Shown: positions 1 through 46,372 of the stretch, in pieces
Layout of the letters: the number at the start of each line of letters is the position of its first letter
Position numbering within the stretch: position 1 is the stretch's first letter
Origin: Minisyncoccota bacterium
Lineage (GTDB): Bacteria > Patescibacteriota > Minisyncoccia > Minisyncoccales > GBS-2
Length of the DNA stretch: 46,372 nt
Direction: 5' to 3'
Assembly: GCA_938023415.1 (NCBI GenBank)
Contig: CALHEE010000012.1
Location: 1 to 46,372, forward strand
Program-made: the position numbers and the translations under genes
Notes under the pieces: generated by a model
Told to the model about the DNA's origin: nothing
Seen by the model: only the letters and a program-made list of their open reading frames with translations
The model's database searches: none

Positions 1-717
1 GCCAAAGACTTAAACGGAGTAGATAGGGTCATGGCTTATTATCATGGAAAATGGAACAGTCAATCTTGTGATGGAGCAACAGAATGTACCAAAACCTTTA
101 CCTTCTCAGAATCTGTTCCTGGTGTCTACTTCTACTACGGCTATGTCTATGGAAGAAAAGCTGACGGAAGCTTAGAAGGGAAATATACCACTCCTTCCTT
201 TGTGAAAGTAGTCATTCTTTCACCAACCCCGACACCAACGCCTTATCCTACTCCTTTACCGACTTTTCCCATTCCTTCACCGACACCTACACCTTCTTTG
301 CTTCCTGATTTAATAGTTCAAGATATCTATTATGATGAGCCTTACATTAGAGTAAGATATTGTAATATTGGTTCTGGTACCAGTACCTCAGATTTTCTCA
401 TTAAGCTAAAAAACAACAAGACTGGAGAGGAATACGAAGGCAATCCTTATTATCGATTTAAAGTACCTCAGCCAGGAAAATGCGAAGTGACTGGAGGATA
501 TACCCCAAGTTTAATCGGTTTAAAGTATGGACAATTTGCCCTCGTTACCGCCATCATTGATTGGGAAAACCGGGTGGTGGAATCAAACGAAAACAATAAT
601 ACCTTAACTAAAACGATTGGTTCTCTTTCTCTCAAGGATATGTCCGAACAGCTTGCGTCATTGGAGGCAGTAATCAAACAATTAAAAGAGGCCCTCCAAG
701 AACTTTTGGGTAGATAG
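1..717 (+). CDS. Secreted/surface protein, 5'-partial, with a Pro/Thr linker and a CARDB-like beta-sandwich segment
   Basis: Frame 1 has no stop from nt 1, so the ORF probably continues upstream; the first ATG is at 31. It has a linker SPTPTPTPYPTPLPTFPIPSPTPTPS, then PDLIV...VVESNENNNTL, which resembles CARDB-type adhesion domains. The C-terminal tail is heptad-like (LASLEAVIKQLKEALQELL). Confidence 0.6.
   Translation, partial: AKDLNGVDRVMAYYHGKWNSQSCDGATECTKTFTFSESVPGVYFYYGYVYGRKADGSLEGKYTTPSFVKVVILSPTPTPTPYPTPLPTFPIPSPTPTPSLLPDLIVQDIYYDEPYIRVRYCNIGSGTSTSDFLIKLKNNKTGEEYEGNPYYRFKVPQPGKCEVTGGYTPSLIGLKYGQFALVTAIIDWENRVVESNENNNTLTKTIGSLSLKDMSEQLASLEAVIKQLKEALQELLGR
220..297 (+). repeat. Low-complexity Pro/Thr-coding linker (cca/ccg/cct + aca/acc/acg codon run)
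   Basis: Read directly: tca cca acc ccg aca cca acg cct tat cct act cct tta ccg ... aca cct aca cct tct. Confidence 0.8.
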
Positions 718-740
718 GTTTTCTTTTTGCAAAGAAAAAA

Positions 741-767
741 AGCCCGTTCCTTGTGCGGGCTTTTTTC
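741..767. terminator. Bidirectional intrinsic terminator between convergent genes
   Basis: Stem gcccg (742-746) pairs with cgggc (756-760) around a 9-nt loop. An A-run lies upstream (aaagaaaaaaa) and a T-run downstream (ttttttc). It sits between the + strand surface-protein gene and the - strand rplT. Confidence 0.75.
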
Positions 768-788
768 TTTTTCTAAAATTTTTCATTT

Positions 789-1136
789 TTAGCCTTTTAC
801 TTTTTCGATTATTTTTTCAAAGATCTCTGGTTTTTCTATGGCTAATTGAGCTAAGATTTTTCTGTTTAATTCTATTTTGTTTTTTTTCAGACCGGCAATA
901 AATTTTGAATAAGTTAAACCGAACTCACGACAGGCAGAATTTATCTCTGCCTGCCAAACTCTTCGATAATTTCTTTTCTTTTCCTTTCTTCCTCTGTAGG
1001 CATAACTCCAGGCATGAAAAAGGGCTTCTTTTGCCAAGCGATATTTTGATTTTCTTCCCCATTTAAATCCTTTGGCCTCTTTTAAAAGTCGTTTTCTTCT
1101 TTTATGGGCTATTTTTCCTCTCTTTACTCTTACCAT
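789..1136 (-). CDS. rplT: 50S ribosomal protein L20
   Basis: 115 aa, MVRVKRGKIAHKRRKRLLKEAKGF...; typical L20 N-terminus and length. It is the last gene of the conserved infC-rpmI-rplT order. Confidence 0.95.
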   Translation of the reverse strand: MVRVKRGKIAHKRRKRLLKEAKGFKWGRKSKYRLAKEALFHAWSYAYRGRKEKKRNYRRVWQAEINSACREFGLTYSKFIAGLKKNKIELNRKILAQLAIEKPEIFEKIIEKVKG

Positions 1137-1141
1137 AAATT

Positions 1142-1327
1142 TTAATAATAAAGGTATCTTTTAATTAATTTTGCCTCAGCTTTAGAAAGAGGAATCCATT
1201 TTCGAGTTTGCCTTATTTTTTTTCCTGATTTTTTAGCACGATAGTGATCTTGACCGGTGGGTCTTCTCAGAATTTTTCCGGTTTTAGTGATTTTGAATCT
1301 TTTTATGATCGATTTTCGTGTTTTCAT
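1142..1327 (-). CDS. rpmI: 50S ribosomal protein L35
   Basis: 61 aa, very basic: MKTRKSIIKRFKITKTGKILRR...H. It lies between infC and rplT. Confidence 0.9.
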   Translation of the reverse strand: MKTRKSIIKRFKITKTGKILRRPTGQDHYRAKKSGKKIRQTRKWIPLSKAEAKLIKRYLYY

Positions 1328-1342
1328 AAAAAATAAAATTTA

Positions 1343-1852
1343 TTAACCTTTGGTAATTATTATCGTTAAGCCGAGTGGCTCTTTCTTTAATTCTCTTTCA
1401 ATTTTGAAGGCTATTTCTTTTTGTAGGCTTTCCAAAAATTTTTTAATTTTTTCTTTAGCTAAATCTTCATGCATTTTTTCTCTGCCTCTTAAGATCATTT
1501 CTATTTTGATCTTATTCCCTTTTACCAAGAAATTTTTTGTCTGCTCTACTTTTGTCTCGAGGTCATGGAGAGAGATGTTAAATCCTAACCTTATTCTTTT
1601 CAATTCACCAGTCGTTTTTGCCTTTTTCTTTTTCTCTTTCTTTTTTAACTGATAAAGGTATTTACCGTAGTTCATCATTTTGCAAACAGGAGGGTCTACC
1701 TTTTCTGTAATTTGAATTAAATCTAAATTGCGCTCCCTGGCCATTCGGAGCGCTTCTTCCAATGGAAGAATGCCTACCTGCTTTCCTTCTTCGTCAATTA
1801 ATCTTACTTCCCTTGCCCTTATTTGATTGTTAACCAATGGTTTTTTTAACAA
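1343..1852 (-). CDS. infC: Translation initiation factor IF-3
   Basis: The NNQIRAREVRLIDEEGKQ.G motif is typical of the IF-3 N-domain, and a C-domain follows. There is no in-frame ATG near the N-terminus: the start is TTG at 1852-1850, or possibly ATT at 1870-1868. Confidence 0.9.
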   Translation of the reverse strand: MLKKPLVNNQIRAREVRLIDEEGKQVGILPLEEALRMARERNLDLIQITEKVDPPVCKMMNYGKYLYQLKKKEKKKKAKTTGELKRIRLGFNISLHDLETKVEQTKNFLVKGNKIKIEMILRGREKMHEDLAKEKIKKFLESLQKEIAFKIERELKKEPLGLTIIITKG

Positions 1853-1876
1853 TTGATTTTTCTTAACAATTTTCAG

Positions 1877-2214
1877 TGGAGATGGCGAGAATCGAACTCG
1901 CGTCTGGAAAGTTAAACCTAAAATAGGGTTACAGGCTTAGTCTGGTTTAGAGGAAGGGTAAAGAGTAAAAACCAGACAAAATCTCTCTACCCATCATCCG
2001 ATGAAGTTTCGATAGTTCTTCTCGGATTTAAAAGAACTATCTATCTCGCAAATTATCACGCCAAAGATTAGCTAGCGAGAATCGCTAATTTTGGCGGCCT
2101 TAGCATTAAGCATAGGCTAAGGCAGGTTCTCTGGATAAGTTGGCACTTATTTTAAGGCAAAGAACGTGCCTGCCTATTTTAGGTTCACTCTCCATCGAAA
2201 CCTTTTGCATCCCC
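1877..2214 (-). ncRNA. ssrA: tmRNA (SsrA), about 338 nt, CCA not encoded
   Basis: On the minus strand the 5' end reads GGGGATGCAAAAGGTTTCGATGGAGAG (consensus-like GGGG...GG(A/T)TTCGA(C/T)GG). The 3' end reads GCGAGTTCGATTCTCGC-CATCTCC-A, i.e. T-arm plus acceptor strand. The 7-bp acceptor GGGGAUG/CAUCUCC includes the G3:U70 alanine identity pair. An internal tag frame follows AAAATAAGT. smpB is immediately upstream. Confidence 0.85.
2106..2144 (-). other. tmRNA tag reading frame: resume codon GCC, encoded tag ANLSREPALAYA, stop TAA with a second in-frame TAA two codons later
   Basis: Minus strand: ...AAAATAAGT GCC AAC TTA TCC AGA GAA CCT GCC TTA GCC TAT GCT TAA TGC TAA. The context resembles the E. 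coli resume region (AAUAGUC GCA AAC ...). Confidence 0.6.
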
Positions 2215-2667
2215 ATTAAAATAACCTCTTTTCAAAGTTCTTTCAATTTCTCGCTCAATTTCTCTTTTTTTGATCAAATCTCGCTTGTCTATTTTCTTTT
2301 TTCCTTTAGCCACCCCAAATTCCAACTTTATATTCTTTTTTTTAATATACACCCTTAAAGGAACTAAAGTCAAGCCCCTTTCTTTCGATTTTCCGATTAA
2401 ATATTTGATCTCTGATTTTTTCAATAAAAGTTTTCTTGATCTATCTGGTTGATAATTAGAGGGAGCATTTTTGGGTTGATAGGGAGGAATGTAAGCTCCA
2501 ATCCAAAAAGCCTCTCCCCCTTTTATCACCACATAGCTTCCACCTAAATTTACTCCATTTATTTTTAAAGATTTCACCTCTTGACCAAGCAAAGAAATTC
2601 CTGCTTCAAATTTTTCCAAAATCTGATAATGGTAATAAGCCTTTTTGTTTTCTCCTAAAATCTTCAT
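2185..2667 (-). CDS. smpB: SsrA-binding protein SmpB
   Basis: 160 aa, NKKAYYHYQILEKFEAGISLLGQEVKSLK...GLTLVPLRVY...K.E.GVAKGKK.DKR; classic SmpB motifs and a basic C-terminal tail. The last 10 codons plus the TGA stop overlap the tmRNA 5' end. Confidence 0.9.
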   Translation of the reverse strand: MKILGENKKAYYHYQILEKFEAGISLLGQEVKSLKINGVNLGGSYVVIKGGEAFWIGAYIPPYQPKNAPSNYQPDRSRKLLLKKSEIKYLIGKSKERGLTLVPLRVYIKKKNIKLEFGVAKGKKKIDKRDLIKKREIEREIERTLKRGYFNGDAKGFDGE

Positions 2668-2748
2668 ACTTTTATTTTAACAAGATCTCAGTTAAAATAA
2701 TAATGAATCGAAATAAAAGTAAAGCGGGGAAAAATTTTCAAAGAAATC

Positions 2749-2976
2749 ATGAAATATTCTCAAAAAGAAAAAATTACTTCAGTTGTCCTCATTTCTTTGT
2801 TAGGCTCTTTATTTAAAGTGATTTTTAACTTTTTAAAATCATTGTCCCGCAAATTCATTTCTAAAAAGAATAAGGAGCCATTAGAAATTGAGTTTAAGCT
2901 AGGAAAGATGGTTTTAAAAGAGAAAAAAAGTTTTGTTTGCTCAGTTAATAGAAGGAAGATTATTTTCACCAGTTAA
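2749..2976 (+). CDS. Possible small membrane protein (75 aa); weakly supported
   Basis: This is the only sizeable ORF in the 372-nt smpB/argS gap. It has one hydrophobic stretch (ITSVVLISLLGSLFKVIFNFL) and a Lys-rich tail. There is no Shine-Dalgarno site and I recognise no family. Confidence 0.2.
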   Translation: MKYSQKEKITSVVLISLLGSLFKVIFNFLKSLSRKFISKKNKEPLEIEFKLGKMVLKEKKSFVCSVNRRKIIFTS

Positions 2977-3039
2977 AGTAGTGATTGAATAACCAAAAGA
3001 GAAATTAGAAAAACTTTGCCCTTAAGGAGCTAAAAAAAC

Positions 3040-4644
3040 ATGATTCGAAAAAAAATTTTAAATTTAATCGGAAAAACGCTCAGACGACTTCAAAAAGAAA
3101 AACTTTTTCCTTTGGTTGATTTATCAAAAATTAAGGTCGAACATTCTCCAAAAAGAGAATACGGAGATTATTGTAGTAATGTGGCAATGGTTTTGGCTGG
3201 AATTTTAAAGAAAGAGCCCAAAGAGATTGCGAAAATCTTTCTAGAAAAACTTCAGGAGTTTAAAATAGAAAAGTTTTTTGAAAAAATAGAGGTGGCGGGC
3301 GCTGGCTTTATTAATTTCTTTCTTTCCAAGAACTATTTGCAAAAAGCAGTTTTTGAGATCTTAAAAAAAGATAAAGATTTTGGACGTTTAAATGTTGGGA
3401 AAAATATAAAAACTCAAGTTGAGTTTATTTCCGCAAACCCTACCGGCCCCCTCCATATTGGTAACGGAAGAGGAGCTTTTTTCGGAGATGTCTTGGCCAA
3501 TCTTTTAGAAAAGGCAGGTTATAAAGTGGAAAGAGAATACTATCTGAATGATGCCAAATTCAATACCCAAATTCAAACTTTAGGAAAAACTGCCTTAGGA
3601 AAGGGGAAAACTTATTTAAATGATTATCTTCAATCTAAGATTTTAAAAATTAAGACTAAATTAAAAAGAGTAAACAATGATGCAGAGGCAGGCTATCTTT
3701 TAGCAAAAGAAGTTTTCAAAGATATCAAAAATTTTATTGAAAAAGAACTGAAAATTAAATTTCACAAATGGGTATCTGAAGAGGAGCTTTATCGAAAAAA
3801 TAAAGTGAAAAAAATCTATCAATGGTTAAAAGCTCAAAACTTAGTCTATCAAAAAGAAGGAGCAGAATGGCTTAAAATCTCAGATTTTGGGGCACCAAAA
3901 GATGAGGTGATTATCAGAAAAACTGGAGAACCAACCTATTTTTTATCAGACATTGCCTATCATAAAGATAAATTTGATCGCGGTTTCAAAAAAATTATTA
4001 ATATTTGGGGGGCAGATCATCAAGGTCATGTCCCCAAAATTAAGGCAATAGCAAAAATTCTAAATTATAAGGGAAAATTAGACATTTTAATCTGCCAAAT
4101 GGTGAGATTGAAGGGAGGAAAAATTTCCAAAAGAAAGGGAAAAATCATTACCTTAAAAGAGCTGATTGAGGAAGTAGGATTAGATGTTGCTCGTTTTTTT
4201 TATTTAACAAAATCTTTGTCTACCCAAATGGAATTTGACATCAAATTAGCAAAAAGTCACAGTCAAAAAAATCCAGTCTATTACATTCAGTATGCCCATG
4301 CCAGAATTTGTAGTATTTTAAGGAAATACAAAAAGCAAAATAAAATTGAGGCGAATATTAAAAATTTAAGGTGTTTGGAGCATGAGAGTGAATTAGAACT
4401 TGTTAAGCATCTCATTAAATTTCCAGAAATTATTGAAGAAACAGCGCAAGATTATCAAATTCAAAGAATTCCCCAGTATGCTTTAGATTTAGCCACTGCC
4501 TTTCATCAGTTTTATCAAGATTGTCGAGTAATTTGTGAAGATCAAAAACTCACCCAAGCAAGATTAGCCTTAATTTTGGCTACTAAAATCGTCCTCAGAG
4601 AAACCTTCTCTCTCTTGGGAATTTCTCTTCCAGAGAAAATGTGA
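3040..4644 (+). CDS. argS: Arginine--tRNA ligase
   Basis: 534 aa. Motifs: SANPTGPLHIGNGRGA (HIGH), an anticodon-binding DALR-type C-terminus (YIQYAHARICSILRK), and an N-terminal Add-1-like domain. AAGGAG lies upstream of the ATG. Confidence 0.95.
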   Translation: MIRKKILNLIGKTLRRLQKEKLFPLVDLSKIKVEHSPKREYGDYCSNVAMVLAGILKKEPKEIAKIFLEKLQEFKIEKFFEKIEVAGAGFINFFLSKNYLQKAVFEILKKDKDFGRLNVGKNIKTQVEFISANPTGPLHIGNGRGAFFGDVLANLLEKAGYKVEREYYLNDAKFNTQIQTLGKTALGKGKTYLNDYLQSKILKIKTKLKRVNNDAEAGYLLAKEVFKDIKNFIEKELKIKFHKWVSEEELYRKNKVKKIYQWLKAQNLVYQKEGAEWLKISDFGAPKDEVIIRKTGEPTYFLSDIAYHKDKFDRGFKKIINIWGADHQGHVPKIKAIAKILNYKGKLDILICQMVRLKGGKISKRKGKIITLKELIEEVGLDVARFFYLTKSLSTQMEFDIKLAKSHSQKNPVYYIQYAHARICSILRKYKKQNKIEANIKNLRCLEHESELELVKHLIKFPEIIEETAQDYQIQRIPQYALDLATAFHQFYQDCRVICEDQKLTQARLALILATKIVLRETFSLLGISLPEKM

Positions 4645-4691
4645 TAAAGCTAAATTTTGACAGAGAAAACTAAAATGATATTTTTAGATAT

Positions 4692-7600
4692 ATGAAGTTA
4701 AAATTGTCAAAACTTGAAGAAAAAATTATCCGTTTTTGGAAAAAAAATCAGATTTTTGAAAAGAGCATTAAAAAAAGGAAAAGAAACAAACATTTTGTTT
4801 TTTACGAAGGACCACCCACCGCCAATGCCAAGCCTGGCATTCATCATGTTTTAACTCGTATCTTTAAAGACCTTATCTGTCGTTACAAGACAATGCGGGG
4901 ATTTTTGGTTTTGAGAAAGGCAGGGTGGGATACTCATGGTTTACCTGTGGAATTAGAGATTGAAAAGAAACTGGGAATAAAGAGCAAAAAAGAAATTGAG
5001 AAATATGGCATTTCAAAGTTTAACAAGGAATGCAAAAAATCAGTTTGGAGTTATAAAAGGGAATGGGAAAAACTTACAGAAAGAATTGGTTTTTGGTTAG
5101 ATATGAAAAATCCTTATATTACTTATGAGACAAGTTATATTGAATCTTTGTGGTGGATATTAAAAAAAATTTGGCAAGATGGGCTTTTATACGAAGATTA
5201 TAGAGTTTCTCCTTATTGTCCAAGATGTCAGACGATTCTTTCCACGCATGAATTAGCTCAAGGCTACCAGAAAATCAAAGAACCTGCCATTTATCTCAAA
5301 TTTCCTATTTTAAATCCAGAGTTTAAAAAAACTTCCCTTTTAATTTGGACAACTACTCCCTGGACATTACCTGGGAATGTAGCAGTCGCCATTAACGAGA
5401 ATTTCAAATATTGTCAAATTAAAATTGGTGAGGAATTTTTCATTCTGGCTAAAGAAAGGATTAAACCTTTAAAACTTAATGGAGAAATTATTCAAGAATT
5501 TTTCGGAAAGGATCTTTTAAAAATTTATTATCAACCACCTTATCCGCTAGAAGAAGAGAAAAAAATGACAATTTATCGGGTGATAAGCGGAGATTTCGTT
5601 TCTTTAGAGGAGGGTACAGGTTTGGTTCACATTGCGCCAGCTTTTGGTGAAGAAGATATGGAAGTGATTAAAAAAGAGAATGCCAAACTTAAAAGTCAGG
5701 GACTTCCAGAATTTCCTATTATTTTAACTGTCGACGAAGAGGGAAAATTTAAGCTTAATGTTCAAAAATGGGCTGGTCTTTTTGTAAAAAATGCTGACCC
5801 TTTGATTATTCAGGATTTAAGAGAAAGAGGACTTTTATTTAAAGAAGAACTTTATGAGCACGATTATCCTTTCTGTTGGCGATGCCATACCCCCTTACTT
5901 TATTACGCCAAAAAAAGCTGGTTTATCAAAATGACCGCTATGAAAGAGAAGTTAATAGAAAATAATCGAAAAATAAATTGGGTTCCAGAGTATTTGAAAG
6001 AAGGAAGATTTGGAGAATGGCTTAGGGAAGTAAAAGACTGGGCCCTCTCAAGAGAAAGATATTGGGGAACCCCCCTACCTGTCTGGGAATGCAAAAGTTG
6101 TGGAGCAAAAGAAGTAATTGGTTCAAGGGAAGATTTATTAAGACAAAAATTTTCTCAAAATAGATATTTTATTTTAAGACATGGAGAATCAGAGATGAAC
6201 AAAAAGGGAATTATCATTTCTCTTTTGCCAGAAAAAATTCCCTGCCCCTTAACTCAAAAAGGAAAAAGAGAAATCAAAAAAATTTGCCAAAAACTCAAAA
6301 GAGAAAAAATTGACTTAATAATTTCTTCAGATCTTTTAAGAGCTAAAGAAACGGCAGAGATTGTGGGAAAAGAATTAGGTATTAAACCATTTTTCGATAA
6401 GAGACTAAGAGATATTAAAGCTGGGATTTTTGAAGGAAAAAAATTGTCTCAATTCCTTTCTTTTTGGAAAAGCTATGAGGAAAGATTTTTTAAGAAACCT
6501 AAAGGTGGGGAGAGCTACAACGATCTAAAGAAGAGAATGTATAAATTTTTAAAAGAAATAGAAGAGAAGTACTCAGGAAAGACAATTTTGTTGATCAGCC
6601 ATCAAAGGCCACTGGCCATGCTTGAGGGCGCGGTAAAGGGTTTTGAACCAAAGGAATTTTTAAAAAAGATTGAGCCTTACAAACTAAAAACAGGAGAACT
6701 TAGAGAAATTGAATTTAAAATTTTCCCCTATAACGAAAACGGCCAATTAGATTTTCATCGCCCTTTCATTGATGAAGTGAAATTTTTTTGTCAGCGATGC
6801 GGAGGAATAATGGAAAGAAGGCCTGAAGTGATCGATTGCTGGTTTGACTCTGGCGCAATGCCCTTTGCCCAGGCCCATTGGCCTTTTGCCTGGTCAAAAA
6901 CGAAAAATTCAAGATTTGAAATTCAAAATTTTGTTAAAAAAGGATTTCAATTTCCCGCTGATTTTATTTGTGAAGCGGTTGATCAAACCAGGGGATGGTT
7001 TTACACTCTTTTGGCTATTTCTACTCTTTTGGGTTTTGGCCCAGCCTACAAGAATGTCATTTCTCTTGGACATGTGTTGGACGAAAAAGGAGAAAAAATG
7101 TCCAAATCAAAAGGAAATGTTGTCGATCCCTGGTCTCTTATTGAAAAATATGGAATCGAAAGTATAAGATGGTATTTTTTTACTATCAATCAACCTAGCG
7201 ACCCAAAATTATTTTCGGAAAAAGATGTTGAAGAAGCTTTTCAGAAATTTATTTTGATTTTCTGGAATTGTCTGATTTTTTATCAAACCTACAACCGAAA
7301 AGCCAGACTAAATTTAATTTCACCCCCTCCCATCACTACCCTTTCTATTCTTGATAAATGGATCATTTCAAAGTTAGAAAGACTTATTCAAGAATGTACA
7401 GAAAGCCTTGAAAAATACCAAATTACTAGAGCTGGCCGTCTGATCGAAAATTTTGTCATTAAAGACCTTTCTCTTTGGTACATTCGCCGTTCAAGAAAAA
7501 AATTTCAATTTCCAGCAAATAAAAAAGAATTTGAGAAAAGTTCTCGAGTTTTGGGTTTTGTTTTATTAACCTTAACCAAATTAATTGCCCCATTTTTACC

Positions 7601-8213
7601 TTTTTTAAGTGAATATTTTTATCAAAAACTTTTAAACTTAAACTTTCGATCTAAAAAATCAGTTCACCTGGAAGATTGGCCAGAACTTAAAAGAGAGTTT
7701 TTTGATAATAAACTGGAAAAAAAGATGGAAAAGACCAGAGAAATTGTTTCTTTAGTTTTGGCTGAAAGAAAAAGAGCGAAAATAAAAGTGCGCCAACCAT
7801 TGGCTACCTTGAAAATTAAAGATCAAACAATAAAGAAAGATAAAGAATTAATAGAACTGATCAAAGAAGAGGTAAATGTCAAAGAGGTCATTTTCGATGA
7901 AAAATTGGAAAAAGAAATTGAATTGGATTTCACCATTACCCCAGAGTTAAAAGAAGAAGGAATTTTGCGAGAAATTATGCGTCAAATTCAAGTAATGAGA
8001 AAAGAAGCTGGTCTTAGACCGACAGACAAAATCGTGGTAAAATATCAGGCAGAAGGGGAACTGGGAGAAATCTTGGCAAAAAATCAAAAATTGATCGAAG
8101 ATAAGTTAAAAGTAAAAGAGTTCACTAAGGCGGAAGAAGAAATGGGCTTTGATTTAAAAAAAGAAATTAAAATTAACACTCAAACCATTATTTTGGCAAT
8201 AAAGAAAATTTAA
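4692..8213 (+). CDS. ileS: Isoleucine--tRNA ligase (type 2, archaeal/eukaryote-like) carrying an internal histidine-phosphatase domain
   Basis: Motifs: PPTANAKPGIHHV (HIGH region), KMSKSKGN (KMSKS), TTTPWTLPGN editing domain, WECKSCG...CQRCGG zinc knuckle, DCWFDSGAMP. It is 1173 aa because of an insertion of about 196 aa. Confidence 0.95.
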   Translation: MKLKLSKLEEKIIRFWKKNQIFEKSIKKRKRNKHFVFYEGPPTANAKPGIHHVLTRIFKDLICRYKTMRGFLVLRKAGWDTHGLPVELEIEKKLGIKSKKEIEKYGISKFNKECKKSVWSYKREWEKLTERIGFWLDMKNPYITYETSYIESLWWILKKIWQDGLLYEDYRVSPYCPRCQTILSTHELAQGYQKIKEPAIYLKFPILNPEFKKTSLLIWTTTPWTLPGNVAVAINENFKYCQIKIGEEFFILAKERIKPLKLNGEIIQEFFGKDLLKIYYQPPYPLEEEKKMTIYRVISGDFVSLEEGTGLVHIAPAFGEEDMEVIKKENAKLKSQGLPEFPIILTVDEEGKFKLNVQKWAGLFVKNADPLIIQDLRERGLLFKEELYEHDYPFCWRCHTPLLYYAKKSWFIKMTAMKEKLIENNRKINWVPEYLKEGRFGEWLREVKDWALSRERYWGTPLPVWECKSCGAKEVIGSREDLLRQKFSQNRYFILRHGESEMNKKGIIISLLPEKIPCPLTQKGKREIKKICQKLKREKIDLIISSDLLRAKETAEIVGKELGIKPFFDKRLRDIKAGIFEGKKLSQFLSFWKSYEERFFKKPKGGESYNDLKKRMYKFLKEIEEKYSGKTILLISHQRPLAMLEGAVKGFEPKEFLKKIEPYKLKTGELREIEFKIFPYNENGQLDFHRPFIDEVKFFCQRCGGIMERRPEVIDCWFDSGAMPFAQAHWPFAWSKTKNSRFEIQNFVKKGFQFPADFICEAVDQTRGWFYTLLAISTLLGFGPAYKNVISLGHVLDEKGEKMSKSKGNVVDPWSLIEKYGIESIRWYFFTINQPSDPKLFSEKDVEEAFQKFILIFWNCLIFYQTYNRKARLNLISPPPITTLSILDKWIISKLERLIQECTESLEKYQITRAGRLIENFVIKDLSLWYIRRSRKKFQFPANKKEFEKSSRVLGFVLLTLTKLIAPFLPFLSEYFYQKLLNLNFRSKKSVHLEDWPELKREFFDNKLEKKMEKTREIVSLVLAERKRAKIKVRQPLATLKIKDQTIKKDKELIELIKEEVNVKEVIFDEKLEKEIELDFTITPELKEEGILREIMRQIQVMRKEAGLRPTDKIVVKYQAEGELGEILAKNQKLIEDKLKVKEFTKAEEEMGFDLKKEIKINTQTIILAIKKI
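6162..6749 (+). other. Inserted histidine-phosphatase (phosphoglycerate-mutase-like, His_Phos_1-type) domain within IleRS, residues ~491-686
   Basis: All four signature blocks of the superfamily are present: RYFILRHGESEMN (RHG catalytic His), SSDLLRAKETAEIV (second Arg), KGGESYNDLKKR (catalytic Glu) and ILLISHQRPL (second His). The insert is flanked by canonical IleRS sequence (EVIGSREDL ... DFHRPFIDEV). Confidence 0.85.
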
Positions 8214-8219
8214 ATTAAA

Positions 8220-9227
8220 ATGTTGTATTTAATTTTTTGGCTATTAATTTTCATTTTCAGCTTGATTTTTTTGATCAAGGGGGCTGATTGGTTCGTAGAA
8301 AGTTCAGAAAAAATCGCGCTTTTTTTCAAAGTTTCACCATTTGTCGTTGGGATAATTATTGTGGCCATCGGTACTTCTTTTCCTGAGCTTGCTTCTTCTT
8401 TAGCTGCGACCCTAAAAGGAGCGACTGAAATAGTTGCTGCTAATGTCATTGGTTCTAATATCGCTAACATTCTCTTAATCGTTGGATTATCGGCGGTAGT
8501 GGCCAGGAAATTAATGGTAAGAAGAAGTTTAATTGACATTGATCTACCTCTCTTAGCCTCCACTACTGTTTTATTTGGTTTTATTCTTTTAGACAGAAAA
8601 ATTATCTGGCCTGAATCAGTTTTGCTTTTAATTGCCTTTTTAGTTTATGTTTTTTACTCCGTTCAACAAAGCTCAGAATCTCCAGAAAAACCGCTCCCAG
8701 AAGAAATGGTTGAAGATGAGTACTTTGAGGTTTTGCCTTCAAGAAAGGATAGGAGAAGAGCCAAAAAGAAATTGGAAAAATTTGATCTCAAAATAATTTT
8801 TTATCTAATTGCAGGACTGATATTTTTAGTTTTGGGGGCAAACTATATAGTGGAATCAGTCTTAAAATTGTCAGAAATCTTGAAAATATCTCCTTCACTC
8901 ATTTCCATTTTAGGGGTGGCAGTAGGTACTTCTTTACCAGAATTGGTAGTTTCAGTAAGGGCTGCCTGGCAAAAAAGGTATGAAATTTCTTTAGGAAATA
9001 TTTTTGGTTCTAATGTTTTCAATAGTTTGGTTGTCATCGGTCTTCCCGGCCTAATTAAACCGTTATCCGTAGACGAAATCACTCTTTTTATTGGCTTTCC
9101 TTTTATGGCCATCGCTACCTTACTTTTTGTCATCTCTGGAATCACCCGTCGAATTAGCATTTGGGAAGGAGCAATGTATTTGTTCATTTATATTTTATTT
9201 GTGGCAAAACTTTTCCGCTTTTTTTAA
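8220..9227 (+). CDS. Ca2+/Na+ antiporter, CaCA family (YrbG-like)
   Basis: 335 aa and polytopic. It has two alpha-repeats, GTSFPELASS...GSNIANILL and GTSLPELVVS...GSNVFNSLV, separated by a charged loop. Confidence 0.8.
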   Translation: MLYLIFWLLIFIFSLIFLIKGADWFVESSEKIALFFKVSPFVVGIIIVAIGTSFPELASSLAATLKGATEIVAANVIGSNIANILLIVGLSAVVARKLMVRRSLIDIDLPLLASTTVLFGFILLDRKIIWPESVLLLIAFLVYVFYSVQQSSESPEKPLPEEMVEDEYFEVLPSRKDRRRAKKKLEKFDLKIIFYLIAGLIFLVLGANYIVESVLKLSEILKISPSLISILGVAVGTSLPELVVSVRAAWQKRYEISLGNIFGSNVFNSLVVIGLPGLIKPLSVDEITLFIGFPFMAIATLLFVISGITRRISIWEGAMYLFIYILFVAKLFRFF

Positions 9228-9257
9228 AGGTCGAGAATATTTCAAGTTAGTTTTCTT

Positions 9258-9539
9258 ATGAACAAACAAAAACCATCACGCTCTTTTTCAGGAAGTCTTT
9301 TTAGGAAATATGGTGGGAGAATGACTCTTTCCCAACTTCATCAGTTTCTTAGTCGAGAAAGCATGCATCCTTGGGAAAGAGAATACACAAAGAGAGTGAT
9401 AGAGAAATATCATTTTCCTAGCAGTCCTCATATTACCGAACAAGAATTCAAAAAGGCATTAGAAGAAATGGCCAAAAACACTAAAGATCCGATGGGAATA
9501 AAAAGAATAAATCAACTGAAAAAAAGATTCGGTTTGTAA
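9258..9539 (+). CDS. Hypothetical protein (93 aa)
   Basis: Non-repetitive, mixed-composition ORF that fills an otherwise empty slot in a co-directional gene run. No recognisable motif. Confidence 0.45.
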   Translation: MNKQKPSRSFSGSLFRKYGGRMTLSQLHQFLSRESMHPWEREYTKRVIEKYHFPSSPHITEQEFKKALEEMAKNTKDPMGIKRINQLKKRFGL

Positions 9540-9545
9540 AATAAA

Positions 9546-10289
9546 TTGATGTTTTTCCATTACCGAACACAAGGTTTTATTTTAAAGAAAGAAAACCGAG
9601 GAGAAGCAGATCAAATATTAACTGTTTACACAAAGGATTTCGGAAAATTGGAGATTTTGGCAAAGAGCATCAGAAAAATTACCTCAAAATTGAGATCAGG
9701 CGCAGAAGTTTTCTATCTTTCTGAAATTGAATTCGTTCAAGGAAAAAACTATAAAACCTTAACTGATGCAATCGCTCTGAAGAAATTTGAAAAGATCAGA
9801 AAAAATGTATTAAAATTAGATATCGCTTTCAGGATTTCAGAAGTTGTTGATCAACTAGTGAGAGGAGAAGAAGTTGATGAAAGAATCTGGTATTTGTTAA
9901 AGGAAACTTTTACCCAACTCAACAACCAAAAACTTAAAAGTTTCAATTTACAATTACTTTACTATTGCTTTTTTTGGAACCTCTTATCTTATTTGGGTTA
10001 TCGACCAGAACTTTACAATTGCGTTCTATGTCAAAAAAGGTTAAAGCCAGAAAGGCTTTATTTCAGCTCAAAAGAAGGCGGAGTGATTTGCCAAAATTGT
10101 TTTGAAAAAAATAAAACTACCGCTATTTTCATAAAGCCAGAGATTATCAAAATATTAAGGGAAATGTTAAAGAAGAATTGGAAAATATTGGAAAGACTGA
10201 AGAAAGAAAGGACGGTTTTTTATTCTCTGGAAAAAATTTCCAAAAATTCTCTTGGGAAAATTTTGGAAAACAATGAAAAAAATCTTTAA
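9546..10289 (+). CDS. recO: DNA repair protein RecO
   Basis: N-terminal OB-fold pattern (GFILKKENRGEADQILTVYTKDFGKLEILAKSIRK..SKLRS). C-terminal CxxC...CxxC zinc motif (CVLCQK...CQNC). Confidence 0.85.
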   Translation: MMFFHYRTQGFILKKENRGEADQILTVYTKDFGKLEILAKSIRKITSKLRSGAEVFYLSEIEFVQGKNYKTLTDAIALKKFEKIRKNVLKLDIAFRISEVVDQLVRGEEVDERIWYLLKETFTQLNNQKLKSFNLQLLYYCFFWNLLSYLGYRPELYNCVLCQKRLKPERLYFSSKEGGVICQNCFEKNKTTAIFIKPEIIKILREMLKKNWKILERLKKERTVFYSLEKISKNSLGKILENNEKNL

Positions 10290-11937
10290 TTTTTTCTTTA
10301 TCCTCATTGCTTTTCTCTTTATCGTTTTAGTTTGGAATTGGCGAAAGAATGTTTTTTCCAAGGAGGATTTAAAATTGGAGATTTTAGGTCCCTCCGAAGC
10401 TAATTTATTAGAAGAGGTAGAATATATTGTCAAATATAAAAACAACGGGAGGTTTAGATTAGAAGAACCTACTTTAGTTTTTATTCCTCCAGAAAATTCC
10501 ATTAGAGGAGAAAAAATTTTTGAAAGAGAAACTTTTTCTTCAGAAAAATTGGGTGAGGCAATTTATCCTGGAGAAGAGAGGGCCATTTCTTTTAAATTTA
10601 GGCTTTTAGGAAAAGAGGGAGAGAAAAAAATCGCCCAAGCTCTCATTACTTGCCGACCAAAAAATTTAAAAGCCCAATACACAGTTTCTACCAGTTTTAC
10701 TACTGTTTTGAAAAGCGCTCCCTTAACTTTTGAATTTGACCTTCCTTCAAGAATTTTTCCAGAGCAACAATTTATTTTGAGAATAAATTACTTTTCCAAT
10801 TTAGACTATCCTCTAACCAATTTACGAGCTCAAGTAGAATATCCAGAGGGGTTTAAATTTCTTGAGTCTTTCCCAAAATCGTTAGAAGAGACAGATTGGG
10901 AAATTCCTGTTTTAAATAAAGCGCAGGGAGGAAGAATTGAAGTGAAAGGAAAACTTTTTGGGGAAGTAGGAACAGCCAGAATTTTCAAGGCTAAATTGGG
11001 AATTTTAAAGGAAGGAAGGTTTATTTTACTTAAAGAAGCAATGAAAGGGGTTGAAATTATTAAACCATCAATTTTCTTGCGCCAAGAAATTAATAATAGT
11101 CCCGAATATGTTGCTATGCCAGGAGATTGGCTTCATTATGAAATTTATTTCAAAAATATTGGTGAAAAAGATTTGGAAAATTTAACTTTAATTTCAAAAC
11201 TGGAAGGGGAGGCCTTTGATTTTGAGACGATCAAATCAGAATTAGGAATTGTCCATCCCGGAGATAACACCATCTTCTTTGAATGGAAAAAAGTTCCTAA
11301 ACTTCAATATCTTCCACCAATGGCTGAGGGAAAGGTGGATTTTTGGGTAAAATTAAAAGAAGATCTGGGGCAAGTGAAAGAGCACATTTTGCGAAATAAG
11401 ATTTTTATTGGCGAGATAAAAGAAGAATTTATTACCAAAATAAGCACTAAATTAGAACTTGTTCAAAGGGGATATTTTTATGACGAGATTTTTGGCAACT
11501 CTGGTCCTCTTCCACCGACAGTTGGTCAAAAAACCACCTATACAATTTTGTGGCAGGTGAAAAATTATTATTCTGATGTCAAGGATGTAAAAGTAAGGGC
11601 TAAGCTACCTTTCAATGTTGAACTTACAGGGAAAATTTTTCCTGAAGACCAGGTGGCAAAGTTTGCTTTTGATTCAAACTCCAGAGAGATTGTTTGGACA
11701 GTAGGAGATGTGGAAAAAGGGAGTGGAATTTTAAAACCTGCCCAGACAATTGCTTTTCAAGTTGCCCTATTGCCACAAGAGTCAGACAAAGGGAAAACAC
11801 CTGAAATTATCACTGAGGTGAAAATTGAAGGATTGGATCTCTGGACAGGAGCCAATTTAGTAAACGAAATTTCCTCTTTAAACACCACCTTACCTGACGA
11901 TCGAAATTTAGCTGAGGGAATGGGTATTGTTCAATAA
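10273..11937 (+). CDS. Membrane-anchored extracytoplasmic protein with repeated beta-sandwich (DUF11/CARDB-like) modules
   Basis: N-terminal anchor MKKIFNFFFILIAFLFIVLVWNW, then about 530 aa of repeated beta-rich segments (e.g. V.Y.V.YKN.G, YEIYFKNIGEKDLENL, YTILWQVKN). The ORF track starts at 10252; I prefer the in-frame ATG at 10273, directly before the signal anchor. Confidence 0.6.
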   Translation: MKKIFNFFFILIAFLFIVLVWNWRKNVFSKEDLKLEILGPSEANLLEEVEYIVKYKNNGRFRLEEPTLVFIPPENSIRGEKIFERETFSSEKLGEAIYPGEERAISFKFRLLGKEGEKKIAQALITCRPKNLKAQYTVSTSFTTVLKSAPLTFEFDLPSRIFPEQQFILRINYFSNLDYPLTNLRAQVEYPEGFKFLESFPKSLEETDWEIPVLNKAQGGRIEVKGKLFGEVGTARIFKAKLGILKEGRFILLKEAMKGVEIIKPSIFLRQEINNSPEYVAMPGDWLHYEIYFKNIGEKDLENLTLISKLEGEAFDFETIKSELGIVHPGDNTIFFEWKKVPKLQYLPPMAEGKVDFWVKLKEDLGQVKEHILRNKIFIGEIKEEFITKISTKLELVQRGYFYDEIFGNSGPLPPTVGQKTTYTILWQVKNYYSDVKDVKVRAKLPFNVELTGKIFPEDQVAKFAFDSNSREIVWTVGDVEKGSGILKPAQTIAFQVALLPQESDKGKTPEIITEVKIEGLDLWTGANLVNEISSLNTTLPDDRNLAEGMGIVQ

Positions 11938-11954
11938 TTCATTCAAAATCATTC

Positions 11955-13319
11955 ATGGCTGATTTAATGTCAAAAATTATTTCTTTGGCTAAAAGACGTG
12001 GATTTATCTTCCCCTCTTCAGAGATTTACGGAGGGGTAGAAGGAATTTGGGATTTTGGCCCCCTGGGGGCTTTAATGAAAGAAAATATTAGAAAACTTTG
12101 GTTAAAAAAATTTGTCTTGGAAAAAGATGATGTCGTTTTAATTGAAGGATCAATTATCATGCATCCTAAAGTTTGGGAAGCTTCAGGTCATTTGGAACAC
12201 TTTACCGATCCTTTGGTGGAGTGTAAAAAATGTCATTTGCGCTATCGTGCCGATCAGATGGCAGGGGGTAAATTTATCGGTCAGGGAAAGGCAGAAAAAG
12301 CTAATCAATGTCCTAATTGCGGTTCGCTCGATTTTACCGAACCTAAAATGTTTAACCTCATGTTGAAAACATTTTTAGGACCGATTGAAGACAAGGCTCA
12401 CCAAACTTATTTAAGGCCCGAAACCGCTCAGTCAATGTTTACCAATTTTAAAAATGTTTTAAGTTCAATGAGGTTAAAACTTCCTTTTGGAATTGCTCAA
12501 ATCGGAAAAAGTTTTAGAAATGAGATTACCTTAGGAGATTTTATTTTTCGCTCTCGAGAGTTTGAAATTGCCGAGATTGAATATTTCGTCAAGCCAGGGG
12601 AAGATGAGAAATATTTCGAAATTTGGTTAGATAGGTGGGAAAAATTCTTTTTGGATTTGGGAATTAGGAAAGAAAATTTAAGAAGGAAAGAACATCCTAA
12701 AGAAAAATTAGCCCATTATTCCAAAAGGACGGTCGACATTGAATATAAATTTCCTTTTGGTTGGCAGGAATTGGCTGGAGTAGCCAATCGAACAGATTAT
12801 GACCTAAAGAGGCACTCCCTTTTTTCAAAAGAAGATTTAAGCTATTTTGATGAAAAAGAAAAGAAAAGATACTATCCGTATGTCATTGAACCTACGGTAG
12901 GAATAGAAAGAATATTTTTGGCTATTTTATGTGAAGGATTTACTGAAATTAAAGGAGGAAGGGCAAAAGCTAATCATCAGACCAAAGAAGTAGAAATTTT
13001 ACTAAAATTAGATAAAAAAGTAGCCCCGATTAAAGTAGGAGTTTTGCCGTTGGTAAAAAACAAATCTGAGTTGGTGGAAAAAGCAAAAGAGGTTTATCGA
13101 ATGTTAAAACCACATTTTGTCGCTCAATACGATGAGGTAGGTTCTATTGGCCGGAGATATCGAAGGCTAGATGAGATTGGATGTCCTTTTGCCGTGACCG
13201 TGGATTTTGAGAGCTTAGAGAAAGAAGATGTGACCGTTCGCGATCGTGATACCATGGCCCAAGAAAGAGTAAAGATTAAAGAGTTGGTCGATTTTTTAAG
13301 AGAAAAATTGGAAAAATAA
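11955..13319 (+). CDS. glyQS: Glycine--tRNA ligase (dimeric alpha2 type)
   Basis: 454 aa, KRRGFIFPSSEIYGG..G.WDFGPLG; class II motifs YLRPETAQ..F and GIERI; C-terminal anticodon-binding domain. Confidence 0.93.
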   Translation: MADLMSKIISLAKRRGFIFPSSEIYGGVEGIWDFGPLGALMKENIRKLWLKKFVLEKDDVVLIEGSIIMHPKVWEASGHLEHFTDPLVECKKCHLRYRADQMAGGKFIGQGKAEKANQCPNCGSLDFTEPKMFNLMLKTFLGPIEDKAHQTYLRPETAQSMFTNFKNVLSSMRLKLPFGIAQIGKSFRNEITLGDFIFRSREFEIAEIEYFVKPGEDEKYFEIWLDRWEKFFLDLGIRKENLRRKEHPKEKLAHYSKRTVDIEYKFPFGWQELAGVANRTDYDLKRHSLFSKEDLSYFDEKEKKRYYPYVIEPTVGIERIFLAILCEGFTEIKGGRAKANHQTKEVEILLKLDKKVAPIKVGVLPLVKNKSELVEKAKEVYRMLKPHFVAQYDEVGSIGRRYRRLDEIGCPFAVTVDFESLEKEDVTVRDRDTMAQERVKIKELVDFLREKLEK

Positions 13320-13324
13320 AAATT

Positions 13325-14590
13325 ATGTTTAAAAAGATTACCCTCAAAAATGGTTTGAGAATTATCACTGTTCCCCAAAAAAATACTCAAGCAGTGACCA
13401 TTTTGGTTTTGGTGGGTACTGGTTCAAAATATGAAACAAAAGAGGAAAACGGGATTTCTCATTTTTTAGAGCATATGTATTTTAAGGGGACAAGAAAAAG
13501 ACCATCTTCTCTAGCCATTGCTGAGACTTTAGACAGGGTAGGTGGCATCTATAACGCTTTTACTACTCAGGAATTTACCGGATATTTTGCCAAGGTATCC
13601 AGTTCTCATTTTGAATTAGCTTTAGATTGGGTTTCAGACATTTTTCTGAATAGTCTATTGCCAGAAAAAGAGATTGAAAAAGAAAAAGGAGTAATTATTG
13701 AAGAAATCAATATGTACTATGATCACCCCATGAGTTACATTGAGATTTTATGGCCTAAGCTCTTGTACGGAGATCAGCCAGCTGGTTGGGAAGTTGCTGG
13801 AAAAAAAGAAACAGTAGCCAAAATGACCAGAGAAAAACTTTTAAACTATATGAAAACCCAATATGTTGCCTCAAACACCATTGTTTCTGTAGCAGGGAAG
13901 ATCAACGAGAAAAAGGCTGTTTCTCAAATCAGAAAATATTTTGCCAAAATTAGAACTCAAAAACCAAAAAGCAAACCTCCAGTTTTTGAAAAACAAAATT
14001 GTCCAAAAGTTTTTTTGGAATTTAGAAATACAGAGCAAACTCACTTGGCCTTAGGGGTGAGGGGATACAATCTTTTTCATCCTCAAAGATATGCTCAAGA
14101 GATCTTAGGAATCATTTTAGGGGGAATGATGAGTTCACGGTTGTTTGAAGAAATAAGAACAAAATTGGGCATTGCTTACTATCTAAGAACAGAAGTGGAG
14201 GCAAACCCCGATACTGGTTATTTAGTGACTTTTGCCGGAATTGAAAATAAAAATGTGGAAAAGGCAATCAAAAAAATTCTTCAAGAATACAAAAAAATTT
14301 CTCAAAAAAAAGTTCAATCAAAAGAACTGAAAAAGGCAAAAGATTATTTAAAAGGGAAGATGACATTGCTTTTGGAATCTTCCGAGGCTCAAGCTTCGTT
14401 TTATGCGGAACAAGAAATTTTAGAAAGGAAGATTCTCACGCCCAAGGAGATTTTTGAGAAAATTGAAAAGATTTCTCCAAGTGATATCTTGAAAGTGGCC
14501 AAGGAGATTTTTAAGCCAAAAAGGTTAAATTTAGCCCTTATTGGCCCATTTCAAAATAAAGAAAGGTTCGAAAAAATATTAAAACTATAA
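13325..14590 (+). CDS. M16-family (pitrilysin/insulinase-like) zinc peptidase
   Basis: Inverted zinc motif HFLEH, followed by MYFKGT and EKGVIIEEI, in a 421-aa two-lobed protein. Confidence 0.85.
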   Translation: MFKKITLKNGLRIITVPQKNTQAVTILVLVGTGSKYETKEENGISHFLEHMYFKGTRKRPSSLAIAETLDRVGGIYNAFTTQEFTGYFAKVSSSHFELALDWVSDIFLNSLLPEKEIEKEKGVIIEEINMYYDHPMSYIEILWPKLLYGDQPAGWEVAGKKETVAKMTREKLLNYMKTQYVASNTIVSVAGKINEKKAVSQIRKYFAKIRTQKPKSKPPVFEKQNCPKVFLEFRNTEQTHLALGVRGYNLFHPQRYAQEILGIILGGMMSSRLFEEIRTKLGIAYYLRTEVEANPDTGYLVTFAGIENKNVEKAIKKILQEYKKISQKKVQSKELKKAKDYLKGKMTLLLESSEAQASFYAEQEILERKILTPKEIFEKIEKISPSDILKVAKEIFKPKRLNLALIGPFQNKERFEKILKL

Positions 14591-14598
14591 TTTTAAAG

Positions 14599-15624
14599 AT
14601 GAATGAAGAAAAACTATTAGACCTCTCTTGGTCGACGATTTTAAAAATAGTTTTTACCATCTTCATTGCCTATTTGATTTTTTTAATCAAAGAAATTTTG
14701 ATTTTGGTTTTATTTTCAACTGTTTTGGCCATTTTGTTTGAGCCAGCAATTAGATTTTTTCAAAAATTTAAAGTGAGACGATCTCTGGCCACTCTTTTGG
14801 TTTATTTGGGTTTTTTTCTTCTTTTGGCCACGATTTTTTTTCTTTTAGCTAAAGTTTTGACAGAGGAAGCTAAACAATTCTTTAAAATTTTTCCTCAAAT
14901 TTTCGATCAATCTTCTCCTTTTGTTAAAACATTCGGCCAAGAATTTTTCGGAAGTTTGCAATCTTTGTTGAACTCATTACCTCAGTGGATTTCAAAAGCT
15001 TCCCTTGGCTTTTTTTCTGCGATTGTTTCTCTTTTTGGGGGAATATTCAGTACCCTCACCATCTTTGCCTTGGCTATTTTTATTTCTTTGGAAGAAGGTT
15101 CGATCGAAAAAACAATCTCTCTTTTTGTTCCTCAAAAATACAAAAACTTAATTGAAACTTTGTGGGAAAATTCCCGCCAAAGGGTGACAGCTTGGTTTGG
15201 GGCGAGGATTCTTACTTGTTGCTTGGTCGGGATAATGGTTTATCTTACTTGTCATTTTTTAGAGATTGAATATGGGGGATTGTTTGCTCTTTTGGCTGGC
15301 TTTTTAGATTTGCTTCCCATTTTTGGACCTTTTTTGGCCGGCCTTCCTATTGTTCTTTTTGCCCTTTTTGACTCTTTTTTAAAAGCCATTTTTGCTGTTC
15401 TTGCTCTTTTGTTAATTCAACAAATTGAAGGAAACATCTTAACACCTTTTTTGAGTAAAAGGTTTCTTAACGTTTCTCCTTTTCTCGTTTTGTTTTCTCT
15501 CCTTGTTGGGGGGAAGCTTTTTGGTTTTTGGGGGGCGATCTTTGCCATTCCTTTGTTAACTCTTCTTTTTGAAATGGGTAAGGAAATTTTAATAATGACA
15601 AAAAAAGAAACAATCTATGAATAA
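14599..15624 (+). CDS. AI-2E family transporter (PerM/UPF0118-like permease)
   Basis: 341 aa with 7-8 hydrophobic helices. The helix pattern and the IQQIEGNILTP motif are typical of this family. Confidence 0.7.
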   Translation: MNEEKLLDLSWSTILKIVFTIFIAYLIFLIKEILILVLFSTVLAILFEPAIRFFQKFKVRRSLATLLVYLGFFLLLATIFFLLAKVLTEEAKQFFKIFPQIFDQSSPFVKTFGQEFFGSLQSLLNSLPQWISKASLGFFSAIVSLFGGIFSTLTIFALAIFISLEEGSIEKTISLFVPQKYKNLIETLWENSRQRVTAWFGARILTCCLVGIMVYLTCHFLEIEYGGLFALLAGFLDLLPIFGPFLAGLPIVLFALFDSFLKAIFAVLALLLIQQIEGNILTPFLSKRFLNVSPFLVLFSLLVGGKLFGFWGAIFAIPLLTLLFEMGKEILIMTKKETIYE

Positions 15625-16291
15625 ACTTTACCTTGTTGCTACTCCAATTGGCAACCTAAAAGATCTCTCCTTTCGTGCTCTTGAAGTTTTAAAAGAGGTC
15701 GATTTAATCTTGTGCGAAGACACGCGGGTGGCAAAAAAATTATTGGCTCATTATCAAATTAAAACCCCAATTTTAAGTTATCACCAGCACTCAAGAATTA
15801 AAAAAATCAATTATATTCTTTCTCTTTTAAAAATGGGAAAAAATTTAGCTTTAATTTCTGATGCTGGAACACCTGGTATTTCCGATCCTGGGGGAAAACT
15901 TGTAAGTTTAGTAAAAGAAAAAACCCCTCAGGTAAAAATTACACCTATTCCTGGACCATCAGCCATCACTGCTGCTGCTTCAATTTCTGGCTTTTCTATG
16001 GAAAAATTTCTTTTTTTAGGATTTCCCCCTAAAAAAAGAAAAAGAAAAAAATTTTTCGAAGAAGTGGCCAATTCAAAATATCCAGTTATCTTTTACGAAT
16101 CGCCTTATCGAATAATAAAAACTTTAACCCAATTGGCTTTTTTTATTCCAGGTCGAGAAATAGTAGTTTGTCGGGAATTGACGAAAAAATTTGAAAGTAT
16201 TTACCGAGGAAAAATTGATGAGGTCATAAGGGAAATAAGCGAGGATGAAATAAAAGGGGAATTTGTGATAGTAGTTTCTGGTAAAATATAA
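15617..16291 (+). CDS. rsmI: 16S rRNA (cytidine1402-2'-O)-methyltransferase
   Basis: LYLVATPIGNLKDLS.RALEVLKEVDLI.CEDTR and DAGTPGISDPG are tetrapyrrole-methylase-fold RsmI signatures. Confidence 0.9.
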   Translation: MNKLYLVATPIGNLKDLSFRALEVLKEVDLILCEDTRVAKKLLAHYQIKTPILSYHQHSRIKKINYILSLLKMGKNLALISDAGTPGISDPGGKLVSLVKEKTPQVKITPIPGPSAITAAASISGFSMEKFLFLGFPPKKRKRKKFFEEVANSKYPVIFYESPYRIIKTLTQLAFFIPGREIVVCRELTKKFESIYRGKIDEVIREISEDEIKGEFVIVVSGKI

Positions 16292-16295
16292 ATTT

Positions 16296-17738
16296 ATGAG
16301 AAAATTTTATCTCACTACCGCTATAGATTATGTAAACGCCTTTCCCCATCTGGGCCATGCCTTAGAAAAGGTTCAGGCAGATGTGATCGCTAGGTATCAG
16401 AGGTTGAGAAAGAAAGATGTTTTCTTTTTGACAGGGACTGACGAAAATTCGCTAAAAAATGTCCAGGCAGCAGAAAAAGAGGGAATTTCGGTAAAGGAAC
16501 TTGTCGACAAAAACGCCCAAAAATTTTATCAATTAAAAGAAGCCCTGAATTTATCCTTTGATGATTTTATTAGAACCACTCAAGAACGCCATCAAATCGG
16601 AGCGAAAAGATTTTGGCTAGCGATTAAGAAGGATGTTTATAAAAAAAAGTATCGCGGTCTCTATTGCCTAGGGTGTGAGGCTTTCTATACCCCAGAGGAA
16701 CTTAAAGATGGTCTTTGCCCTGAACACAAGAAAAAGCCAGAACTTGTCGAAGAAGAAAATTATTTTTTTCGCCTTTCAAAATACCAAAAAAAATTAGAAA
16801 AAATTATCGAGAGCGAAAAAATAAAGATTGTTCCTGAAAAGAGAAAAAATGAGGTTTTGGCTTTTATTAAAAAGGGATTAGAAGATATTTGTGTTTCTCG
16901 TTCTAAACAAAGAGCTCACGGTTGGGGAATTGAAGTTCCCGGAGATAAAGATCAGATCATCTGGGTTTGGATAGATGCTCTTTCTAATTATCTTACAGGA
17001 ATAGGCTATGGAACAGATGAACAAAAATTTCAAAGATACTGGCCAGCTGACATTCATATCATTGGCAAAGGGATTGCCAGATTCCATTGCGTTTTTTGGC
17101 CCGCCTTTTTACTTTCAGCAAATTTGCCTCTTCCCAAGAAAATTTTTATTCACGGTTACATTACTATTGGTGGTCAAAAAATTTCAAAAAGCTTAGGGAA
17201 TGTGATCGATCCCTTTGATTTAGTGAAAAAATATGGAACGGATGCGGTAAGATATTTTCTTTTAAGAGAAATTTCGCCCTTTGAAGACGGAGACTTTACT
17301 TTGGAAAAGCTTGAAAAAAGATACGATTCAGATTTGGCTAAGGGATTAGGTAACTTATTGCTAAGGGTAATTAGCCTGGCAAAAAGAATTGATGGGAAAA
17401 GTTTAAGAATTAAACTTCAACGACCAGCCTTAAGAGCAATAATTAAGAAAGAGGAGAGAAACTGGAAAAAGGCAATTGAAGATTTTAAATTTAACGAAGC
17501 CTTAAATTCAGTTTGGAATTTGATTAGTTTTGGCGATCGCTATCTTGAAAAAGAAAAACCGTGGGTACTTTTAAAGGAAGAAAAATTGAAAAGAAAAGGA
17601 AAAGAAGTAATTGAAAGTTTACTTTTCTTTTTAGAAAAAATTGGAAAATTGCTTCAACCATTTTTGCCTGAGACTTCAGAAAAAATCTTCCAACAAATAA
17701 AAAGTAAAAACCCTCAGCTTTTATTCCCAAAAAGATAA
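16296..17738 (+). CDS. metG: Methionine--tRNA ligase (short form, no C-terminal tRNA-binding domain)
   Basis: YVNAFPHLGHALE (HIGH), KISKSLGN (KMSKS) and a CLGCE...CPEH zinc knuckle. Confidence 0.93.
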   Translation: MRKFYLTTAIDYVNAFPHLGHALEKVQADVIARYQRLRKKDVFFLTGTDENSLKNVQAAEKEGISVKELVDKNAQKFYQLKEALNLSFDDFIRTTQERHQIGAKRFWLAIKKDVYKKKYRGLYCLGCEAFYTPEELKDGLCPEHKKKPELVEEENYFFRLSKYQKKLEKIIESEKIKIVPEKRKNEVLAFIKKGLEDICVSRSKQRAHGWGIEVPGDKDQIIWVWIDALSNYLTGIGYGTDEQKFQRYWPADIHIIGKGIARFHCVFWPAFLLSANLPLPKKIFIHGYITIGGQKISKSLGNVIDPFDLVKKYGTDAVRYFLLREISPFEDGDFTLEKLEKRYDSDLAKGLGNLLLRVISLAKRIDGKSLRIKLQRPALRAIIKKEERNWKKAIEDFKFNEALNSVWNLISFGDRYLEKEKPWVLLKEEKLKRKGKEVIESLLFFLEKIGKLLQPFLPETSEKIFQQIKSKNPQLLFPKR

Positions 17739-17739
17739 A

Positions 17740-18594
17740 ATGATTTTTGATACCCATGCCCATTTAAATTTTTTGGCTTTTGAAAAAGATTGGGAAGACA
17801 AAATCGAAGATTGCCGAAAAGAGAAAATAGGCATAATCAATGTTGGAACAAATTTTCAAACTTCAAAAAAAGCAGTTGAAATTGCTAAAAAATATCAAAA
17901 TGGAGTTTATGCCTCAGTGGGACTTCATCCGATGAATTTGGAGACAGGCTTGGTGAAATTAAAAAGCAATGAAAAAGAGGGAAAAAATTTTGAAACAGAA
18001 TTTCGAGAGGAGATTTACGAAAAATTAATTGCCTTAAATTTAGATAAAGTAGTAGCCATCGGAGAGGTGGGCTTGGATTATTATTGGCGACCGAAGACGA
18101 AAAAAAAGAAAGAACTTTTTAAACAAAAACAAAAAGAGATTTTTCTGAAACAATTGGATTTGGCAAAAAGATTTAATTTACCGGTAATTTTACATTGCCG
18201 AATGGCCCACGGAGAGCTTTTGGAAATTTTAAAATCAAAATTCCAAGCTCAAGAATTAAAAGGAGTTATTCATGGGTTTGTCGGAAATTTAGCACAGTTA
18301 AGGGAATATTTGAAAATGAACTTTTTTGTCGGATTTAATGGGATTGTGTTCAAAAAAATTGAAGGCGTTGATTTTGAAAGTCTAATTAGAGAGACGCCCC
18401 TAGAAAAAATTTTAGTAGAGACTGATTGTCCTTATCTTTCTCCCCCAGGCTACAAAGAAAGAAATGACCCTTTGGGAGTGAAATTAGTTATTGAGAAAAT
18501 AGCTAAAATTAAAAATTTATCTTTTGAAAAGGTAGCTCAAGAAACGACAAAAAATGCCAAAAAGCTGTTTACAAAAATAAAAGAAATCTCTTGA
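17740..18594 (+). CDS. TatD-family metal-dependent hydrolase/DNase
   Basis: IFDTHAHLNF, GE.GLDYYW, ILHCR and VETDCPYL motifs. Confidence 0.85.
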   Translation: MIFDTHAHLNFLAFEKDWEDKIEDCRKEKIGIINVGTNFQTSKKAVEIAKKYQNGVYASVGLHPMNLETGLVKLKSNEKEGKNFETEFREEIYEKLIALNLDKVVAIGEVGLDYYWRPKTKKKKELFKQKQKEIFLKQLDLAKRFNLPVILHCRMAHGELLEILKSKFQAQELKGVIHGFVGNLAQLREYLKMNFFVGFNGIVFKKIEGVDFESLIRETPLEKILVETDCPYLSPPGYKERNDPLGVKLVIEKIAKIKNLSFEKVAQETTKNAKKLFTKIKEIS

Positions 18595-18616
18595 AACAAG
18601 AAGAGAAAAAGCTAAA

Positions 18617-21181
18617 ATGAAAATTAGCTTTATGAAGAGATACGTTCCCCAAAAAATCGAAAAAAAATGGCAAAAATATTGGGAGGAAAATAATTTCTAT
18701 CAAGCTAAGGATTTTTCAAAAAAGAAAAAGTTTTATATTTTAGTTGAATTTCCGTATCCCTCAGCTCAAGGTCTTCATGTCGGGCATTGTCGATCTTACT
18801 CTGCCATGGATGCCATTGCCAGAAAAAAAAGAATGGAGGGGTACAATGTCTTATTTCCCATTGGTTGGGATGCCTTTGGTTTGCCGACAGAAAATTATGC
18901 TTTACGCACCGGCATTCATCCAGAAATAGCTACGAAAAAAAATATCGCCAATTTCAAGCGTCAATTAAAAAGTCTTGGTCTTTCTTTTGATTGGTCCAGG
19001 GAAATCAATACGAGCGACCCAAAATATTATAAATGGACCCAATGGATCTTTTTGAAATTGTTTGAAAAAGGTCTAGCATATCAGGCAGAAATTCCCATTA
19101 ACTTTTGTCCCAAATGTAAAATTGGTTTAGCCCAAGAAGAGGTGATCGATGGAAAACATGAGAGATGCGGGGAAGAAGTGGTGTTAAAAAAGTTAAAACA
19201 ATGGATGTTAAAAATCACTGCCTACGCGGAAAGATTGATTAAAGATTTAAAAGACCTCGATTATTTAGAAAAAATAAAAACCCAACAGATTAATTGGATT
19301 GGAAAAAGCGAGGGGACAGAAGTGACATTTAAAATTGAAAACCTTGATTTTGAGATTAAAGTCTTTACTACTAGGGTTGATACCATTTTTGGAGTTACCG
19401 CCTTGGTCTTGGCCCCAGAGCATCCTTTGGTCGAGAAATTGGTCAAAGAAAATGGGATTTTAAAAGAAGGAAAAATCAAAGTTGAAAACTGGCTGGAGGT
19501 AAAAGAATATCTTAAAAAATCGGTCCGGAAAAGCGAATTTGAAAGAACGAAGTTAGAAAAAGAAAGAACGGGCATCCCTTTAAAAGGAATTTTTGCCATC
19601 AATCCTATTAATCAAGAAAAATTACCTGTGTGGGTGGCAGATTATGTCATTGGCACTTATGGAGGAGGAGCGGTCATGGTAGTGCCAGCTCATGACAAAA
19701 GAGATTTTGATTTTGCCAAAAGATACCAGTTGGAAATTAGAGAGGTAGTAGTTCCAAAAGAGAAAAATTCTCCCCTTTCTCAACCTTTTGTTGAAGATGG
19801 GGTGTTAATAAATTCTGGAGAATTTTCGGGCCTAACCTCAAAAGAAGCACGAGAAAAAATTACCCGCTGGCTGAAAGAAAAGGGTTTAGGAAAAAAAACG
19901 GTTCAATACAAATTAAGAGATTGGGTTTTTTCTAGACAGCATTATTGGGGAGAACCAATACCTCTTGTCTTTTGCGAAAGATGCGCAAAAAAGATCAAAG
20001 AAAAAATGAAAGAAGGAAAAATAAAAGAGCTTGAAAAGGAATACCAGTTAGGCGAGATTTTAAATCCAGGTTGGATAGCCCTCTCTGAAAAGGATCTTCC
20101 CCTAAAACTTCCTTATCTTGAAAAGTATCAACCTACCGGCACAGGAGAATCACCTTTAGCTCAAATTGAAGAGTGGGTAAATACCAAATGTCCAAAATGT
20201 AAAGGACCAGCAAAAAGAGAAACTGATACCATGCCTAATTGGGCAGGATCAAATTGGTATTTTATTGGTTATTTAATCAAGAAAAGAAAAGAGAAAAATT
20301 ATGAGTATTGGTGGGATAAAAAGAAAATTTCTTATTGGATGCCTGTTGATTGGTACAATGGAGGCATGGAACATACTACTTTGCATTTGCTTTATTCAAG
20401 GTTTATTTATAAATTTTTATACGATATAGGAGCGGTTCCTCATCCAGAACCTTATAAAAAAAGAACAGCGCACGGAATTGTCTTGGGTGAAGATGGCAGA
20501 AAAATGTCAAAATCTTTTGGGAATGTCATTAATCCAGATGAGATTATCAAACAGTATGGAGCAGATACCTTAAGGGTTTATGAAATGTTTATGGGACCAT
20601 TTGATCAGGCAATCAGCTGGTCAAGCCAAGGGGTGAAAGGGGTTTTTCGGTTTTTAGAGCGAATTTGGCGATTAGTGATCAGGTTTAAAGAGCAGTCGGG
20701 AAAAAAAGTGAAAAACTTGGAGGTTGAAAGTTTGGTTCAACAGACAATTAAAAAGGTCGATGAAGATTTAGAGAAGTGTAAATTCAACACCGCCATTTCT
20801 GCCTTGATGATTTTGGTTAACAGATTGGAAAAAGAAAAAAATATTCAAAAAAGACATTTGGAAACATTGATCAAATTATTGGCTCCTTTTGCTCCTCATT
20901 TAGCTGAGCAATTGTGGCAGGAATTAGGTCATAAAAATTCAGTTCATTTACAAAAATGGCCAAAGTACAATCTAAAGCTTATTCTTAAAGAAACCTTCAC
21001 CTTAGTTGTCCAAGTGAACGGGAAAGTTCGAGATACCATCGAAGCTTCGATCAATATTTCTGAGGAAGAAGCTAAGGAGTTAGCTCTCAGGTCGCCAAAA
21101 ATCCAAAAGTGGTTGGAAAAGAAAAAGATAAAGAAAATAATTTTTGTCAGAAATAAACTGATTAATTTTGTGGTCGAATAA
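18617..21181 (+). CDS. leuS: Leucine--tRNA ligase
   Basis: PYPSAQGLHVGH (HIGH), KMSKSFGN (KMSKS), a CP1 editing domain (TTRVDTIFGVTALVLAPEH) and RDW.FSRQHYWGEPIP. The true start may be the in-frame ATG at 18632 (MKRYVPQKIEKKWQ). Confidence 0.95.
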   Translation: MKISFMKRYVPQKIEKKWQKYWEENNFYQAKDFSKKKKFYILVEFPYPSAQGLHVGHCRSYSAMDAIARKKRMEGYNVLFPIGWDAFGLPTENYALRTGIHPEIATKKNIANFKRQLKSLGLSFDWSREINTSDPKYYKWTQWIFLKLFEKGLAYQAEIPINFCPKCKIGLAQEEVIDGKHERCGEEVVLKKLKQWMLKITAYAERLIKDLKDLDYLEKIKTQQINWIGKSEGTEVTFKIENLDFEIKVFTTRVDTIFGVTALVLAPEHPLVEKLVKENGILKEGKIKVENWLEVKEYLKKSVRKSEFERTKLEKERTGIPLKGIFAINPINQEKLPVWVADYVIGTYGGGAVMVVPAHDKRDFDFAKRYQLEIREVVVPKEKNSPLSQPFVEDGVLINSGEFSGLTSKEAREKITRWLKEKGLGKKTVQYKLRDWVFSRQHYWGEPIPLVFCERCAKKIKEKMKEGKIKELEKEYQLGEILNPGWIALSEKDLPLKLPYLEKYQPTGTGESPLAQIEEWVNTKCPKCKGPAKRETDTMPNWAGSNWYFIGYLIKKRKEKNYEYWWDKKKISYWMPVDWYNGGMEHTTLHLLYSRFIYKFLYDIGAVPHPEPYKKRTAHGIVLGEDGRKMSKSFGNVINPDEIIKQYGADTLRVYEMFMGPFDQAISWSSQGVKGVFRFLERIWRLVIRFKEQSGKKVKNLEVESLVQQTIKKVDEDLEKCKFNTAISALMILVNRLEKEKNIQKRHLETLIKLLAPFAPHLAEQLWQELGHKNSVHLQKWPKYNLKLILKETFTLVVQVNGKVRDTIEASINISEEEAKELALRSPKIQKWLEKKKIKKIIFVRNKLINFVVE

Positions 21182-21241
21182 TATTGAAAAAATTAAATTT
21201 TAGCCTAACAACTCTCAGAAAAACATTCATTCTATTCTCTC

Positions 21242-21832
21242 GTGAAAATGAATCAAATAGAAAAAGCAGTTGAAGTTTTAAAAAAGGGAGGAGTAATTGC
21301 CTACCCCACCGAGACAGTCTATGGTTTGGGAGCGAATATTTTTGATAAAAAGGCAGTGGAAAAAGTTTATCGCCTAAAAGGAAGAGATTTTAAAAAACCC
21401 CTTTCGGTGGCAGTGGCTGACTTTCAAATGTTGGAAAAGTTAGTTATTCTTTCTCCCAGGGAGAAAAAAATCCTCAAAAAATTGTTACCAGGTCCCATCA
21501 CGGTGATTTTGCCAAAAAAGAAAATTGTTCCTTCTTGGGTAACAGGCGGTAAAAATTCAGTAGGCATTCGTTTTCCAAGAAATGAAATAACCCAAAAAAT
21601 TATCAAAAAAGCAGGCTTTCCCATTACTTCCACTTCCGCTAACTTAAGCGGAAAAAAAGAGCCGAGTAATTATAAAGAAATTAAGCTAAAAGTAGATTTT
21701 ATCGTCAAAGGAAAATGTCAGTACAAAAAACCTTCTACGGTCTTTGATTTAAAAAAGAAAAAAATCATTCGTCTGGGTGCAGGCATTAAAAATTTAAAAA
21801 ATATTTTTAAAAAAATATGTGCGGAATTGTAG
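21242..21832 (+). CDS. tsaC: L-threonylcarbamoyladenylate synthase (YrdC/TsaC type)
   Basis: GGVIAYPTETVYGLGAN, KGR...KPL and TSTSANLSG motifs. The ORF track uses GTG at 21242; the ATG at 21248 is equally plausible. Confidence 0.85.
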   Translation: MKMNQIEKAVEVLKKGGVIAYPTETVYGLGANIFDKKAVEKVYRLKGRDFKKPLSVAVADFQMLEKLVILSPREKKILKKLLPGPITVILPKKKIVPSWVTGGKNSVGIRFPRNEITQKIIKKAGFPITSTSANLSGKKEPSNYKEIKLKVDFIVKGKCQYKKPSTVFDLKKKKIIRLGAGIKNLKNIFKKICAEL

Positions 21833-23655
21833 GCTACATTGGAAAAAATTTAAATGCAAAAGAGGCTATTCAGCTTTTAAAAAGGTTAGAATATCGGGGT
21901 TATGATTCAGCAGGCCTTGCCTGGTTTTGCCCTGAAGAAAAAGAAATTTTTTTAGTGAAAAAGGCTGGGAAAATCGAAAAATTAGAAAGGGCGATTGAGG
22001 AAAGCAAATTAAATTTAAAAGGAAATGTTTTTATCTTGCATACTCGCTGGGCAACCCACGGCAACCCCACTGACATTAATGCCCACCCTCATTCAGATTG
22101 TAAAAAAGAAATTTTCTTAGTTCACAATGGGATTATCGAAAATTATCGCGAGCTTAAGGAAAAATTAACTAGAGAGGGGCACAAATTTTTAAGCGAAACT
22201 GACACTGAAGTTTTGGTGCATCTAATTGAAAAATATTTCAAATCTAACTTAGAAGAGGCGGTCAGGTTAGCCTTAAAAGAAGTGATTGGAGCTTATGCCA
22301 TTGCGGTTATTTCCAAAAGAGAACCAGAAAAAATCGTCTTTGCTAGAAAGGGAAGTCCCCTTTTGATTGGCCTAGGAGAAGGGGAAAATTTTGTTGCTTC
22401 TGATACCCCGGCAATTTTAGCTAAAACGAGAAAAGTAATTTATTTAGACGAGGGAGAAATGGGTTTTATTACCAAAGATCAATTTAAGATCTTTGATCTA
22501 AACCAAATTCCTGTTGAGAAAACTTCCCATTTTATTGAATGGACAATAGAGCAGGCAGAAAAGGGAGGTTGGCCTCATTTCATGATCAAAGAGATCATGG
22601 AAGAACCAGAAGCGATTGAAAATGCCTTAAGAGGAAGGGTAATTTTGAAAGAAGGATTGGTAAAATTAGGAGGATTAGAAAGAATTGAGGAAACTCTTAG
22701 AGAAATCGAAAAAATGACCATCATCGGAATGGGAAGCGCCCTTTTGGCCGGAAAGGTCGGGGAGTACATGTTGGAAGAATATGCCCATTTACCAGTAGAA
22801 GTAGAAAATGCATCAGAATTTCGCTACAAAAAATTCATTTTTGGAAAAAAAGAAGCGGTTTTGGCAATTTCCCAGTCTGGAGAAACCGCCGACACCCTTT
22901 TTGCGCTCAAAGAGGCAAAAAGAAAAGGAGTTTTAACTTTAGGCATTGTCAATGTCGTTGGTTCTTCAATTGCTCGGGAAGTAGAAGCTGGGGTTTACAA
23001 TCATGCCGGACCAGAAATTGGGGTGGCAGCGACCAAATCTTTTGTTTCCCAGTTGACAGTTTTGGCTTTGCTTACTGTATTTTTAGGAAGAGAAAGGGAA
23101 ATGAGTTTGGTCATGGGAAAAAGAATTTTAGAAGAATTAGTAAGGCTTCCCCAGTTAGCAAGAAAAATTTTGAGAAAAAAAGAAAAAATTAAAAAATTAG
23201 CAAAAAAATATTGTCGATATAAAAACTTTCTCTTTTTGGGGAGAAAGTACAATTATCCGATTGCCTTAGAAGGAGCTTTAAAATTAAAAGAAATTTCTTA
23301 TTTACATGCGGAAGGTTATCCTGGGGGAGAAATGAAACATGGACCTATTGCCTTAATTGATGAAAATTTCCCGACCATTGCCATTTCGCCGTTAGATTCA
23401 GTCTATGAAAAGATGATTTCTAATTTAGAAGAGATTAAAGCGAGGAAAGGTAAAATTTTAGCCATTGCTACTCAAGGAGATAAAAAAATAAAAAAAATTG
23501 CTGACGATCTTTTTTATATTCCAAAAACCTTAGAAATGCTTACCCCGATTTTATCGGTTATCCCCTTGCATCTTTTTGCCTATTTTGTTGCCAAAGAACT
23601 CAAGAGAGAAATTGACACACCTCGAAATTTGGCCAAGAGTGTCACTGTAGAATAA
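21817..23655 (+). CDS. glmS: Glutamine--fructose-6-phosphate aminotransferase (isomerising)
   Basis: The MCGIVGYIG N-terminal nucleophile, two SIS domains (SQSGETADT) and a C-terminal KSVTVE ending. It overlaps the tsaC 3' end by 16 nt. Confidence 0.95.
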   Translation: MCGIVGYIGKNLNAKEAIQLLKRLEYRGYDSAGLAWFCPEEKEIFLVKKAGKIEKLERAIEESKLNLKGNVFILHTRWATHGNPTDINAHPHSDCKKEIFLVHNGIIENYRELKEKLTREGHKFLSETDTEVLVHLIEKYFKSNLEEAVRLALKEVIGAYAIAVISKREPEKIVFARKGSPLLIGLGEGENFVASDTPAILAKTRKVIYLDEGEMGFITKDQFKIFDLNQIPVEKTSHFIEWTIEQAEKGGWPHFMIKEIMEEPEAIENALRGRVILKEGLVKLGGLERIEETLREIEKMTIIGMGSALLAGKVGEYMLEEYAHLPVEVENASEFRYKKFIFGKKEAVLAISQSGETADTLFALKEAKRKGVLTLGIVNVVGSSIAREVEAGVYNHAGPEIGVAATKSFVSQLTVLALLTVFLGREREMSLVMGKRILEELVRLPQLARKILRKKEKIKKLAKKYCRYKNFLFLGRKYNYPIALEGALKLKEISYLHAEGYPGGEMKHGPIALIDENFPTIAISPLDSVYEKMISNLEEIKARKGKILAIATQGDKKIKKIADDLFYIPKTLEMLTPILSVIPLHLFAYFVAKELKREIDTPRNLAKSVTVE

Positions 23656-23671
23656 TTAAAAAGCTTTTTCT

Positions 23672-23680
23672 TTTGAGTTT
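23672..23680 (+). repeat. Left copy of a 9-nt direct repeat (tttgagttt) bracketing the two-gene cassette
   Basis: The identical 9-mer recurs at 25417-25425. Both copies lie just outside the expression signals of the two cassette genes. It is short and AT-rich, so chance is not excluded. Confidence 0.3.
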
Positions 23681-23684
23681 TCGG

Positions 23685-23693
23685 TGGTAAAAT
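23685..23693 (+). promoter_or_regulatory. Candidate extended -10 promoter element (TGgTAAAAT) for the cassette's + strand gene
   Basis: tggtaaaat lies 40 nt upstream of the ATG at 23733, and no good -35 is present. AT-rich DNA makes chance matches likely. Confidence 0.3.
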
Positions 23694-23717
23694 GAAAGTG
23701 GACCTTCGAAAATTAAA

Positions 23718-23724
23718 AAGGAGG
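23718..23724 (+). promoter_or_regulatory. Strong Shine-Dalgarno (AAGGAGG), 8 nt before the ATG at 23733
   Basis: Read directly: aaaaaggaggtggtggaaATG. Confidence 0.75.
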
Positions 23725-23732
23725 TGGTGGAA

Positions 23733-24827
23733 ATGTTTAGGAGGAAGGTTTTAGATCAGTCTTTGGATAAAGTGGTCGAGATGTTAAGGATGCTTTCTCA
23801 GTTACTCACTAAGCTTCAAGATTCCCTTTCTGGAACAAAGACTGAGCTTTTTGAAATTGCCCAAAAATTGGATGATTCCAGAAAAAGAACGCTTGAAGAA
23901 ATAGAACTTTTGAGAAAAGAGATCCAGGAACTCTTGGTCTCTCATATTACTTCCCAAGAGACGGGAGTTCATCTTCTTGTTGATGGAGACAATGTTTTAC
24001 ATAGACTTTCTGATCTTGAACGACGGCTTGATTGGAAAAAATTTTTGGAAAAAATAGAAGAAGTTTACGGTAAAATAAGGGGAGCTTTCTTTTTCGCCAA
24101 TTTTGTGCCTGAAGCTTTAGGAAACTTCATTTCCCAGGTGGCTGGCTTTGATATTGTCACTACCTCTTTTGGACGACCCAGCACAAAAGATCTTACTGAT
24201 TCCAGAATTCTTCGTTACATTGAAAACATCCCCTCTCCTGGAAGCCGGATAATTCTTTTTACCGAAGATAGGAGCTTAAGAAGAAAAGCAGGAGAAATTG
24301 CACAAAGGAAACATCTTCAATTTATTCCCTTATTTTTCGATTCCCAATTTCCCCATTCTGTAAGAGATACCAACGGCAATTTCTCTCTTTCTCTTTTTTT
24401 GCCCCGACACATTTTACCTGAAGCACTGATCACGCCCAATCTCTGGGAAGAGGCCTTAGAAAGGTTTCTTGAGGAAAAGTATGTGAATCCAGAAAAAGTA
24501 GCCATTGACCACTTTCTTTTGGTAGCTCTCCGTTGGCTTTTTTCAAACCTCCCTTCTTCTCCAAAAAGAGAGGGAGAACGCTTCCCCCGATCCTTTATCC
24601 ATTTGGCAAAAGAGCTCTTAGAGTTTCTCAGAGCCTACCAACCTTTCAGTCCTTTCCCTGATTTTCATCTCTCTGAAGCAGATACCATTGCCATTCTAGA
24701 TGCTCTTTTAACGAAAGATCTTTTGCGAAAGGCAAAAATAGGAGAATTAGAAGTTTGCTATCGGGCTTTGCATCAACAGTGGAAAGGTTTGAGAAAGTGG
24801 CTACCAAGAGTTTCTGAGGAAGCTTAA
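23733..24827 (+). CDS. Coiled-coil + NYN/PIN-like (LabA/DUF88-type) nuclease-fold protein with an uncharacterised C-terminal domain
   Basis: The N-terminal ~85 aa are heptad-rich (LTKLQDSL...LEEIELLRKEIQELL). The central block matches the three acidic NYN motifs: HLLVDGDNV ... TKDLTDSRIL ... RIILFTEDRSLRRKA. The last ~160 aa are unrecognised. The ORF track starts at GTG 23724; I prefer ATG 23733 because of the SD spacing. It is GC-richer and Lys-poorer than its neighbours. Confidence 0.6.
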   Translation: MFRRKVLDQSLDKVVEMLRMLSQLLTKLQDSLSGTKTELFEIAQKLDDSRKRTLEEIELLRKEIQELLVSHITSQETGVHLLVDGDNVLHRLSDLERRLDWKKFLEKIEEVYGKIRGAFFFANFVPEALGNFISQVAGFDIVTTSFGRPSTKDLTDSRILRYIENIPSPGSRIILFTEDRSLRRKAGEIAQRKHLQFIPLFFDSQFPHSVRDTNGNFSLSLFLPRHILPEALITPNLWEEALERFLEEKYVNPEKVAIDHFLLVALRWLFSNLPSSPKREGERFPRSFIHLAKELLEFLRAYQPFSPFPDFHLSEADTIAILDALLTKDLLRKAKIGELEVCYRALHQQWKGLRKWLPRVSEEA

Positions 24828-24836
24828 AATAAACAA

Positions 24837-24876
24837 GGGGCTTCCAAAGAGAAAAGAGTTTTTGGAAGCCCCTTTT
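24837..24876. terminator. Strong bidirectional intrinsic terminator shared by the two convergent cassette genes
   Basis: Perfect 12-bp stem, ggggcttccaaa (24837-24848) with tttggaagcccc (24861-24872), around a 12-nt loop. TTTT follows on the + strand, and TTGTTTATTTT follows on the - strand. Confidence 0.8.
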
Positions 24877-24907
24877 AAAGTGCCTCAACCCCCCAAAGGC
24901 TCTGCTT

Positions 24908-25390
24908 TTATTTTTGTCTTTTTTCATGTCCGCCTCCTAAGAAAGGGAAAAGCGCTTTTTCATTGCTAGTGATGATTTCCAATTTTCCACCAGTAAGGAT
25001 TGCAATGACCCTTTCTCTTTTTTCCTCTCTTCTTACTTCAAAGAGCAAGGAGGCGCCAAAATGACGGGTAGTTAAGTTTTGGAGAGCAGGAGCGATGGGT
25101 TTTCCTTCAAGCCAAAGAGCTCCCAAGAGGGTGCCGTATTCATTTTCGAGTAGCACCCAGTAGCTACCTGATTTGTCCCATCTTCTTCTTTTCGCTGCAG
25201 TGATAAGAAGTTGTAAAAGTTCAATATGCCGATCTTTATCAGGGTCATTGGAAAGAAGTTCTTCCAGTGTTGCTCTAAAGATTTGCTGTATTTCTCTGCG
25301 TCCCAATCGACGTAAAAGAGACAAGAAAGAAGAGCCTGTATGGTTGAAGGCAGGGGATCCCTCCACCGGTACTGAACTCTTTTCCAACAT
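24908..25390 (-). CDS. Hypothetical protein (160 aa), no recognisable family
   Basis: ATG at 25390 is preceded by GGAGGTGA with 7 nt between the GGAGG core and the ATG. Arg/Leu/Glu-rich and Lys-poor, unlike host proteins. It ends 36 nt from the shared terminator. Confidence 0.6.
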   Translation of the reverse strand: MLEKSSVPVEGSPAFNHTGSSFLSLLRRLGRREIQQIFRATLEELLSNDPDKDRHIELLQLLITAAKRRRWDKSGSYWVLLENEYGTLLGALWLEGKPIAPALQNLTTRHFGASLLFEVRREEKRERVIAILTGGKLEIITSNEKALFPFLGGGHEKRQK

Positions 25391-25394
25391 CCCA

Positions 25395-25402
25395 TCACCT
25401 CC
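25395..25402 (-). promoter_or_regulatory. Strong Shine-Dalgarno (GGAGGTGA) for the 160-aa cassette gene
   Basis: The minus strand reads GGAGGTGATGGGATG. Confidence 0.75.
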
Positions 25403-25416
25403 TTTTTATGTGCTAC

Positions 25417-25425
25417 TTTGAGTTT
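25417..25425 (+). repeat. Right copy of the 9-nt direct repeat (tttgagttt)
   Basis: See the left copy at 23672-23680. Confidence 0.3.
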
Positions 25426-25515
25426 AAAATTTTAATTTTTTTTTGTCAAGGGAATATTTGACCAATGTTACTTGTGAAAGAGTGATTTTTATGATATGCT
25501 GAAGTTATCTGAATT

Positions 25516-27174
25516 ATGGAAAAAACCAATGACTTTTCCATCTTAATTGGAGGAGAGGCTGGCCAGGGATCAAGATGGGCGGGAAACTTAATTGCCAAAA
25601 TCTTTAATTTTTTAGGATATAAAATTTATGTTTATGAAGATTATCAATCATTAATTCGTGGTGGTCACAATTTTTCTCAAATTAGAGTTGCCGAGAAAAA
25701 AGTGGAGGCAAGAAAAGAAAAGGTTGATTTTCTTTTGGCCCTAGACAAAAAGACTCTTTCCCTACATCAGAAAAGGTTAACCAAAAAAGGAATGATTGTT
25801 TTCAATAGCAATCGCCTTAATTCAAAAGAAGGGGTGGGCATTCCCATTGAGAAAATCGTTCAGGAAATGGGAGGCCTTCCGATAATGGCAAACACTGCCT
25901 TGGTTGCTGGTTTTTCTAAAATTGTGGGAATTGATTTTGAGGTAGTAAAAGAAGTTTTAACAAGAGAACTTAAAAAGGGCATAGATTTGAATTTAAAAAT
26001 CGCGGAAAAAACTTTTCAAGAAACAAAAACATACTTTAAAATTAAAAAATTTAAAAAAAGCAAGACCACCATTTTGACCGGAAATGAAGCAGTAGCCCTG
26101 GGTTTGGCAAAGGCAGGCTTAAAATTTTATTTTTCCTACCCAATGACGCCTGCCACCTCAATCATGAATTTTTTGGCCCAAAGAGATGATTTAGGGGTGA
26201 AAGTGGTTCAGCCAGAAAATGAAATCTCCGTAATTAACATGGCCTTAGGTTCAGCTTATGCGGGGAAAAAAACAGCAGTGGGAAGTTCAGGTGGGGGATT
26301 TGCTCTCATGGTAGAGGCTTTAAGTTTGGCTGGTCAATCAGAAACCCCAATTTTAATTGTGGAAAGCCAGCGGGCAGGTCCTTCTACCGGCATGCCAACT
26401 TATAATTTACAATCTGATCTTTTGTTTGTTTTGTCCGCTGGTCACGGTGATTTTCCCAGATTTGTCATTGCTCCTGGAGACAGCGAACAATGTTTTTTCT
26501 ATGCTGGTTTGGGTTTAAATTTAGCCTGGAAATATCAAACCCCAGTCATTTTGTTACTTGATAAAGATCTTTCAGAAAATACTTTTTCCGTTAATGAAGA
26601 AATTTTTGAAAGAGTAAAACCAGAAGAAATAGTCTCTTGGAATAAAAAAGGAGATTACAAAAGATACCAAATTACAAAAAATGGCATTTCTCCCTTAGCC
26701 TTTCCCGGAGAAAAAGGAATAATTGTTAAGGCCAACAGTTACGAACACGATGAGTTTGGGATTAGTAGCGATTTAGAAGAGGTGGCTCAAAAAATGCAGG
26801 AAAAAAGATTTCGAAAATACCAGACAATTGAAAGAGAGGTGGCGAAGTTGCCAGCAGTTCAGGTTTATGGGAGAAAGAATTCAAAAATCGCTTTGGTTTC
26901 TTTTGGTATTTCAAAAGGGGCATCATTGGAAGCAGCTGAAAATTTGGGGATAAAATTAATTCAACCTGTGATTTTGGAACCTTTTCCAAAAAGGCAAATG
27001 AATTTAGCCTTGAGAGGAGTAAAAAAAATATTTAGCGTAGAAATGAACACTTCTGGCCAACTTGCCAAACTACTAACTCAAAATGGGATAAGAGTAGATG
27101 GAAAAATATTAAAATATACCGGAAGACCATTTTTCCCTTCAGAAATTGAGAGAAAAATTAAAAAGATGGTATGA
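25516..27174 (+). CDS. 2-oxoacid:ferredoxin oxidoreductase, fused gamma-alpha subunit
   Basis: The N-terminal gamma-type domain (ILIGGEAGQG) is followed by an alpha-type domain (LTGNEAVALGLAKAGLKFYFSYPMTPATSI, GGGFALM). Confidence 0.85.
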   Translation: MEKTNDFSILIGGEAGQGSRWAGNLIAKIFNFLGYKIYVYEDYQSLIRGGHNFSQIRVAEKKVEARKEKVDFLLALDKKTLSLHQKRLTKKGMIVFNSNRLNSKEGVGIPIEKIVQEMGGLPIMANTALVAGFSKIVGIDFEVVKEVLTRELKKGIDLNLKIAEKTFQETKTYFKIKKFKKSKTTILTGNEAVALGLAKAGLKFYFSYPMTPATSIMNFLAQRDDLGVKVVQPENEISVINMALGSAYAGKKTAVGSSGGGFALMVEALSLAGQSETPILIVESQRAGPSTGMPTYNLQSDLLFVLSAGHGDFPRFVIAPGDSEQCFFYAGLGLNLAWKYQTPVILLLDKDLSENTFSVNEEIFERVKPEEIVSWNKKGDYKRYQITKNGISPLAFPGEKGIIVKANSYEHDEFGISSDLEEVAQKMQEKRFRKYQTIEREVAKLPAVQVYGRKNSKIALVSFGISKGASLEAAENLGIKLIQPVILEPFPKRQMNLALRGVKKIFSVEMNTSGQLAKLLTQNGIRVDGKILKYTGRPFFPSEIERKIKKMV

Positions 27175-27977
27175 AAAAAAATAATTTAAGTAATTTAGAA
27201 ACATATTGCAAAAACACCTGGTGCCCAGGCTGTCCTAATTTTGGGATTTTAGAAGCTACAAAAAGGGCAATTTCTGAACTCATTGAAAAGGGAATAGCCA
27301 AAGAAAATTTCGTTTTAACTTGCGGGATTGGTTGCCACGGAAAAATTGTTGATTATTTAAATTTAAACTCTTTTTATAGTTTGCATGGAAGATCCCTTTG
27401 TACCGCCCAGGGAATAAAATTAGCTAACCAAAATTTAAAGGTGATTGCCTTTGTTGGGGATGGAGATATTTACAACGAAGGCATTTCCCATTTAATTCAT
27501 GCTGCTAAAAGAAATTCCGACATTACCGTTTTGGTCCATGACAATCGAAATTTTGCTTTAACTGTCTCCCAATTCACCGCCACCTCTCCAAAGGGATTTA
27601 AAGGAAGTTCTACCCCAAAAGGAAGCGTAGAAGAGCCCATCAATCCTTTGGAGTTGGTTTTCACTTCTGGAGGAACATTTATTGCCCGAGGCTACGCTTT
27701 AAAAATTGAGCATTTAAAAGAGTTAATTATAAAGGCAATAGAGCACAAGGGTTTTTCTTTTATAGAAGTTTTACAGCCTTGTATCACTTTTTTTGATAAT
27801 AGAAAATTTTATGAGGAAAGAATTTATGAATTACCAGAAATTAATCTCACCTCCCAAAAGGAAGCTTTGGAGAAAATAAGAGAATGGGATTATAAAAACG
27901 GTGACAAAAATATTCCCATCGGTCTCTTTTATAAAGTGGAAAAACCAACATTTGAAGAACTAATTTTTTCAAGCTGA
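27171..27977 (+). CDS. 2-oxoacid:ferredoxin oxidoreductase, beta (TPP-binding) subunit
   Basis: WCPGCPNFGIL, GIGCHG and GDGD..NEG (TPP/Mg motif). There is an ATGA overlap with the alpha gene. Confidence 0.88.
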   Translation: MKKNNLSNLETYCKNTWCPGCPNFGILEATKRAISELIEKGIAKENFVLTCGIGCHGKIVDYLNLNSFYSLHGRSLCTAQGIKLANQNLKVIAFVGDGDIYNEGISHLIHAAKRNSDITVLVHDNRNFALTVSQFTATSPKGFKGSSTPKGSVEEPINPLELVFTSGGTFIARGYALKIEHLKELIIKAIEHKGFSFIEVLQPCITFFDNRKFYEERIYELPEINLTSQKEALEKIREWDYKNGDKNIPIGLFYKVEKPTFEELIFSS

Positions 27978-29276
27978 AATTCTCTCTATTTGGGCTCCTA
28001 GCTTTTCTAGTTTTTTTTCAAATTTTTCGTAACCTCGATCAATCTGTTCTATTCCTTCTACTACTGAGCTTCCCTTGGCTATTAAACTTGCCAAAACCAA
28101 AGCTGCCCCTGACCTAATATCGCTGGAATTCAATTTACTCCCAAAAAGAGGTGTTTTTCCGAAAATTAGAGCCCGATGGGGATCAGTAATTTCAACATCC
28201 GCCCCCATTTTCTTTAACTCGTGGAGATACTGAAACCTATTTTCATACAGAGGCTCATGGATGAGAGATTTCCCTTCAGCTTGGGTAAGCAAAACAGAAG
28301 TTTGTGGTTGCAGATCGGTGGGAAAACCAGGATGAGGAAGAACCTGAATTTTGGTTGCCCGAAAATGGTTACTTTTTTCAACCAAAATTTTCTCTTTTTT
28401 GATTTCAAAACGAACGCCAATATCTTTCATTTTTTCAAGAAAGAAAACTAAATCCTCTGGCTTAACATTCTTTATTCTTCCTTTTCCTTGAGTTAAAGCA
28501 AAGGCAATCAAAAAAGTTCCCACCTCGATGGGGTCGGGAGAGATTTTAAACTTCGTTCCTTTTAATTTTTTCCTCCCCTCAATCAGAAGATCGTGGGTGC
28601 CCAAACCTTCAATTTTTACCCCTAATAATTTGAGAAATTTTCCTAAATTTTGGACATGAGGTTCGGTAGCTGCAATTTCAATTTTCGTTTTTTCTGGGAT
28701 CAAGGAAGCAAACATCATTAAATTTTCCGTAGCTGTGACACTAAATTCTCTCAAGACAACCCTTTTTGCTTTTAAGTTTTTTGGCCTTTCAAAATAATAA
28801 AAATTATTTTCCGTCTCAACTCTTATTCCAAATTCTTTGAAAGCCTCCAAATGAGTGGTAATGGGTCTTAATCCAATTTTGTCTCCTCCTGGGTGAGGAA
28901 TTTTGATTCTCTTAAATCTAGCTAAAAGAGGGCCTAAAAACAAAACAGAAATTCGCATTTTTTCAAAAAGGTCAACCGGAATTTTTTTTGGATCGACAAA
29001 AGAAGTATTGATTTTGATCTTCTTTGGCCCCAGCCATTCAATTTTCGCTCCCATTCTCTTTAAAATTTCTATCTCATTTAAGATATCTGAAACTAAAGGT
29101 AAATTTTCAATTTCACAATCTTTTTCTGTTAAAAGAGTAGCTGCTAAAATTGGACCAGCTTCATTTTTTGAGCCTGAAATTTCTACCTCTCCAGAGAGCT
29201 TATTACCTCCTTTAATGAGAAACTTTTCTGGCATCAATTTCAATTTTAATGGAAAAAATTCTTTTTTACAAATCAT
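27969..29276 (-). CDS. murA: UDP-N-acetylglucosamine 1-carboxyvinyltransferase
   Basis: FLIKGGNKLSGEVEISGSKNEAGPILAA, HPGFPTDLQPQ and EKL..LGAQIERI are typical of the EPSP/MurA fold. Its 3' end overlaps the converging oxidoreductase beta gene by 9 nt. Confidence 0.93.
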   Translation of the reverse strand: MICKKEFFPLKLKLMPEKFLIKGGNKLSGEVEISGSKNEAGPILAATLLTEKDCEIENLPLVSDILNEIEILKRMGAKIEWLGPKKIKINTSFVDPKKIPVDLFEKMRISVLFLGPLLARFKRIKIPHPGGDKIGLRPITTHLEAFKEFGIRVETENNFYYFERPKNLKAKRVVLREFSVTATENLMMFASLIPEKTKIEIAATEPHVQNLGKFLKLLGVKIEGLGTHDLLIEGRKKLKGTKFKISPDPIEVGTFLIAFALTQGKGRIKNVKPEDLVFFLEKMKDIGVRFEIKKEKILVEKSNHFRATKIQVLPHPGFPTDLQPQTSVLLTQAEGKSLIHEPLYENRFQYLHELKKMGADVEITDPHRALIFGKTPLFGSKLNSSDIRSGAALVLASLIAKGSSVVEGIEQIDRGYEKFEKKLEKLGAQIERISA

Positions 29277-29318
29277 TTGTCTCCTTTTTTCTTTTTTGTT
29301 AAACTTAAAATAAATATT

Positions 29319-29400
29319 GCCGAGGTGGCGGAATGGCAGACGCGCGAGGCTTAGGACCTCGTGGGAAATTCCCTTGTGGGTTCAAATCCCACCCTCGGCA
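29319..29400 (+). tRNA. tRNA-Leu (anticodon TAG), type II with long variable arm, CCA not encoded
   Basis: Acceptor GCCGAGG/CCTCGGC plus discriminator A. Anticodon stem CGAGG/CCTCG with loop CT-TAG-GA. Long variable arm TGGGAAATTCCCTTG. T-arm GTGGG-TTCAAAT-CCCAC. Confidence 0.92.
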
Positions 29401-29402
29401 CT

Positions 29403-30740
29403 ATGGAAATTAACCCTTTAATTTTTCGAGCTTACGATATTAGAGGAATTTATGGAAAAGATTTAGACGAAAGCGTTTTTCAAAAGATTGGATTTGCTTT
29501 GGGCAAGAAAGGGAAGCTTTTTTTGGTGGGTCATGATATTCGAAAATCAGGAAAACCATTAGCTCTGGCTTTAATTGCGGGACTTTTAGCAAAAAATTCA
29601 AAAGTGATTTTTGCTGGCCAAGGTTCTTTTGGCCAAATTTTATTTTCTGGTTTCCGAAAAAAGGTAGATTTCACCCTTTTTGTCACTGCCTCTCACTTAT
29701 CTAAAGAATGGAATGGATTAAAAATCTTTAGAGGAGATGGAGAGCCCATCGCTCCTGGAAGATTGAAGGAGAAGGTAATGAGAGTAAAAAAAGTAAATTT
29801 TCCAAGGCCAAAGGTGAAAAAAATTAATTTAAAAAAAGAATATCTTAATTTTTTGGTTCAGAAATTTTCAATTTTGAAAAAATCAAATTTTAAGGTTGTC
29901 TTAGATTGTGGTGGTGCCAGCATGAGTTTGGTTGCCCCCCAACTTTTTAGGAAATTAAATTTTAAAGTGGTAGAACTTTTTTGCCGGCCAAATCCAGAAC
30001 TTTCTGATCGCGATCCAGAACCTACTCCTTCTGCCACCCAGAGATTAAGAGAATTGGTCTTGAGAGAAAGGGCAGATTTTGGCGTTGCTTTTGACGGAGA
30101 CGGAGATAGAGGAGTGATTATCGACGATCAAGGAAGATATTTAAGAGGAGATGAGTTAGCGATAATTTTAGCTAAAAGCTTTTTAAAGAAAGAAAAAAAG
30201 AAAATAATCGTCAAAACTGTTTCTTGCACCTTAGCGGTAGAAGAGGAATTAAAAAAATTGGGAGCAAAGATTATTGAGGTTCCAGTAGGACATACTTTTG
30301 TGGGAAAAGAGTGTAAAAGAAGAAAAGCACTTTTGGGAATTGAAGAATCTAGCCATCTTTTTTATCCAAGTGTTTATCTTTTTGATGATGCCCTTTTGAC
30401 TCCTCTTTTTGTTGCCCAGGTTTTATTCCAAGAGAAGAAAAAGCTTTCTCAATTGGTTGATACTTTACCAAAATATTTTTTTGAAGAAATAAACTTTGCC
30501 TGCCCTGATGAAAAAAAATTTGAAATTGTCGAGAAATTAAAAAAGAAGTTTCAAAAAATTTACCAAAAAGTGAAACTTTTAGACGGGATTAAGATTTATT
30601 TTTCAGATGGCTGGGTTTTAATTCGAGCTTCTAACACTTCACCAAAAATTAAGCTTTATCTTGAAGCAAAAAGAAAAGATAATTTTCAGGTCTTAAAAGA
30701 TAAATTCTCTCAAGAATTAATAAAATGTATTCAGCAGTAA
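29403..30740 (+). CDS. Phosphohexomutase (phosphoglucosamine/phosphomannomutase family)
   Basis: IFRAYDIRG near the N-terminus, the phosphoserine loop [13 protein letters not shown], the Mg site FDGDGDR, and RASNTSPK near the C-terminus. The ORF-track start (GTG 29361) lies inside the tRNA, so the ATG at 29403 is used. Confidence 0.85.
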
Positions 30741-31987
30741 TTTTAGCCGCTGGTGAGTCTTCCAGATTTTGGCCATTAAATTCCAGACATAAATCCCTTT
30801 TTTATTTGATGGGAAAACCAATCATTTGGTGGAATCTTCAAGGAATTAGGGAAAATAAGATAAAAAAGGTATTCATTGTTCAGTCTTTAACAAGAGATAT
30901 AGAAAAAGAGCTTAAAAAAATTAAAATTCCTGGTCTAAAAATCGAATTTCTTATTCAAGCTAAACCTCAAGGCACTGGTAATGCTCTTTGGCAAGCGAGA
31001 AATTTTCTCAAGACTCCCTTTTTTGTTTTAAACGCTGATGTTTTGTGTTCTGGAGAGATTTTAAAGATAATGTGGAAGAAGATAAAAAAAGGAGAAAAAG
31101 CAGTCTTGGCTGGTCAGAAAACAAAAACCCCTTCTTTGTTTGGGATGATGAAAATAAAAAAAGATAGAATTTTGGGTATTGTGGAAAAACCAAAGAAAGG
31201 AAAAGAACCTTCTGATATTAAAGTAGTTGGAGTTTATTTTTTAGAGCCTGAATATTTTAGCTTTTATGAAAAGGTCAAAAAAGGGCCCTACGATTTTGAA
31301 GACGCCCTTTCAGCGTATATGAAAAAAAGAAAGGTGACATTGGCCTTAATTGATCAGCCAGAAGAAAACACCCCTGCCTTTTTGAAGTATCCATGGCATC
31401 TTTTCAATCTGAGAAAATACCTTTTTGATAAATTCTTAGTAGGGAAAATTGAAAAGTCAGCAAAAATTTCAAAAAATGTCATTATTGAAGGAAATGTTTA
31501 TATCGGAAAAAAGACAAGAATTTTGGAGGGAGCAATAATAAAAGGACCTTGTTATATTGGGGAAAATTGTTTCATTGGTAACCATTCTCTTATCAGAGAA
31601 TATGTAAATTTGGAAAATAATGTCACCATTGGCGCTTTCTCTGAGGTGGCTAGATCCATCTTTGAGGAAGGTGCCAGTAGCCATTCCGGATATTTTGGAG
31701 ATTCAATAATTGGAAAAAATACAAAGATTGGAGCAGGCACCATTACTTCCAATGTGAGATTGGATAGAGAAGAAATTTTTGCCCAAGTGAAAAAAGAAAG
31801 AATCAATACTGGTTTAAGATCATTTGGGACGGTAGTGGGAGAAAATACCTTCATTGGGACAAATGTGAATATTATGCCTGGGAAGTTTATCGGTTCAAAT
31901 TGTAAAATCGGCTCCAATTCATTGATAATTTCCAATATTGAAGATGGAGTTCTTTTTTATCCGAAATTCAAAGAGATAAAAAAATGA
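30725..31987 (+). CDS. Sugar-1-phosphate nucleotidyltransferase with C-terminal left-handed beta-helix (archaeal-type GlmU-like)
   Basis: N-terminal [15 protein letters not shown] and GTGNAL nucleotidyltransferase motifs. The C-terminal half is made of hexapeptide repeats ([35 protein letters not shown]). Confidence 0.75.
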
Positions 31988-32907
31988 AGGAAGATTTTTT
32001 TATCATCGGAGTAGACGGAGGGGGGACAAAAACAATTGGGGTTTTAGCTGACAGCCACGGAAAAATTTTAAGAAAAATCAAAATTGGATCGAGCAATCCC
32101 AAAAAAATAGGTTTGGAAAAAGCTCTCTTTAATTTAAAAAAATTAATTTCAAAGATTTCTCAAGGGAAAGAAAAGAAAATAAAACTTGCTTATTTGGGTT
32201 TAGCTGGAGGGTTGGAAAGAGATAAAGAAAAAAAAGAGGAAATTGAAAGAAAACTTCAGCGATTCTTTGATTTTAAAATCGTTGTTGAGGGTGACCAAAA
32301 AATAGCCTTTGTTTCTGGAACAGAAGAAAAAGAAGGAGTAGTCTTGATCGGTGGCACAGGTTCTATTGCCATGGGTTGGAAGGGAAAAAAAAGAGAAATT
32401 TCTGGTGGTTGGGACTGGTTAGTGGGAGACCAAGGTTCTGCTTTTTGGACAGGAAGGAGGGCTCTTGAAGAGGCGATAAAGTCTTTTGATCAAAGAGCAA
32501 AAGAGAGTCAGTTGAAAAAATTAATCTTTGAAAAATTAAAGATTAAAGGAGGAAAAGATTTATATAAAAAAATTTACACTGGTGATTTTGTAACAAAAAT
32601 AGCTTCTCTCTCGAAAATAGTAGACTTGGCAGCTAAAAGAAGAGATAATAAGGCGAAAAAAATCTTAGAGGAGGCCTCCAAAGAATTAGCTCAAATGGCC
32701 TTAGCGGTGATTAGAAAATTGAAATTTAAAAAAAATTTTCCCTTAGTGCTTGTGGGTGGAATTTTCAAATCAGAAATTGTTTTAAAGGGAGTAAAAAAAG
32801 AGATAAAAAAACATTGCCCAAAAGCTAAATTTATTATTCCTACAAAAGAGCCCGTCTTTGGGGCGGTAAGGTTGGCCTTAGAGGAAATTAAAAAAAGAAA
32901 TTTATGA
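31984..32907 (+). CDS. BadF/BadG/BcrA/BcrD-type ATPase (N-acetylglucosamine-kinase-like)
   Basis: [11 protein letters not shown] phosphate-1 motif, IGGTGS, and GDQGSAFW, characteristic of GlcNAc-kinase-type ASKHA proteins. Confidence 0.7.
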
Positions 32908-33953
32908 TCGTTTTAGGAATTGAAACCTCTTGCGATGAAACTGGAATAAGTGTGATTAGATTCCATCAGAAAGGATGGGAGATTTTATCAAATGAGGTTT
33001 TTTCCCAGATAAAAATCCATGCCAAATATGGAGGGGTTTATCCTCTTTTAGCGAAAAGGGAACATCAAAAAAAATTACCTCTTGTATTTCAAAGAGCCTT
33101 AAAAAAGGCGAAAATTTCTGAAAAAGAGATTGAGTTAATAGGGGTAGTCACCGGTCCAGGTTTAGAACCTTGTTTGTGGCAAGGGATTATTTTTACCCAA
33201 AAAATTTCCCAAAACTTCTCCATTCCCGTTGTCGAGGTTAATCATATTGAAGCTCACATTATAGTAAATTTTATTGAGAAAAATTTCTATTTTCTAAATT
33301 CCCAACTTCCAAAATTAATGCCAGCGATTTCACTGGTGGTTTCCGGAGGTCATACTCAATTGATTTTAATGGAAGAAATTGGAAAGTATAGGTTGATCGG
33401 AGAGACGCGAGATGATGCAGCAGGTGAATGCTTTGACAAGGTAGCTAGGATTTTAGGTTTTGAATATCCAGGAGGGCCAGCTATTGCCAAATTGGCAGAA
33501 AGCAAATTAAAAAGCTTAAAATATAACATTAAATTGCCTCGACCAATGATTCATCAAAAAAATTATGACTTTTCTTTTTCGGGATTAAAAACAGCTGTTC
33601 TTTATGATTTTAAATCAAGACCAAAAAAAGAAAGACAATCAAAGGAATACAAAATAGAAATGGCAAGAGAAGTTCAAGAGGCAATCGTGGATGTTTTAGT
33701 TTCCAAGACCTTAAAAGCAGCAAAAGAGTTTAAAGTGAGATCGGTTATTTTAGGGGGAGGAGTAGCAGCCAACGATCGCTTGAGGAAAGAGTTTGAACTT
33801 CAGCTTAAAGCCCTCTCATTAAATTTTTTCGTTCCGCCAAAAAAATTTTGCACAGACAATGGAGCAATGGTCGCTTTTAGTGCTTTTTTCCATAGAAAAA
33901 GAGCGACAAAAAATTGGCAAGAAATAACAGCGCAGGCAAACTTGAGAATATAA
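32904..33953 (+). CDS. tsaD: tRNA N6-adenosine threonylcarbamoyltransferase
   Basis: ILGIETSCDETG, HIEAHI, VSGGHT, DDAAGE.FDKVAR and GGVAAN motifs (Kae1/TsaD). Confidence 0.93.
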   Translation: MIVLGIETSCDETGISVIRFHQKGWEILSNEVFSQIKIHAKYGGVYPLLAKREHQKKLPLVFQRALKKAKISEKEIELIGVVTGPGLEPCLWQGIIFTQKISQNFSIPVVEVNHIEAHIIVNFIEKNFYFLNSQLPKLMPAISLVVSGGHTQLILMEEIGKYRLIGETRDDAAGECFDKVARILGFEYPGGPAIAKLAESKLKSLKYNIKLPRPMIHQKNYDFSFSGLKTAVLYDFKSRPKKERQSKEYKIEMAREVQEAIVDVLVSKTLKAAKEFKVRSVILGGGVAANDRLRKEFELQLKALSLNFFVPPKKFCTDNGAMVAFSAFFHRKRATKNWQEITAQANLRI

Positions 33954-33960
33954 AATCTTG

Positions 33961-34045
33961 TGCCGCGGGAGGGACTTGAACCCTCACGAGGTATTGCCTC
34001 ATGCGATTTTGAGTCGCACCTGTCTGCCAATTCCAGCACCGCGGC
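33961..34045 (-). tRNA. tRNA-Leu (anticodon CAA), type II, CCA not encoded
   Basis: The minus strand reads GCCGCGG TG CTGGAATTGGCAGACAG G TGCGA CT-CAA-AA TCGCA TGAGGCAATACCTCGT GAGGG TTCAAGT CCCTC CCGCGGC A. Its 5' end is 19 nt downstream of the topA stop, on the same strand. Confidence 0.92.
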
Positions 34046-34064
34046 CTATTTCAATTAAAATTTA

Positions 34065-36095
34065 TCAACTCTTAAGTTCTCTGTCAAAATTACATTTTTC
34101 ATTTGAACATTTGACTTTATTTCCCATTTTCACTAAAAGAGAATTGCATTTTGGACATTTTTCACCGGTCGGTTCTGCCCATAACACAAAATCACATTTT
34201 GGATAATTTGAACAACTCCAGAATAATTTTCCTTTTTTACTTTTCTTTTTTAAGATTTCACCCTCTTGGCATTTTGGGCAGAGAATACCGGTAGAGTTTT
34301 CTAAATCTTGAGTAAATTTACATTTTGGATAATTAGAACAAGCTAAAAACCTTCCGTATTTTGAAACCCTTACCAAAAGAGGGGCCTTACATTTTGGGCA
34401 TTTTTTTTCTGTCTTTTCCAAAATCCCTGCCCCCTTAATTTCTTTATATTTTCTCTTTAAATTTTCTTCAAAAGGTTGATAAAAATCTTTTAAGGTTTCC
34501 ACCCAATCTTTTTTTCCGTTGGCAATCTGATCTAATTCATCTTCCATTTTGGCGGTAAAAGAAACATTAACTATTTCTGGGAAATGCTTGACCAAGAGAT
34601 CGTTAACAGCAAAACCCACCGCGGTGGGATAAAATCTCTTTTTTTCATCTTTTTTAACATAATTTCTTTCCTGAATGGTGGCTAAAATAGGAGCATAAGT
34701 TGACGGTCTTCCTATTCCGTGTTTTTCTAATTCTTTAATTAAGCTTGCCTCAGTATATCTTGGCGGAGGCTGGGTGAAGTGTTGGGTTGGGATTAATTTT
34801 ATTAATTCCAAAATTTCTTTTTCTTTCAAATCAGGAAGTTGAGTCTCTTCAATTTCAAGGGGATAGATTTTTAAAAATCCCTCAAATTTTAAAATTTCTC
34901 CTTTGGCCAAAAATGTATAATTTTTAGCTGAAATTTCTACTTTTGTCTGGTCAAAAATTGCCTCTTTCATTTGGGAAGCCAAAAACCTTCGCCATACCAA
35001 ATCATAAAGTTTTAGTTGTTGGGCATTTAATCTTTCTTTTAAAATTTCTGGAGTTTTTTCAACATCGGTTGGTCTTATTGCCTCATGGGCTTCTTGGGCG
35101 ACTTTTGATTTCGTTTTATATTTTCTCATCTGGTAATATTTTTCGCCCAAATTTTTTAAAATATATTTTTTTGCCATTTCCAAGGCCAAATCAGAAAGAT
35201 TAAGCGAATCAGTCCTCATGTAGGTAATATATCCCATCTCATACAACTGCTGAGCTATTTCCATCGTTTTTTCTGCTGACCAGCCAAATTTAGTGGAAAA
35301 AGTTTGTTGTAAAGTGGAGGTCATGAAAGGTTCAGGAGGATTTTTTTTCCTTTCCTTCTTTTCTACTTTTTCAACGATAAATTTTTCCCCCCTTAATTCT
35401 TGGACAATTTCTTTAGCCTCTTTTTCATTCTTTATTCCCAATTGGGGAATTTGTTTTCCATCTTTTTTTGTTAAAAGCGCCTTAAATTCCTTTTTTTCTT
35501 TTGTTTTCAAAAGTGCTTCTATCGTCCAGTACTCTTGAGGCTTGAAATTTTGAATTTCTCTTTCCCTTTCCACGATAAACCTTAAGGCAACTGATTGAAC
35601 CCTTCCGGCGGACAATCCTTTGGCAATTTTTTTCCATAAAAGAGGAGAAAGCTTATAACCGACAATTCGATCTAAAATTCTTCTCGCTTGTTGGGCATTA
35701 ACTAAATTCATATCGATTTTTCTGGGATTTTTCATTGCTTCTTTTATTGCTTTTTCCGTGATTTCATGAAAGACGATTCGCCAGTAAGGTTTTTTCTTTC
35801 CCAATTTCAAAAGAATTACCAAATGCCAGGCAATGGCTTCTCCTTCTCTGTCAGGGTCACAACTTAAAATGACCAATTTCGCTTTTTCCGCCGCTTTCTT
35901 TAATTCTTTTATTCTTTCTTTTGCTTTTGGAAGAATAACATAGGTGGGTTGAAAACCATTTTCAATATCTACCCCGAATTTATCTTCTGGCAAATCCCTG
36001 ACATGCCCAAAGGAAGCCATGATTTTATAATCTTTGCCCAAAAATTGAGAAATAGTTTTGGCCTTAGTAGGACTTTCTACGATTACTAATTGCAT
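34065..36095 (-). CDS. topA: DNA topoisomerase I
   Basis: Toprim start (LVIVESPTKAKTI), the active-site region GYITYMRTDS, and three C-terminal C4 zinc ribbons (CPKC...CSNYPKC twice, plus CPKC...CSNEKC). Confidence 0.95.
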   Translation of the reverse strand: MQLVIVESPTKAKTISQFLGKDYKIMASFGHVRDLPEDKFGVDIENGFQPTYVILPKAKERIKELKKAAEKAKLVILSCDPDREGEAIAWHLVILLKLGKKKPYWRIVFHEITEKAIKEAMKNPRKIDMNLVNAQQARRILDRIVGYKLSPLLWKKIAKGLSAGRVQSVALRFIVEREREIQNFKPQEYWTIEALLKTKEKKEFKALLTKKDGKQIPQLGIKNEKEAKEIVQELRGEKFIVEKVEKKERKKNPPEPFMTSTLQQTFSTKFGWSAEKTMEIAQQLYEMGYITYMRTDSLNLSDLALEMAKKYILKNLGEKYYQMRKYKTKSKVAQEAHEAIRPTDVEKTPEILKERLNAQQLKLYDLVWRRFLASQMKEAIFDQTKVEISAKNYTFLAKGEILKFEGFLKIYPLEIEETQLPDLKEKEILELIKLIPTQHFTQPPPRYTEASLIKELEKHGIGRPSTYAPILATIQERNYVKKDEKKRFYPTAVGFAVNDLLVKHFPEIVNVSFTAKMEDELDQIANGKKDWVETLKDFYQPFEENLKRKYKEIKGAGILEKTEKKCPKCKAPLLVRVSKYGRFLACSNYPKCKFTQDLENSTGILCPKCQEGEILKKKSKKGKLFWSCSNYPKCDFVLWAEPTGEKCPKCNSLLVKMGNKVKCSNEKCNFDRELKS

Positions 36096-36942
36096 AAATA
36101 TTTCCTCCTAAATTTTTTACTTTACCTTTAATTTCTAAAATTGCAAGAATCGCTGCCACCTTTGGGGCGGATAATTTTGTTTTCTCAATTATTTTTTCAA
36201 TATCTAAAGCCCCCTCCTTTAACACTTTCAAAATCAAGTACTCTTGAGGGCTCTCAGTTTCCATTTCTTTTTCTTTCTTTTCTGTTTCAATTCCCAATAC
36301 TTCTAAGATATCTTTGGCTTCTTCCACCAATTTTGCCCCTTTTTTAATTAAATAATGACAACCTTTTGAGGTCTGAGAAAAAATTGAGCCAGGGATGGCA
36401 AAAACTTTTCTTTTTTGAGAAAAAGCGTATTCAGCAGTGATGATCGCTCCAGATTTCATTCTTGCCTCAATGACCAAAACTCCCAGGGACAATCCAGAAA
36501 TTATTCTGTTTCTCTGAGGAAAGGTATATTTTGCTCCCGGAGTCCCTGGTGGATATTCTGAAATCAGACAGCCTTCGTTTTCTAAGATTTTATCGATTAA
36601 TTTCAGATTTGATTTTGGATAGATTGACTTTTTATCCAAATCTGTTCCCAAAACCGCCACCGTAGGTTTTTTACTTTCGATCACTGCCTGATGGACAAGA
36701 GTATCAATTCCCGGAGCAAATCCAGAGACAATAATTAAACCTGCCTCAGCCAATTCTCTGGCTATTTGCCAACTTACTTCTTTTCCATATTCTGAACATT
36801 TCCGAGTGCCCACTATCGCAAAGCAGTCCTTTTTTGGTAGATTGCCAAGATAGTAAAGAAGGCTTGGAGGATTTTTAATTTTCTTTAAAAGCCTTGGATA
36901 ATTTTCGCTTTCAATAGAAACAGTTTTAATTTCTTCCATCAT
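36064..36942 (-). CDS. dprA: DNA-processing protein DprA (Smf)
   Basis: IVGTRK.S.YG, SG.A.GID and QRNRIISGLS motifs, with a C-terminal winged-helix tail. It overlaps the topA start by 32 nt. Confidence 0.9.
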   Translation of the reverse strand: MMEEIKTVSIESENYPRLLKKIKNPPSLLYYLGNLPKKDCFAIVGTRKCSEYGKEVSWQIARELAEAGLIIVSGFAPGIDTLVHQAVIESKKPTVAVLGTDLDKKSIYPKSNLKLIDKILENEGCLISEYPPGTPGAKYTFPQRNRIISGLSLGVLVIEARMKSGAIITAEYAFSQKRKVFAIPGSIFSQTSKGCHYLIKKGAKLVEEAKDILEVLGIETEKKEKEMETESPQEYLILKVLKEGALDIEKIIEKTKLSAPKVAAILAILEIKGKVKNLGGNIYAISNRRKSY

Positions 36943-38930
36943 TTTCTTAATTTTTCAATCGCTTCACTTAATAACTGACAATACAAATTTAAACCAACTT
37001 TATTTATATTTCCGGATTGTTCTTTTCCCAAGATGTTTCCTGCTCCTCTCATCTCCAAGTCCTTCAAAGCAATTTTGTATCCAGAACCTACTTTTTCTGC
37101 CTCTTTTAAGGCATTTAACCTTTCTTTCGCCAAAGCTGACAATTTTTGAGGATAGAGAAAATAGGCAAAAGATTGGACAAAAGATCTTCCCACTCTTCCT
37201 CTAATCTGATAGGCCTGAGAAAGCCCTAATTTTGTCGCATCAGCAACGATTAAAGTGTTGACATTAGGCAGGTCTAACCCTGCTTCAATGATGGTGGTAG
37301 CTACCAGCACATCTACCTTTTTTTGCTGAAATTCTTCCATCACCCTTACTAACTCCCTCTCTCTCATTTTGCCGTGGGCAATGGCAAATTTGGGTTTGAT
37401 TTTCCATTTTAGCCCTTCTAAAAACTTTTTGGCAACCTCGATTGTTTCTACTCGATTATGAAGGTAATAAACCTGTCCCCCTCTTTCTACTTCTTTTTCG
37501 ATGGCATTTTTAATTATTTCTTCTTGAAACGGACAAACGAAGGTTTTAACAGGCAATCTTCCCAAAGGGGGAGTTTGAATGAGGGAAATATCTTTCAAAG
37601 ACGATAAAGCCATGTAAAGAGTGCGCGGAATGGGAGTGGCAGAAAGAGAAAGGATGTCTAATTGAGCTCTTAATTTTTTAAATTTTTCCTTTTGTAAAAC
37701 TCCAAATTTGTGTTCGTCGTCTATCACCAGCAACCCTAATTTTTTTTCCACCCAGTCTTCAAGATCTTTTGATAAAAGGCGGTGAGTTCCAATAACAATG
37801 TCAATCTTCCCTTCTTTTATTTCTTTTACAATCTTTTTTTGCTCTTTTTTAGTTTGTAATCTCGAAAGTAAAGCTATTTTGATGGGTAGATTTTTCAATC
37901 TTTCCTTGAAATTTTGATAGTGTTGATTAGCTAAAATGGTTGTAGGAGAAAGTAGGGCTGCTTGATATCCCGATTTTACTACCTTGACCATCGCCCTAAG
38001 GGCAACCTCAGTCTTTCCAAACCCTACATCACCACAAAGTAATCTATCCATGGGTTTATCACTTTCTAAATCTTTTTTTACTTGTTCAATGGCCTCAAAT
38101 TGATCTGGAGTTTCTTCAAAAGGGAAAGTTTCTTTCAAGTATCTTTCTATCTCATCTTCTGGCAAATAAGGCGGACGCCTTACAATTTCTCTCTGGGCAT
38201 AGATTTTCAACAATTCCTTGGCTAATTTTTCCACTTCTTTTTTTACTTTCTTTTTTGTTTTTATCCAATTCAAACCTCCCAACCTTGAAATTTTCGGTTC
38301 TGAAAAACCAATATATCTGGAAAGCTTTTTTTCTAAGCCTAATGGGACAAAAAGCTTATCTCCCTGAGCGTATTCTATTTCATAATAAATTTTATTTTCG
38401 ATTTTCTTTTGCCCTTTGTAGATGCCGATTCCATGATCTAAATGGACGAGATATTCATTTAGTTTGAGATTTTTTAAATCAGAAAAAATTCTTTGAGATT
38501 TTAATCTTTTTTGCAAAAGTTCCTTTGCTTTCTTTTCATCTTCTAATTTCTTTTTTGTTTCTAAAATTTTCTCAATTTTGTTTCCAAAAAATTCAATTTG
38601 GTAGGCAAAATTAGAGTTTACGGGAAACACCTCTAAAATTCCTCCTTTTTGAGAAAATTCTCCAATTTCTGAAACCTCCCAAACCTTTTCATATCCCATC
38701 TCGTCTAGTTTTCTTAAAAGCTCAGAAAGAGAAATTTTTTTTCCTTTTTCTAAGTAGAGAATGTTTTCTTGGAAGAAAATGTTTGATTTTCTTGCTTCGA
38801 GAATCTTTTTTAAGTTTTGCTCAAACCAAAAATTTTCTTTTTCTAAAAAATAAGGTAGAACACTGGTAATTAAAATATCTCTCTTCTCCCTTGACATTTC
38901 CATATTTTTTGTCTTTTCAAAAAACTTCAA
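36939..38930 (-). CDS. mfd: Transcription-repair coupling factor, shortened form (663 aa)
   Basis: CarD/RID-like block (YLVHLDHGIGIYKG...IEYAQGDKLFVP), superfamily-2 ATPase motifs (ETPDQ, GDVGFGKTEVA, DDEH, SATPIPRT, QIRGRVGRS) and a TRG-like region (LEMRGAGNILGKEQSG). Only ~155 aa precede the RID, and nothing follows the TRG region. Confidence 0.85.
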   Translation of the reverse strand: MKFFEKTKNMEMSREKRDILITSVLPYFLEKENFWFEQNLKKILEARKSNIFFQENILYLEKGKKISLSELLRKLDEMGYEKVWEVSEIGEFSQKGGILEVFPVNSNFAYQIEFFGNKIEKILETKKKLEDEKKAKELLQKRLKSQRIFSDLKNLKLNEYLVHLDHGIGIYKGQKKIENKIYYEIEYAQGDKLFVPLGLEKKLSRYIGFSEPKISRLGGLNWIKTKKKVKKEVEKLAKELLKIYAQREIVRRPPYLPEDEIERYLKETFPFEETPDQFEAIEQVKKDLESDKPMDRLLCGDVGFGKTEVALRAMVKVVKSGYQAALLSPTTILANQHYQNFKERLKNLPIKIALLSRLQTKKEQKKIVKEIKEGKIDIVIGTHRLLSKDLEDWVEKKLGLLVIDDEHKFGVLQKEKFKKLRAQLDILSLSATPIPRTLYMALSSLKDISLIQTPPLGRLPVKTFVCPFQEEIIKNAIEKEVERGGQVYYLHNRVETIEVAKKFLEGLKWKIKPKFAIAHGKMRERELVRVMEEFQQKKVDVLVATTIIEAGLDLPNVNTLIVADATKLGLSQAYQIRGRVGRSFVQSFAYFLYPQKLSALAKERLNALKEAEKVGSGYKIALKDLEMRGAGNILGKEQSGNINKVGLNLYCQLLSEAIEKLRK

Positions 38931-39493
38931 CTTCTGTTAAATTGAGCCATCCCTTTTTCAATTCCTTCTTTTAAGGAAAATTCAATTGCTTCAATGACCT
39001 TTTTTATTACCTTTTTTAAAATTTTTTCCTCTTCTTTGGTAAACTTTTCTAAGACAAAATCTTTTTTAGATTTTCTTTCTTCTCGACCAATTCCCAAGCG
39101 AAACCTCACAAAATCTTTACTCTTTAATTCCTCAATGATTGATTGTACACCTTTATGACCAGCTGACCCACGATTTTTTACAATTTTTATTTTTCCTAAA
39201 GGAAAATCTAAGTCATCATGAATTATCCATAAATTTTCAAGGTCGATCTTTAAATGTTGAACTACTAGTTTTAGGGCCTTTCCGGAATTATTCATAAAAG
39301 TTTGTGGTTTTATCAATAAAACTTCTTTTCCAAAAACACTACCTTCGCTTATTAAAGAAGAGAGTTTTTCTGAAAATTCAAACTTGGGAAATTTATTTTT
39401 TTTGGCAAAAAGATCGATCACTCTAAAGCCTAAATTGTGTCTGGTTTTTTCGAATTTTTTCCCTGGATTGCCCAGCCCTACAATTGAAATCAT
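38927..39493 (-). CDS. pth: Peptidyl-tRNA hydrolase
   Basis: IVGLGNPG..F..TRHN.GF, NNSG and the GHKG..SI motif. Confidence 0.93.
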   Translation of the reverse strand: MISIVGLGNPGKKFEKTRHNLGFRVIDLFAKKNKFPKFEFSEKLSSLISEGSVFGKEVLLIKPQTFMNNSGKALKLVVQHLKIDLENLWIIHDDLDFPLGKIKIVKNRGSAGHKGVQSIIEELKSKDFVRFRLGIGREERKSKKDFVLEKFTKEEEKILKKVIKKVIEAIEFSLKEGIEKGMAQFNRS

Positions 39494-39532
39494 AATTAAA
39501 TTATATCATTCAGCTTGTAAAATTAACAAAAT

Positions 39533-40099
39533 ATGCTATATTTTAAAAATATGAAAGGATTTTTTCAGTTTCTCTGGGAAATTATTGAAATTGTCGTCTT
39601 GGCTTTGGTCATTGTTTTGCCTATTCGCTATTTTATATTTCAACCTTTCATTGTAAGCGGCCAATCGATGGAACCGAATTTTGAAAAAGGAGACTACCTC
39701 ATTGTCGATGAACTTTCTTTCAGACTGAGAGAGCCAAAGCGAGGGGAGGTGATTGTCTTTAAATATCCCCTTAATCCTCGCCAACGCTACATTAAGAGAA
39801 TCATTGGGCTACCTGGAGAAAAAGTGACCATTGAAGAAGGAGTAGTTAAAATCAATGGTGAAGTCTTAGATGAAAAAGAATATCTTCCTCCTTACATCAA
39901 AACGGATGGAGTCTTAGAATTAAAATTGGGGGAAAACGAATATTTTGTTTTAGGAGATAATAGACCAGCTTCCCATGATTCTCGACGCTGGGGACCATTG
40001 CCAAGAAAATTTATTATTGGAAGGGCTTTTCTGAGACTTTGGCCGATTAAGGCCCTGGCTAAGTTTGAACCACCTTCTTACATTGGGTTACCTGAGTGA
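39533..40099 (+). CDS. lepB: Signal peptidase I
   Basis: An N-terminal TM helix, the catalytic Ser box SGQSMEPNF, the Lys box YIKRIIGLPGE, and GDNRPASHDSRRWG. An alternative start is the ATG at 39551. Confidence 0.9.
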   Translation: MLYFKNMKGFFQFLWEIIEIVVLALVIVLPIRYFIFQPFIVSGQSMEPNFEKGDYLIVDELSFRLREPKRGEVIVFKYPLNPRQRYIKRIIGLPGEKVTIEEGVVKINGEVLDEKEYLPPYIKTDGVLELKLGENEYFVLGDNRPASHDSRRWGPLPRKFIIGRAFLRLWPIKALAKFEPPSYIGLPE

Positions 40100-40116
40100 A
40101 AATCACAACTTGAGCC

Positions 40117-41400
40117 ATGACCCAGGCAAAAATTCAGAGACCTAGCGGAATGCACGATGTTTTACCTGAAGACCAAAAGTATTTCCAAAAAATTTTCGAT
40201 GTAGTTAAGGAAATTGCTGATTTTTATAATTTTCAAAAAATTGACACTCCCATCTTAGAGAAAACCGAGCTTTTTTCCCGAGGAATAGGCTTGGCCACCG
40301 ACATTGTCCAAAAAGAAATGTTTTCTTTTAAGACAAAAGGAGGAGATTATCTCACTTTAAGACCAGAAGGCACAGCCCCGGTGGCCAGGGCTTATATTGA
40401 ACACGGAATGCAAAACCTTCCCCAGCCAGTAAAACTTTGGTATTTTGGTCCCTTTTTTCGTTACGAAAAACCTCAAGCTGGAAGATATCGCCAATTTTGG
40501 CAATTTGGATTTGAAGTTTTGGGAGAGGAAAATCCGGTTATCGATGCTCAGATTATTCAAATTTTTTTTAACATTTTGAAAGAATTAAAATTGGAAAATC
40601 TGGTGATAAAGGTGAACAGTATCGGCGACCGGGCTTGTCGGCCGTACTATAAAAAACTTTTAAACAGCTATTTTAAATCACGCCTGGAAAGTTTATGCCG
40701 AGATTGCCGACGAAGGTTTAAAGAAAATCCTTTTCGGATCTTAGATTGTAAGGTAGAAAAATGTCAAACGATAGCTTCTCAGGCTCCTTTGATCATTGAT
40801 CATCTTTGCCAAGCTTGCCATGAGCATTTTAAAGAGGTATTAGAATTTTTGGATGAACTTTCCTTTCCTTACCATTTGGAACCACATTTGGTGAGGGGTT
40901 TAGATTATTACACGCGGACAGTTTTTGAAATATTTGAAGACAGTGAAGAGGGAAAAAAATTGGGAGCTTTGGTGGGGGGAGGAAGGTATGATGGTTTAAT
41001 AAAGATTCTTGGAGGTAAAGAAACGCCAGCAGTGGGAGGGGCAGGAGGAGTAGAAAGGATAGTTTCTTTGATGAAAGAAAAAGCGATAAGATTTCCGAGA
41101 GAGAAAAAAACTGAAATCTTTTTGGCCCAATTGGGTTTTTTAGCTAAGCGAAAAAGTCTAAAATTAATTGAAGAATTTAGAAAGGAAGGAATCAACATTT
41201 TTGAATCTTTAGGCAGAGATTCTCTTAAGGCCCAATTGAAATTAGCCGATAAATTGGGAGCAAAATACACCCTGATCTTAGGCCAAAAAGAAGCTCTCGA
41301 TAATGAAATTATCTTGAGAGACATGGCTTCTGGGAGGCAAGAAAAAATAAAAATTGATAAAATCATAGAGACAATAAAGAAAAAAATAAAAAAACCTTAA
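40117..41400 (+). CDS. hisS: Histidine--tRNA ligase
   Basis: G..D.LP, LRPEGTAP.AR, FRYE.PQAGRYRQF and GGGRYD motifs, with a C-terminal anticodon-binding domain. Confidence 0.93.
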   Translation: MTQAKIQRPSGMHDVLPEDQKYFQKIFDVVKEIADFYNFQKIDTPILEKTELFSRGIGLATDIVQKEMFSFKTKGGDYLTLRPEGTAPVARAYIEHGMQNLPQPVKLWYFGPFFRYEKPQAGRYRQFWQFGFEVLGEENPVIDAQIIQIFFNILKELKLENLVIKVNSIGDRACRPYYKKLLNSYFKSRLESLCRDCRRRFKENPFRILDCKVEKCQTIASQAPLIIDHLCQACHEHFKEVLEFLDELSFPYHLEPHLVRGLDYYTRTVFEIFEDSEEGKKLGALVGGGRYDGLIKILGGKETPAVGGAGGVERIVSLMKEKAIRFPREKKTEIFLAQLGFLAKRKSLKLIEEFRKEGINIFESLGRDSLKAQLKLADKLGAKYTLILGQKEALDNEIILRDMASGRQEKIKIDKIIETIKKKIKKP

Positions 41401-41404
41401 AATT

Positions 41405-41623
41405 ATGGCCCTGGAAGTTAAAAGAAAAGAAAAAGAAAGTCCCCAAAACTTAATCCGGCGCTTTACCAAAGCAGTCCAAGAGAGTGGAATTTTGAGACGG
41501 GCGAGAGAAAGGGCATTTAAAGTAAGAGAAAAATCTCGGGATTTAAAAAGAGAAGCTGCCCTAAGGAGAGAAGCGCTCAAGAAAGAATATGAGAGATTAA
41601 AAAAATTGGGGAAAATACCATGA
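41405..41623 (+). CDS. rpsU: 30S ribosomal protein S21
   Basis: 72 aa and basic, with ESPQNLIRRFTKAVQESGILRRARER.F..REKSR, typical of S21. Confidence 0.9.
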   Translation: MALEVKRKEKESPQNLIRRFTKAVQESGILRRARERAFKVREKSRDLKREAALRREALKKEYERLKKLGKIP

Positions 41624-42150
41624 GCTTAATGGAAAAAATCAATCAAGATTTTCAGCAAGCCTTAAAAGAAAAAAAAGAGGAAGAGGTTTCTGTTTTAAGG
41701 CTCTTGAAGGCAGTAATTTTCAATCGGGAAAAAGAAAAAAGATATAAATTAGTAAAAGAAAGAAAAGATATTGTCTTGGAAAAATTAGAAAAAGAAAGTC
41801 CTTTAGCCAAAGAATTAGAAAAAGAAAGCGCTTTGAGCGATGAGGAAATAATCGAGGTGATTCTAAGCGAGATTAAAAAAAGAAAAGAAGCCATTTTTGA
41901 ATTTGAAAAAGGAAAAAGAGAAGATTTGGTAAAAAAAGAAAAGAGAGAAATTGAAATTTTGGAAAGATATCTTCCTCCTCAATTGTCAGAAGAGGAAATT
42001 AGAAGATTAGCTAAAGAAACCATTAAAAAAATGAAGGCAGAAAGTTTGAAGGATATGGGTAAGGTAATGAAGGAAATGATTCCAAAAATTAAAGGAAGGG
42101 CTGATGGGGGTTTAGTTAGTAAAATTGTTAGGGAATTGTTGTCAAGTTAA
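41620..42150 (+). CDS. GatB/YqeY-domain protein
   Basis: I..D...ALKEKKE...S.LRLLKA.I ... EI.ILE.YLP and GKVMKE...K..GRADG..VSKIV, which is the classic YqeY pattern. It is downstream of rpsU, as in many bacteria, and contains an extra repeat-bearing insertion. Confidence 0.8.
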   Translation: MSLMEKINQDFQQALKEKKEEEVSVLRLLKAVIFNREKEKRYKLVKERKDIVLEKLEKESPLAKELEKESALSDEEIIEVILSEIKKRKEAIFEFEKGKREDLVKKEKREIEILERYLPPQLSEEEIRRLAKETIKKMKAESLKDMGKVMKEMIPKIKGRADGGLVSKIVRELLSS

Positions 42151-42162
42151 AAATCTTTGATA

Positions 42163-43542
42163 ATGAAGGGGAAAATTTTTTTCTTTTTTTTCGGATTTTT
42201 AGTTTTTTCAATTTTGCTTTTTCTTGGTTTATGGTACCTTTTTCTTCAAAATAAAAGAGAGGCTCAAAATTTTCAACGAAGAATTGAAAGGATATTAACC
42301 ATAATTCAAGAGAAAAGAGTGCCCCCTGAAAATTTTCTCTCAGGTAGCTTTCCTGTTTTATCAGAGAGAGATTTTTTGGAAAAAGTCAAAGAGGAATTGA
42401 TAAAAGAGAAAATAGATTTTTTGTTGGCTGACCTCTCAGAAAAAAAACTTATTTTTTTTGAAAAGGGAGAGATTAAAAAAGAATATCCTATTTTGGCCCA
42501 GGGAAAGGAGGGTTCTTTTTGGGAAACCCCCATCGGTTTTTACCAAGTAGTTTCTAAAAATAAAAAAGCCTTTTCTGTTTTGGGAAATGTTTACATGCCC
42601 TATTCTTTACAATTTCAGGGTAATTTTTTTATTCATGGTTGGCCTTATTATCCTAACGGTCAGCCAGTTTCTTCTAATTTTTCCGGAGGTTGTATCAGGT
42701 TATCAACTGAAGACGCAAAAGAAGTTTTTGAAAAGGTGAAAATTGGCACACCCATTGTCGTGACAAAGCCTTCAATTTTGAAAGATCATTTTGCCTTTCA
42801 GATTAAACCACCCGCTCTTTCGGCCAAAGCCTATTTAGCTGGGGACCTGAAAAATAATTTTCTCTTTTTAGAAAGGAATTCTGAAGAAGTTTTACCTATT
42901 GCCTCTATTACTAAATTGATGACTGCCCTGGTGGCGGTGGAACATTTAAATTTGTGGCAAGAAATTAAAATTCAAGAAAGCGATTTGATTTTCACTTCCA
43001 ACCCGCGCTTGAAACCTGGGCAACGGTGGAGTGGTTTTGATTTGCTCTATCCCCTTTTAACCGAATCTTCTAATGAAGCAGCAAAAGCTTTGGCTAGATT
43101 TCTGGGAGAGAGGGAATTTGTTTGGTTGATGAACAAAAAAGCTAAGGCTTTTGGCTTAGAAAATACCCACTTTGAAGATAGCTTTGGAGGGGGCGAGGGG
43201 AATGTTTCTTCAGCTAAAGAGTTATTTTTTTTCGCAAAATATCTTTATCATAATCGCCAATTTATTTTGAATCTCACTCGGGGAAAAATTTACCATCACT
43301 TAATCTCTAGAGATTTAAAAGATCTCAAAAATTATAATTGTTTTGCTGAAAAAGAAAATTTTGTGGGTGGGAAGGTTGGGAAAACAAAAAAAGCAGGAGA
43401 AGTTTTGCTTTCAATTTTTGAAGTAGAATTTGGCAAGGAAAAAAGGCCAATTGCCATTATTGTTTTAAACTCAAATGATAGTTGCCAAGATGGTGAGGAA
43501 ATCTTAAATTGGATAGAAAAAACTTATCAGGCCAAATTTTGA
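42163..43542 (+). CDS. Fusion protein: L,D-transpeptidase (YkuD) domain + D-alanyl-D-alanine carboxypeptidase (peptidase S11/PBP5-like) domain
   Basis: Signal anchor MKGKIFFFFFGFLVFSILLFLGLWYLF. YkuD catalytic block FIHGWP...SGGCIRL. Then SITKLMTA (SxxK), SSNEAA (SxN) and KVGKTKKAG (a KTG-like box). The ORF track starts at TTG 42157; I prefer the ATG at 42163. Confidence 0.75.
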   Translation: MKGKIFFFFFGFLVFSILLFLGLWYLFLQNKREAQNFQRRIERILTIIQEKRVPPENFLSGSFPVLSERDFLEKVKEELIKEKIDFLLADLSEKKLIFFEKGEIKKEYPILAQGKEGSFWETPIGFYQVVSKNKKAFSVLGNVYMPYSLQFQGNFFIHGWPYYPNGQPVSSNFSGGCIRLSTEDAKEVFEKVKIGTPIVVTKPSILKDHFAFQIKPPALSAKAYLAGDLKNNFLFLERNSEEVLPIASITKLMTALVAVEHLNLWQEIKIQESDLIFTSNPRLKPGQRWSGFDLLYPLLTESSNEAAKALARFLGEREFVWLMNKKAKAFGLENTHFEDSFGGGEGNVSSAKELFFFAKYLYHNRQFILNLTRGKIYHHLISRDLKDLKNYNCFAEKENFVGGKVGKTKKAGEVLLSIFEVEFGKEKRPIAIIVLNSNDSCQDGEEILNWIEKTYQAKF

Positions 43543-43613
43543 TTTTTCTTTCATAATTTGATATCCTTTCGGTAGGGAAGAAACTGGTCAAAAATAAAAG
43601 ATTTTAAAAAGGC

Positions 43614-44798
43614 ATGATCTCTGCCTTAGATATTGGCACAGCGAAAATAAAAGTTTTAGTTGCTGAGAGAGATAAAGAAGGGAATTTAAAGGTAATTTCA
43701 AAAATGGAAAGGGAAGGAGAAGGAATTAGAAGGGGAGTGATTGTTGAGCCAGAAAAAGTCTCTTACATTTTAAGTGATCTCTTTCAAAAATTATCTCGGG
43801 AGGTGGGGCAAAAGATTGATTCAGTTTACCTGAGCGTGAACGGTAGTCATCTCTTTTCTTTAATTTCCCGCGGTTTAGTCTCTGTTTCTCGAGCGGATCA
43901 AAAAATTTCTAACGAAGATGTTCAAAGGGTAGTTCAGGCAGCAGAAGCAATTAATCTTTCTTCCAATCGAGAGATTTTTGAAGTAATGGTCAAAGAGTTT
44001 ATTATCGATGGCCAAACCCGAGTTAAAACAGCAGTCGGCCTGGAAGGAGTGAGGTTAGAAGCTGAAGCCTTGGCCATCGGAGGTTTTTCTCCTTATTTAG
44101 AAAATCATCGCCGGGCGGTTCTTGGAGCAGAACTGGAAATTTTAGATTTACAACCTGCTCCTTTAATGGCTGCAAAGGCTGTTCTTAGTGAAAAGCAAAA
44201 AGAGTTAGGGACAGCGGTGCTGGAGATTGGGGCAGGGACAACCGGCCTGGCTGTTTTTGAAGAAGGCAATTTACTTCATTTGGCCGTCTTGCCTATCGGT
44301 TCAGCAAACATTACCAATGATATCGCCATTGGTTTGAAGATTGATGTTGAGGTCGCGGAAAGAATAAAACAAGAATATGGCACCTGTGTTTTTCAAGGCA
44401 AGGATAATCGTTTAAAAATTGAGCTTGACGATTCGTTTTTCGTTTTTTCAAAAAAGTTTTTAGCCAAAATTATTTCTGAAAGACTGAGTGAGCTTTTCAA
44501 CCAAGTTAATGAAGAACTAAAAAAAATTGGAAAAGAAAAACTTTTACCTGGGGGTATCGTCTTGAGCGGGGGAGGAGCGAAACTGCCAAAGATCATGGAA
44601 TTGGCTAAGGATAAGTTTCGCCTTCCCGTAAAAATGGGGAAGTTACAGGGAGAAGGAATAGAGCAAGATCTTAGTTTTGCCGTCGCCTGGGGACTTATTT
44701 TACACGGAGCTGAGTTAGAAAGCGAAAAAAAAGGAAGTCGGTTCTCCCAAGGGGTGATTTCAAAATTAAAAAATTTTTTTAAGACTTTTATCCCCTAA
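43614..44798 (+). CDS. ftsA: Cell division protein FtsA
   Basis: Actin-fold motifs LDIGTAKIKVLV, EIGAGTTG and LSGGGAKLP. The C-terminal amphipathic segment (VISKLKNFFKTFIP) looks like a membrane-targeting helix. Confidence 0.9.
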   Translation: MISALDIGTAKIKVLVAERDKEGNLKVISKMEREGEGIRRGVIVEPEKVSYILSDLFQKLSREVGQKIDSVYLSVNGSHLFSLISRGLVSVSRADQKISNEDVQRVVQAAEAINLSSNREIFEVMVKEFIIDGQTRVKTAVGLEGVRLEAEALAIGGFSPYLENHRRAVLGAELEILDLQPAPLMAAKAVLSEKQKELGTAVLEIGAGTTGLAVFEEGNLLHLAVLPIGSANITNDIAIGLKIDVEVAERIKQEYGTCVFQGKDNRLKIELDDSFFVFSKKFLAKIISERLSELFNQVNEELKKIGKEKLLPGGIVLSGGGAKLPKIMELAKDKFRLPVKMGKLQGEGIEQDLSFAVAWGLILHGAELESEKKGSRFSQGVISKLKNFFKTFIP

Positions 44799-44803
44799 AG
44801 TTT

Positions 44804-45721
44804 ATGGTTAAAATCAAAGTGGTAGGCATCGGTGGTGCTGGAGGAAATACCATTTCCCGAATGAAAAAAAGAAAAGTGGAGGGAGTGGAACTGATTAGCA
44901 TTAATACTGACTATCAAGATTTAATCAAGGCCAAAGCAGATATAAAATTGAGGATTGGCAAAAATACTACCCAAGGATTAGGAACCGGAATGAGACCTGA
45001 GCTCGGAGAAATGGCGGCTAAAGAAAATATTCAAGAAATTAGGCAAGTTTTAAAAGGAGCGGATTTAGTCTTTATTACCTATGGAGCAGGAGGTGGTACA
45101 GGTTCTGGGGCAGGTCCGGTTGTCGCCAAAGTTAGCAAAAATTTAGGAATTTTGACGATCGCAGTGGTAACAAAGCCTTTTTCTTTTGAAGGCCAGACGA
45201 GAATAAGAATTGCCCAAGAGGGGATCGAAAGATTAAAGGCAAATGTTGATAGTCTTATTTCTATCAGTAATGATAAGCTTTTAGAAATTTTAGAGCCCGA
45301 AACTCCAATCAATTCTGCTTTTTGGTTTTGTGATCAAATTTTAAGAGAGGCAGTTGAAGGAATTTCCAATCTCCTTATTCAACCAGGAATAATCAAAATT
45401 AACTTTGCTGACCTCAAATCAATCCTCAAAAATTCAGGCACTTGTCTTTTTGGCTTTGCCAAGGCGGCGGGAGAAAAAAGAGCAGAGAGAGTAGTTAAAT
45501 TGGCCATTCATTCTCCTCTTTTAGATTTTAGTCCCAAGGGGGCAAAGGGAATTTTATTTAATGTTTCCGGTCAAAATCTTTCCCTCAGCGAAGTGGAAGA
45601 AATTGGCAAAACTCTTCTTAAAGAGCTCAATCCTCAGGCAAAAATTATTTTCGGAACAGTTCAAGAGAAAAACTTGAAAAAAGATGAGATTAAATTGAGT
45701 ATTATTGCGACCGGATTTTAA
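44804..45721 (+). CDS. ftsZ: Cell division protein FtsZ, core only (305 aa, no C-terminal linker or tail)
   Basis: IKVVGIGGAGGN, GLGTGMRPE.G, the tubulin signature GAGGGTGSGAGPV, and NFADLK. The protein stops right after ...LSIIATGF. Confidence 0.93.
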   Translation: MVKIKVVGIGGAGGNTISRMKKRKVEGVELISINTDYQDLIKAKADIKLRIGKNTTQGLGTGMRPELGEMAAKENIQEIRQVLKGADLVFITYGAGGGTGSGAGPVVAKVSKNLGILTIAVVTKPFSFEGQTRIRIAQEGIERLKANVDSLISISNDKLLEILEPETPINSAFWFCDQILREAVEGISNLLIQPGIIKINFADLKSILKNSGTCLFGFAKAAGEKRAERVVKLAIHSPLLDFSPKGAKGILFNVSGQNLSLSEVEEIGKTLLKELNPQAKIIFGTVQEKNLKKDEIKLSIIATGF

Positions 45722-45789
45722 GCATGGGGAAAACTTTTGCTTTTCAATTGAAAAGCCTAGGTTGACTAAACATTAGAGAAATAATTAAA

Positions 45790-46372
45790 ATGAATTATTC
45801 TTCTATGGAAAATAAAATCAAGAAAGTTCAGAAAAGAGATGGGTTAATTGTTGATTTTGATCAAAGGAGGATTGAAGAAGCCATTTTTAAGGCCTTGACC
45901 GCAAGTAACGAGGGTGACGGAAAAAAAGCAAAGAGACTCGCTCAAAGAGTAGTCCAAATTTTAAATCGGCGATTCAAAAGAGAAGAAATTCCTCATGTCG
46001 AACAAATTCAAGACATCGTCGAAGAAGTTTTAATTTTAGAAGGATTAGTCAAAACCGCCAAAGCTTATATTTTATACAGAGAACAAAGAAGAAGGATTAG
46101 AGAGGCAATTAAATTTTCCGAAGAGGCAGTGGAAAGGTTGGATCAATATTTGGAAAAATTAGACTGGGAGGTTCAGGAAAACGCCAACATGGCTTTCTCT
46201 TTACAGGGTTTAAATCATTATGGTGTCTCCTACATCGTTAAAAAATACTGGCTCAATAAAATCTATCCCCCAGAAATTAGGGAAGCATATGAATCTGGAG
46301 ATTTTCATATCCATAATTTAGATACATTAGGGCCTTATTGCGTAGGTTGGGATCTTTATGATTTGCTTTTGA
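45790..46372 (+). CDS. nrdD: Anaerobic ribonucleoside-triphosphate reductase, 3'-partial (runs off the window)
   Basis: I translated this by hand, and the frame is open from the ATG at 45790 to the window end. The ATP-cone is VQKRDGLIVDFDQRRIEEAIFKA ... KTAKAYILYREQRR, followed by QENANMAFS, GDFHIHNLD and YCVGWDL, which are typical of class III NrdD. An alternative start is the ATG at 45805. Confidence 0.85.
   Translation, partial: MNYSSMENKIKKVQKRDGLIVDFDQRRIEEAIFKALTASNEGDGKKAKRLAQRVVQILNRRFKREEIPHVEQIQDIVEEVLILEGLVKTAKAYILYREQRRRIREAIKFSEEAVERLDQYLEKLDWEVQENANMAFSLQGLNHYGVSYIVKKYWLNKIYPPEIREAYESGDFHIHNLDTLGPYCVGWDLYDLLL

Follow-up and report, generated by a model that had tools for sequence, protein, structure and literature searches.

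Here we report a type-2 isoleucyl-tRNA synthetase (IleRS) of a Minisyncoccota bacterium, a small-genome member of the Patescibacteria (CPR), whose core appears to house a second enzyme, a complete histidine-phosphatase domain nested between the two halves of the CP3 zinc knuckle. The gene lies in a stretch of 46,372 nucleotides (assembly GCA_938023415.1, contig CALHEE010000012.1), hereafter called the window. The nested architecture is common in Patescibacteria and not unique to the present genome; new here are a free-standing phosphatase gene located between argS and an insert-less ileS, and IleRSs that carry two or more copies of the domain. Judged by its residues and by structure prediction, the domain is real and folded, and its catalytic residues are evidently under purifying selection.

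The host gene and the landmarks of its synthetase body are as follows:

4692..8213, + strand: ileS, type-2 isoleucyl-tRNA synthetase with nested phosphatase domain (uninterrupted open reading frame, 1173 aa)
4836..4847, + strand: class-I signature in its GXHH form, G49-I50-H51-H52, replacing HXGH (from the translation)
7095..7109, + strand: KMSKS loop, K802-S806 (from the translation; invariant in the 60-sequence alignment A1)
7353..8207, + strand: Anticodon_1 (aa 888-1037) and DUF5915 (aa 1006-1172), the anticodon-binding and type-2 C-terminal domain (Pfam)

Membership in the type-2 IleRSs is indicated by the equivalog score, the GIHH and KMSKS motifs, the CP1 editing domain and the type-2 organisation of the C-terminus. 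The ileS equivalog model TIGR00392 scored 896.8 bits against a cut-off of 621.4, with the match falling into two stretches that flank the insert, and the best PDB sequence match for the whole protein was the IleRS of T. thermophilus (1ILE; 6e-261 with phmmer). Residues 191-393 match two structures of the isolated IleRS editing domain, 1WK8 and 1UE0, with E 1e-40 to 1e-46. A full-length AF2 model (pLDDT 83.3) was matched by Foldseek to IleRS2 8c8v (TMt 0.80) and to 1ile (TMt 0.89). G49, H51 and H52 are invariant in alignment A1. GXHH has been described as a signature variant of IleRS2 (PMC10485003); it showed no association with the presence of the phosphatase, since either form of the motif can be found among nested, split and outgroup IleRSs alike. 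As far as residues can tell, the IleRS motifs and the zinc knuckle are intact.

The insert lies in the CP3 subdomain, which in T. thermophilus IleRS bears a zinc motif (PMC7191050). Conservation was assessed in the 120 best homologues, which are protein clusters from JGI, ENA, NCBI and Logan assemblies (58-100% identity), and PF00133 and PF00300 occur together in every one of them. The insertion site comprises the following elements:

6090..6101, + strand: first half of the CP3 zinc knuckle, C467-K-S-C470 (from the translation; both Cys in 120/120 homologues)
6111..6161, + strand: N-terminal junction EVIGSREDLLRQKFSQN, the IleRS CP3 strand and linker into the phosphatase (pLDDT ~92)
6162..6749, + strand: nested His_Phos_1 domain and return linker, aa 491-686, 196 residues (Pfam)
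6714..6749, + strand: return linker F675-KIFPYNENGQ-L686 (pattern recurs in every nested clade)
6789..6800, + strand: second half of the CP3 zinc knuckle, C700-Q-R-C703 (from the translation; both Cys in 120/120 homologues)

In the alignment to 1ILE, query residues 6-483 correspond to residues 11-477 and query residues 686-1028 to residues 488-818, with about 200 query residues replacing about 10; the same block measures 11-17 residues in 12 insert-less type-2 IleRSs, as against 202-212 in nested forms. The chain passes into the domain at FSQN/RYF and returns at NGQL/DFHRP (slashes mark the boundaries), and positions 6750-6800 behind the domain translate as DFHRPFIDEVKFFCQRC. The length of the N-terminal linker and the position of N490 are kept in all nested clades, and in each of these clades the return linker reads (hydrophobic)-P-[YFH]-[ND]-x-x-G-x-(hydrophobic)-D before HRP. 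In the full-length model the return linker has a pLDDT of 89-93, compared with 51-62 when the domain is modelled alone, and this drop argues for a fixed packing of the linker on the IleRS. The G + C content of the insert (0.321; 0.296 at third codon positions) matches that of the flanking parts of ileS (0.339/0.282 and 0.333/0.281) and thus gives no hint that the domain was acquired recently. No intein, Hint or homing-endonuclease motifs were found at the boundaries, and His_Phos_1 is the only Pfam family in the insert.

The Pfam profile His_Phos_1 (PF00300) matched the insert alone with E=5e-36 (124.6 bits; gathering cut-off 21.7; profile positions 2-168 of 194), and in the whole protein its match spans aa 493-658. 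The insert contains the motifs RHGES, SSDLLRAKETA, GGESYNDL and LISHQRP, and its catalytic positions are:

6177..6185, + strand: R496-H497-G498, phosphate-binding Arg and nucleophilic His (R and H in 120/120 homologues, G in 118/120)
6339..6341, + strand: R550, second phosphate-binding Arg, in the SSDLLR motif (120/120)
6411..6413, + strand: D574, at the general-acid Glu position of the superfamily (aligned with the catalytic Glu of PhoE and PspA)
6600..6602, + strand: H637, second catalytic His, in SHQRP (120/120)

E607 and R615 are likewise present in all 120 homologues, and position 574 is always acidic (E in 68, D in 52). The AF2 model of the full protein has a pLDDT of 90-96 over aa 480-700, both linkers included, and the domain modelled in isolation reaches a pLDDT of 88.3 and a pTM of 0.85. 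Its Foldseek neighbours are PhoE, PspA, GpgP and CobC (probability 1.00, TM 0.70-0.77, rmsd 2.3-3.2 Å); mutases rank after these small phosphatases, with an rmsd of 5-7 Å. The profile score, the His of the RHG motif, the two Arg, the second His and the predicted alpha/beta phosphoglycerate-mutase-like fold together place the domain in branch 1 of the histidine phosphatases. At the level of named families, the equivalogs for CobC (TIGR03162, 88.5 vs 162.9 bits), PspA (NF045917, 70.3 vs 350) and SixA (TIGR00249, 37.7 vs 74.5) were rejected, as were the cofactor-dependent phosphoglycerate mutase (dPGM) models dPGM_arch (95.8 vs 225), pgm_1 (25.2 vs 81.7) and GpmB (69 vs 261). With all NCBIfam equivalogs far below threshold and small phosphatases as the structural neighbours, the domain is to be read, on profile and model evidence, as phosphatase-like rather than mutase-like.

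Net charge was considered as a hint of RNA binding. Basic values were obtained for the domain in the window (+8.7 per 100 aa; IleRS body +3.8) and for the split forms. Across the family, however, net charge runs from -5 to +14 per 100 aa, and the hint was rejected.

A first-pass annotation of the window had described an uninterrupted frame of 1173 aa with about 196 extra residues, a complete histidine-phosphatase domain and an insertion inside the 4-Cys knuckle of a type-2 IleRS; translation, the Pfam, AF2 and Foldseek results, and the 1ILE alignment with its four conserved Cys agree with all three points, and both folds and the 4-Cys site are preserved in prediction and alignment. Two of its statements need amendment. 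The catalytic residues, which it took to be intact, are so for R496, H497, R550 and H637, with Asp in place of the canonical general-acid Glu; and its label 'PGAM-like' holds for the fold but not for a mutase.

The distribution of the domain was surveyed by scanning GTDB species genomes with the phosphatase profile, and the counts refer to the best 80 loci. In 59 of these the domain is nested in ileS, including the single-cell genome of Paceibacter normanii SCGC AAA255-P19, and in 21 it is free-standing; no member of the family was found away from ileS or the argS-ileS interval among these best 80 loci. The corresponding upstream gene in the window is:

3040..4644, + strand: argS, 47 nt upstream of ileS (Pfam)

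All 21 free-standing genes follow argS. Of these, 16 directly adjoin an insert-less ileS, four are one extra ORF away from such a gene, and one lies at a contig edge. Split-type relatives with the free gene in the argS-ileS interval (L083, L084, L086-L090) were recognised by synteny; in L083 the phosphatase has 198 aa and the IleRS 949 aa. In the lineage as a whole, the entire argS-ileS-recO block is syntenic. The free-standing genes encode about 200 aa with 46-54% identity to the insert of the window across the whole domain, and their products stop where the nested domain returns to the IleRS, just before the return linker. Start and stop codons overlap in three of five inspected pairs of free phosphatase and ileS. 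A free phosphatase is kept at 22 of the 23 insert-less ileS loci of Patescibacteria that were examined; in one relative, L006, the phosphatase is missing both from the IleRS itself and from the 3 kb around its gene. A genome scan with a single free-standing protein (P0123) matched only an unrelated phosphatase of Bacillota. Searches of anti-phage defence libraries gave no PADLOC match and one PHROGs family, which does not itself supply a function.

Some IleRSs have a second phosphatase copy at another site of the protein, or tandem copies. Wherever a stretch of these multi-copy variants covers the domain in full, the residues R, H, R, E and H are all present; the fourth stretch of one protein (P0122) is truncated and does not cover the later catalytic positions. 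Another IleRS (P0243) combines the phosphatase with a GNAT domain.

The survey of relatives, as suggested in the first-pass annotation, confirms a real feature: its recurrence in many independent assemblies excludes a misassembly. On novelty the outcome is divided. The full-text literature, with subscription journals mostly outside its coverage, yielded no description of an IleRS or any other synthetase with a histidine-phosphatase domain, but the architecture itself is common in public sequences of Patescibacteria. The nested proteins bear no more specific annotation there than 'class I tRNA ligase family protein' or 'isoleucyl-tRNA synthetase', and the free-standing form is named 'broad specificity phosphatase PhoE' by JGI.

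Among pairs of nested forms, the identity of the domain correlates with that of the IleRS body (r=0.73). Nested and free forms interleave in a neighbour-joining tree calculated from the 183 columns of the phosphatase domain, and the tree is too weakly resolved to give a polarity. As a check on a model of tandem duplication and reciprocal loss, IleRS pseudogene remnants were sought between free phosphatase genes and ileS; none was found, the gaps of 0.6-1.0 kb being occupied by unrelated ORFs, and the model is speculative. Sliding-window identity, used to look for mosaic (recombinant) ileS in split forms, rises weakly around CP3, a signal that is confounded by the non-homologous loop. A possible docking surface was also sought among positions of the IleRS body whose conservation is restricted to nested forms, of which there were just three.

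Both the synthetase body and the insert resemble known proteins. The type-2 IleRSs 1ILE and Priestia megaterium IleRS2 (8C8U/8C8V) share the Rossmann fold, CP1, the 4-Cys CP3, and the anticodon-binding and type-2 C-terminal domains, but have about 10 residues between the knuckle halves in place of the approximately 196 residues of a second enzyme fold. The small branch-1 phosphatases PhoE/YhfR (1H2E, 1EBB), PspA (4IJ5), GpgP Rv2419c (4PZ9, 4QIH), CobC (6NRU, 6E4B) and the riboflavin-pathway HFP (9MMH) share the fold, the RHG...R...E/D...H constellation and the size (about 190-210 aa); they differ in sequence (21-28% identity), in being free-standing metabolic proteins without a link to a synthetase, and in the general-acid position, which is Asp here. 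IleRS tolerates extra enzyme domains, as follows from the catalogued variant NF040702 (ileS_w_GNAT), whose embedded domain is an N-acetyltransferase and thus of a different family; the protein of the window matches this model only in the N-terminal IleRS part (294 bits, cut-off 1999). A CobC-like histidine-phosphatase domain is also fused to a nucleic-acid enzyme in the RNase H/CobC-like acid phosphatases (Rv2228c type, NF005567), but end to end rather than nested and with RNase H as the partner; the insert scores 78 bits over the phosphatase part of that model (cut-off 326).

An organisational parallel is offered by synthetase accessory modules that act in cis or in trans, such as the INS domain of ProRS and YbaK/ProX, or the editing domain of AlaRS and AlaX. 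As in these pairs, one module is either built into the synthetase or encoded as a separate neighbouring protein, the present family occurring both inside IleRS (59) and free-standing (21) among the best 80 GTDB loci. The ProRS and AlaRS modules are aminoacyl-tRNA deacylases with folds unrelated to that of the histidine phosphatases, whose chemistry differs; to our knowledge, no role in translational quality control has been described for a histidine phosphatase.

The explanation that we favour, with slightly better than even confidence in the whole of it, is that the insert is an old module that would work as a competent phosphomonoesterase of the PhoE/PspA/CobC/GpgP type and not as a phosphoglycerate mutase, that it is, according to the model, rigidly integrated into CP3, the zinc-knuckle subdomain, within a functional type-2 IleRS, and that it is a dedicated partner of this enzyme. 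It would act in cis when nested and in trans as a separate subunit, by analogy with the editing domains of other synthetases, and may turn over a phosphorylated small molecule or RNA end tied to the IleRS's own work. As its substrate we would guess first at a nucleotide or at a tRNA acceptor end bearing a 2'/3'-phosphate, because CP3 is next to the Rossmann-fold half with the synthetic site and the CobC-like neighbours act on ribose phosphates. The synthetase might then be bifunctional or regulated, as the first-pass annotation had proposed, and the gene-fission data strengthen the functional link.

Several observations stand against a dedicated partner. The existence of split forms makes the covalent linkage dispensable, and one relative is without any nearby phosphatase. 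With the argS-ileS-recO block syntenic throughout, a free gene might stay next to ileS because rearrangements are few, and not through selection for co-expression. The wide range of net charge leaves the family without a consistent nucleic-acid-binding signature, and the sequence, sub-threshold for every NCBIfam equivalog, singles out no substrate.

The strongest competitor, which we regard as improbable but give considerable weight, is an ordinary small-molecule phosphatase (e.g. for phosphoserine or a sugar phosphate) with a function unrelated to IleRS. It would have been caught in a permissive surface loop of a host gene that is essential and constitutively expressed, and that does no more than guarantee its expression in a reduced genome. 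Its nearest solved relatives (PspA, PhoE, GpgP, CobC and the riboflavin-pathway phosphatase) are indeed metabolic, the JGI name of the free form agrees, covalent linkage is not required, and conserved synteny alone could hold the free gene beside ileS. Such a passenger does not readily account for the confinement of all 80 best GTDB loci to ileS or the argS-ileS interval; the high-confidence linkers of the model suggest rigid integration rather than a tether, and second-site or tandem copies, all catalytically intact by their residues, are hard to explain by expression alone.

Less probable again is a new kind of accessory activity that, in cis or in trans, would have as its target tRNA-Ile or nucleotides at the synthetic site of IleRS; for example, a 2'/3'-phosphate, a cyclic phosphate or a toxin-added (pyro)phosphate might be stripped from the CCA end, enabling charging.

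It is unlikely that the module binds phosphate or has a structural role without turnover, be it to grip the tRNA backbone or 5'-phosphate, to sense a phosphorylated metabolite allosterically or to make protein-protein contacts. Pseudo-enzymes usually lose some catalytic residues, and here the full catalytic set is kept in all 120 homologues and in every whole-domain copy of the multi-copy variants. The basic charge of the domain in the window would suit such a role but is not family-wide; avidity could rise with tandem copies, and nested domains of class-I synthetases often bind tRNA, e.g. the INS subdomain of IleRS2 (bioRxiv 10.64898/2026.02.03.703510).

A glycolytic, cofactor-dependent phosphoglycerate mutase fused to IleRS is very improbable. 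The earlier label apart, it has in its favour that dPGM_arch is the top NCBIfam match by score; this score and that of pgm_1 are well below their cut-offs, the structural distance to mutases exceeds that to phosphatases, and the chain re-enters the IleRS in place of a free C-terminal tail. The dPGMs carry E-R-H-Y-G and H-G-N at motif places where the protein of the window has D-I-K-A-G and S-H-Q-R-P. A chimeric assembly or hidden frameshift joining a phosphatase gene to ileS, for which solely the metagenome-type contig could speak, is hardly credible given the same architecture in all 120 clusters from four sources and in 59 GTDB species genomes, a single-cell genome among them, the conserved junction motifs and a base composition matching that of the flanking gene.

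Aminoacyl-tRNA synthetases are among the most conserved enzymes, and catalytic modules built into their cores, such as the editing domains, have each exposed a new layer of translation control. In a large branch of uncultured Patescibacteria, the core of one such essential enzyme contains a second one, apparently active to judge from its sequence, and the retention of this phosphatase with IleRS, whether fused or split, is a classic Rosetta-stone signal of shared function. The identity of its substrate could show phosphate or nucleotide chemistry to be connected in a new way with the charging of tRNA in organisms with minimal genomes, and the forms that are split in nature lend themselves directly to experiments. 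If the accessory reading were true, end-healing or 'phospho-proofreading' would be coupled directly to aminoacylation in Patescibacteria; if the domain were an unrelated metabolic enzyme, it would still illustrate cleanly how a domain can become stably nested in an essential gene, and how such nesting can be reversed.

The ileS gene of the window is a single uninterrupted open reading frame that carries a histidine-phosphatase domain between the two CxxC halves of the CP3 zinc knuckle of its product:

4692-8213, forward strand: ileS, uninterrupted, 1173 aa
4836-4847, forward strand: codons of the GIHH motif (aa 49-52), the IleRS2 GXHH variant
6162-6749: phosphatase insert, aa 491-686

Translation reproduced exactly the flanking sequences and motifs of the first-pass annotation, which had proposed a complete PGAM-like domain within IleRS. 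Pfam searches of the protein recovered the class-I synthetase catalytic domain, Anticodon_1, DUF5915 and His_Phos_1 (PF00300; aa 493-658); the 196-residue insert alone scored 124.6 bits against His_Phos_1 (E = 5e-36; cut-off 21.7 bits). The NCBIfam ileS equivalog matched with 896.8 bits (cut-off 621.4), its alignment being split into two parts on either side of the insert. In an alignment with Thermus thermophilus IleRS (1ILE), aa 6-483 and 686-1028 correspond to residues 11-477 and 488-818, so that about 200 residues replace about 10 of Thermus; in 12 insert-less type-2 IleRSs (Clostridia, Chloroflexi and others), the same block is 11-17 residues long. The insert lies between C467/C470 and C700/C703 of CP3, which carries a zinc-binding motif in T. 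thermophilus IleRS (PMC7191050).

The same nested architecture was found in relatives from independent sources (JGI, ENA, NCBI and Logan): the best 120 matches in a collection of 5.8 billion proteins (58-100% identity, 1146-1233 aa) all combine PF00133 with PF00300. A phosphatase-profile scan of GTDB species genomes confirmed 174 relatives, and 59 of the best 80 loci, which were classified, are nested within a full IleRS, including those of Nealsonbacteria (placed by NCBI in the Parcubacteria/Patescibacteria group), Parcubacteria DG_74_1, Wildermuthbacteria and the single-cell genome Paceibacter normanii. In all nested clades, the junctions read N-x-[YF] ahead of the RHG strand and (hydrophobic)-P-[YFH]-[ND]-x-x-G-x-(hydrophobic)-D ahead of HRP, and the GC and GC3 of the insert are those of the remaining ileS. 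The insert is real, and an assembly artefact can be dismissed. Two typical nested IleRSs inside the Patescibacteria clade (L104, L168) come from records labelled Humimicrobiaceae and Gammaproteobacteria, probably through mis-binning or mislabelling.

Residues R496, H497, R550, E607, R615 and H637 and the four cysteines are invariant in 120 homologues, and the general-acid position is acidic in all of them (E in 68, D in 52; D574 in the window). The IleRS motifs GIHH and KMSKS (802-806) are intact. GXHH is a known signature variant of IleRS2 tied to mupirocin hyper-resistance (PMC10485003); it was not correlated with the phosphatase, since both motif types occur among the nested, split (separate phosphatase gene and insert-less ileS) and outgroup IleRSs compared. 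A full-length AlphaFold2 model built on a 60-sequence alignment (mean pLDDT 83.3, pTM 0.74) has low confidence only at 719-767 and around the KMSKS loop and a pLDDT of 90-96 across aa 480-700, including both linkers. The modelled IleRS body fits known IleRS2 structures (TMt 0.80-0.89), and the phosphatase domain modelled alone reached a pLDDT of 88.3. The return linker is confident only in the full-length model (pLDDT 89-93 vs 51-62 in the domain alone), which suggests that the domain is packed on IleRS and not loosely tethered. Judged from motifs and models, both enzymes look functional: the protein has the features of a working IleRS2 and, rigidly nested in its CP3, those of a working phosphatase.

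A search of the insert against 1.84 billion cluster representatives yielded IleRS-embedded copies, fragments and free-standing proteins of about 190-200 aa with up to 53% identity to the insert. The free-standing family comprises 311 proteins at E ≤ 1e-10 from Nealsonbacteria and Minisyncoccales. On all long contigs inspected (L083/84, L086, L087/88, L089 and L090), its gene occupies the interval between argS and an ileS encoding 938-1018 aa with an ordinary CP3 loop of 9-14 residues; the gene order matches the window (smpB-argS-[phosphatase]-ileS-x-recO-...), and start and stop codons of phosphatase gene and ileS overlap in three of the five pairs. The 21 free-standing copies among the best 80 GTDB loci are all downstream of argS, 16 abutting ileS, four with one unrelated ORF between and one at a contig end, and no family member among these 80 occupied a position other than nested in ileS or downstream of argS. 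The phosphatase family is genetically linked to ileS in these loci and contigs. The free-standing proteins end exactly where the return linker of the nested domain starts, and the arrangement of the sequences is a Rosetta-stone pattern, which ties the putative phosphatase to IleRS.

The window is rich in translation genes, in an order common to related Patescibacteria contigs:

1874-2214, reverse strand: tmRNA
3040-4644: argS
11955-13319: class-II synthetase gene
16296-17738: metS
29319-29401 and 33960-34045: two tRNA-Leu genes

One Patescibacteria IleRS that groups with split-type forms (L006, 4206-7376) has a phosphatase neither nested nor within 3 kb, and a 782-aa ORF in place of argS upstream; it is the sole phosphatase-less clade member seen. 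In the split-type L086, a diversity-generating-retroelement-like set (bAvd, reverse transcriptase RVT_1 and a 1015-aa protein; 5313-9853) separates argS from the phosphatase gene. The 60-nt phosphatase-ileS spacer of L090 contains a perfect inverted repeat (GATGAGGAC...GTCCTCATC; 6604-6662) that could be a terminator or regulatory hairpin.

In neighbour-joining trees of the IleRS body (899-926 columns), the Patescibacteria sequences formed a single clade in 100 of 100 bootstraps. Split-type IleRSs were monophyletic in none, and for each of three split-type groups, nested forms were the sister lineage (99-100% support). Fitch parsimony (121 sequences) gave a nested root state with about six changes, also for the N- and C-terminal halves separately. 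Free-standing phosphatases are far more alike than their IleRS partners, and also far closer to nested copies of a Nealsonbacteria-like clade (L098, L099, L106) than the bodies are (L135 vs L098: 48.8% identity in the body, 76.5% in the phosphatase). Among split-split pairs, 28% show a phosphatase identity more than 10 points above that of the bodies, compared with 1 of 3655 nested-nested pairs, and the insert-less CP3 loops are of two sequence types that are shared across body clades. This leaves two explanations, a much slower evolution of the free-standing form or a lateral spread of the split configuration; the phosphatase is retained under all scenarios. In two split-type IleRSs of different body clades (L089, L134), the first zinc-knuckle half is expanded in the same way (C-Q-..KSQ..S..KSQ..YC..NIKV) and the CP3 loops are nearly identical, which hints at local recombination between ileS genes. 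A long-branch, mostly split-type clade (L086, L090, L119, L126, L138, L145-L147, L156, L159, L166, L169; protein P0216) has EMHKS or GMHKS for KMSKS and, near CP3, LISKKRYWGL where others have ALSRERYWGT.

Some relatives carry at least two phosphatase copies per IleRS, as in the following gene:

L171, 1932-6191: complete gene of P0154, a 1419-aa IleRS, on an 8-kb contig from a single Logan assembly

Its copies, both with intact catalytic residues, lie in CP3 (aa 496-667) and between the KMSKS/stem-contact region and the anticodon-binding domain (aa 872-1049). Tandem pairs occur in P0244, P0261 and P0264, and P0122 (L172/L173, 366-3851) has four phosphatase stretches; together with P0202 and P0246, they make up a set of IleRS variants or fragments in which two to four phosphatase domains follow one another in tandem. 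P0122 may be split or frameshifted, because the next ORF begins 10 nt after its terminal stop and the contigs have about 2x coverage. R, H, R, E and H are kept in each copy spanning the whole domain (the fourth stretch of P0122 is shortened, with the later catalytic positions outside it), which argues that each copy is under selection for catalysis, or at least for keeping the phosphate pocket intact. P0243 (1066 aa), which may be a composite or mis-called gene, matches an IS200-like Y1 transposase in its N-terminal IleRS part (aa 340-461), followed by a phosphatase (680-854) and a C-terminal GNAT acetyltransferase (about 935-1063).

By analogy with editing domains that serve other synthetases in cis or in trans, which the proposed pairing resembles, we lean slightly towards the phosphatase being a dedicated cis or trans partner of IleRS. 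Its substrate would be a nucleotide or the phosphorylated acceptor end of a tRNA, a guess drawn from the catalytic-core location and the CobC-like neighbours that act on ribose phosphates. An unrelated metabolic phosphatase merely riding on ileS expression is a weaker candidate, though a serious one, and a non-catalytic phosphate-binding module is improbable. The nearest folds to the isolated domain are small phosphatases (GpgP, PspA, PhoE, CobC and a riboflavin-pathway phosphatase; TM 0.70-0.77, rmsd 2.3-3.2 Å), with mutases further off (rmsd 5-7 Å), and the NCBIfam equivalogs dPGM, CobC, PspA, GpgB-like and SixA are all far under cut-off for the insert. A mutase role is unlikely, and a glycolytic mutase hardly comes into consideration.

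The full-text literature searched, including a 2026 preprint on IleRS domain evolution, did not describe any synthetase that carries a histidine-phosphatase domain. Homologues are publicly annotated as "class I tRNA ligase family protein" or "isoleucyl-tRNA synthetase". An IleRS with an additional enzyme domain has precedent, since NCBIfam models one with a GNAT domain. The phosphatase-bearing IleRS is common in sequence databases and apparently undescribed, and its natural split form makes the function directly testable.

Follow-up and report, generated by a model that had tools for sequence, protein, structure and literature searches.

A convergent two-gene cassette between glmS and porA in Minisyncoccota with a gene for a putative NYN-type nuclease

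Genes and expression signals of the cassette

The window (W), i.e. the whole stretch of DNA that was analysed, comprises 46,372 nt of the Minisyncoccota contig CALHEE010000012.1; relative loci and relative proteins are designated L00x and P00xx, respectively. ORF calling in the section 23672-25425 found two convergent genes between glmS and porA, just as an earlier note on this DNA had placed them between glmS and the oxidoreductase genes (porA/porB). The first gene, orfA (23733-24827, plus strand), encodes a protein of 364 residues. A GTG at 23724 falls within its ribosome-binding site and is not the start codon. The second gene, orfB (24908-25390, minus strand), encodes a basic protein of 160 residues (pI 9.7), and 80 nt separate the two convergent genes. 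The cassette has housekeeping genes as neighbours (leuS, tsaC, glmS, porAB, murA). As had been noted before, there is no mobility gene: no integrase or transposase gene was found in or beside the cassette, whose flanks are glmS and porA/porB with no further substantial ORF between. Searches for a tRNA at the cassette junction, for Rfam RNA families within the cassette, and for CRISPR genes, cyclic-nucleotide genes or defence genes near it also found none.

Both genes are preceded by extended Shine-Dalgarno (SD) sites. The SD of orfA, AAGGAGGTG (23718-23726, plus strand), matches the complement of the 16S rRNA 3' tail over 9 nt and lies 6 nt before the ATG, and that of orfB, AAGGAGGTGAT (25394-25404, minus strand), lies 3 nt before the ATG and matches over 11 nt, which is the longest match in the window. 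The GGAGG sites reported earlier for both genes are thus even stronger than claimed. They are the sole matches of at least 7 nt in the window, and the host is nearly SD-free. The orfA SD is kept as AAGGAGGTGA or AAGGAGG at seven of nine family loci, and the orfB SD is conserved in L001 and L003. The same extended SD on both genes also explains a 17-nt inverted repeat (23714-23730 and 25392-25408) that had been considered as a pair of transposon ends. An SD-sequestering hairpin in the leaders is not supported (consensus energy -0.7 kcal/mol; single-sequence z-scores of -1.6 for orfA and -0.1 for orfB), and an operator-like motif common to both leaders, AAAGTRGMAC, matches only the orfB leader, where a single match is at chance level. 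As a side observation, L001 carries another orphan ORF (2644-3072, minus strand) with a GC content of 42% and the SD AAGGAGGT.

Each gene likely has a promoter of its own. An extended -10 element, TGGTAAAAT (23685-23693, plus strand), was read from the sequence as a putative promoter of orfA, and the relatives L001, L003, L007, L012, L005, and L010 have retained a TAAAAT or TATAAT box equally far from the SD. Upstream of orfB there is a promoter-like site, TTGACA-17-TAAACT (25421-25449, minus strand), with 10 of 12 consensus matches, which is conserved in L001 and L003. The cassette had been described as bracketed by a 9-nt direct repeat. The repeat, TTTGAGTTT, does exist at 23672 and 25417, but a common 9-mer is present in 18% of 100-nt window pairs at a distance of 1.7 kb, the left copy has no conserved counterpart in L003, and the right copy (25417-25425) overlaps the -10 box and the start region of the orfB promoter and leader. 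Because of the chance-level frequency and the lack of conservation, a target-site duplication was rejected.

Between the two genes lies a hairpin that can serve as a common bidirectional intrinsic terminator (24835-24874), with a perfect 14-bp stem (arms 24835-24848 and 24861-24874), a 12-nt loop, and T-rich tails on both strands. It folds with a predicted energy of -26.5 kcal/mol (z-score -4.8) on the plus strand and of -23.9 kcal/mol (z-score -3.5) on the minus strand. The common terminator had been recognized before, but as a 12-bp stem and as the longest GC-rich hairpin of the window; with its 14 bp it ties as the longest perfect stem there and is the sole GC-rich one. The stem core GGGGCTTCC/GGAAGCCCC is kept in L001, L003, and L007.

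Composition and history of the insertion site

With 41.0% in the section 23672-25425, the GC content of the cassette clearly differs from the 35.0% of the whole window and is not reached by any other segment of 1754 bp (mean of the segments 34.9%, sd 2.0%; the cassette is at about +3 sd), and all eight hand-counted 60-nt lines of the earlier note were reproduced exactly. The excess is mainly found at the first two codon positions (GC1 0.51-0.52, GC2 0.35-0.41), whereas GC3 is 0.34-0.36 as compared to about 0.30 in host genes, a difference of only 4-6 points. Synonymous codon usage resembles that of the host for Lys, Glu, Asp, Arg, Ala, Val, and Thr, and is off the host pattern for Leu (p=3e-6), Phe, Ser, and Tyr. 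The proteins are indeed poor in Lys and rich in Arg and Leu, as had been pointed out (0.51x, 1.97x, and 1.44x the host frequency, respectively), and their R/(K+R) ratios are 0.57 and 0.60, as compared to 0.13-0.48 in the 34 other genes. The extra GC of the cassette is mostly an effect of this amino-acid composition, which is retained by the orthologues in relatives.

These properties could be taken as signs that the cassette arrived only recently from a foreign donor which is richer in GC and uses SDs, and that its composition is not yet adapted. The GC content that is 6 points higher and the maximum of the window, the Arg-rich and Lys-poor proteins, and the strong SDs in an SD-poor host would fit such an origin, as would the orphan ORF of L001 with its same GC/SD signature and the empty insertion site described below. 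However, GC3 and most codon families are close to the host, the members of the orfA family are all found on similar low-GC contigs (30-38% GC), one related locus coming from a Patescibacteria MAG, and the cassette has no mobility genes, no junction tRNA, and no significant flanking repeat. Moreover, the gene order glmS-orfA-orfB-porA is retained in relatives whose glmS is 80-93% identical, and each of the four close lineages that were observed (W, L001/L002, L003, L007) has the cassette, with its composition kept, in this slot; synonymous sites between these lineages can be saturated (W vs L003 dS > 1). In the distant syntenic relative L013, the order is leuS-glmS-porA-porB with a gap of 9 nt between glmS and porA, which is an empty site and the kind of arrangement that the earlier note had proposed to look for. 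As the same slot is occupied in three further lineages, with saturated dS to L003, and as the site is empty in L013, the cassette appears to be an old clade-specific insertion and not a recent import. The synteny largely refutes a recent foreign import, which can be considered very unlikely. In L004, a vapBC-like gene pair fills the equivalent slot upstream of porA.

The cassette nevertheless has a recent history, which is seen in the comparison of W with L001. A block at approximately 22450-27450, which includes the 3' part of glmS, the cassette, porA, and the 5' part of porB, appears to have been recently exchanged with the L001 lineage: there are about 20 mismatches per 100 nt outside the block, 2-3 in the block flanks, and 5-14 in the cassette, with sharp steps at the cassette edges, and dS is 0.09 in the flanks as compared to 1.0-1.35 in the background. 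To judge from these alignments, a roughly 5-kb block with the cassette moved recently between diverged lineages. Of the proposed horizontal acquisition, the insertion as such and a recent movement of the block are thus supported, and a recent foreign import is not. The most plausible course of events would be that the ancestor of a narrow clade acquired the cassette between glmS and porA, and that its descendants inherited it and swapped it between lineages by homologous recombination in the genes on either side. In this way, an accessory module that lacks mobility genes can spread between diverged lineages, making use of recombination in its housekeeping flanks.

The OrfA family and the orphan partner OrfB

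According to an AF2 model that was calculated with an alignment of 3 sequences (overall pLDDT 63), OrfA has an N-terminal coiled coil (residues 1-75, 23733-23957, plus strand; AF2 helix 2-74), a NYN/PIN-like domain (about residues 78-226, 23964-24410; AF2 alpha/beta domain 79-222 with pLDDT 80-95), and a helical C-terminal domain (residues 227-364, 24411-24824), for which the predicted structure is not confident. In Foldseek searches, 2qip (VPA0982) and the NYN domain structures of MARF1 (6fdl and 5yaa) match at a probability of 1.0, with superpositions at an rmsd of 3.1-3.8 Å over about 135 residues and a TM-target of 0.56-0.63. KHNYN and Rae1 are also among the matches, and NYN and LabA-like proteins match OrfA in a viral structure library. 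On the sequence level, scans of Pfam, NCBIfam, PADLOC, and PHROGs yielded for OrfA of W nothing beyond coiled-coil noise, it matches no NYN or PIN model of Pfam even at E<=1, and profiles of the whole protein, of the NYN domain, and of the C-terminal domain gave only coiled-coil or random matches and no NYN chain among the PDB sequences. The OrfA profile, however, finds the relative P0011 at E=4e-10, and P0011 reaches 26.7 bits on PF01936 with its residues 41-157 (gathering cut-off 24.2). The nuclease-fold effector that had been postulated is thereby confirmed as to its fold, and via this one transitive link and the AF2 model OrfA is best regarded as a divergent member of the NYN (PIN-like) superfamily.

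In the family alignment, D84, G85, T155, D156, T177, and D179 are invariant. The three aspartates D84, D156, and D179 are kept in all eight members, with identities down to 24%, and D203 in seven of the eight; the conserved Asp positions lie after strand 1, at a helix start, and after strand 4. NYN domains usually possess a "DxD" motif with a second Asp. In the OrfA family, Arg, Lys, or Asn stands in place of this second Asp, and from this replacement it is conceivable that catalysis might be altered or lost.

The central domain could also be read differently, namely as a CARF-like/Rossmann-like ligand sensor that is combined with a DNA-binding winged helix, which would make OrfA a Csa3-like regulator and not a nuclease. 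Foldseek lists Can2, Csa3, Csx1, and ring-nuclease CARF proteins with probabilities of up to 0.97, and the C-terminal LLxxGLLRKAKIGEKEVCYRA looks in the alignment like the recognition helix and wing of a winged helix. The superpositions with CARF proteins have, however, an rmsd of 13-18 Å and TM-scores of 0.2-0.3, as compared to about 3 Å and a TM-target of about 0.6 with NYN domains; P0011 is above the Pfam NYN threshold, the invariant Asp residues are at strand ends as in PIN-like nucleases, and the neighbourhood is free of CRISPR or cyclic-nucleotide genes. A CARF motif includes a Ser or Thr at the second position behind the strand-4 Asp, and no such residue is conserved there in the OrfA family alignment. 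A CARF-like regulator is therefore extremely unlikely, and OrfA is treated as a NYN protein in the following.

The OrfA family is small: its members form only 6 clusters in a set of 1.84 billion representative proteins. Scans of GTDB genomes, JGI metagenome contigs, and IMG/VR found no relatives. OrfB is even more isolated: among 5.8 billion clusters there are only two full-length relatives, plus a partial one on L007, and no match was found in Pfam, NCBIfam, PADLOC, PHROGs, or the PDB. For OrfB, AF2 gave a poor model (pLDDT 53) to which no known fold matched, and a profile comparison showed no relation of OrfB to OrfA. The assignment as a partner of unrecognized type was thus justified. Both genes are under purifying selection, with a dN/dS of 0.39 for orfA and 0.24 for orfB, and the value for the coiled coil of OrfA is about 0.8 (small counts).

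The convergent pair is present in W, L001/L002, and L003, and partly in L007, and the identities of OrfA and OrfB to the proteins of W run in parallel, with 88/87% in L001/L002, 54/53% in L003, and 40/~35% in L007. The co-occurrence of both genes, which had been suggested as a check, is thus found in these close lineages, but more distant orfA relatives are without orfB. The orfA homologues encoding P0010 and P0011 are solitary and monocistronic with their Asp residues kept, and no orfB-like gene was found in the available flanks of these loci (10 kb at L005; about 1-2.7 kb at L010/L011). In L012, the orfA homologue is accompanied by a different convergent ORF that bears the same extended SD. 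Neither hhalign nor BLASTP nor HMM comparisons support that this ORF is a diverged orfB.

The two genes could consequently be mere neighbours, OrfA being a stand-alone lineage-specific RNase and OrfB an independent orphan. The solitary monocistronic homologues, the different neighbour in L012, and the separate promoters would all agree with that, but the pair is co-retained in four lineages with near-identical divergence, the rare extended SD is found on both genes and even on the replacement partner in L012, and the terminator is common to both genes and conserved. An independence of the two genes is therefore rather unlikely, and a functional relation of OrfA and OrfB is the preferred explanation.

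Possible role and comparison with known systems

The whole is best explained by a clade-restricted accessory module that consists of a regulated NYN endoribonuclease and a co-evolving partner, and this explanation has about an even chance of being correct. OrfA would most likely be a Mg2+-dependent endoribonuclease whose acidic centre consists of D84, D156, and D179, joined by D203 in most relatives. The N-terminal coiled coil of 75 residues suggests that it oligomerizes, and the helical C-terminal domain may recognize the substrate or the partner. OrfB, which diverges at the rate of OrfA, most likely binds the nuclease and modulates it as an inhibitor or adaptor. Each gene would be transcribed from a separate promoter with a short leader that carries a near-perfect SD of 9-11 nt, and both transcripts would stop at the common hairpin. 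RNase activity, oligomerization, and the OrfA-OrfB interaction are predictions, and so is a role in the turnover or quality control of RNA, which is more plausible than one in defence.

The earlier note had named defence, a toxin/immunity-like pair, and RNA turnover control as roles that could fit, and such a pair could be a toxin-immunity or anti-phage system, in which a toxic NYN RNase OrfA is checked by, or triggered via, OrfB and which is kept as protection against phages or competitors. Apart from the nuclease fold of OrfA, the rapid evolution of the cassette would make sense in such a system: between W and L003, the dN of the cassette proteins is 0.35-0.41 as compared to 0.09-0.13 for the neighbours (3-4 times faster), the cassette is hyper-divergent inside the recently exchanged block, and the coiled coil has the high dN/dS already mentioned, albeit with small counts. 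Also the variable partner, with a non-homologous convergent ORF under the same SD in L012, and the variable slot, with vapBC in L004 and nothing in L013, would be in line with it. On the other hand, the selection is purifying overall, there are no nearby defence genes, and the module is fixed at a single housekeeping locus in the four close lineages observed, with variation of the slot appearing only at greater distance (L004, L013). The catalytic Asp residues are kept in solitary OrfA homologues, and convergent genes with their own promoters are unlike type II toxin-antitoxin (TA) operons. The searches gave nothing meaningful for defence either: in PADLOC-DB v2, OrfA had only weak matches at the level of coiled coils (LmuB, DRT; E 0.02-0.09, none below 0.024) and OrfB had none; PHROGs and tblastn against phages and plasmids yielded no meaningful match for either protein, and the TA toxin and antitoxin families in Pfam and NCBIfam were not matched by either protein. 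A defence or toxin-immunity function is thus not likely, about as little as the independence of the two genes, and a regulated RNase in RNA metabolism remains the favoured role.

In comparison with known systems, the central alpha/beta domain of OrfA superposes with that of PF01936 proteins (LabA-like/DUF88, VPA0982 2qip; MARF1 with NYN plus LOTUS/OST-HTH), and OrfA resembles many NYN proteins in that a helical domain, which may bind nucleic acid, comes after the nuclease domain. Unlike these proteins, OrfA of W is below detection by PF01936 (only the relative P0011 is above the cut-off), it has the N-terminal coiled coil, its family has replaced the second Asp of the DxD motif, and neither LOTUS/OST-HTH nor any other model fits its C-terminal domain. 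Rae1/YacP of Bacillus subtilis (5mq9) has the NYN fold as well, although with a much weaker match (Foldseek probability 0.80, rmsd 10 Å). Rae1 is a ribosome-associated NYN endoribonuclease that is encoded by a single bacterial gene and acts on mRNA, and a similar action on mRNA may be proposed for OrfA; with about 160-170 residues, however, Rae1 lacks the coiled coil and the C-terminal domain, both of which are present in OrfA. TA systems of the VapBC type likewise combine a PIN-like nuclease with a small partner, but they form antitoxin-first, co-directional operons, whereas orfA and orfB are 80 nt apart in convergent orientation with separate promoters. In addition, OrfA has 364 residues with extra domains and solitary homologues, and OrfB has no recognizable antitoxin DNA-binding fold. 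What is modestly new for the NYN class is hence the arrangement of coiled coil, NYN domain, and helical C-terminal domain with a private partner; the enzyme class itself is known.

Patescibacteria are uncultured and have tiny genomes in which many genes have no assigned function, and the cassette is a candidate for a lineage-specific RNA metabolism or conflict biology. Its practical value is that of a lead, as the data do not demonstrate a new kind of system. It would be a far-reaching and quite unlikely possibility that the cassette represents an undescribed two-component nuclease module of Patescibacteria with SD-gated translation, a role in conflict or stress, exchangeable partners, and allele swapping. 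If this were true, the SDs of 9-11 nt would allow the two proteins to be made only under a certain condition or in a particular state of the ribosome. In some Parcubacteria, the anti-SD motif often escapes detection (PMC9297842). Whatever the function of the cassette, a handful of genes with very long SDs in an otherwise SD-free genome bear on the choice of mRNAs by reduced ribosomes. There is a known parallel in another phylum: in the SD-"blind" Bacteroidia, rpsU keeps an extended SD (PMC9976891), which is, as in orfA and orfB, a rare and long SD, deeply conserved in a nearly SD-free lineage. The difference is in the product, which is bS21 there and a putative nuclease with an orphan protein here.

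Gene layout, composition and terminator

The cassette between glmS and porA consists of two convergent genes, confirmed as ORFs as the earlier note had described them: orfA at 23733-24827 on the plus strand (364 aa; a GTG at 23724 falls within the ribosome-binding site) and orfB at 24908-25390 on the minus strand (160 aa). The GC deviation noticed before is also borne out by computation, as the interval 23672-25425 has 41.0% GC versus 35.0% in the window (orfA 0.40, orfB 0.43) and ranks top of all 1754-bp windows (sd 2.0%), and the eight lines counted by hand were all exact. The surplus lies in codon positions 1 and 2, with a GC3 of just 0.34-0.36 versus ~0.30, and the proteins are indeed Lys-poor and rich in Arg and Leu, with Lys halved, Arg doubled and Leu at 1.44 times the host frequency. 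A codon-usage deviation is found for Leu, Phe, Ser and Tyr, whereas synonymous choice is host-like for most amino acids.

The GC-rich hairpin at 24835-24874 can act on both strands (-26.5 and -23.9 kcal/mol), and the shared terminator thus stands, only that its stem is a perfect 14 bp and not 12 bp; orfA and orfB would be transcribed independently towards this common terminator. Copies of the 9-nt direct repeat TTTGAGTTT do bracket the cassette, at 23672 and 25417, but the significance of the repeat is lost, as a shared 9-mer turns up in 18% of comparable window pairs; the left copy is not kept in the related locus L003, and the right copy lies within the orfB promoter. A second perfect 14-bp inverted repeat at 16007-16041 is AT-rich (TTTCTTTTTTTAGG, loop 7) and is placed within or beside a coding region. 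The window also encodes a tmRNA (1874-2214, minus strand, tag peptide ANLSREPALAYA) and two tRNA-Leu (29319-29401, plus strand, anticodon tag; 33960-34045, minus strand, anticodon caa), none of which adjoins the cassette.

Shine-Dalgarno sites in a lineage that hardly uses them

Both cassette genes possess the Shine-Dalgarno (SD) sites that had been pointed out, with matches of 9 nt (orfA) and 11 nt (orfB), whereas upstream of the starts of the 34 non-cassette genes in the window the match to AAGGAGGTGATC is at most 5 nt in 31 cases and 6 nt in three. The near-absence of SDs is repeated in the relatives' contigs L001, L003, L005 and L010, and the ribosomal-protein genes of L005 have none. Leaders of the host lineage are A-rich as a rule, and SD sites are almost unused. 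In a Parcubacteria subgroup, the anti-SD motif is frequently undetected (PMC9297842), and in SD-blind Bacteroidia, the autoregulated rpsU is marked by an extended SD (PMC9976891). The exceptions in the present lineage are the orfA family, orfB, the orfA partner in L012 (AAGGAGGTGATC, a match of 12 nt), and a single additional orphan ORF, located in L001. The latter (2644-3072, minus strand, 142 aa, between leuS and glmS) has a AAGGAGGT SD and a cassette-like signature with 42% GC, reduced Lys (8%), enriched Arg (8%) and a TTGACA-17-TATAAT promoter-like site, and it has no relatives among the comparison loci. A leader hairpin that hides the SD was sought by folding and is unsupported.

An old insertion and a recently exchanged block

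Among 5.8 billion clusters, orfA and orfB have only two full-length relatives each (identities 88/87% and 54/53%), which share contigs and the convergent arrangement immediately upstream of porA/porB. As yardsticks, porA and glmS are 98% and 93% identical in L001, and 79% and 85% in L003. In L007, glmS is 80%, orfA 40% and a truncated orfB ~35% identical; the orfA of L012 shares 63% identity with its L007 counterpart and faces a convergent 170-aa ORF whose relation to orfB is not detectable. In 1.84 billion representatives, searched exhaustively with HMMER, the orfA family has only six clusters, all full-length. Of the members whose context is visible, the most distant are P0010 (L005/L006) and P0011 (L010/L011), found at a different locus, where orfB is absent. 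Both adjoin a DRG/Obg-like GTPase that combines MMR_HSR1 and TGS domains in ~300 aa (L005:9014-9931, minus strand; L010:3795-4694, plus strand; 59% identical to each other), of which there is no copy within the 46-kb window.

The more distant syntenic relative L013 (porA 52%, glmS 64%) has the order leuS-glmS-porA-porB without the cassette, and as glmS and porA are only 9 nt apart, this junction is an empty site. In L004, a Patescibacteria MAG (porA 68%), the cassette's position immediately upstream of porA is taken by a vapBC-like pair (18-625; a 75-aa ORF and a 132-aa PIN-domain protein, PF01850 E=4e-14). Synteny, empty site and vapBC-like pair together indicate that the cassette is an insertion in a variable slot, old and fixed in a narrow clade, and the pair would have entered the glmS|porA junction long ago. 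Orthologues of orfA are GC-richer than adjoining genes in L001, L003, L005, L007 and L010, with GC3 likewise above that of neighbours in L003 and L005; the family members P0008 and P0009 are AT-rich throughout. The composition of the cassette is not a signal of recent transfer, and with its age and the composition that the orthologues keep, the foreign import claimed in the earlier note is not supported in that form.

The leuS-glmS interval is variable as well, with a 196-aa ORF in the window (21242-21832, plus strand; Sua5/TsaC-like, as judged by eye from its sequence), the orphan on the opposite strand in L001, and overlapping leuS and glmS with nothing between in L013. The glmS of L003 (L003:3-2723) is split by an intein that contains a homing-endonuclease domain of the LAGLIDADG type (Pfam Intein_splicing, LAGLIDADG_3).

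Between the window and L001, dS is 1.0-1.35 in background genes and ~0.09 at ~22450-27450 for the 3' part of glmS, porA and the 5' part of porB, and therefore this cassette-bearing segment of ~5 kb was recently exchanged with the diverged L001 lineage, unless it reflects an assembly chimera. Mismatches per 100 nt drop from ~20 in the background to 2-3 in the block flanks and then rise abruptly, exactly at the cassette edges, to 5-14 inside it. Either the cassette clock runs several-fold faster than that of the flanks, or the cassette has a separate allele history, or the assembly is chimeric.

A putative NYN-type nuclease and its partner

OrfA is modelled by AF2 with a long helix at the N-terminus (residues 2-74), followed by an alpha/beta domain of high confidence (79-222, pLDDT 80-95) and a helical C-terminus of low confidence. 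Its compact Foldseek matches are NYN (PIN-like nuclease) domains, namely 2qip, MARF1 (6fdl, 5yaa), KHNYN and Rae1; it also matches viral NYN and LabA-like proteins, and its relative P0011 scores above the PF01936 cut-off. D84, G85, T155, D156, T177 and D179 are invariant in 8/8 members, and D203 is retained in 7/8. The usual NYN motif is DxD, the second Asp of which is substituted in this family. Its matches to CARF and SUMO-E1 proteins lack credibility at an rmsd >13 Å. OrfB is basic (pI 9.6-10) and has no match among families, solved structures or folds, so that the proposed pairing of a nuclease-fold effector with a partner of no known kind is upheld. The NYN class itself is known; new are the divergent family, its architecture and the orphan partner.

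Both genes are under purifying selection and thus real, with dN/dS versus L001 of 0.39 for orfA (dS 0.14; NYN 0.24, C-terminal 0.49, coiled coil 0.80) and 0.24 for orfB (dS 0.29). Versus L003, their dN is 0.35-0.41, compared to 0.09-0.13 in neighbours. Such fast evolution of both genes, together with the variable partner and slot, would suit a toxin-immunity or defence role, which is possible, but the genes are convergent, solitary orfA homologues retain the catalytic Asp residues, the surroundings are fixed housekeeping genes, and nothing connects the pair with known families of defence systems or mobile elements; searches of phages, plasmids and viral contigs gave no relatives of OrfA or OrfB. 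The best-supported reading is that the cassette encodes a putative regulated NYN-type endoribonuclease and a co-evolving partner.
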